Both the position numbers and the translations under genes were made by a program. A stretch of 39,497 nt of DNA, taken from the IMG/VR virus record IMGVR_UViG_2778261536_000006. One strand, 5' to 3'. Origin of the DNA: a virus (taxonomy: Duplodnaviria; Heunggongvirae; Uroviricota; Caudoviricetes). Below the pieces are notes generated by a model. It searched no databases. It saw only the letters and a list, made by a program, of their open reading frames with translations, and had not been told where the DNA came from. Positions 1 through 39,497 of the stretch are shown here, piece after piece. The stretch's first letter is position 1. Every line of letters starts with the position of its first letter.

Positions 1-573
1 ATGTTTTGCGAAGAAAAAGTAGCTCAAATGGCTGCATACCTACTTCTTAAGCGAGGTGGGCGCATGGCATATCTGAAATTGATGAAGTTGCTCTATCTGT
101 CTAACCGCCAGTCGATTTTGAAGCATGGCAGGATGATCGGCGAAGATAGCCTTTACTCTATGAAATTTGGACCAGTCATGTCGAATACGCTGAACTTGAT
201 TCGCGGTAAGGCTGAAGGCATTGGTGACTACTGGTACAACTTGATAGAGACGAACGGGCATAATGTATCGTTGCGTTCAGATCCGAGGGAAATGGATGCA
301 GACGAGGTCTTTGATGAATTGAGTCGTGCAGATATCCGGATTTTAGATGAAATCTATTCTCGGTATGGGCATATGAACCGATTTGATCTCGCAAATATGA
401 CGCATTTAGAAAGCGTTTGTCCAGAGTGGCACGATCCTGGCAATTCTCGTAAGCCTATAGACCTGAAAGAAATGCTGATCAGTGAGGGTAAAAGCGAGGA
501 TGAGGCTAATCGCATAATTGGCAAAATGGAAGAATCTCAGAAACTTAAGGAATTTTCTTTGCAATTATCATGA
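1..573 (+). CDS. Panacea-domain (DUF4065, SocA/GepA-like) phage-associated protein, putative antitoxin
   Basis: 190-aa ORF with LKLMKLLYL and GPV motifs that I recognise as Panacea-like; stop overlaps the next ORF start (ATGA). Confidence 0.5.
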   Translation: MFCEEKVAQMAAYLLLKRGGRMAYLKLMKLLYLSNRQSILKHGRMIGEDSLYSMKFGPVMSNTLNLIRGKAEGIGDYWYNLIETNGHNVSLRSDPREMDADEVFDELSRADIRILDEIYSRYGHMNRFDLANMTHLESVCPEWHDPGNSRKPIDLKEMLISEGKSEDEANRIIGKMEESQKLKEFSLQLS

Positions 574-989
574 CGGATTATCAGCCATACAGGAAAGGAA
601 CTGTGCTTGCCCCAACTGGGCCATGCAATCATCTTCATGTGATTTGTAATGATCCTGTTTATTACCCCGTTAACGATTGTTATTGTGTTTTAGTTGTTAA
701 TATTTCTAGTATCAAGGATGGTGTCCCCCACGATCCGTCTTGCGTCTTGAATTCTGGTGATCATCGCTTTATCAAGCATCCAAGTTATGTTGTTTACGCT
801 GAAGCTATAATTTGGCGAGTGGATAACATGGTTAGAAAGCAGCGATCGGGTGAGATTTCTGTTCATGATGATATGCCAGAAGCTACATTCAATAGAATTC
901 TGGACGGTTTTGATATCTCTGATGAAGTTACGCCAAAGAACCTTAAATTTAAAAATAAATATTGCGTATCATCTATTGATGATGAGTAA
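570..989 (+). CDS. Hypothetical protein, candidate toxin/effector partner of the Panacea-like gene
   Basis: 139-aa ORF whose ATG overlaps the upstream stop by 4 bp, implying translational coupling; no family recognised. Confidence 0.45.
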   Translation: MTDYQPYRKGTVLAPTGPCNHLHVICNDPVYYPVNDCYCVLVVNISSIKDGVPHDPSCVLNSGDHRFIKHPSYVVYAEAIIWRVDNMVRKQRSGEISVHDDMPEATFNRILDGFDISDEVTPKNLKFKNKYCVSSIDDE

Positions 990-1028
990 ACAACAGGAAT
1001 TGTTTCGGTATAACTTCAGGAGTTTTCT

Positions 1029-1202
1029 ATGGAAGATCAAAAAGCAACCAAGCCACAGGTTAAGTTCGACACAATGAAAGCATTCGCAGGTATGGGTGCT
1101 GCTGTTGAAGTTCTGATGAAGGCTGCTCCTAATGCGTTCACTCACGCTACTGTCTCTGGTAAAGAGCAGCAGGGTAAGCTTCGTCGTCGCAAAGCAGCAT
1201 GA
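1029..1202 (+). CDS. Small hypothetical protein (57 aa)
   Basis: ATG at 1029 preceded by AGGAG (1018-1022) with a 6-nt spacer; below the ORF-track length cutoff; followed by a terminator. Confidence 0.35.
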   Translation: MEDQKATKPQVKFDTMKAFAGMGAAVEVLMKAAPNAFTHATVSGKEQQGKLRRRKAA

Positions 1203-1221
1203 TCATAGCTGGTGCTTTTTG

Positions 1222-1248
1222 AAAACCCGCCTTTAGGCGGGTTTTTTA
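1222..1248. terminator. Bidirectional rho-independent terminator
   Basis: AAAACCCGCC-TTTA-GGCGGGTTTTTT: GC stem flanked by an A-run and a T-run, between convergent genes. Confidence 0.7.
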
Positions 1249-1249
1249 T

Positions 1250-1558
1250 TTAGTGATGTTCTTTGCCCTTCTGTTTGCTTGTTCTGACCTGTTCCCACTC
1301 GATACGTCCTTCTTCTCGTCTTTTGTCTATGTATTCCGCAAGATCCTGAATATTGATGCAACGTTTTGCTTTTTGCGATGTGCCGATGCGATATGTTGGA
1401 ACGGGCAACTTACAAGCGTTTGCTTTTGCTTCTGCCGTGGCTGGACTCATGCCAAAGTACTTTTGGCTAACTGCTGAGAGTTCAATGTTAGGGGTATTGA
1501 ATTCAGCCATCAGTAAAAACAAGGTGTTCATAATTTTCTCCATCAAAACCGGCTGCAC
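1250..1558 (-). CDS. PrtN-family (MerR-like HTH) DNA-binding protein, possible excisionase-like regulator
   Basis: 102-aa ORF, last gene of the leftward early operon; N-terminal MNTLFLLMAEF region resembles PrtN-type regulators; start codon uncertain (three in-frame Met). Confidence 0.45.
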   Translation of the reverse strand: MQPVLMEKIMNTLFLLMAEFNTPNIELSAVSQKYFGMSPATAEAKANACKLPVPTYRIGTSQKAKRCINIQDLAEYIDKRREEGRIEWEQVRTSKQKGKEHH

Positions 1559-1567
1559 CCGGGAAAA

Positions 1568-2140
1568 TCATAATTCTGTGCTGGTGGCAGGAATTAATTT
1601 CTGCCAGATAGCGGAAACATATTTTGCCTGATGACGGGCATCGGCCAGGGCGTTGTGCCGTTCGCCATCGAAAGGCATGTCCATTTTGGGGGCGAATCCG
1701 ATGGAACGCCCAAGCGTAACGATCGTGCGTACATCGTGGTCATTCCAGTATGCCCACGGGCAGATTTGTCCTGCTCGCTCATAAGCTCCACGTAAAATTA
1801 CGTTGTCGAAGGTGGCCCCGTTACCCCAGACTTTTAAATATTTTGTATTGTCTGCATGCTGATTAATGAAATGGCTCAGTTCAGAGAGTGCATCGCTGAT
1901 CGACAAAGTATCATCAATACAGATTGCAGCTCGTGCTTCAGGGCTCTGTTTCAACCACCACAGGATGGTATCGCCGTCAGGTGTGGCCCCTTGCTCCATA
2001 GCACTTTCCAGGCTGACAACCGTATAGAATTCTTGTCCGATGTCTCCGGTTTCTGGGGTGAAGAACACCGCGCCAATGGAAACGATTGGTGCATCCTTAT
2101 TTTTCCCCATCGTCTCAAGGTCGATCATTAAGTTGTTCAT
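1568..2140 (-). CDS. DEDD-type 3'-5' exonuclease (DnaQ-like, phage-encoded)
   Basis: 190 aa with N-terminal IDLETMG motif typical of DEDD exonucleases. Confidence 0.6.
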   Translation of the reverse strand: MNNLMIDLETMGKNKDAPIVSIGAVFFTPETGDIGQEFYTVVSLESAMEQGATPDGDTILWWLKQSPEARAAICIDDTLSISDALSELSHFINQHADNTKYLKVWGNGATFDNVILRGAYERAGQICPWAYWNDHDVRTIVTLGRSIGFAPKMDMPFDGERHNALADARHQAKYVSAIWQKLIPATSTEL

Positions 2141-2451
2141 TACTTCACCTCCTGCGTTTCTTTGCTGCTGTGAATTCGCCAGTTACCGACGCCTTCCCAT
2201 TCAAACTGGCGGTTACTAATTCGCGTCCAGCCCCTGCCGAAAAGCAAATCCAGATACCAGTATTTTAAAGTTCTGATAATTGCTCTTACAGTTGGTTTGC
2301 ATCCAGAAGTCTTTGATGCGCAAATAAAGCACCGAGTTATGCTCATGGCCTCTACAAAAGGCCAGATAAACCAAACCCAGATGCAAAGAGCCACGAACAA
2401 CATGAGCGCAATGTTAGCCACTAAGCCAGACCAGTACAGATAATTGCTCAC
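2140..2451 (-). CDS. Small membrane protein, hypothetical
   Basis: 103 aa with a hydrophobic N-terminal segment; overlaps neighbouring genes by 1-4 bp (operon). Confidence 0.4.
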   Translation of the reverse strand: MSNYLYWSGLVANIALMLFVALCIWVWFIWPFVEAMSITRCFICASKTSGCKPTVRAIIRTLKYWYLDLLFGRGWTRISNRQFEWEGVGNWRIHSSKETQEVK

Positions 2452-2687
2452 TGGTTGCCTCCTTTACGGATCTGCGCTGCGATGCGCGAAAAAAAAGACT
2501 CCCGCGTATGACTGTTAAGAGCTGGCGCGAACGCTGCGTTAAGAACGGCAGCATCACAGCCGTCATCGATATAGAGCGCAATTTTTTTCTCCAGGCGCGC
2601 TTTGGCTTCCTGCAACTGCATACCCCGGCACGCACGCGGGATATACTCAGCAATTTGAGCGATAGATTTTTCGTTCTGTTTAAACAT
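2448..2687 (-). CDS. Hypothetical phage protein
   Basis: 79-aa ORF in the operon with overlapping stop/start; no domain recognised. Confidence 0.4.
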   Translation of the reverse strand: MFKQNEKSIAQIAEYIPRACRGMQLQEAKARLEKKIALYIDDGCDAAVLNAAFAPALNSHTRESFFSRIAAQIRKGGNQ

Positions 2688-2883
2688 GCTTCACCTCGAT
2701 AGGCTTGATGCTGTCGATCAGCAGTCGGCGGCGCGTATTTTCTGCAAAGTGGCGGCGTCCGGTTTCTTTGTGGTAAAACTCGTTTTTTCCGACGACCCAC
2801 ATCCGCTTTGTCTGGTGCAGTTTTTTTACCTGCGGACCGTCTCGGGTGATAACAATTCCTGTATGAGTTTTTATCACGCTCAT
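2680..2883 (-). CDS. Hypothetical phage protein
   Basis: 67-aa ORF in the same leftward operon. Confidence 0.35.
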   Translation of the reverse strand: MSVIKTHTGIVITRDGPQVKKLHQTKRMWVVGKNEFYHKETGRRHFAENTRRRLLIDSIKPIEVKHV

Positions 2884-3242
2884 TTCTTATTCTCCGGTGC
2901 TTTTGGCATTACTGCCCAGTGAGTGATATTGACGTTTTCAAGGTCCCCGACCTGAAATGTCCACTGCCATTCTCCGGTTTCTTTTTGTCCCCAGGTGTAC
3001 CAGAGAGAACGCCAGCCAATTAGCCAGCCTTCTCCGTTAGCATCAAATAACAGAACACTTTCATTTGCTGGTGGCAGTTCAGCTGACACTGGTATTATTT
3101 TGTTTTCCAGTGCCGTACATTTAGCTTCAAGCGCATCGAATTTACGTACCAGGTACTCAGCATTTGTTTCGTTCACTTTCAGATCTCGCGGTACACATTT
3201 CCCGCGAAGAAACCCTTCCATTTCGAAAACATTCATGCGCAT
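2880..3242 (-). CDS. DUF551-like phage protein
   Basis: 120 aa with Trp-rich C-terminus ending ITHWAVMPKAPE, resembling the DUF551 signature. Confidence 0.4.
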   Translation of the reverse strand: MRMNVFEMEGFLRGKCVPRDLKVNETNAEYLVRKFDALEAKCTALENKIIPVSAELPPANESVLLFDANGEGWLIGWRSLWYTWGQKETGEWQWTFQVGDLENVNITHWAVMPKAPENKK

Positions 3243-3769
3243 TTGCGTAACTCCGATAACTCGTTAAAACGTTCCATAAACATCCCGTAGGCATGGCCTG
3301 GTGACAGTGGAATAACTTTGAACATCTCTGTCGCCGGGATACCTTCCAGTACAGGCCAGAAAGAGCCATCATCAAGCCCGAGATCGCGGCGTTCGGTTGC
3401 CAGCATAATGAGATCGGCATATTTCACTGGCGTGCTCATAACAGGAGGTAACCCGTATTTCTCACGGATTACGGCGTCTATTTTTTCTTCCATCCGTTTA
3501 TAGTCAGGAAGAAGGCGTTTCAGTGGTGCGGGGATGTCCTGGCAATATGCTTCTGTTGCATCATGCATTAACGCTTCAAAAGCAAATTCCTGCGGTACCA
3601 GCTGGCTGCAAAGCACCGCATGTTGGGCGACGCTGTAGAAGTGTGGAAGATGTCCTGCAAAGCGACAGATATTTGAAAGGGAAACCGCGATATCGTTAAT
3701 AACGATGTCGTCTTTATTTATCCTGTCATAATAAAAATGCTTCCCGGAAAAAGTTTTAATAAATGACAT
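3233..3769 (-). CDS. HD-domain phosphohydrolase (YfdR-like)
   Basis: HD-type motifs; start moved to the internal Met at 3769, which has GGAG 6 nt upstream (track ORF runs to 3796). Confidence 0.6.
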   Translation of the reverse strand: MSFIKTFSGKHFYYDRINKDDIVINDIAVSLSNICRFAGHLPHFYSVAQHAVLCSQLVPQEFAFEALMHDATEAYCQDIPAPLKRLLPDYKRMEEKIDAVIREKYGLPPVMSTPVKYADLIMLATERRDLGLDDGSFWPVLEGIPATEMFKVIPLSPGHAYGMFMERFNELSELRKCA

Positions 3770-3861
3770 TTTGTTCTCCACGTATATGCGCTGCACCGCG
3801 CTGAATTCGGGTAAAAGGAAGCCCTCACCGTCCGGCGATTATTGAGTCAATTACATTTCCA

Positions 3862-4260
3862 TAAATGCCCCCGTAGGGGCGGTTAGTTTCTCCACAAAAC
3901 AGAGAAGAACACCTGCGGTGGCAGCCGCCCGGATGGATTGGGTTATGAGCCCGTCGTCCGGTGATGCTCTTCTCTGTTTTGTAAAAAGGACGGTACCAGC
4001 CGGAAGCAAGGGTACAAGCTGGTACCGCCAAGACTACACACAGCATAAAGTTGTGGTGCCGGGTGCCTCCCGGTGCCTGGCGAAGGTTGCACACCAGGCG
4101 GGTGGGTATCCACAGAAGGTCGACTGTCAGCCTCAACCTTAACCCGCGTGCGCTGAGCCGCATTCACCACAACGCTAAGGATTCTCTCTGGTTGAAAATA
4201 CTTAGCTGTTATGTGCCTGTCTTTTCACCACTTCAGGCTCGGTGGTATCCTTTTAAGCCC
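3862..4260. other. GC-rich, hairpin-dense non-coding island (possible structured RNA)
   Basis: No protein-like ORF on either strand; perfect 15-bp inverted repeat 3894-3908/3968-3982, perfect 10-bp inverted repeat 3991-4000/4018-4027, further stems at 4075-4099 and 4116-4140, GGTGCC x3 at 4055-4077. Confidence 0.4.
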
Positions 4261-4282
4261 GTATACATAAAAGGAAAATCAA

Positions 4283-4528
4283 ATGACTTTTGATGAAAAA
4301 GAACTTGATAATGCAATTAATAAAATCATCGTAACGTCGCTCTTTTCCTGTCTCAGCGACACTCAGCAGAAACAGTTCTACGAATCGGCTTTCAACATGA
4401 TCGAGCGTTGTTGTTTCTGCGATGCCGACGAGTTACCTGAAAAAATCAGGAAACAGTTGGCTGATGCTCTTCGAGTGCGACTTTCTGACCAATTTTCTGA
4501 AATGTACTCTCCGAATTTGGACAAATAG
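4283..4528 (+). CDS. Hypothetical protein (81 aa), antisense to the early-left operon
   Basis: ATG with AAAGGAAAA upstream; overlaps the 3' end of the convergent ORF 4446-4721; coding status uncertain. Confidence 0.3.
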   Translation: MTFDEKELDNAINKIIVTSLFSCLSDTQQKQFYESAFNMIERCCFCDADELPEKIRKQLADALRVRLSDQFSEMYSPNLDK

Positions 4529-4721
4529 AAAAAGGCCATTTCCATTCAGGGTCTGATGGAAAGACTTCAGCCTGTTCCAAAGCACGGCGTAAAGAGAATA
4601 CAACTCCAGCCATAATCTGATGTTTCCCATTGGTCCAGCTATCGCCGCTCTGATCTACAGGAGCGGCTATGTCGTATGACCAAACGACTTCACCACTATT
4701 GTTTAAAATCTGGACTTTCAT
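4446..4721 (-). CDS. Hypothetical early protein (91 aa)
   Basis: ORF in operon orientation with GGAGG 12 nt upstream; overlaps the convergent plus-strand ORF; uncertain. Confidence 0.3.
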   Translation of the reverse strand: MKVQILNNSGEVVWSYDIAAPVDQSGDSWTNGKHQIMAGVVFSLRRALEQAEVFPSDPEWKWPFSICPNSESTFQKIGQKVALEEHQPTVS

Positions 4722-4729
4722 TTTGTTCT

Positions 4730-4951
4730 TTAACCTCCAGATTTCCGCGCATCTAAAGGCGCATTCTCATTTGGTGTGAACTGAATAGTTGTGCTGATAT
4801 TGATTAATGCCCCGACACACAAGACTACGCACTCAGAGCAGATAGCAACTTCATCTTTTCCGCCTTTGGCGATGATTTTTTTTGCCTGCAGCTCGTTTGC
4901 GCCACAAAACGAGCATGTGAAATAACGGTTCATTTGCGCTCTCTTACACAT
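4730..4951 (-). CDS. ClpX-type C4 zinc-finger (ZBD-like) small protein
   Basis: CSFCG...EVAICSECVVLC matches the CxxC...CxxC pattern and spacing of the ClpX N-terminal zinc-binding domain; first gene of the leftward operon. Confidence 0.5.
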   Translation of the reverse strand: MCKRAQMNRYFTCSFCGANELQAKKIIAKGGKDEVAICSECVVLCVGALINISTTIQFTPNENAPLDARKSGG

Positions 4952-5126
4952 AGTATTTAACGAATCATCCGGTCATTCATACGCCACCGGCGGCTACTTC
5001 GTGTTCGTCCTGACTGTTCGTTTTTGACATTTACTGACCGCTTACGACACATGCACCATGCACCGTGTTGCAACTAGATTTTGTTGTAATCCTGTAGTTG
5101 GTCTGGAACAAAAGATAAAATTAAAA

Positions 5127-5163
5127 TGCGATATACGCAAGTAATATTTTGCGAGATGTGCAA
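5127..5163. promoter_or_regulatory. Putative left operator sites (TTGCG/CGCAA half-site motifs)
   Basis: TGCGATATACGCAA (5127-5140) and TTGCGAGATGTGCAA (5149-5163) share half-sites with the cI-cro intergenic sites. Confidence 0.35.
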
Positions 5164-5175
5164 ATTATGGGTGAT

Positions 5176-5196
5176 AAAAAGCCACCTTTCGGTGGC
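5176..5196 (-). terminator. Rho-independent terminator downstream of the repressor gene
   Basis: Minus strand reads GCCACC-GAAA-GGTGGC followed by TTTTT, just 3' of the cI-like stop. Confidence 0.55.
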
Positions 5197-5216
5197 CGAT
5201 GGATGGGATATTGAAG

Positions 5217-5909
5217 TTAATTATGTCTCTTAAGGGTTTGCGACTGACTGATTAAGACCTTTCCAAAGACCATGAATCGGTGTTCGTTTTCGCTAGTAAT
5301 TCCCCATTCACGGTAAATCTGGTTATCAGAAATCACCAGCAGTTTGTCAGGAATCATTTGAAGTCTTTTAACGTATATTTTGTCATCAAAACCAAAGACA
5401 TATATACCATCACCATCAAACTGATTGATGCTGACATCAACGAAGATGAGATCTCCTGGCTCAATGGTTGGACACATACTGTCCCCACGAACGTTGATAA
5501 CTTTGATGTGATTGGCTGGTCGTCCGCCGAACATTGATACAGCATTATCAGTTCTGTATTCGATGGCATGAATCACATCAATGACATCACCGCCCTGGAT
5601 AAGGCCATTTCCCGCACTGGCACTGATATCCAACATTTCAATACGGAACACATCCTTCACCTGCGCAACATCCTCATCATTACTGTTTTTATATACAGTA
5701 TTACTTTTGAGGGCAGAGGTAAAGAGATCAGCAATATCAACACCTAAGCTCTTGGCAATATTACTCAGTGTTTGTTCGGTAAATTGTTTCTGCTTACCCG
5801 TTTCTAAGCGCGAGATGTTCGCCGCATCTACTCCTATTGCTTCAGCGAGATCGGCGATTTTCATGTTCTTCGCTTGGCGAAGTTGTCTGACTCGTTTTCC
5901 TATGTTCAT
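5217..5909 (-). CDS. CI-like phage repressor (HTH-XRE plus S24 LexA-like peptidase domain)
   Basis: 230 aa; N-terminal HTH and C-terminal S24 motifs (GDSM...KRL); divergent from the Cro-like gene. Confidence 0.85.
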   Translation of the reverse strand: MNIGKRVRQLRQAKNMKIADLAEAIGVDAANISRLETGKQKQFTEQTLSNIAKSLGVDIADLFTSALKSNTVYKNSNDEDVAQVKDVFRIEMLDISASAGNGLIQGGDVIDVIHAIEYRTDNAVSMFGGRPANHIKVINVRGDSMCPTIEPGDLIFVDVSINQFDGDGIYVFGFDDKIYVKRLQMIPDKLLVISDNQIYREWGITSENEHRFMVFGKVLISQSQTLKRHN

Positions 5910-5929
5910 GCGTTTATTACATTTCTTTA

Positions 5930-5992
5930 TTGCGTGATAAGCAAATCAACTTGCGCAAAATACTTGCGTGAAATAACATGCATAACGCGCAA
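5930..5992. promoter_or_regulatory. Operator/promoter region between cI-like and cro-like genes
   Basis: TTGCGTGATAAGCAA (5930-5944), perfect palindrome TTGCGCAA (5951-5958) and TTGCG...CGCAA (5964-5992) in the 97-bp divergent intergenic region. Confidence 0.5.
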
Positions 5993-6006
5993 TATTTGGA
6001 GGATAT

Positions 6007-6267
6007 ATGCAATCACCATTACGAAATGTGCGTAAGGCGCATGGTTTCACTTTGCAGCATGTTGCTGCGGGTGTTCAAGTCAATCCAGCGACGTTGAGTC
6101 GTATTGAGAGGCTGGAGCAGATTCCATCTATCGAGCTTGCAGAACGTTTAGCCAATTTTTTTAAGGGTGAAATCAGCGAAATGCAGATTCTTTATCCGGC
6201 ACGTTTTCAATCTAGCCAAAACCAGAATGGGTTTAAACCACAGGAACAGGAGGTGAACCGTGGGTAA
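6007..6267 (+). CDS. Cro-like HTH (XRE family) regulator
   Basis: 86 aa with N-terminal HTH; divergent from repressor; GGAGG 4 nt upstream. Confidence 0.7.
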   Translation: MQSPLRNVRKAHGFTLQHVAAGVQVNPATLSRIERLEQIPSIELAERLANFFKGEISEMQILYPARFQSSQNQNGFKPQEQEVNRG

Positions 6268-6811
6268 GCATCACTGGAAAATAGAAAAACAGCCTGAGTG
6301 GTACGTGAAAGCTGTCAGAAAAACTATCGCGGCGTTGCCGGGTGGTTACGCTGAAGCGGCTGATTGGCTCGATGTAACAGAAAACGCTTTATTCAACCGC
6401 CTTCGTGCAGATGGCGATCAGATTTTCCCGCTGGGATGGGCAATGGTTTTACAGCGTGCTGGTGGCACTCACTTCATTGCTGATGCTGTGGCGCAGTCTG
6501 CAAATGGCGTATTTGTGTCTCTTCCTGACATCGAGGATGTGGACAACGCCGATATCAACCAACGCCTGCTGGAGGTCATTGAACAGATCGGCAGTTATTC
6601 AAAACAGATTCGTTCAGCAATTGAAGACGGTGTAGTGGAACCGCATGAGAAGACAGCAATTAACGATGAGCTGTACCTCTCAATTTCGAAGCTGCAGGAG
6701 CATGCAGCACTGGTCTACAAAATCTTTTGCGTTTCAGAAAGTAGTGACGCCCGCGAGTGTGCAGCTCCGGGCGCCGTGGCGTGTCGTGACTGTGGAGAAA
6801 CTAACGCATGA
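6260..6811 (+). CDS. Putative lysogeny/early regulatory protein (CII-like position)
   Basis: 183 aa, GTG start with AGGAGG 6 nt upstream, immediately after cro; family assignment tentative. Confidence 0.4.
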
Positions 6812-7146
6812 ACAGTTTAACAACACACTACCGTCGCTCGCAACTGATTGCGCTTCCTGTACCGGGTGGAAAAGCGAAGGTGGAGTATTGCTATGCAGTA
6901 AATGTACCAGGTGACAGGGTAATTGTAACCCACAGCTTTGCAGAGTGGGCTGTGGGTGATTTCAACCGGCAAAAGGAGACAGTCCTTTGCGACAAGTTAA
7001 CCGCTGGTTCAAAGATCACTACGGAGTGCCCGTCAGAGTCATTCGTTGGGAGCCGGAAACACAACGGGTTATCTACCTCCGTGAAGGCTATGAGCATGAG
7101 TGCTTCAGCCCGCTCGAACAGTTTCGTCGTAAATTCAGGGAAATAG
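6808..7146 (+). CDS. Hypothetical ORF, uncertain (possible frameshifted gene)
   Basis: 112-aa track ORF with a Ser-rich, low-complexity C-terminal half; an alternative TTG-start ORF 6987-7166 in another frame looks more protein-like. Confidence 0.2.
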
Positions 7147-7155
7147 AGGTCGGTC

Positions 7156-8097
7156 ATGAGCACTAAATTAACCGGCTATGTATGGGATGGTTGCGCAGCG
7201 TCAGGCATGAAATTATCCAGCGTGGCAATTATGGCCCGCCTGGCTGATTTCAGTAATGACGAAGGTGTGTGCTGGCCATCAATTGAAACCATTGCCCGCC
7301 AGATTGGCGCGGGGATGAGTACCGTCAGAACGGCTATCGCACGGCTGGAAGCAGAAGGCTGGTTAACGCGTAAGGCGCGTCGCCAGGGTAACCGCAATGC
7401 GTCGAATGTTTATCAGCTTAACGTTGCGAAGCTTCAGGCAGCGGCATTTTCTCAACTGTCAGATTCTGACCCGTCAAAATCTGACGCATCAAAATCTGAC
7501 CCGTCAAAATTTGATGCGTCGAAATCTGGCAAAAAAGCGGGTTTTCACCCGTCAGAATCTGGCGGGGATCCGTCAGTAAAATCAAAACATGATCCGTCAG
7601 ATAAAAAACCTTCTCGTCCGGACGCTTCGCAACCGGACACGCAGACGGATGAACAGGATTTTTTAACTCGCCATCCTGATGCGGTTGTATTCAGCCCTAA
7701 AAAGCGCCAGTGGGGAACGCAGGATGATTTGACCTGCGCACAGTGGCTCTGGAAAAAAATCATCGCCCTGTACGAGCAGGCTGCCGAATGTGACGGCGAG
7801 GTGGTTCGTCCCAAAGAACCGAACTGGACAGCCTGGGCAAACGAAATTCGCCTGATGTGTGTGCAGGATGGTCGTACTCACAAACAAATCTGCGAGATGT
7901 ACAGCCGCGTCAGCCGCGATCCGTTCTGGTGCCGTAACGTGCTCAGCCCGTCGAAGTTGCGGGAAAAATGGGATGAGCTTTCCCTGCGCTTATCACCGTC
8001 CGTCAGCACGTACACCGAAAAACGCGAAGACCCGTACTTCAAATCCAGTTACGACAACGTGGACTACAGCCAGATCCCGGCAGGATTCAGGGGGTGA
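7156..8097 (+). CDS. Replication initiator (O-like, winged-HTH N-terminus) containing origin iterons
   Basis: 313 aa; HTH-like N-terminal domain; repeat-rich linker encoded by tandem DNA repeats; position after cro/cII as in lambdoid replication modules. Confidence 0.6.
   Translation: MSTKLTGYVWDGCAASGMKLSSVAIMARLADFSNDEGVCWPSIETIARQIGAGMSTVRTAIARLEAEGWLTRKARRQGNRNASNVYQLNVAKLQAAAFSQLSDSDPSKSDASKSDPSKFDASKSGKKAGFHPSESGGDPSVKSKHDPSDKKPSRPDASQPDTQTDEQDFLTRHPDAVVFSPKKRQWGTQDDLTCAQWLWKKIIALYEQAAECDGEVVRPKEPNWTAWANEIRLMCVQDGRTHKQICEMYSRVSRDPFWCRNVLSPSKLREKWDELSLRLSPSVSTYTEKREDPYFKSSYDNVDYSQIPAGFRG
7465..7606 (+). repeat. Iteron array (putative ori) inside the replication initiator gene
   Basis: Four tandem 15-bp units TCTGAC(C/G)C(G/A)TCAAAA at 7465-7524, then a degenerate unit and three spaced CCGTCAG copies to about 7606. 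Confidence 0.55.
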
Positions 8098-8099
8098 TC

Positions 8100-8588
8100 A
8101 TGAGTCTTTTGAATGAAGTTCAGAAATTCATTGAAGCCCATCCGGGGTGTACTTCCGGAGACATTGCGGATGCTTTTGCAGGTTACTCACGGCAGCGCGT
8201 TCTGCAGTCAGCAAGCAAGTTACGTCAGAGTGGGCGTGTGGCTCACCGTTGTGAAGGAGATACACGCAGACATTTCTCGCGCCTGACTGAGAGAGCGCAG
8301 GAGCCGGAACCACAACCAGTTCGTGAAACCAGACCTGTGCGCAATTTCTATGTTGGCACTAACGACCCGCAGGTGATTTTGTGCCTGACTCGCCAGGCGG
8401 AAGAACTGGAGTCCAGGGGCTTATACCGTCGAGCTGCAACGGTGTGGATGGAGGCATTCCGTGAAAGCCACTCCCAGCCAGAACGAAACAATTTTCTGGC
8501 GCATCGTGAGCGGTGCTTACGGAAAAGCAGCAAGCGCGCTGCATCGGGTGAAGAGTGGTATCTGTCAGGGAATTACGTGGGGGCTTAA
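8100..8588 (+). CDS. PerC-family transcriptional regulator-like protein
   Basis: C-terminal AEELESRGLYRRAATVWMEAF resembles the PerC motif; ATG at 8100 with GGGGG 5 nt upstream (track starts at GTG 8094). Confidence 0.45.
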   Translation: MSLLNEVQKFIEAHPGCTSGDIADAFAGYSRQRVLQSASKLRQSGRVAHRCEGDTRRHFSRLTERAQEPEPQPVRETRPVRNFYVGTNDPQVILCLTRQAEELESRGLYRRAATVWMEAFRESHSQPERNNFLAHRERCLRKSSKRAASGEEWYLSGNYVGA

Positions 8589-9241
8589 TGAGTAATAAAT
8601 ATTGCCAGGCGCTGGTGGAACTGCGGAACAAACCAGCCCATGAACTGAAGGAAGTGGGCGATCAGTGGCGCACGCCGGACAACATTTTCTGGGGAATTAA
8701 CACCCTGTTTGGCCCGTTTGTTCTGGATCTGTTCACCGACGGTGATAACGCCAAATGTGCCGCGTATTACACGGCGGAAGACAACGCGCTGGCGCATGAC
8801 TGGTCAGAACGTCTTGCGGAGCTTAAAGGTGCTGCCTTTGGTAATCCCCCATACAGCCGCGCCAGTAAGCATGAGGGGCAATACATCACCGGCATGCGTT
8901 ACATCATGAAACATGCCAGTGCCATGCGTGATAAGGGCGGGCGCTATGTTTTCCTGATCAAAGCTGCCACCAGCGAAGTGTGGTGGCCGGAAGATGCAGA
9001 CCATATTGCTTTTATTCGCGGGCGTATTGGTTTTGAACTGCCTGCCTGGTTTATCCCGAAAGACGAGAAGCAGGTGCCGACAGGCGCTTTCTTCGCTGGT
9101 GCTATTGCTGTTTTCGATAAGACCTGGAAGGGACCGGCAATCAGCTACATCGGGCGCGATGAACTTGAGGCATGTGGTGAGGCGTTTCTGGCGCAGGTTC
9201 GCCAGCAGGCGGAAAAACTGGTCAGGGAGATGGCGGCATGA
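8588..9241 (+). CDS. Phage Dam-like N6-adenine DNA methyltransferase
   Basis: NPPY catalytic motif (FGNPPYS); start taken at ATG 8588, which overlaps the upstream stop. Confidence 0.75.
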   Translation: MSNKYCQALVELRNKPAHELKEVGDQWRTPDNIFWGINTLFGPFVLDLFTDGDNAKCAAYYTAEDNALAHDWSERLAELKGAAFGNPPYSRASKHEGQYITGMRYIMKHASAMRDKGGRYVFLIKAATSEVWWPEDADHIAFIRGRIGFELPAWFIPKDEKQVPTGAFFAGAIAVFDKTWKGPAISYIGRDELEACGEAFLAQVRQQAEKLVREMAA

Positions 9242-9564
9242 CGACGTTAACTCAATGCCAGCAGCAGGTGCTGGATATGCTGATTTCTTATCAGAAAGAA
9301 CGTGGCTTCCCGCCAACCAATCAGGAGGTGGCAACCATGCTGGGATACCGTTCAGTGAATGCAGCGGTGGAGCATCTTCGCGCACTGGAGAAAAAAGGCG
9401 TCATCACGATAAAGCGTGGCGTGGCCCGGGGCATCACGCTTCATACCGCGGTGAAGGACGACGACAGCGAGGCGGTCGGGATTATCCGCGCACTGCTTGC
9501 CGGTGAGGCAAACGCCAGGCTGCGTGCAGCCCACTGGTTACATGAGAGGGGCCTGAAAGTATGA
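9238..9564 (+). CDS. LexA DNA-binding-domain-like protein (no peptidase domain)
   Basis: 108 aa; LTQCQQQVLDML...GFPPTNQEVA...RSVNAAVEHLRALEKKGVI parallels the LexA N-terminal winged helix; ORF ends before any S24 domain. Confidence 0.55.
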   Translation: MTTLTQCQQQVLDMLISYQKERGFPPTNQEVATMLGYRSVNAAVEHLRALEKKGVITIKRGVARGITLHTAVKDDDSEAVGIIRALLAGEANARLRAAHWLHERGLKV

Positions 9565-9950
9565 AGCTAATACTGCCTTTTCCGCCCAGCGTGAACACGT
9601 ACTGGCGACACCCCAACAAAGGGGCGCTTGCAGGTAAGAGCCTGATAAGCGCGGCGGGGCGAAAATTCCAGAGCGCAGCGTGTGCAGCCATCATTGAGCA
9701 GTTACGTCGTCTGCCGAAACCAACGTCGGCACCAGCTTCAGTGGAGATCGTGTTGTTTCCTCCGGATAACCGGCTTCGCGATCTGGACAACTATAACAAG
9801 GCGCTGTTTGACGCCCTGACCCACGCGGGTGTGTGGGTGGACGACAGCCAGGTGAAAAGAATGCTGGTGGAGTGGGGGCCGGTTATCCCGGAAGGGAAGG
9901 TCGAAATCACTATCAGTAAGTACGAGAAAACGGCGGGTGCAGCCGCCTGA
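9561..9950 (+). CDS. rusA: RusA-family Holliday junction resolvase
   Basis: 129 aa with LPFPPSVNTYWRH and DLDNYNKALFDALT motifs characteristic of RusA. Confidence 0.8.
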   Translation: MKLILPFPPSVNTYWRHPNKGALAGKSLISAAGRKFQSAACAAIIEQLRRLPKPTSAPASVEIVLFPPDNRLRDLDNYNKALFDALTHAGVWVDDSQVKRMLVEWGPVIPEGKVEITISKYEKTAGAAA

Positions 9951-9969
9951 TTAAGAGGAGAAACGAAGT

Positions 9970-10779
9970 ATGAATAATCTGATGGTTATTGATGGTATTG
10001 AAGTTCGTCGTGATGCTTATGGGCGTTACAGCCTGAACGATCTGCATCGCGCAGCAGTAGCATCTGGTGCAAATGCCAGAACCAAGGAGCCAGGAAAGTT
10101 TCTTTCCAGCCAACAAACTGTTGAGCTTGTTCATGAATTAACCAACACCCAGAATTTGGGTGTTGACCCGGTGAGTGTGATTCATGGGGGAAATGAACGG
10201 GGAACGTATGTCTGTAAGGAACTGGTGTATGCCTATGCAATGTGGATCAGCCCGTCATTCCATCTGAAGGTGATCCGTACTTTCGATATGGTAACCAGCG
10301 CACCGGAAAAATTATCCGGACAGGCTGCTGACAAGATGCAGGCTGGCGTGATTCTGCTGGACTTTATGCGCCGGGAGTTAAATCTGTCTAACTCATCTGT
10401 GCTTGGGGCCTGTCAGAAACTCCAGGAGGCTGTTGGCTTACCGAATCTGGCACCGCGCTATGCCATTGATGCACCTGCTGACGCGCCTGATGGCTCAAGC
10501 CGCCCGACGCTGTCGCTGAGTGCACTGCTGAAGCAGTATGGTATCCGCCTGACGGCTAATCAGGCATATCACCAGATGGTGAAGCTGGGGATCGTCGAGC
10601 AGCGCGAACGATACAGCCGTACCGGGATTAACAACATCAAAAAATTCTGGTCGCTGACGGCGAAAGGCTGCATGTTCGGCAAGAACATCACCAGTCCCGC
10701 AAATCCGCGTGAGACGCAGCCGCATTTCTTCGAATCCCGATTCCCTGAGCTGTTAAAGCTGCTCGATACCGTTCATTGA
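9970..10779 (+). CDS. KilA-N domain protein (antirepressor-like)
   Basis: 269 aa; N-terminal region (YSLNDLHRA...GTYVCKELVYAYAMWISPSFHLKVIRTF) matches the KilA-N fold signature. Confidence 0.6.
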   Translation: MNNLMVIDGIEVRRDAYGRYSLNDLHRAAVASGANARTKEPGKFLSSQQTVELVHELTNTQNLGVDPVSVIHGGNERGTYVCKELVYAYAMWISPSFHLKVIRTFDMVTSAPEKLSGQAADKMQAGVILLDFMRRELNLSNSSVLGACQKLQEAVGLPNLAPRYAIDAPADAPDGSSRPTLSLSALLKQYGIRLTANQAYHQMVKLGIVEQRERYSRTGINNIKKFWSLTAKGCMFGKNITSPANPRETQPHFFESRFPELLKLLDTVH

Positions 10780-10780
10780 G

Positions 10781-11776
10781 GTGACCGTGAGAGCACTACT
10801 GACCCCTGAAATAGCCCCGCGTATGGGGATTGTATTGTTCAGACCAGGTTCAGAGCTGATGCCCCTGTTTATGCAGGGGCGTGTCCTGCTGGAGCCTGAG
10901 CCGGAACGTTATTCATCTTTCGCCAGTGGTGCCGTTCCGGCGGCATCACAACCGCTGGCGGATGATCCTGCCGTTAGGGCCGTGTTCCGCAATGAGGCAG
11001 TGATCCGTCGTGCTGGTGGCGTGGAATGTCTTGAAAGCTGGTTACTTCGTGAAAAAGGCTGCCAGTGGCCTCATTCCGACTGGCACAGCGAGAACATGAC
11101 CACAATGCGACACGCGCCGGGCGCGATCCGTCTGTGCTGGCACTGCGATAACCAGCTGCGCGATCAGTTCACGGAACGGCTGGAATCAATGGCAACGGAT
11201 AACTGTGCCCGCTGGGTGTTGTCTGTAGTCCGTCTGGATCTCGGTTTTGATGATAACCATGCCGTGACAATGCCGGAACTGTGCTGGTGGCTGATTCGTA
11301 ATGACCTGGCGGATGCCTTACCGGAAAGTGCAGCCCGTAAGGCACTGAGATTACCGAAGCCTGTTGTGCCGTCTGTCACCCGGGAAAGTGACCTTGTGCC
11401 TTCGGTTCCTGCCACCAGCATCATCCAGGATAAGGCGAAAAAGGTGCTGGCGCTGAAAGTGGATCCGGAGTCGCCGGAGTCTTTTATGTTACGCCCAAAA
11501 CGCCGCCGCTGGGTTAATGAAAAGTACACGCGCTGGGTTAAGACACAGCCGTGTGCATGTTGTGGAAAGCCTGCTGATGATCCCCACCACCTGATAGGCC
11601 ACGGTCAGGGTGGAATGGGTACAAAAGCGCATGACCTCTTTGTGTTGCCTTTGTGCAGAAAGCATCACGACGAGCTGCATGCGGATACCGTGGCATTTGA
11701 AGAGAAGTATGGCTCTCAGCTGGAGCTGATATTTCGTTTTATCGATCGTGCGCTGGCAATTGGCGTATTGGCGTAA
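10781..11776 (+). CDS. DUF968 (YdfU-like) protein with C-terminal HNH-like Cys/His motif
   Basis: 331 aa; C-terminal CACCGKPADDPHH...CRKHHDELH; typical position between nin-region genes and Q; GTG start. Confidence 0.6.
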   Translation: MTVRALLTPEIAPRMGIVLFRPGSELMPLFMQGRVLLEPEPERYSSFASGAVPAASQPLADDPAVRAVFRNEAVIRRAGGVECLESWLLREKGCQWPHSDWHSENMTTMRHAPGAIRLCWHCDNQLRDQFTERLESMATDNCARWVLSVVRLDLGFDDNHAVTMPELCWWLIRNDLADALPESAARKALRLPKPVVPSVTRESDLVPSVPATSIIQDKAKKVLALKVDPESPESFMLRPKRRRWVNEKYTRWVKTQPCACCGKPADDPHHLIGHGQGGMGTKAHDLFVLPLCRKHHDELHADTVAFEEKYGSQLELIFRFIDRALAIGVLA

Positions 11777-11789
11777 GTGGAGAACGAGC

Positions 11790-12542
11790 ATGAACCTTGA
11801 AGCCTTACCAAAATATTACTCCCCAAAATCTCCAAAATTGAGCGATGACGCACCGGCGACAGGCTCAGGTGGTTTAACGATTACGGATGTGATGGCTGCG
11901 CAGGGGATGGTGCAGTCGAAAGCACCGCTTGGGTTTGCCTTATTCCTGGCAAAAGTTGGTGTTCAGGATCCTCAATTTGCGATTGAAGGTCTGCTCAATT
12001 ACGCGATGGCACTGGATAACCCGACATTGAACAAATTGAGTGAAGAAACCCGGTTACAGATCATCCCTTACCTTGTGAATTTTGCCTTTGCTGATTATTC
12101 CAGGTCTGCGGCAAGTAAGGCTCGCTGTGAGCATTGTGCTGGTACTGGATTTCATAATGTATTGCGCGAAGTGGTGAAACACTCCAGAAGCGGGGAATCT
12201 GTTATCAAGGAAGAGTGGGTGAAGGAACTATGTCAGCATTGTCATGGTAAGGGAGAAGTCAGCACAGCGTGCAGAGGGTGTAAGGGTAAAGGTATTGTCC
12301 TGGATGAAAAAAGGACCCGGCTTCATGGCACGCCTGTTTATAAGATTTGTGGGCGTTGCAATGGAAACCGGTTTAGCCGTTTACCAACCACACTGGCGCG
12401 GCATCATGTCCAGAAGCTGGTACCAGACCTGACGGATTATCAGTGGTACAAAGGATATGCAGATGTCATTGATAAACTGGTTACAAAGTGCTGGCAGGAA
12501 GAAGCATATGCAGAGATACAATTGAGAAAGGTGACAAGATAA
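11790..12542 (+). CDS. Late-gene antiterminator Q-like protein
   Basis: Four CxxC zinc-finger-like motifs and close resemblance to Qin-prophage QuuQ as I recall it; start at ATG 11790 with GGAG upstream (track ORF starts earlier). Confidence 0.7.
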   Translation: MNLEALPKYYSPKSPKLSDDAPATGSGGLTITDVMAAQGMVQSKAPLGFALFLAKVGVQDPQFAIEGLLNYAMALDNPTLNKLSEETRLQIIPYLVNFAFADYSRSAASKARCEHCAGTGFHNVLREVVKHSRSGESVIKEEWVKELCQHCHGKGEVSTACRGCKGKGIVLDEKRTRLHGTPVYKICGRCNGNRFSRLPTTLARHHVQKLVPDLTDYQWYKGYADVIDKLVTKCWQEEAYAEIQLRKVTR

Positions 12543-12573
12543 ATGGTTTTCGCCGAAGATGACGACATGATGC

Positions 12574-12602
12574 TTGCATTTTTCAAAAAATATGGATAAG
12601 AT
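12574..12602 (+). promoter_or_regulatory. Putative late promoter pR' (Q-dependent)
   Basis: TTGCAT (12574-12579), 17-bp spacer, TAAGAT (12597-12602), just downstream of Q. Confidence 0.45.
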
Positions 12603-12650
12603 TTTCCCAACGATGGGCTTTGTATGTCTACCGTTGATAAGATTTAGGAA

Positions 12651-12672
12651 CCCGCCACTGAGCGGGTTTTTT
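12651..12672 (+). terminator. Rho-independent terminator tR' (short 6S-like late leader)
   Basis: CCCGC-CACTGA-GCGGG followed by TTTTTT, about 50 nt downstream of the putative pR'. Confidence 0.7.
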
Positions 12673-12794
12673 GTACCTGTAAACTTGGTGCAGTACAGTA
12701 AACACGCTGGTGGTCGTGAATACTGACTTTTTATCTTGCTGGATTTTTAGACAAGAGTTATTGGTATGTCATGTTAACCAGAAGGGAAAAAGAC

Positions 12795-12998
12795 ATGCTA
12801 AAACAGCAAGATATGACAGAAACCGCCGCCGCAGTCCTTCATTTCTTACCTGCTGACAAGTGGGTAACGCCACGCATGATGACGAGAACTACCGGAGTAA
12901 GCGAAGCCCGGTGCCAGTTAATACTGACTCAGTTAGTTCTGGCGGGTCTGGCGAAGGATAACGGCGGGTACGGGAATAAATTCAGACGCTGCCAGTAA
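12795..12998 (+). CDS. Small hypothetical protein (possible winged-helix)
   Basis: 67 aa from ATG 12795 with AAGGGA upstream (track ORF from 12771); between tR' and the methyltransferase. Confidence 0.35.
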   Translation: MLKQQDMTETAAAVLHFLPADKWVTPRMMTRTTGVSEARCQLILTQLVLAGLAKDNGGYGNKFRRCQ

Positions 12999-13148
12999 TG
13001 GCGGTTTCCTGCTGTGAAAATGGGCGGCTGGTGGGTGTTGGTAGCACCTGCCAGCCATTCGCTCATGCTTACTGGTCACAAGCGAACCACGGCCCACTGC
13101 TTTAGCGCAAAAGCAGAGTGAGCCTACCAGAGTTACGCTTACTGATCC

Positions 13149-14201
13149 ATGAAAAATACTGTAAAAATAAACAGTGTTGATTTAATCAACGCTGATTGCC
13201 TGCATTTTATTCAGTCCCTGCCTGATGATTCCATTGACCTGATTGTTACCGATCCGCCTTACTTCAAGGTGAAACCTAACGGTTGGGACAATCAGTGGAA
13301 AGGGGATGAAGATTACCTTAAGTGGCTGGACCACTGTCTGGCCCAGTTCTGGCGGGTGTTGAAACCTGCCGGAAGCCTTTACCTGTTCTGTGGGCATCGC
13401 CTAGCATCTGATATTGAGATCATGATGCGTGAACGTTTCAACGTGCTTAACCATATCATCTGGGCGAAGCCGTCCGGACGTTGGAATGGGTGTAATAAAG
13501 AAAGTCTGCGCGCATATTTTCCTGCCACAGAGCGCGTTCTGTTTGCTGAACATTACCAGGGGCCATATCGCGGCAAAAGTGACGGCTATGCGGCAAAAGA
13601 AAGGGAACTCAAACAGCACATAATGGCACCGCTGATATCGTATTTCAGGGATGCTCGTGCCGAACTGGGTATAACGGCAAAACAAATTGCCGAAGCCACA
13701 GGTAAGAAAAATATGGTTTCCCACTGGTTTGGTGCCAGTCAGTGGCAGTTGCCGAATGAGGCTGACTATCGGAAGTTACAGGCACTGTTTTCCCGTATAG
13801 CGGCAGAGAAGTTTCAGGAACAACAACTGGAACAACCACACCACCAGCTGGTGGCATCTTATGATTCACTGAATCGTAAATATTCTGAATTGCTGGATGA
13901 GTTTAAATCTCTCCGGCGCTATTTCTCCGTATCAGTCTCCGTGCCTTATACCGATGTCTGGATGCATAAACCCGTTCAGTTCTACCCGGGGAAACATCCG
14001 TGTGAGAAACCGGCGGATATGCTCAGGCAAATAATCAATGCCAGTAGTCGACCAGGTGATCTGGTTGCTGATTTTTTTATGGGATCCGGTTCCACAATAA
14101 AAGCAGCAATGGCGCTGGGGCGTCGGGCCTTAGGTGTTGAGCTTGAGTCAGAGCGGTTTAATCAGACAGTGAAAGAGATAAACGAGCTGGTGGGGAAATA
14201 A
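13149..14201 (+). CDS. DNA methyltransferase (N6-adenine/N4-cytosine, beta-class)
   Basis: 350 aa with N-terminal DPPY catalytic motif and C-terminal AdoMet-binding FMGSGST. Confidence 0.8.
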   Translation: MKNTVKINSVDLINADCLHFIQSLPDDSIDLIVTDPPYFKVKPNGWDNQWKGDEDYLKWLDHCLAQFWRVLKPAGSLYLFCGHRLASDIEIMMRERFNVLNHIIWAKPSGRWNGCNKESLRAYFPATERVLFAEHYQGPYRGKSDGYAAKERELKQHIMAPLISYFRDARAELGITAKQIAEATGKKNMVSHWFGASQWQLPNEADYRKLQALFSRIAAEKFQEQQLEQPHHQLVASYDSLNRKYSELLDEFKSLRRYFSVSVSVPYTDVWMHKPVQFYPGKHPCEKPADMLRQIINASSRPGDLVADFFMGSGSTIKAAMALGRRALGVELESERFNQTVKEINELVGK

Positions 14202-14207
14202 TCTGGT

Positions 14208-14230
14208 GGCCACGTTGCGTGGCCTTTTTA
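14208..14230 (+). terminator. Rho-independent terminator after the methyltransferase
   Basis: GGCCACG-TTG-CGTGGCC followed by TTTTT. Confidence 0.65.
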
Positions 14231-14276
14231 TTTCCAACACAGCACCCGCAAATATCGCGAGGTGAGAGATGACGAA

Positions 14277-14603
14277 ATGCCTCATAACCCAAATACCTGG
14301 CTGGACTTGGTCCAGAGCTGGTGGCGTGGAGACACACCGCTGGGTGCAGTGATTATGTCGATCGTTATGGCTGGTTTGCGCATCGCCTATTTTGGCGGTG
14401 GTGGTGGCTGGAAGCGAAAAACGCTCGAGATTTTGCTATGTGGCGCTCTGACGCTGACCTTTGCATCCGCTCTTGAATATGTCGGATGGCCTAAATCGCT
14501 TTCTGTTGCCATTGGTGGTGGCGTGGGGCTGATCGGTGTCGATGCTATTCGTGGGGCTGCAATGCGAGTAATCGGTAACAAATTTGGTAGCTCGAAGGAG
14601 TAA
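14277..14603 (+). CDS. Holin (lambda S-like)
   Basis: About 108 aa, three hydrophobic segments and charged C-terminus, immediately upstream of the endolysin; start ambiguous (GTG 14262 or ATG 14277). Confidence 0.65.
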   Translation: MPHNPNTWLDLVQSWWRGDTPLGAVIMSIVMAGLRIAYFGGGGGWKRKTLEILLCGALTLTFASALEYVGWPKSLSVAIGGGVGLIGVDAIRGAAMRVIGNKFGSSKE

Positions 14604-14606
14604 TTT

Positions 14607-15083
14607 ATGCAGGCACTAAATTCCCAGCGTAAAGCTTTCCTGGATATGGTGGCATGGTCAGAAGGAACGGATAACGGGCGACAACCGACACGTAACCACG
14701 GTTATGATGTTATTGTTGGTGGCGAACTGTTCACTGATTACTCCGATCACCCTCGCAAACTTGTCACGCTAAACCCCAAACTCAAATCAACAGCCGCCGG
14801 ACGTTACCAGCTTCTTTCACGCTGGTGGGATGCTTACCGTAAACAGCTTGGCCTGAAAGATTTTTCTCCAGAAAGCCAGGACGCTGTAGCTCTGCAGCAG
14901 ATTAAAGAGCGTGGTGCTTTACCGATGATTGATCGCGGTGATATCCGTCAGGCTATCGATCGTTGCAGCAATCTCTGGGCTTCACTGCCGGGCGCAGGTT
15001 ACGGTCAGTATGAACATAAAATCGGTGACCTGATTGCCCGATTTAAAGAGGCTGGTGGGGTGGTAAATGAAGTTGAGTTATAA
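14607..15083 (+). CDS. Endolysin, lambda R-like lytic transglycosylase
   Basis: 158 aa; near-identical over most of its length to lambda R as I recall it (QRKAFLDMVAWSEGTDNGRQ...); GAAGGAG upstream. Confidence 0.9.
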   Translation: MQALNSQRKAFLDMVAWSEGTDNGRQPTRNHGYDVIVGGELFTDYSDHPRKLVTLNPKLKSTAAGRYQLLSRWWDAYRKQLGLKDFSPESQDAVALQQIKERGALPMIDRGDIRQAIDRCSNLWASLPGAGYGQYEHKIGDLIARFKEAGGVVNEVEL

Positions 15084-15459
15084 GCTGATTATCGCTGCTT
15101 TTTTCGTTACTGCCATTGGTTCTTTCATCTGGTCAGCCAACTACTACTACAGCAAATATCAGTACGAAAAGAAACGTGCTGATGAGGCTGTACAAAATGC
15201 TGAATCAGCAACTGCCATTACCCGTAATGTTCTGCAATCACTGCAAATCATCAATACAGTTATAGAGGCTAACCAGCATGCAAAACAGCAGATCGCACTG
15301 GAGTCACAGAGAACCGAGGAAGATATCAAAGTGGCTGTTGCGGATGATGATTGTGCTTCACGTCATGTGCCTGCTGCCGCTGCTGACCGGTTGCGGAAGT
15401 ACGCGAACAGTTTACGTACCGATTCCGGCGGTACCGTTGCCAGCAAGCCTGACTACTGA
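15067..15459 (+). CDS. Rz-like i-spanin
   Basis: 130 aa with N-terminal transmembrane segment and coiled-coil-like periplasmic part; overlaps endolysin 3' end. Confidence 0.55.
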   Translation: MKLSYKLIIAAFFVTAIGSFIWSANYYYSKYQYEKKRADEAVQNAESATAITRNVLQSLQIINTVIEANQHAKQQIALESQRTEEDIKVAVADDDCASRHVPAAAADRLRKYANSLRTDSGGTVASKPDY

Positions 15460-15616
15460 AACTCCCCAGCCAGTCATTCCCGAGCCGCTGACCTATGGGG
15501 CCAGTCTGGATCTGAATGTGAGCCTGCTTTCGGCGTTGGGACAATGCAATATTGACAAAGCGGGGATTCGAAGTATCGAGATGCGCCGTAACGCTTTGTT
15601 GGCAGCAGGCAAATAG
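15344..15616 (+). CDS. Rz1-like o-spanin lipoprotein
   Basis: +1-frame ORF with lipobox LLTG|C and Pro-rich mature part; begins inside Rz and extends past its stop; start uncertain. Confidence 0.5.
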   Translation: MMIVLHVMCLLPLLTGCGSTRTVYVPIPAVPLPASLTTETPQPVIPEPLTYGASLDLNVSLLSALGQCNIDKAGIRSIEMRRNALLAAGK

Positions 15617-15642
15617 TCCGGACAAAGAACAGGAATATATTT

Positions 15643-15993
15643 ATGCCCCCACGAACCCCAAAAGCCTGCCGCGTTCGCGGCTGCCGCCATACCACCACTG
15701 ACTCGTCAGGCTATTGTGAAAGCCACAAAAGCGAAGGCTGGACGCAATATAAGCCAGGTCAGTCCCGTCACCAGCGCGGTTATGGTTCGAAGTGGGACGT
15801 TATCCGCGCGCGTGTGCTGAAGCGTGACAAAGGCCTGTGCCAGTTGTGCCTGCGTGCCGGTGTGGTACGTGAGGCGAAAACCGTTGACCACATCATCCCT
15901 AAAGCGCATGGCGGCACAGATGCCGACAGCAATCTGCAGAGCCTGTGCTGGCCGTGCCATAAGGCGAAGACGGCCCGTGAACGGCTAAAGTGA
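15643..15993 (+). CDS. HNH endonuclease (packaging-associated)
   Basis: 116 aa with Cys clusters and DHIIPKAHGGTD...N motifs; directly upstream of the terminase genes. Confidence 0.8.
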   Translation: MPPRTPKACRVRGCRHTTTDSSGYCESHKSEGWTQYKPGQSRHQRGYGSKWDVIRARVLKRDKGLCQLCLRAGVVREAKTVDHIIPKAHGGTDADSNLQSLCWPCHKAKTARERLK

Positions 15994-16013
15994 TAATAAT
16001 TCTCAACTGTCTG

Positions 16014-16080
16014 AGGGGAGGGGCGGGTCAAATCCCTGTGACCTGACGTCTTCCGGACTGCCCGCCCCATCGTTTTTTTA
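16014..16080 (+). other. G-rich hairpin plus T-run between HNH and TerS (terminator and/or cos-region candidate)
   Basis: GGGGAGGGGCGGG ... CCCGCCCC potential stem followed by TTTTTTT. Confidence 0.3.
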
Positions 16081-16118
16081 TACCCGCGAAAAATGAAATT
16101 TAACCAGGAGTGCCGCAT

Positions 16119-16613
16119 ATGGCTGGAACGGCGGGGCGTTCCGGGCGTCGCCCCAAGCCAACGGCGCGCAAGGCGCTGGCCGGAAACCCCGGCAAGCGAG
16201 CCCTGAACAAAGATGAACCTGTTTTTACGCCCATCAAAGGTGTTGAGCCACCAGAGTGGTTCGCTGAAGAAGATCTCCCTCTCGCCACGATCATGTGGCA
16301 ACTGACAACCAAAGAACTCTGCGGTCAGGGCCTGTTGTGCGTGACTGACCTCGCGGTGCTTGAGCGGTGGTGCGTGGCCTATGAGTTCTGGCGACGTGCC
16401 GTGAAAAATATTGCCATACAGGGCAACACCATCACCGGTGCAATGGGCGGCAGGGTCAAAAATCCGGAGCTGACCGCCAAAAAAGAACAGGAGTCCGAGA
16501 TGAGCAGCACGGGGGCAATGCTCGGACTCGACCCCAGCAGCCGCCAGCGTCTGATTGGCCTGGCGGGGCAGAAGAAAGCCACTAACCCGTTTCTGAAAAT
16601 CATCGAGTCATGA
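16119..16613 (+). CDS. Terminase small subunit
   Basis: Basic N-terminus (GRSGRRPKP), position upstream of TerL; ATG 16119 with AGGAG upstream (track starts at GTG 16110). Confidence 0.7.
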
Positions 16614-18343
16614 GCCGGAAATCTTACCCCAACGTAAATGCTGCCAATCAGTATGCCCGTGATGTTGTGCGCGGAAAGATTGTGGCCTGCCAGTTTGTGA
16701 TTCAGGCCTGCCAGCGCCATCTTGATGACCTGATGGCGGAAAAAAGTAAGTCGTTTCGTTACCGCTTCGACAAGGACCTGGCTGAACGGGCCGCCAAATT
16801 TATTCAGCTGTTGCCGCACACCAAGGGTGAGTGGGCATTCAAGAGGATGCCCATCACGCTGGAGCCGTGGCAGCTATTTGTGGTCTGCTGTGCGTTTGGC
16901 TGGGTCAATAAAGGGTCCCGGCTGCGCCGCTTCCGGGAGGTGTATACCGAAATCCCCCGTAAGAACGGCAAATCGGCAATCTCTGCCGGTGTTGCCCTGT
17001 ATTGTTTTGCCTGTGATAACGAGTTTGGCGCGGAAGTGTATTCCGGTGCCACGACAGAGAAACAGGCGTGGGAAGTCTTTCGCCCGGCGCGACTGATGTG
17101 TAAACGCACACCCATGCTGACGGAAGCGTTCGGGATTGAGGTTAACGCCTCAAACATGAATCGTCCGGAGGATGGCGCGCGGTTTGAACCGCTGATCGGT
17201 AACCCCGGTGATGGTTCATCACCCCACTGTGCGGTGGTGGATGAATATCACGAGCACGCCACCGATGCGCTTTACACCACGATGCTTACCGGGATGGGGG
17301 CGCGACGTCAGCCACTGATGTGGGCTATCACTACCGCCGGGTACAACATTGAGGGGCCGTGCTACGACAAACGGCGGGAAGTCATCGAGATGCTCAACGG
17401 CTCGGTGCCCAACGATGAACTGTTCGGGATCATCTATACCGTTGATGAAGGTGACGACTGGACCGACCCGCAGGTGCTGGAAAAAGCCAATCCAAATATT
17501 GGCGTGTCGGTTTATCGCGAATTTTTGTTAAGTCAGCAGCAGCGTGCGAAAAATAACGCCCGTCTGGCAAACGTCTTTAAAACAAAACACCTCAATATCT
17601 GGGTGTCGGCGCGTTCGGCGTATTTCAACCTGGTGAGCTGGCAGAGCTGCGAGGATAAATCACTGACCCTTGAGCAGTTTGAGGGGCAGCCGTGCATTCT
17701 GGCCTTTGACCTGGCGCGTAAGCTGGATATGAACAGTATGGCGCGACTTTATACCCGCGAGATTGACGGTAAAACGCATTACTACAGTGTGGCTCCGCGC
17801 TTCTGGGTACCGTATGACACGGTGTACAGCGTCGAGAAAAATGAAGATCGCCGGACAGCCGAGCGCTTTCAGAAATGGGTGGAAATGGGCGTTCTGACCG
17901 TTACCGATGGTGCGGAGGTGGATTATCGCTACATCCTCGAGGAGGCCAAAGCGGCGAACAAAATCAGCCCGGTCAGTGAGTCACCCATCGACCCCTTCGG
18001 GGCGACCGGGCTGTCGCATGACCTTGCGGATGAAGACCTGAACCCCATCACCATCATTCAGAACTACACCAACATGTCCGACCCGATGAAAGAGCTGGAA
18101 GCGGCAATTGAATCGGGGCGTTTTCATCATGACGGCAATCCCATCATGACCTGGTGTATCGGCAACGTGGTCGGCAAAACCATTCCGGGTAACGATGATG
18201 TGGTGAAGCCCGTCAAGGAGCAGGCGGAAAACAAAATTGATGGTGCAGTTGCGCTGATTATGGCGGTTGGCAGAGCCATGCTGTACGAGAAAGAAGACAC
18301 GCTGTCTGATCACATTGAGTCCTACGGGATCCGCTCGCTTTAA
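16610..18343 (+). CDS. Terminase large subunit
   Basis: 577 aa with ATPase and nuclease regions typical of TerL; start overlaps TerS stop. Confidence 0.9.
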
Positions 18344-18354
18344 CTGAGGTAATT

Positions 18355-18537
18355 ATGATCATGCTGATTCTCGCGCCTCTGGTGGGCGTGCTGGGTGCGC
18401 TTTTGCTGGCGTATGGTGCCTGGCTGATTTATCCCCCGGCGGGGTTTGTTGTTGCCGGGGCGCTGTGCCTGTTCTGGTCGTGGCTGGTGGCGCGATATCT
18501 CGACCGTACACAGCCGTCTGTCGGCGGAGGTAAATAG
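18355..18537 (+). CDS. Small membrane protein (60 aa), hypothetical
   Basis: Two predicted transmembrane helices; GAGG upstream; lies between TerL and portal. Confidence 0.35.
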
Positions 18538-19778
18538 TGTTCTTTTCGGGATTATTTCAACGAAAAAGTGACGCACCGGTGACCACGCCAGCAGAGCTGG
18601 CGGAGGCTATCGGGTTGTCCTACGACACCTATACCGGAAAGCAGATCAGCAGCCAGCGGGCCATGCGACTGACGGCGGTTTTTTCCTGTGTCAGGGTGCT
18701 GGCGGAGTCGGTCGGGATGTTGCCCTGCAACCTGTATCACCTGAACGGCAGCCTGAAGCAGAGAGCCACTGGCGAACGTCTGCATAAGCTGATCTCCACG
18801 CATCCCAATGGCTATATGACGCCGCAGGAGTTCTGGGAGCTGGTGGTCACCTGTCTGTGCCTGCGGGGAAACTTTTACGCCTACAAAGTGAAAGCATTTG
18901 GCGAAGTGGCTGAACTGCTGCCCGTCGATCCCGGCTGTGTGGTACCGAAGCTTAACAGTAGCTGGGAGCCGGTCTATCAGGTCACATTCCCGGATGGCTC
19001 CACGGATGTACTGAGCCAGGAGGATATCTGGCATGTGCGCACGCTGACGCTGGACGGACTGGTGGGGCTGAATCCCATCGCCTATGCCCGCGAGGCAATA
19101 TCGCTGGCGGCAGCGACCGAAGAGCACGGGGCCAGACTGTTCAGCAATGGCGCGGTGACGTCGGGTGTGTTGCGTACAGAGCAGACGCTGTCAGATCAGG
19201 CTTATGAGCGCCTGAAGAAAGATTTTGAGGAGCGTCACACCGGGCTTGGCAATGCTCACCGCCCGATGATCCTTGAGATGGGGCTGGACTGGAAGTCGAT
19301 GGCGCTGAACGCCGAGGACAGCCAGTTCCTGGAAACCCGCAAGTTTCAGCTTGAAGAAATCTGTCGTCTGTTCCGGGTGCCATTGCACATGGTGCAGAAC
19401 ACCGATCGCGCCACCTTCAACAATATCGAAGAGCTGGGGCTGGGATTTATCAACTATTCACTGGTGCCGTATCTGACCCGCATTGAGCAGCGGATCAACA
19501 CCGGACTGGTACGAAAAAGTAAGCAGGGCGTTTATTACGCCAAATTTAACGCCGGGGCGTTACTGCGCGGGGATATGAAGTCCCGTTTTGAAGCCTACGC
19601 CACCGGTATCAACTGGGGAATTTACTCTCCCAATGACTGCCGCGACCTGGAAGATATGAATCCGCGTCCCGGTGGGGATGTCTATCTCACACCGATGAAC
19701 ATGACCACGAAACCCTCCGATGGCAGTAAAGCCGGTAAGCAGAAGGATAACGCCAATGCAGACGAAACAACGTCTTGA
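18537..19778 (+). CDS. Portal protein (HK97-like)
   Basis: 413 aa, GTG start overlapping the upstream stop, portal-family features; followed by protease and capsid. Confidence 0.85.
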   Translation: MFFSGLFQRKSDAPVTTPAELAEAIGLSYDTYTGKQISSQRAMRLTAVFSCVRVLAESVGMLPCNLYHLNGSLKQRATGERLHKLISTHPNGYMTPQEFWELVVTCLCLRGNFYAYKVKAFGEVAELLPVDPGCVVPKLNSSWEPVYQVTFPDGSTDVLSQEDIWHVRTLTLDGLVGLNPIAYAREAISLAAATEEHGARLFSNGAVTSGVLRTEQTLSDQAYERLKKDFEERHTGLGNAHRPMILEMGLDWKSMALNAEDSQFLETRKFQLEEICRLFRVPLHMVQNTDRATFNNIEELGLGFINYSLVPYLTRIEQRINTGLVRKSKQGVYYAKFNAGALLRGDMKSRFEAYATGINWGIYSPNDCRDLEDMNPRPGGDVYLTPMNMTTKPSDGSKAGKQKDNANADETTS

Positions 19779-20406
19779 TGTACCGCTGAGTCTGAAATCT
19801 GTCAGTGACTCCGGTGAGTTTGAAGGGTATGGCTCCGTCTTTGGTGTAAAGGACAGCCACGATGATGTGGTGATGTCCGGGGCATTTGCTGCTTCCCTGC
19901 GGGCGTGGAGTGACAGAAAAGCGTTACCTGCGCTGCTCTGGCAGCACCGCATGGATGAGCCCATCGGTGTTTACACCGAAATGAAGGAAGACGATGTCGG
20001 GCTTTACGTCAGGGGGCGATTGCTCATTGATGATGATCCCCTGGCAAAACGCGCACATGCACACATGAAGGCCGGTTCGTTAACCGGCCTTTCTATTGGG
20101 TACGTCCTGAAAGACTGGGAATATGACCGGAGCAAAGAAGCCTTTCTGCTGAAAGAAATCGACCTCTGGGAAGTCAGTCTGGTGACGTTCCCGTCTAACG
20201 ACGAAGCGCGGATCAGCGACGTCAAGAACGCACTGGCCCGCGGGGAAATCCCCGAACAGAAAAAAATCGAAAGAGTCCTGCGTGATGTCGGACTCTCCCG
20301 TTCCCAGGCCAAAGCATTCATGGCCGGGGGCTATGGCGCACTGTCCCTGCGCGACGCTGAGGATGTGGGCTCTGCACTGAATGCACTGAAAAATCTGAAC
20401 TTCTAA
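19756..20406 (+). CDS. Prohead protease (HK97-like)
   Basis: Sits between portal and major capsid; start set at ATG 19756 with AAGGA upstream (track ORF from 19720). Confidence 0.8.
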   Translation: MQTKQRLDVPLSLKSVSDSGEFEGYGSVFGVKDSHDDVVMSGAFAASLRAWSDRKALPALLWQHRMDEPIGVYTEMKEDDVGLYVRGRLLIDDDPLAKRAHAHMKAGSLTGLSIGYVLKDWEYDRSKEAFLLKEIDLWEVSLVTFPSNDEARISDVKNALARGEIPEQKKIERVLRDVGLSRSQAKAFMAGGYGALSLRDAEDVGSALNALKNLNF

Positions 20407-20420
20407 TCAGGAGAAATACG

Positions 20421-21626
20421 ATGGCGGTTGATATTAAAGATGTCGAACAGGTCGCGCAGGAGCTGCAGCAGAAGTTTGACGACTTCAAAGCAAAGAACGA
20501 CAAGCGCGTGGATGCGATTGAGCAGGAAAAAGGCAAGCTTGCCGGGCAGGTGGAAACCCTGAACGGGAAACTCAGCGAGCTGGAAAATCTCAAAAGCGAC
20601 CTTGAAAAAGAGCTGCTTGAGCTGAAACGTCCGGCTGGTGGAGCGCAAAATAAACTGGCCACCGAGCATAAAGAGGCGTTTGTGGGCTTCCTGCGTAAGG
20701 GCCGTGAAGACGGTCTGCGCGATCTGGAGCGTAAGGCATTGCAGGTGGGTACCGATGAAGACGGTGGCTACGCCGTGCCGGAAGCACTGGATCGCAACAT
20801 TCTTAACCTGCTGAAAGATGAAGTGGTGATGCGTCAGGAAGCCACGGTGATCACCGTTGGCGGTTCCGACTACAAAAAACTGGTGAATCTGGGCGGTACG
20901 GCTTCCGGATGGGTGGGGGAAACGGATACGCGATCCCAGACTGCCACCTCCAGACTGGAGCTGATTGAACCTCTCATGGGGGAAATCTACGGCAACCCGC
21001 AGGCTACCCAGAAAATGCTGGACGATGCCTTCTTCAACGTAGAGGCCTGGATCAACAGCGAGCTGGCAACCGAATTTGCCGAACAGGAAGAAATTGCCTT
21101 TACCTCAGGCGATGGCACCAAGAAGCCGAAAGGGTTCCTGGCGTATGAATCCACGGATGAAACCGACAAGGTCCGGGCGTTCGGCAAACTTCAGCATATT
21201 GTATCCGGCGACGCGACTGCGGTGACCGCAGACGCCATTATCAAACTGATTTACACGCTGCGAAAGGCACACCGCACTGGCGCGAAGTTCATGATGAACA
21301 ACAACAGCCTGTTTGCCATCCGTCTGCTGAAAGACACCGAGGGTAACTATCTGTGGCGTCCGGGGCTGGAACTGGGGCAGCCGTCCTCTCTTGCGGGTTA
21401 CGGTATCGCTGAAAACGAACAGATGCCGGATATCGCCGCTGATGCGAAAGCCATTGCATTTGGTAACTTCAAGCGGGGTTACACCATCGTTGACCGTATC
21501 GGCACCCGCATTCTGCGTGACCCGTACACCAATAAACCGTTTGTCGGTTTTTATACCACCAAGCGCACCGGCGGGATGCTGGTCGATTCGCAGGCCATCA
21601 AACTGCTGAAGATTGCAGCGGCGTAA
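20421..21626 (+). CDS. Major capsid protein (HK97 fold)
   Basis: 401 aa with N-terminal coiled-coil delta-domain-like region followed by capsid core; downstream of protease. Confidence 0.85.
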   Translation: MAVDIKDVEQVAQELQQKFDDFKAKNDKRVDAIEQEKGKLAGQVETLNGKLSELENLKSDLEKELLELKRPAGGAQNKLATEHKEAFVGFLRKGREDGLRDLERKALQVGTDEDGGYAVPEALDRNILNLLKDEVVMRQEATVITVGGSDYKKLVNLGGTASGWVGETDTRSQTATSRLELIEPLMGEIYGNPQATQKMLDDAFFNVEAWINSELATEFAEQEEIAFTSGDGTKKPKGFLAYESTDETDKVRAFGKLQHIVSGDATAVTADAIIKLIYTLRKAHRTGAKFMMNNNSLFAIRLLKDTEGNYLWRPGLELGQPSSLAGYGIAENEQMPDIAADAKAIAFGNFKRGYTIVDRIGTRILRDPYTNKPFVGFYTTKRTGGMLVDSQAIKLLKIAAA

Positions 21627-21633
21627 TCATTCA

Positions 21634-21660
21634 GGGGCGCGGAACCGCGCCCCCTGTTCT
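21634..21660 (+). terminator. Hairpin/terminator after the capsid gene
   Basis: GGGGCGCGG-AA-CCGCGCCCC stem followed by a T-containing tract; coordinates +/-1. Confidence 0.45.
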
Positions 21661-21675
21661 GACGGGTGAAGAATC

Positions 21676-21876
21676 ATGATCCTGAAACAAGATCTGAAAT
21701 GGTCACCGGACGGCATGCGTGTTGAGGTCATTCGGGCCGGTGAGTATGACGAGGGGGCGCTTCCTGCCCGGGTGCAGGAGATTGCACTTCAGGCCGGGTT
21801 AGCAGAGCGCGGAACCAGTGCAAAAAGCAGTAAAGCGGCAAAAGAGAAAAAAGCCACGACCAGTAAAGAGGGCTGA
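21676..21876 (+). CDS. Small hypothetical head-module protein (66 aa)
   Basis: ORF between capsid and connector genes with Lys/Ala/Ser-rich C-terminus. Confidence 0.35.
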   Translation: MILKQDLKWSPDGMRVEVIRAGEYDEGALPARVQEIALQAGLAERGTSAKSSKAAKEKKATTSKEG

Positions 21877-21878
21877 GT

Positions 21879-22202
21879 ATGCTTCTGACAATGGAAGAGA
21901 TTAAAGCCCAACTCCGGCTGGATGAGGATTTTGATGCTGATGACCGCCATCTGCAACTGCTGGCCTGTGCGGCACAAAAGCGGACGGAAACGTATCTGAA
22001 CCGGAAGCTCTATGCACCGGATGAAACCATTCCGGACAGCGATCCGGATGGGCTGCACCTGCCGGATGATATTCGTCTGGGGATGCTGATGCTTATCAGC
22101 CATTTTTACGAAAACCGCTCGTCGGTTACGGAAGTGGAGAAACTCGACATGCCGCAGAGTTTTGGCTGGCTTGTCGGCCCGTACAGGTACTTTCCGCAAT
22201 GA
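21879..22202 (+). CDS. Head-tail connector (gp6-like DNA packaging/adaptor) protein
   Basis: 107 aa starting MLLTMEEIKAQLRLDED, typical of gp6-like connector proteins. Confidence 0.6.
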   Translation: MLLTMEEIKAQLRLDEDFDADDRHLQLLACAAQKRTETYLNRKLYAPDETIPDSDPDGLHLPDDIRLGMLMLISHFYENRSSVTEVEKLDMPQSFGWLVGPYRYFPQ

Positions 22203-22609
22203 AAATTCGTCAGGCGCAGACCAGCGCAACCTACATTCTGCCGGACCCCGGCGAACTGAATAAACGCGTCCTGATCCGCCAGCGGGTGGATATGCCCGCG
22301 GATAACTTTGGCGTGGAGCCTCAATACCCGGTTGCGTTCCGGGCATGGGCGAAGGTTATCCAGACCAGTGCCACCACCTGGCAGGAAACCGCGCAGATCG
22401 GAGACGCCATCACCCATTACATCACCATTCGCTACCGCCGGGGGATCACTGCTGATTATGAGGTGGTCTGTGATGACAGTGTGTACCGGGTGAAGCGTCA
22501 GCGTGATCTGAACGGGGCGCGGCGCTTTCTGCTGCTGGAGTGTACGGAACTGGGTGCCGAAGAACAAATGGGAGGACGCAGTGGAGCAGACAGCATTTTT
22601 ACACGTTGA
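22199..22609 (+). CDS. Head closure / head-tail joining protein
   Basis: 136 aa, overlapping stop/start with the connector gene; family resemblance only. Confidence 0.55.
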   Translation: MKIRQAQTSATYILPDPGELNKRVLIRQRVDMPADNFGVEPQYPVAFRAWAKVIQTSATTWQETAQIGDAITHYITIRYRRGITADYEVVCDDSVYRVKRQRDLNGARRFLLLECTELGAEEQMGGRSGADSIFTR

Positions 22610-23105
22610 TTTCAAACAACCGGAGGAGATGGAGTTTAATCGTGCCAGGCTCCGAAGGGCATTTGTTCAAATCGGGCGTGTCTATATGCGTGATGCCCGG
22701 CGGCTGGTGATGCGACGTGGTCGGTCTGCTCCAGGTGAAAACCCCGGCTATCAGACCGGACGACTTGCGCGTTCTATAGGTTATTACGTCCCCCGTAAAA
22801 GCTCCCGTCGTTCTGGCCTGATGGTCAGGATTTCCCCTAACCAGAAAAACGGGCAGGGTAACCGGCGTTTTCCTGAAGGTTCTGCGTATTATCCGGCGTT
22901 TCTGTATTACGGTGTGCGTCATGCCGCATACGGGATGAGCAAAAAGGATAAGCGCCAGAAAAAGCAGCATTCATCCCGCTGGCGGCTGGCACCACGTAAT
23001 AACTTTATGGCTGATGTCATCGACCAGCGTCGTTACTGGACACAAAAGTTACTGTCCCGTGAGTTACAGCGGTCATTACGTCCTGTAAGAAGGAAAAAAA
23101 CATGA
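22581..23105 (+). CDS. HK97 gp10-like neck/tail-attachment protein
   Basis: Basic protein downstream of head-closure gene; GTG 22581 with GGGAGGA upstream chosen as start (track ORF from 22554); start uncertain. Confidence 0.45.
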   Translation: MEQTAFLHVDFKQPEEMEFNRARLRRAFVQIGRVYMRDARRLVMRRGRSAPGENPGYQTGRLARSIGYYVPRKSSRRSGLMVRISPNQKNGQGNRRFPEGSAYYPAFLYYGVRHAAYGMSKKDKRQKKQHSSRWRLAPRNNFMADVIDQRRYWTQKLLSRELQRSLRPVRRKKT

Positions 23106-23662
23106 AACTGACGCCTGTTATTGCTGCGCTGCGTGCCCGCTGCCCGTATTTTGAAAACCGGGTGGCAGGCGCGGCCCAGTTCAAAAATCTGCCGGAGGTC
23201 GGAAAGCTGAGACTCCCGGCGGCGTATGTGGTACCGGGGGATGATTCTCCGGGAGAAAACAAAAGCCAGACCGACTATTGGCAGGAGCTGAAAGAGGGCT
23301 TCTCAGTGGTTGTCATACTGAGTAACGGGCGTGATGAGCGCGGTCAGTTTGCTTCGTATGATGTGGTGGACGATGTCCGGCAGATGCTCTTTAAGGCCCT
23401 GCTGGGCTGGAACCCGGAAGCGTGCGGTAACCCGATTACCTATGACGGCGGCACGCTGCTGGATCTGAATCGTCATGAGCTGATTTATCAGTTCGATTTT
23501 TCGATCATCAGCGAGCTGACTGAAGACGATACCCGCCAGCAGGATGACCTGAACAGTCTGGATGAACTGCGAACGCTGGCGATTGATGTTGATTATCTCG
23601 ATCCCGGTAACGGGCCTGACGGCGATATCGAACATCACACCGAAATAACCCTTCCTTCCTGA
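23102..23662 (+). CDS. Tail-associated protein (Mu gp37-like), hypothetical
   Basis: 186-aa ORF immediately upstream of the sheath gene cluster. Confidence 0.45.
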   Translation: MKLTPVIAALRARCPYFENRVAGAAQFKNLPEVGKLRLPAAYVVPGDDSPGENKSQTDYWQELKEGFSVVVILSNGRDERGQFASYDVVDDVRQMLFKALLGWNPEACGNPITYDGGTLLDLNRHELIYQFDFSIISELTEDDTRQQDDLNSLDELRTLAIDVDYLDPGNGPDGDIEHHTEITLPS

Positions 23663-23670
23663 GAATCTTC

Positions 23671-23841
23671 ATGTTTGTGAAACCTGTTAAAGGGCGGTCA
23701 GTGCCTGACCCCGCCCGCGGTGACCTTTTGCCCGCCGAAGGGCGAAATGTTGACGAGAACAACTACTGGCTGCGCCGTGAAGCAGCGGGTGATATCCGGC
23801 GCGTGAATAAAAAGGTGAACACCGATGACGATAAGCTTTAA
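23671..23841 (+). CDS. Small Mu-like protein (DUF2635-like), 56 aa
   Basis: MFVKPVKGRSVPDPARGDLLPAEGRNV...; overlaps sheath start by 17 nt; below ORF-track cutoff. Confidence 0.35.
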   Translation: MFVKPVKGRSVPDPARGDLLPAEGRNVDENNYWLRREAAGDIRRVNKKVNTDDDKL

Positions 23842-25321
23842 CACCATTCCGTCGAATACGCTGGTTCCGCTGTTTTATGCGGAAATGGATAACTCGGCGG
23901 CGAATACTGCACAGGACAGCGGAGCATCACTGCTGATTGGTCATGCCAATAACGGTGCAGAGATTGTTGCCAACAGTCTGCTGCTGATGCCGTCGGCAGA
24001 CTATGCACGTCAGATTTGTGGTGCGGGAAGTCAGCTGGCGCGTATGGTCGAGGCTTATCGCCAGACCGACCCGTTTGGTGAGCTGTATGTGATTGCCGTT
24101 CCTGAATCCACGGGCGCGGCGGCAACGGTTACGCTGACGGTGACCGGGGCGGCAACCGAAACCGGCACGGTAAATGTTTATGTGGGACGTACCCGCGTGC
24201 AGGCACCGGTGACCAACGGCGATAACGTCACGACGATTGCCAGCAGTATCCAGGATGCCATCAATGCCGTTCCGGCTCTGCCGTTTACGGCCTCATCTTC
24301 GGCAGGCGTGGTCACGCTGACCGCGCGTCATAAGGGGCTTTGCGGGAATGAAATTCCTGTCAGCCTCAATTACTACGGCTTTGGTGGGGGCGAAGTTCTG
24401 CCAGCGGGCGTACAGATTGCCGTGGCGGCGGGGACCGCCGGAACGGGCGCTCCTGTTCTCACCGGCGCGGTGGCTGCAATGGCGGATGAGCCGTTTGATT
24501 ATATCGGTCTGCCGTTCAACGACACTGCCTCCGTTAACACGCTGGTGACCGAGATGAACGATACCAGCGGTCGCTGGAGCTATGCGCGTCAGCTGTATGG
24601 TCATGTGTATACGGCAAAGATCGGCACGCTGTCAGAACTGGTGACCGCAGGTGATCAGTTTAACCAGCAGCACATTACCCTGGCGGGGTACGAAAAAGAG
24701 ACCCAGACGCCTGCCGACGAGCTGGCGGCAAGCCGTACCGCCCGCGCAGCGGTGTTTATTCGCAACGATCCGGCACGTCCCACGCAGACCGGTGAGCTGG
24801 TGGGTATGCTGCCTGCGCCGAAGGGGAAACGGTTCACGATGACCGAACAACAGACCCTGCTGTCTCATGGCGTGGCAACGGCGTATGTCGAAAGCGGGGT
24901 ACTACGCATTCAGCGTGATGTCACCACGTACAGGAAAAACGCTTATGGGGTTGCGGATAACAGCTACCTCGACAGTGAGACGCTGCATACCAGCGCGTAT
25001 GTACTGCGCAAACTGAAATCCGTCATTACCAGTAAGTACGGGCGTCACAAGCTTGCCAGTGACGGTACCCGCTTTGGTCCCGGTCAGGCGATTGTCACCC
25101 CGGCGGTGATCAAAGGGGAACTGCTGGCAACCTACCGTCAGCTTGAGCGTGCGGGGATCGTGGAAAACTACGAACTGTTTAAGCAGTACCTGGTTGTGGA
25201 GCGTGATGCCAGCGATCCGAACCGCCTGAACACGCTGTTCCCGCCTGACTATGTTAACCAGTTGCGTGTCTTTGCCGTGGTTAACCAGTTCCGTCTTCAG
25301 TATTCAGAGGAGTCTGCATAA
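23825..25321 (+). CDS. Contractile tail sheath protein (Mu L-like)
   Basis: 498 aa, followed by tube, chaperone and tape measure in canonical myovirus order. Confidence 0.85.
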   Translation: MTISFNTIPSNTLVPLFYAEMDNSAANTAQDSGASLLIGHANNGAEIVANSLLLMPSADYARQICGAGSQLARMVEAYRQTDPFGELYVIAVPESTGAAATVTLTVTGAATETGTVNVYVGRTRVQAPVTNGDNVTTIASSIQDAINAVPALPFTASSSAGVVTLTARHKGLCGNEIPVSLNYYGFGGGEVLPAGVQIAVAAGTAGTGAPVLTGAVAAMADEPFDYIGLPFNDTASVNTLVTEMNDTSGRWSYARQLYGHVYTAKIGTLSELVTAGDQFNQQHITLAGYEKETQTPADELAASRTARAAVFIRNDPARPTQTGELVGMLPAPKGKRFTMTEQQTLLSHGVATAYVESGVLRIQRDVTTYRKNAYGVADNSYLDSETLHTSAYVLRKLKSVITSKYGRHKLASDGTRFGPGQAIVTPAVIKGELLATYRQLERAGIVENYELFKQYLVVERDASDPNRLNTLFPPDYVNQLRVFAVVNQFRLQYSEESA

Positions 25322-25677
25322 TGGCCCGTATCGGGGGAACCTGTTATTTCAAAATTGACGGTCAGCAGCTATCGCTGACCGGCGGCATTGAGGTGCCCAT
25401 GAACAGGACGGTTAATGATGACATCATCGGCCTGGACGGTTCAGTGGACCGCAAGGAAACTCACCGTGCACCTTATGTCAAAGGGACCTTCAAGGTGCCG
25501 AAGAATTTTCCGGTGAGCAAAATCACCTCGTCTGATGAGATGACCATCACTGCCGAGCTGGCGAACGGTCAGGTCTATGTATTGTCGTCTGCCTGGCTGC
25601 ACGGTGAAGCGAACCATAATGCCGAAGAAGGCACGGTTGATCTTGAGTTCCACGGTGAAGAAGGGGATTACCAGTGA
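25321..25677 (+). CDS. Tail tube protein (Mu M-like)
   Basis: 118-aa ORF immediately after the sheath gene. Confidence 0.7.
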   Translation: MARIGGTCYFKIDGQQLSLTGGIEVPMNRTVNDDIIGLDGSVDRKETHRAPYVKGTFKVPKNFPVSKITSSDEMTITAELANGQVYVLSSAWLHGEANHNAEEGTVDLEFHGEEGDYQ

Positions 25678-35848: not shown

Positions 35849-35875
35849 CTTCTCCTGTTTTTACAACAGGAGAAG
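35849..35875 (+). promoter_or_regulatory. Perfect 11-bp stem hairpin overlapping the invertase Shine-Dalgarno
   Basis: CTTCTCCTGTT (35849-35859), loop TTTAC, AACAGGAGAAG (35865-35875); the AGGAG at 35868-35872 lies in the right arm, 8 nt before the ATG. Confidence 0.35.
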
Positions 35876-35880
35876 CACTC

Positions 35881-36444
35881 ATGATTTACGGGTATGTTCG
35901 TGTATCAACAAATCATCAGGATACAGAGTTGCAACGTCTTGCACTTGAGTCAGCTGGCTGTGAGCGAATTTATGAAGAATATGCCAGTGGCAGAACAGCT
36001 AATCGCCCTGTGTTAAAGGAATTAATTACGGTGATGAAAAGTGGAGATGAGTTGATTGTCTGGAAGTTAGATCGGATAGGGAGAAATGTGCTGCATGCGC
36101 TATTGATGTTTCAAAATCTGCACGAAAAAGGTGTTAATTTTCGGAGTATTACAGATGGCGTAGACCTGAAAACAGCAAGTGGTCGCTATAATTTCCGTAA
36201 TATTCTTTCTGCTGCGCAGTATGAATCTGATTTGAATAGCGAGCGAACTTTAGCTGGTTTGGCTATTGCCAGATCCAAAGGCCGGATTGGTGGGCGTAGA
36301 CCGAAGTTTAGCGACGAGCAGTGGCAACAGATGGGAGCGCTCATAGCGGCAGGGAAATCACGGCGTTATGTTGCACGTATCTATAACGTTGGGCTATCAA
36401 CCCTATATAAACGATTTCCTGTTACTGGCATTCAAACGAAATAA
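35881..36444 (+). CDS. Serine DNA invertase (Gin/Pin/Hin/Cin family)
   Basis: 187 aa; N-terminal YGYVRVST with catalytic Ser, resolvase core, C-terminal HTH; adjacent to the invertible fibre segment. Confidence 0.85.
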   Translation: MIYGYVRVSTNHQDTELQRLALESAGCERIYEEYASGRTANRPVLKELITVMKSGDELIVWKLDRIGRNVLHALLMFQNLHEKGVNFRSITDGVDLKTASGRYNFRNILSAAQYESDLNSERTLAGLAIARSKGRIGGRRPKFSDEQWQQMGALIAAGKSRRYVARIYNVGLSTLYKRFPVTGIQTK

Positions 36445-36587
36445 TTTAAAAGCAATTTAAAGAGTTATTTGTCTAATGTTGGAAGCCGCAGCCACGTCGT
36501 ATGCAAGAACGTGCTGCGGCTGGCTGGCGAACTTTCGATAGTGCGAGTATTGAATGATTTCCAGCCGTTACCGATTTTACGTGTTAA

Positions 36588-36836
36588 TTAGTGAACAAAC
36601 CACTCGTCAGCAGATTCCCAGGTATCTTTCAGAGTCTCCTGAACAAAAGTTTTTGCAGAATCCTTATCTGCGGTGCGTGTAACAGAAAGGCCATCGTTGC
36701 TGGTGGCTTTTACGATCACCTCTACATCGTCATAACGTTTACTGATGCGTCGGGTTAATTCTTCCTTTAACGCATCCACAGCACCGGTTGGCATTTTAGT
36801 CATTTTTTCTTTGGCTATGCAGATTTCAATACGCAT
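36588..36836 (-). CDS. DinI-family protein
   Basis: 82 aa starting [11 protein letters not shown] with C-terminal [16 protein letters not shown], closely resembling DinI; two SOS boxes upstream. Confidence 0.75.
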
Positions 36837-36849
36837 AAAAGTCCCTCTA

Positions 36850-36901
36850 TACTGTGTTTGTATACAGTATTATTTTTAACTGTATAGATAAACAGTGTCA
36901 A
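36850..36901 (-). promoter_or_regulatory. Tandem LexA (SOS) boxes overlapping a promoter for the DinI-like gene
   Basis: TACTGTGTTTGTATACAGTA (36850-36869) and AACTGTATAGATAAACAGTG (36878-36897), both CTGT-N8-ACAG; minus-strand TTGACA at 36896-36901 with an A/T-rich -10 about 17 bp downstream. Confidence 0.7.
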
Positions 36902-37995
36902 GAGGCCTTATTTCTGCTCCTTTGGAGCTCTTCAAAACGATTATGTAAAGATTTCGGATACAGTTCGGTATATACCTGCCATAGCACGTTTAATGAACGA
37001 TGCCCTGTAACCTGGGCGACTTCCTCAATACTAAAACCAGCCTCAAATAAGCGACTTGCCCCTTCTCTACGCAAATCATGGTATCGCAGATCTTTAATAC
37101 CTAATTTGCTTCTTACCCTCTGGAATCCCGCAGTAACAGAAGTGCTGTTATATGGAAAAATGAATTCTGATTTTTTGGGTTGTCGTTGGACGATATCCCA
37201 GGCTTCCCCAAGCAAGGCTACTTTCATATGGTTGCCTTCCTTTTTACGTGGATCTTTCCTGTCTCTTACGAGTATGGATTTTTGTTCCTGATCGAGATCC
37301 TCCCATCGTAATCGGCATACTTCACCGATTCGCATACATGACCACACAGAAAATTTGAGGATATCAACGAACGGAATTTTTGAGCATTTATGTGTAGATC
37401 GTTGTTGAAGACCTTCAATGAGCATGTCCAGTTCATCAGATGCCGGTCTACGATTACGACGATTTGATTTACCAATTAAACCAAGTTTAAGTAGATATGG
37501 ACGAGCGGCTTTTGCTGGGTTTGATGTGTAATTAATTCCATATACAGGTTTGGCAGCATCCAGAACACTGCCAAGATAACTAACATCGTGGCTAACTGTA
37601 GCTGGACCTGCACCAGCGTTGTTTCTTAGCCTGCAATGTTCAATTACGTCATTTTCTGTCAGTTCAGATAGTTTGATCGCGGAGATGTCACTATCCATAA
37701 GCAGTTCCAGCACATATCTTTTAGTACGGCCTGCTTTACCTCCGGCATTTGGGTCATTTAAATATTTGTGTAGTAAGTCACGGACTGTAAGTCCGTCAAC
37801 TGCATTTGATGATGGAATGCCATATAGATCTAATTCCATCACTTTCTGTGTGCCCCATGTTTTGGCATGAGCATGTTTAGGGAATGTTTTACTTTCCCTG
37901 TAAGTGATAACACCTTTTTCTTTGATAATCACATTACAGCGATAGCGTGGTGTGCCATCGGATTTTAGTCGTTTCTCTATGTTATAGTACGCCAT
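36898..37995 (-). CDS. Tyrosine integrase (DusA-associated type)
   Basis: 365 aa with C-terminal tyrosine-recombinase motifs; start is 88 bp from the dusA start codon, transcribed divergently. Confidence 0.85.
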   Translation of the reverse strand: MAYYNIEKRLKSDGTPRYRCNVIIKEKGVITYRESKTFPKHAHAKTWGTQKVMELDLYGIPSSNAVDGLTVRDLLHKYLNDPNAGGKAGRTKRYVLELLMDSDISAIKLSELTENDVIEHCRLRNNAGAGPATVSHDVSYLGSVLDAAKPVYGINYTSNPAKAARPYLLKLGLIGKSNRRNRRPASDELDMLIEGLQQRSTHKCSKIPFVDILKFSVWSCMRIGEVCRLRWEDLDQEQKSILVRDRKDPRKKEGNHMKVALLGEAWDIVQRQPKKSEFIFPYNSTSVTAGFQRVRSKLGIKDLRYHDLRREGASRLFEAGFSIEEVAQVTGHRSLNVLWQVYTELYPKSLHNRFEELQRSRNKAS

Positions 37996-38013
37996 TACAC
38001 GACCTCGTTATTT

Positions 38014-38051
38014 CGGGTTCCCATAAAACGTGGGAACCTGTGCGGGAACCT
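38014..38051. promoter_or_regulatory. GGGAACC repeat cluster between integrase and dusA (possible arm-type/regulatory sites)
   Basis: GGGTTCCC (38016-38022, inverted) plus two direct GGGAACC copies (38032-38038, 38044-38050) in the int 5' region / attR zone. Confidence 0.35.
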
Positions 38052-38083
38052 AACGCGAGAAAAATAGCCTGAAATGTTCAAAA

Positions 38084-39121
38084 ATGCACGATAATCATGA
38101 AACACAAAAAATTAATCAAACCAGCGTGATGCCTGAAAAAACTGGTGTTTACTGGAATTCTCGGTTTAGCATTGCTCCTATGCTCGACTGGACGGACAGA
38201 CATTGCCGCTATTTCTTGCGTCTGCTTTCCCGCAATACGCTGCTGTATACCGAAATGGTGACCACAGGGGCGATTATTCACGGTAAAGGTGATTACCTGG
38301 CGTACAGTGAAGAAGAACATCCGGTAGCGTTGCAACTCGGCGGTAGCGATCCGGCGGCGCTGGCGCAGTGTGCGAAGCTGGCAGAAGCGCGCGGATATGA
38401 TGAGATCAACCTGAATGTCGGCTGCCCGTCTGACCGGGTGCAGAACGGCATGTTTGGTGCGTGTCTGATGGGTAATGCGCAGCTGGTTGCCGACTGCGTG
38501 AAAGCGATGCGCGATGTGGTGTCGATTCCGGTGACGGTGAAAACGCGTATTGGCATCGATGACCAGGACAGCTATGAATTTCTCTGCAATTTCATCAACA
38601 CCGTTTCCGGCAAAGGCGAGTGTGAGATGTTCATCATCCACGCACGTAAAGCCTGGCTTTCGGGGTTAAGTCCGAAAGAAAACCGTGAGATCCCGCCGCT
38701 CGATTATCCGCGTGTGTATCAACTGAAGCGTGACTTTCCGCATCTGACAATGTCGATTAACGGTGGTATCAAGTCGCTGGAAGAGGCCAAAGCACACCTG
38801 CAACATATGGATGGCGTGATGGTCGGGCGCGAGGCGTATCAGAATCCGGGTATTCTGGCGGCGGTAGACCGGGAGATCTTTGGTTCCTCGGATATCGATG
38901 CCGATCCGGTGGCGGTAGTGCGCGCCATGTATCCGTACATTGAGCGTGAACTCAGCCAGGGGACGTATCTCGGTCATATTACCCGGCATATGTTGGGCTT
39001 GTTCCAGGGTATTCCTGGCGCGCGGCAGTGGCGGCGTTATTTAAGTGAAAATGCCCATAAAGCGGGTGCAGACATTAATGTGCTGGAACACGCGCTCAAA
39101 CTGGTGGCGGATAAGCGTTAA
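38084..39121 (+). CDS. dusA: tRNA-dihydrouridine synthase A
   Basis: 345 aa, highly recognisable DusA sequence ([16 protein letters not shown]...[10 protein letters not shown]...), followed by pspG as in E. coli. Confidence 0.9.
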
Positions 39122-39151
39122 CTTTTCACCAAAAAATAGTCAAATTCACCA

Positions 39152-39180
39152 CGCCCTGCGCACCGTCGCGGGGCGTTTTG
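39152..39180 (+). terminator. Putative terminator after dusA
   Basis: CGCCCTGCG ... CGCGGGGCG imperfect stem followed by TTTT. Confidence 0.4.
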
Positions 39181-39203
39181 CTGTTAAATCAATAGATTAT
39201 TTT

Positions 39204-39218
39204 TGGCATGATTCTTGT
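39204..39218 (+). promoter_or_regulatory. Sigma-54-type promoter for pspG
   Basis: TGGCAT-N5-TTGT, matching the -24/-12 GG/GC spacing with one mismatch, about 37 nt upstream of the pspG ATG. Confidence 0.4.
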
Positions 39219-39254
39219 AATGCCAGCAAGAGATTTCATATTTGGGAGTGCATC

Positions 39255-39497
39255 ATGCTGGAACTACTTTTTGTGATTGGCTTTTTTGTCATGCTGATGG
39301 TCACCGGCGTTTCGTTGCTGGGCATTATCGCCGCGCTGGTTGTGGCGACGGCCATTATGTTCCTCGGCGGTATGCTGGCATTGATGATTAAGTTGCTGCC
39401 GTGGTTACTACTGGCGATTGCGGTGGTGTGGGTTATTAAGGCGATTAAAGCACCAAAAGTGCCGAAATATCAGCGTTATGACCGCTGGCGTTACTAA
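39255..39497 (+). CDS. pspG: Phage shock protein G
   Basis: 80 aa, MLELLFVIGFFVMLMVTG...KYQRYDRWRY, matches PspG as I recall it; ATG 39255 with GGGAG upstream (track ORF from 39045 is an upstream extension). Confidence 0.85.
   Translation: MLELLFVIGFFVMLMVTGVSLLGIIAALVVATAIMFLGGMLALMIKLLPWLLLAIAVVWVIKAIKAPKVPKYQRYDRWRY

Follow-up and report, generated by a model that had tools for sequence, protein, structure and literature searches.

[quoted passage not shown] The unit appears to be a self-contained, SOS-controlled moron in which a small DinI-family gene would be preceded by a strong sigma-70 promoter and followed by a structured 3' end. It lies in a window of 39,497 nucleotides (the whole stretch of DNA that was analyzed), where the interval 36588-36901 corresponds exactly to the coding sequence plus promoter.

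The window takes in the right-hand part (~38 kb) of a lambdoid prophage that is inserted in an E. coli chromosome at the 5' end of dusA. Its content includes a CI-like repressor, cro, replication genes, a DNA methyltransferase, lysis genes and terminase, together with head and tail genes, tail fibers with an invertible segment, and a Pin-type invertase; neither attL nor a direct repeat of the dusA junction was found in the window, the left end of the prophage lying outside it. The DinI-like gene (36588..36836, - strand; 82 aa) is located between the Pin-type invertase (35881..36444, + strand) and a DusA-type tyrosine integrase (36898..37995, - strand; Pfam PF00589), which is directly upstream and co-directional, with 61 nt from the integrase stop codon to the ATG of the DinI-like gene; the host gene dusA (38084..39121) lies beyond the integrase. 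A scan revealed no terminator-like site between int and dinI, and no open reading frame of at least 30 aa was found on the - strand between the DinI-like gene and the invertase.

The nearest phage record is Escherichia phage SKA5 (98.5% over 35800-38100), and mEp460, Lys8385Vzw and others share the dinI and int pair at ~97% identity. Of 5426 complete E. coli genomes, 716 contain at least 80% of the region 36400-38100; some part of the module is matched in 5245 of the same 5426, at a median of 2 and a maximum of 11 places per genome, a count that takes in matches to the 3' element and to int. The pair recurs in Rosenbergiella (locus L101), where a 70%-identical Int is followed by a 58%-identical DinI-like gene at a position that apparently adjoins dusA (antisense-frame match to the dusA 5' end); thus the linkage of int to dinI is old. 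Elsewhere the neighbors of the dinI module are int, tail-fiber assembly genes, hicAB and others, and this variability indicates moron-like behavior. Consistent with such behavior the module has its own (predicted) promoter and its own 3' hairpin, recurs between different neighbors, and has its downstream boundary after the second of two hairpins.

The initial annotation had placed a prophage DinI homologue between the invertase and the integrase; the coordinates given above agree with this placement, and the homology is confirmed by matches to Pfam DinI (PF06183; E 1.1e-19; 70.9 bits vs a cut-off of 24.2; profile positions 1-63 of 63) and to PHROG 189, 'RecA filament binding protein DinI'. The protein also aligns over its full length with E. 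coli DinI (PDB 1GHH/7YWA; E 3.7e-13). Its score against the NCBIfam DinI equivalog NF007893, 73 bits, is below the cut-off of 111, and the 82-aa protein is therefore a DinI paralogue rather than DinI itself, as is reflected in its PGAP label, 'DinI-like family protein'; functional equivalence with DinI is, on this sequence evidence, not guaranteed. Since the 151-position PHROG 189 profile is covered only over positions 71-149, the protein lacks a Tum-type N-terminal half.

An AF2 model of the protein (pLDDT 74.8) has the DinI fold, taken as an alpha/beta structure with a three-stranded sheet, two helices and a long acidic C-terminal helix: strands span residues 2-8, 39-45 and 50-55, and helices span 19-34 and 58-81. 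The best Foldseek matches of the model are 1GHH and 7YWA (TM 0.75, probability 1.00). In the cryo-EM structure of the RecA-DinI complex the E. coli DinI residues L13, L21, W71, W77 and F78 form a pocket for RecA F203, and E24, E69 and D76 form an acidic patch toward RecA (PMC9926225). The equivalents in the window protein are M15, L23, W73, W79 and F80 for the pocket and E26, D71 and E78 for the patch, so that all eight contact residues are kept, five identically and three conservatively; L23, E26, W73, W79 and F80 are invariant among 13 aligned family members.

Upstream of the coding sequence, on the - strand, a candidate promoter of the form TTGACA-18 nt-AAAAAT was found by consensus scan, with 10 of 12 consensus matches. 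The -35 hexamer TTGACA (36896..36901) includes the integrase stop codon TGA (36898-36900), and the -10 hexamer is AAAAAT (36872..36877). The spacer between them is filled by a distal LexA box, AACTGTATAGATAAACAGTG (36878..36897, core 36880-36895). A proximal LexA box, TACTGTGTTTGTATACAGTA (36850..36869, core 36852-36867), begins 4 nt past the -10 hexamer and lies over the expected transcription start; the two cores are 28 bp apart. A Shine-Dalgarno sequence, GAGGG (36843..36847, - strand), was read from the sequence 6 nt before the ATG and is conserved in relatives. Read along the minus strand, the region thus consists of TTGACA (36901..36896), CTGTTTATCTATACAG, T, AAAAAT (36877..36872) and AATA, and continues after AATA with CTGTATACAAACACAG, TATA, GAGGG, ACTTTT and ATG. 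When box strength is scored as matches to the 20-mer consensus TACTGTATATATATACAGTA, the proximal box has 17/20 and the distal box 16/20, and both CTGT-N8-ACAG cores are exact. The claim that two LexA boxes overlap the promoter is therefore upheld, one core (36880-36895) falling in the spacer and the other (36852-36867) in the start region, as is the claim that they abut the 3' end of the integrase gene, whose stop codon (36900..36898) is inside the -35 hexamer. The predicted promoter itself rests on position and conservation, the scan alone not being significant (3 promoter-like sites by simple scan in the dinI region vs 5.9 expected, i.e., no enrichment). With respect to membership in the LexA regulon, the sequence contains a near-consensus operator that overlaps the predicted core promoter and is conserved in orthologous promoters.

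The double operator is strongly retained. Both cores are kept in all 56 close IMG/VR relatives that have upstream sequence. A set of 54 ungapped upstream sequences, 18 of them distinct, was drawn from IMG/VR relatives and four genome loci; between positions -66 and -1 of this set, variation is confined to 16 of the 50 bases outside the cores, all 16 core bases being constant (Fisher one-sided p = 0.006). Across the 19 best-matching loci, taken from one genome per species and 56-99% identical to the window protein (L083-L101), two boxes are present in 12, one box in 7 and zero boxes in none; where there are two, they lie at about -59 and -32. The two-box layout extends to 56-72% identical homologues of other Enterobacterales, in a group that takes in Pantoea, Trabulsiella, Mixta and Erwinia, and the position of the distal box is occupied in homologues from these four genera and from Rosenbergiella, whose promoter has the distal box only (TTGATA, LexA box, TACTAT). 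TTGACA is kept in diverged homologues, and similarity across differing upstream contexts starts at the -35 hexamer. Homologues of 41-51% identity, which include the chromosomal dinI type, mostly have one box near -37, and a few, e.g., Yersinia loci, have none; because these lower-identity homologues are mostly single-box, the double operator is regarded as a trait of the phage-borne subfamily.

Downstream of the coding sequence, the dinI transcript would end in a structured element (36484..36566, - strand; fold z-score -3.5) that consists of hairpin 1 (36566..36522, - strand; loop AUCAUUCAAUACUCGCACUAUCG) and a terminator-like hairpin 2 (36521..36484, - strand), which in the window copy has no U-run. 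In 28 of 82 other copies at least 5 U occur in the 8 nt following hairpin 2. The element is better conserved than the coding sequence in two loci (L087 and L088), and its loop is identical where the DinI proteins are 70-72% identical; per-sequence folding of 95 distinct copies, with tabulation of the stems, shows compensatory stem changes. An exact 21-mer of the element is present in at least 120 IMG/VR contigs. A sample of 80 copies contains 29 behind a DinI-like gene and 51 behind other genes, and unannotated copies were observed in the b region of lambda (24160-24256, between ea47 and orf-401), HK97 and phi80; no copy was found at the right end of K-12 Rac, where one was looked for. Its occurrence behind many unrelated genes and in lambda, HK97 and phi80 suggests that the element is a general cassette of lambdoid morons that provides a 3' end or terminator.

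An Rfam search with the element returned no family at E <= 1 apart from a weak antisense match of hairpin 2 to CssrB. Identification of the hairpin as this Shigella sRNA can be ruled out, as the match involves the last 37 of 180 model positions, scores 23.5 bits vs a gathering threshold of 76, and lies on the opposite strand; one locus (L086) has a full CssrB copy elsewhere, the part shared with the 3' element being only a terminator-type hairpin. A dinI-specific untranslated region like that of DinR is ruled out as well by the 51 of 80 copies behind other genes and the copies in lambda, HK97 and phi80. Searches of literature full text for the sequence of the element gave no matches.

The repressor of the prophage (5217..5909, - strand) has a helix-turn-helix domain and an S24 peptidase domain, matches CI-like repressors and UmuD-like S24 proteins in NCBIfam and PHROG, and is 98.6% identical to the phage SfII cI region. 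Its translation contains the A-G, GDSM and VKRL motifs, and it is presumed, from these sequence features, to be a substrate of RecA*-dependent autocleavage. As an HTH-S24 protein with autocleavage motifs, it is a molecule with which a phage DinI could compete.

A further LexA box, TACTGTTTTTATATACAGTA (5681-5700; 18/20), was observed within the repressor gene, in a variable linker at codons 71-76. Diverged repressors for comparison were drawn from a phage collection, the relatives search with repressor alignment giving near-identical copies only. In order of falling protein identity, the repressors with a box at the same codon are those of ST64B (sb38, 82%), a Klebsiella phage (70%), phage Eeyore (67%; a CCAG variant) and Cronobacter phage ENT47670 (50%); the box is absent from P22-type and HK022 repressors. 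The peptides encoded over the box are NTVYKNS, NTVCKHS, TTVHINS, TTVCKSS and DTVDTYS, in surroundings that are otherwise unalignable. Retention of the box at the same codons amid unalignable peptide points to selection acting on the DNA motif in the repressor gene. Inspection by eye for an internal or antisense promoter at this box revealed nothing convincing on the + strand and on the sense strand only a weak TTTACC-17-TACTGT; no published report of a LexA box in the repressor gene was found in a literature search.

The mechanism proposed for the dinI module is as follows. In an undamaged lysogen the promoter would be shut by two LexA dimers, one in the -35/-10 spacer and one over the start, a mode of repression deduced from the sequence and its conservation. 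Upon DNA damage, RecA* filaments would form, LexA would cleave itself and the promoter would open. The strength of LexA operators sets the activation threshold and the time of peak expression (PMC5999292), and two near-consensus operators, neither of which may stay occupied if the promoter is to fire, should for this reason keep leak low and make the switch-on higher or later; by extension from these operator-strength studies, the damage signal required for expression is probably stronger or longer than at single-operator SOS promoters. The 82-aa product would then bind RecA* through the residues with which DinI holds the L2 loop and the basic patch of the groove in RecA. Once in the groove it would stabilize the filament and compete with UmuD and with the prophage's own CI-type repressor, and with LexA at high dose only, the net effect being that RecA*-dependent cleavage late in SOS would be damped or delayed.

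Such damping or delay of repressor and UmuD cleavage is the most likely outcome, with binding, sign and size all presumptive. [quoted passage not shown] The suggestion in the initial annotation that an SOS-induced phage DinI could tune repressor autocleavage and induction kinetics is, at the level of sequence, compatible with the evidence. In the only published test, non-polar deletions of dinI in Gifsy-1 and Gifsy-3, whose repressors are uncleaved, did not significantly change induction (PMC3121763).

Four other readings were weighed against the proposed one. That the pair of CTGT-N8-ACAG sites arose by chance in AT-rich intergenic DNA, leaving the gene constitutive or otherwise regulated, could draw on the AT-rich, promoter-like interior of a LexA box and on the promoter scan, which by itself is not significant. 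However, the whole window contains 4 such sites, compared with 0.44 expected and a maximum of 2 in 100 shuffles, so that no shuffle gave 4; two of the sites, with a 28-bp spacing, fall precisely on a core promoter that belongs to a DinI-family gene, their cores are invariant amid varying neighbors, and the arrangement is kept in distant homologues, all of which makes coincidence extremely improbable. A role for the LexA-controlled transcript partly as RNA, with the 3' element released or acting in cis by analogy with Hfq-dependent DinR, could draw on the conservation of the element, which exceeds that of the coding sequence when E. coli is compared with the loci whose proteins are 70-72% identical, and on its two hairpins, which show compensatory changes among the 95 variants; a precedent is DinR, an sRNA that in Klebsiella is processed from the 3' part of the dinI mRNA (PMC10907235). 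This idea is difficult to reconcile with the 51 of 80 sampled copies that follow unrelated genes and those in lambda, HK97 and phi80, with the lack of an Rfam family, and with the window copy having no U-run after hairpin 2, and it is judged quite improbable. The same low likelihood applies, by the same analogy, to its extension, in which an ~85-nt two-hairpin element would be a trans- or cis-acting RNA set free on DNA damage and the prophage family would thus read LexA at several points; if true, LexA would be read directly, through the element and through the operator in the repressor gene, beside the reading of RecA* through CI cleavage.

The remaining two readings concern the protein. It may be the leftover of an SOS antirepressor module, of which nothing but the DinI half and the LexA promoter is left, and have no role in induction. 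In Gifsy and in 186/PSP3/Fels-2 the DinI-like part does travel with a LexA-controlled antirepressor, the partial match to PHROG 189 (71-149/151) means that the family includes longer Tum-like members, and both the dinI-antirepressor linkage and the absence of a phenotype in dinI deletions are documented (PMC3121763). Yet no open reading frame of at least 30 aa follows dinI on the - strand before the invertase, the promoter, coding sequence and 3' element form a discrete unit beside different neighbors, and the coding sequence and RecA-contact residues are kept across genera, which argues for selection on the protein itself; moreover, the prophage repressor has S24 autocleavage motifs and needs no antirepressor. 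A relic of this kind is unlikely. Somewhat less so, if still doubtful, is a lysogenic-conversion gene that serves the host, extra DinI damping SOS, UmuD processing and mutagenesis or aiding survival of DNA-damaging drugs, regardless of whether this prophage is induced. Near-identical copies number dozens to hundreds, and parts of the module are present in 5245/5426 E. coli genomes; a prophage DinI-like gene was among the genes associated with the emergence of quinolone-resistance mutations in a comparative study (PMC10575684), and UmuD cleavage is inhibited by high DinI (PMC6590174). Against this, the evidence is one of association, and the genome count also takes in hits to int and the 3' element. 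Benefit to the host is compatible with an effect on induction, because the protein would act in trans on all RecA* substrates, and the LexA-repressed moron that modulates RecA* coprotease reactions remains the preferred reading.

The window gene offers a clean, well-delimited example for testing the action of phage DinI paralogues. The questions at issue are whether more damage is needed for induction when a phage DinI is present, and whether such a protein cross-protects co-resident prophages and limits SOS mutagenesis. For these questions this prophage is a better system than the Gifsy phages that were tested, because its repressor is of the cleavable type. The dinI module is also present in many Stx phages, and a measurable effect would for that reason bear on antibiotic-triggered induction and Shiga-toxin release.

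Comparison with known systems begins with E. coli chromosomal DinI (1GHH; RecA filament complex 7YWA), which resembles the window protein in fold and length, with ~39-49% identity and an almost identical C-terminal helix, TWESAD(D/E)WF. LexA control, predicted for the window gene, is common to both genes; however, the window gene is prophage-borne and has two LexA boxes, whereas the sampled chromosomal-type dinI homologues have one, near -37. In Klebsiella, the LexA-controlled dinI transcript has a functional 3' part, DinR (PMC10907235), and a conserved structured element likewise lies at the 3' end of the window transcript, but DinR is specific to the 3' UTR of chromosomal Klebsiella dinI and pairs with ftsZ, while the window element is common to many non-dinI genes and to lambda.

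Among phages, the dinI homologues of Gifsy-1, -2 and -3 lie behind a LexA box and are LexA-dependent and induced by mitomycin C (PMC3121763, PMC8072944), and they are included in the Salmonella SOS gene list (PMC8072944, PMC3121763). Like the window gene they are phage-borne and directly follow a LexA box and promoter; the Gifsy genes are also inducible by nalidixic acid. Unlike the window gene, which is monocistronic, Gifsy dinI is the first gene of a dinI-gfoA/gftA-irsA operon, the second gene of which is an antirepressor that triggers induction; one LexA box is listed for Gifsy and its repressors are not cleaved, as opposed to the two boxes and predicted cleavable-type S24 repressor of the window. 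Tum of coliphage 186 is LexA-repressed and has a DinI-like C-terminal half (PMC3121763), which is its likeness to the window protein; it is, however, a protein of 146 aa whose antirepressor activity is N-terminal, whereas the window protein is the DinI half only and has no adjacent partner open reading frame. In PSP3 and Fels-2 the Tum-type functions are present as split genes. A Tum- or Gifsy-type antirepressor operon was considered for the window and is ruled out by the lack of an N-terminal extension and of a downstream open reading frame and by the cleavable-type repressor.

The closest precedents are phi80 dinL and mEp460_021, which represent the module found in the window and share its map position, behind the tail-fiber/invertase genes. 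The mEp460 sequence is 97.3% identical over dinI plus int, and a promoter is annotated at mEp460_021; phi80 dinL has one predicted LexA site annotated and, unlike the window gene, has pin and int on the opposite side. Given these precedents and that of Gifsy, the window gene adds one more member to a known kind; its SOS-controlled dinI arrangement, though real, is common and has already been annotated in related phages. Two LexA boxes at the dinI promoter are annotated in neither the phi80 nor the mEp460 record, and the explicit double operator adds a minor descriptive detail to what those records contain.

In two Rosenbergiella loci (L098, 769-2246, and L101, 757-2246) a DusA-type integrase is followed directly by a DinI-like gene; relative to the window proteins the integrase is 70% identical and the DinI-like protein 56-58% identical, and the promoter of the dinI-like gene carries a predicted LexA box in the -35/-10 spacer, that is, the distal box only. 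This direct succession of integrase and DinI-like gene argues that, as judged from sequence comparison, their linkage at dusA is older than the split between the Escherichia and Erwiniaceae forms of these elements.

Other loci and proteins recovered with DinI-like homologues have features of their own. At L093, L094 and L097 (Mixta, Erwinia) a hicA/hicB-like toxin-antitoxin pair, identified by reading its translations alone (MDSRNAIAMIEADGWYLVRVKGSHHQFKHP... then MLYPVAIDKGDSSFGVRVPDIPGCFSGG...), lies on the same strand about 100 nt 3' of the dinI-like gene. Three 'DinI-like' proteins of 108-112 aa (P0001-P0003) are just 70-75% identical and yet, at 198-208 bits, outscore identical-length full matches; part of their sequence may be duplicated internally, or they may be extended. 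Four dinI-like loci of enterobacterial type (L087, L090, L091 and L126) occur in assemblies that bear the labels Chryseobacterium, Saccharibacteria MAG, Wohlfahrtiimonas MAG and Vagococcus, probably through contamination or mis-binning of these records.

Predicted LexA boxes in the window are not confined to the dinI promoter. A near-consensus box, TACTGTTTTTATATACAGTA (18/20), is found at 5681-5700 within the CI-like repressor gene (5217..5909, - strand), where it corresponds to codons 71-76 in the variable linker. A box is present at the same codon in the repressors of ST64B (82% amino acid identity), Klebsiella phage ST147-VIM1phi7.2 (70%) and Cronobacter phage ENT47670 (50%), and as a CCAG variant in that of phage Eeyore (67%); BTP1/P22-type and HK022 repressors have none. 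Since the box keeps its codon position despite a surrounding peptide that is unalignable among the box-bearing repressors, the comparison suggests that the DNA motif itself is under selection. The fourth LexA-like box of the window, TACTGTAAAAATAAACAGTG (16/20; 13157-13176), occupies codons 3-9 of a DNA methyltransferase gene (13149..14201, + strand); its local sequence is identical in an Stx2c phage (86% identical overall), and its conservation is therefore uninformative.

The window starts inside the prophage, and the left attachment site lies beyond it. After the first ORF (1..573, + strand), named a Panacea-domain protein by PGAP in identical genomes, come two small ORFs on the same strand, a strong hairpin/T-run at about 1215-1240, and then a PrtN-family gene on the - strand that is possibly excisionase-like. 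Upstream of the Pin-type invertase there is an apparent invertible tail-fibre segment (34430-35830), in which a tail-fibre assembly gene (34430..35023, + strand) faces an alternative assembly gene (34995..35435, - strand) accompanied by an alternative fibre C-terminus (35457..35804, - strand).

The 3' side of dinI is occupied by a conserved two-hairpin element (36484-36566, - strand) that matches no Rfam family. At least 120 IMG/VR contigs contain its loop 21-mer, CATTCAATACTCGCACTATCG; compensatory stem changes are seen among 95 distinct copies, most copies of the element lying behind genes other than dinI. The reverse complement of hairpin 2, the dinI-distal stem (36481-36518, + strand), matches the final 37 positions of CssrB, an Rfam sRNA, at 23.5 bits, compared with a gathering score of 76; E. 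coli ECMA0423 has this sRNA in full (230 bits; L086, 3368-3547), 1.1 kb from another dinI-like gene. Hairpin 2 has the appearance of a bidirectional terminator that recurs in prophage regions. The two-hairpin element is also carried, unannotated, by lambda (J02459, 24160-24256, between ea47 and orf-401), and likewise by HK97 and phi80.

Follow-up and report, generated by a model that had tools for sequence, protein, structure and literature searches.

At the right end of the window, as the whole 39,497-nucleotide stretch of DNA analysed here is called, the integrase gene int and the adjoining 5′ part of dusA very probably form the integrase-proximal junction of a dusA-specific prophage, with repeats that are most likely arm-type integrase sites and with excision that depends on a PrtN/RdfN-family protein. 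For annotation, this means that the prophage boundary lies within dusA at 38180–38187, not in intergenic DNA, and that codons 1–32 of the gene are phage DNA (Table 1). Insertion into dusA with supply of a replacement 5′ end is already published biology; the reading of the repeats as arm sites is a modest, testable addition to it.

Table 1. Features of the integrase-proximal junction and of the likely directionality factor gene, in window positions; negative distances are counted from the att core.
Feature	Position	Strand	Comment
PrtN/RdfN-family gene, likely recombination directionality factor (excisionase)	1250..1558	-	Pfam PyocinActivator PF11112, E 4e-23
int, DusA-associated tyrosine integrase (DAI), 365 aa	36898..37995	-	predicted layout: N-terminal arm-binding-like domain; core-binding domain, residues 71–171; catalytic domain, 186–364
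int codons 1–58, candidate arm-site-binding domain	37822..37995	-	predicted three-stranded β-sheet plus helix
Candidate arm-type site 1, GGGAACC inverted, −164	38016..38022	-	within GGGTTCCC at 38015–38022
Candidate arm-type site 2, GGGAACC, −148	38032..38038	+	lineage-specific repeats at −148 in YeP1, AS1 and L072
Candidate arm-type site 3, GGGAACC, −136	38044..38050	+	repeats at −136/−137 in YeP1, AS1 and L072
A-rich block (GAGAAAAATA...AAATGT...AAAA), candidate promoter region for dusA′ and/or int	38057..38083	.	between site 3 and the dusA′ ATG
dusA, 345 aa	38084..39121	+	ATG at 38084
dusA′, element-derived replacement 5′ end of dusA, codons 1–32	38084..38179	+	17/96 nt and 8 aa changes relative to the unoccupied allele
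att core ATGCTCGA, 8 bp, dusA nt 97–104, codons 33–35	38180..38187	+	crossover region, int-proximal junction
Host-derived remainder of dusA	38188..39121	+	14/942 nt differ from unoccupied F467

The start codons of the divergent int and dusA genes are separated by a spacer of exactly 88 nt (37996–38083), the distance given in the preliminary description. The dusA product matches the Pfam Dus family across its whole length (E 3e-104). When dusA was aligned with that of the unoccupied E. coli strain F467, 17 of the first 96 nt differed, as against none of the next 491 (nt 97–587), and nt 97–1038 contained only 14 differences, the first at nt 588. The amino acid changes at the N-terminus all fall in residues 3–26, and no similarity was found between the window and F467 upstream of the dusA ATG. 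The 5′ end is thus not identical to that of the unoccupied strain, and the divergence ends at nt 96, immediately before the 8-bp core. This comparison places attR inside the gene, as had been suggested from the window alone, and assigns the 5′ end of dusA to the element. The core is identical at the int-proximal junction, the unoccupied site, the attP of phage mEp460 and the far junction of the prophage of this type in strain SEC470, that is, in attR, attB, attP and attL. The attL, read in a relative, and attR have TCGGTTTAGCRTTGCWCCWATGCTCGA in common, including the perfect core; a semi-conserved att repeat of ∼21 bp is therefore found at both junctions in the APMLDW-coding region of dusA, as expected of a DAI element.

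The distribution of the arrangement was surveyed with a 551-nt query comprising the int start, the spacer and part of dusA. The dusA part was matched by all 5426 complete E. coli genomes, and the int and spacer part by 742, so that about one in seven has the int-proximal arrangement. The remaining genomes match the query from window position 38081 (∼94–96% identity) or only from 38171. The window itself is E. coli DNA, with pspG at its end.

The left junction had been placed outside the window, and it lies only a short distance beyond it. The window starts at the ATG of a Panacea-domain gene, which in SEC470 and M21816, both close to the window prophage, is 254 nt to the right of the far-end core; the far junction is therefore just outside the window. 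The displaced native dusA 5′ fragment that was to be sought at this end is present in both relatives just beyond the position of the left edge. The fragment in SEC470 is 105 nt long and carries a pseudogene annotation, and phage DNA begins immediately after it. SEC470 is 100% identical to the window over the 551-nt query. The far junction and the second arm of attP were read in close relatives that are 99.3–99.4% identical to the window at its left end, and since both are absent from the window, those parts of the description rest on these relatives.

The element-derived 5′ segment is also found outside the chromosome. It is present in mEp460, a free phage that carries int, the spacer, dusA′, the core and the other arm, and in a prophage copy inserted in parB of plasmid pEND_Eco18005. 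Identity of the plasmid copy with the window extends to 38183, beyond which the two are unrelated. Its two junctions have only TGC in common with attP, which places the left edge of strand exchange at 38180/38181–38183. As more than one native dusA 5′ allele exists in E. coli, the divergent 5′ end might instead be attributed to allelic variation or to homologous recombination unrelated to the prophage, with the true junction in intergenic DNA. We give this explanation practically no chance, since the exact 5′ segment travels with int in free phages and onto a plasmid, the divergence stops exactly at the core common to attL, attR, attP and attB, and the native fragment is present at the far end of the prophage.

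Two ‘native’ forms of the dusA 5′ end occur in E. coli, and they diverge at the same core. The short type is that of the displaced fragment in M21816 and matches the N-terminus of int-free dusA in ∼70 of 80 Enterobacteriaceae species representatives, including E. albertii and E. whittamii. The long type is the K-12 dusA N-terminus (MHGNSEMQ...HWSGRFSVAPMLD); it has 81–89% nucleotide identity to the element dusA′, with homology from 3 nt before the ATG, and in other genera it has an integrase upstream, except in a few cases. In int-free Enterobacteriaceae, other Escherichia species among them, the N-terminus is shorter and unrelated, and on this ground the K-12-type 5′ end may be the fossil of an element now extinct. 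A ‘prophage-free’ reference dusA allele is accordingly not safely ancestral where its 5′ end is of the K-12 type, which looks element-derived. In K-12-type strains, no attL (far-junction) relic was found beside zur. Upstream of native dusA, a 13-mer resembles the reverse complement of the int start (TATGgTATAGTAC); it was considered as a relic of a deleted integrase and rejected, the match being not significant (E = 5).

These observations agree with published systems. In the study that defined the DAI family and listed mEp460 among its members, the elements replace the dusA 5′ end and excise as circles, and excision circles of other family members were detected by PCR (Farrugia 2015; PMC4482086). 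The islands described there resemble the window in having int adjoining and divergent from the dusA 5′ end, a replaced 5′ end that includes β-strand 1 of the TIM barrel, semi-conserved att repeats at both ends, and a PrtN homologue (PMC4482086). Phage 1720a-02 uses a 7-bp core located 100 bp into dusA for its integration and carries an in-frame dusA′ ORF, and its attP was found by sequencing to be regenerated in vivo (Balasubramanian 2019; PMC6328086). A dusA-specific element needs RdfN, a PrtN-family protein, as its excisionase (Durand 2021; PMC8409611). The earlier statement that DAIs insert into the 5′ end of dusA and supply a replacement is in line with the first two studies (PMC4482086, PMC6328086). 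Integration and excision, dusA expression and the RdfN requirement have been shown experimentally for near-identical or related elements (PMC4482086, PMC6328086, PMC8409611), and together with the PrtN gene of the window this work supports the interpretation given in the preliminary description and makes the phenomenon an established one.

The int-to-core segment of the window is 99.7% identical to that of 1720a-02 (Phi-stx2dact, KF030445) and 96–98% to those of mEp460, Lys8385Vzw, SKA5 and others, and int, the spacer and dusA′ up to the core are 96.4–99.7% identical in nucleotide sequence across 1720a-02, mEp460, Lys8385Vzw, SKA5 and phiSTEC1575-Stx2k. The window prophage is otherwise a different mosaic from the 1720a-02/mEp460 group, with a contractile Mu-like tail module, an invertible tail-fibre segment and the Panacea-domain gene at its left end. 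Cargo beside the second arm varies among relatives. No stx genes are present in the SEC470 prophage annotation or in the list of window ORFs. IMEVchUSA3 and other Vibrio dusA-specific SGI1-like elements have the same target and an RdfN (PrtN family) excisionase, but are mobilisable islands under AcaCD from IncC plasmids rather than phages (PMC8409611).

The int product is a tyrosine recombinase homologous to the listed DAIs. It matches the Pfam Phage_integrase family (E 1e-20), and the catalytic R-H-R-H/Y residues (R222, H306, R309, H332 and Y342) are invariant across six integrases that are 35–69% identical to it. Amino acid identity is 98.1% to the mEp460 integrase and ∼52–56% to Vibrio-phage integrases. 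No significant arm-binding-domain match was obtained for the protein in Pfam, and a sequence search against solved structures matched it in the catalytic domain only. In the AF2 model, an N-terminal domain of three strands and a helix is predicted, for which an AP2-fold match was obtained.

The GGGAACC repeats pointed out in the preliminary description were recovered as three copies in the int–dusA spacer, the one nearest to int being inverted. A repeat finder reported GGGAACCT twice in the spacer, 12 nt apart, together with an inverted repeat, GGTTCCCA/TGGGAACC, whose 8-nt arms match perfectly and are 7 nt apart. The heptamer is not enriched window-wide, as 8 copies are present in the 39.5 kb against 4.5 expected, and 8 or more were obtained in 10 of 100 shuffles. 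Three copies within 35 nt, compared with a background of ∼0.004 copies per 35 nt, are far beyond chance. The 352-nt attP contains four exact copies, a number reached by any 7-mer in 2–6 of 500 dinucleotide shuffles; the statistic refers to exact 7-mers, the one-mismatch version being swamped by AT-rich words and uninformative. In relatives with integrases 83–89% identical to that of the window, all three sites are invariant, site 1 as the block GGTTCCCAT, and the stretch between sites 1 and 2 varies freely. The A-rich blocks that follow site 3 are invariant in the same alignment, and GATAAAGAAAAAATAC was found again in other Enterobacterales lineages. When the 88-nt spacer was scanned for a consensus promoter, no sigma-70-like site was detected and none for dusA′, and no promoter was therefore assigned. 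Rfam gave no match in 36500–38500.

The motif recurs in the other arm of attP. In mEp460, as well as in SEC470, M21816 and the plasmid copy, where it was read at the far junction, the second arm carries GGGAGCC at +51 and GGGAACC at +62; between relatives with different cargo, conservation stops 1 nt past the outer site. The window type thus has GGGARCC at −164 (inverted), −148, −136, +51 and +62. Nearly the same geometry is found with other motifs in more distant phages. In Yersinia YeP1, with an integrase 69% identical to that of the window, GGGGTGCT is present at −164 (inverted), −148, −136, +50 and +61. Marinobacter AS1 (integrase 35% identical) has GGAGCAC at −189, −167 (inverted), −148, −137, +71 and +82. 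Seven copies of GTAGCA are spread across both arms in Burkholderia BcepIL02 (36% identical), and four of GTAGCAA in Pseudomonas JBD90 (35% identical). Each lineage's motif was not found in the attPs of the unrelated lineages compared. The repeat signals of NK-7, RHph and L072 are weak or partial and were left out as support, except for the site positions of L072, in which an inverted site equivalent to site 1 is at −162, again with another motif. The int-side arms of Enterobacterales prophages can be sorted by motif into four groups (GGGRNCC, GGGGTGC, GGTGTAC and GGTGTCC) and always carry the motif as two direct copies and one inverted copy. In YeP1, L075 and L088, the interval from the core to the second-arm sites contains an exact IHF consensus; none was found in the window-type attP, where a one-mismatch candidate was noted by eye only.

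The repeat architecture and its conservation, as established by these comparisons, leave very little room for the view that the repeats are chance occurrences or non-functional remnants of duplication. The heptamer is short and its whole-window count not significant, but three copies lie within 35 nt with more in the second arm, they form invariant blocks among variable spacers, and the same geometry is kept with different motifs in phages whose integrases are only 35–69% identical. Repeats unlike the core are present in both attP arms, the second arm being taken from relatives, as is characteristic of heterobivalent integrases. Of the two possibilities named at the outset, arm-type or regulatory sites, the comparative evidence favours the former: the repeats are probably arm-type integrase sites, and these integrases probably act as lambda-like heterobivalent enzymes. 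We infer that Int itself binds the repeats.

The repeat motif also covaries with the N-terminal domain of the integrase, whose strand residues vary between motif groups. Pairs of integrases that have the same motif are on average 81% identical in this domain and 76% elsewhere; pairs with different motifs are 63% identical in the domain and 72% elsewhere. The L064 and L066 integrases are 100% identical in residues 39–175 and 97% in 176–350 but only 63% in residues 1–38, and their repeats are GGGGTGC and GGTGTCC, respectively. Conversely, the L064 and L060 integrases are 89% identical in residues 1–38 and have the same motif, with only 62–78% identity in the other integrase domains. Since the 5′ end of int and the repeats are contiguous DNA, the joint exchange in L064 and L066 could reflect linkage and not function.

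Such linkage is one of several points that would fit a different DNA-binding protein at the repeats, such as the RdfN/PrtN excisionase or a factor controlling the divergently oriented int and dusA′ promoters. Most of the 88-nt spacer, which must contain these promoters, is taken up by the sites, an inverted pair separated by 7 nt is arranged like a typical operator, and RdfN-family proteins bind DNA and are ubiquitous in these elements. We nevertheless consider another protein unlikely, because in several lineages the motif is repeated across the core, in the other arm, with its distances conserved, a pattern that belongs to integrase arm sites and not to an operator, and because it follows integrase residues 1–38 even where the rest of the integrase is identical. 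Directionality factors, as exemplified by lambda Xis, normally bind one arm only. Int bound at the repeats could also autoregulate int, which is compatible with their being arm sites.

The arm-site reading bears on how DAIs are classified. Lambda Int is a heterobivalent integrase, and its attP contains the arm-type sites P1, P2 and P′1–3 together with IHF and Xis sites. The window system resembles it in the predicted three-domain integrase with an N-terminal sheet-plus-helix domain, in non-core repeats in both arms (∼−164 to −136 and +51 to +62), in an attP of ∼240 bp and in a separate directionality factor. It differs in that no sequence similarity to the lambda N-domain is detectable in the window integrase, the int-side arm doubles as host-gene coding sequence and presumably promoter, the likely directionality factor is of the PrtN family instead of Xis, and no exact IHF consensus is present. 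Rci, to our knowledge, is not known to use arm sites. DAIs have been placed nearest Rci, and the study that did so describes neither arm-type sites nor an N-terminal DNA-binding domain and does not contain the word ‘arm’ (PMC4482086); no description of arm-type sites for dusA elements was found in the papers searched. It seems reasonably likely that DAIs, although described as Rci-like, are lambda-like heterobivalent enzymes with five arm sites at fixed positions and with specificity residing in an exchangeable module. The proposed module consists of integrase residues 1–38 and the adjacent repeats, the arm-site words being GGGAACC, GGGGTGC, GGTGTAC, GGTGTCC, GGAGCAC and GTAGCAA. The arm-site map yields a minimal attP of ∼235–255 bp and a specificity module that can be tested, which would help in using these integrases as tools or in predicting cross-reacting elements.

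These data suggest a model for integration and excision. The DAI would recombine the phage attP with the chromosomal site in dusA codons 33–35, at the core. The phage arm beside int carries its own version of dusA nt 1–96, presumably with a promoter, whose position we infer, so that the junction rebuilds a full-length, in-frame dusA with eight altered N-terminal residues. The native 5′ fragment is left behind at the opposite prophage end, a short way beyond the left edge of the window. The three spacer copies of GGGAACC would be three of five arm-type sites, the other two being those of the second arm; the predicted N-terminal sheet-plus-helix domain of Int would bind them, with the core held by the core-binding and catalytic domains, and a lambda-like intasome would be assembled on the minimal attP. 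The int-side arm would then serve at once as intasome scaffold, as promoter region and as the first 32 codons of a host gene. Excision would need the PrtN/RdfN-family protein encoded near the left end and would restore native dusA, and the excised attP would read ...CTCCTATGCTCGATAGGATG... In relatives, the PrtN/RdfN-family gene is annotated as 1250–1531.

Sequence comparison showed that the native dusA 5' ends of E. coli fall into two types, whose point of divergence is exactly the att core. The short type agrees with integrase-free Enterobacteriaceae generally, and the long type, that of K-12, is 81–89% identical to the replacement 5' segment (dusA') carried by elements with DusA-associated integrases. 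On the strength of this identity, the reference dusA allele, including the N-terminal extension of the 345-residue annotation, is probably the fossil of an extinct element. The position that such an element would have held is occupied by yjbL-yjbM.

Integrases of the DusA-associated family, 54–66% identical, are also encoded on two IMG/VR contigs, L075 and L088. In the region ∼350 nt upstream of int, both contigs retain GGGGTGC-type repeats in both arms, and the dusA' segment between the arm repeats is absent. Judged from these sequences, the two integrases apparently target a different gene yet keep the arm-site module.

An integrated copy of the window's prophage type occupies a secondary site in the interior of the parB gene of plasmid pEND_Eco18005, where TGC is the only sequence common to attP and both junctions. 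Plasmid places were matched by the int/dusA' query (8) and by a query with the window's left end (57), and plasmid carriage of this prophage type may therefore not be rare.

The cargo at the left-end position differs among relatives. In the window, it begins with a SocA/Panacea-domain antitoxin-like gene overlapped by a second ORF for which no Pfam match was found; the two may constitute a toxin-antitoxin or defence pair. Towards the right end, imperfect inverted repeats bracket ∼1.9 kb containing opposed tail-fibre and tail-fibre-assembly genes. The bracketed region, which adjoins a Gin/Hin-type serine invertase gene, is probably an invertible host-range segment. The DinI-like gene that follows int has promoter-like hexamers nearby, and the same gene order is found in the free phage mEp460.

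Features of the window and of the compared sequences
Feature	Position	Strand	Remarks
SocA/Panacea-domain gene	1-573		Pfam E 2e-19
Overlapping ORF	570-989		
Inverted repeat, 25 nt	33923-33947 and 35790-35814		76% complementary
Serine invertase	35881-36444		Pfam Resolvase E 3e-36
DinI-like gene	36588-36836	-	Pfam E 1e-19; directly 3' of int
Promoter-like hexamers	36901-36872 and 36829-36802	-	
dusA 5' ends, relevant to window 38084-38187	L174 (K-12 NC_000913.3) 4261669-4261772; L003:1504-1607; L092:1186-1246		
parB junctions, pEND_Eco18005 (NZ_CP126947.1)	L002:6228-6240 and L093:8800-8815		Secondary site
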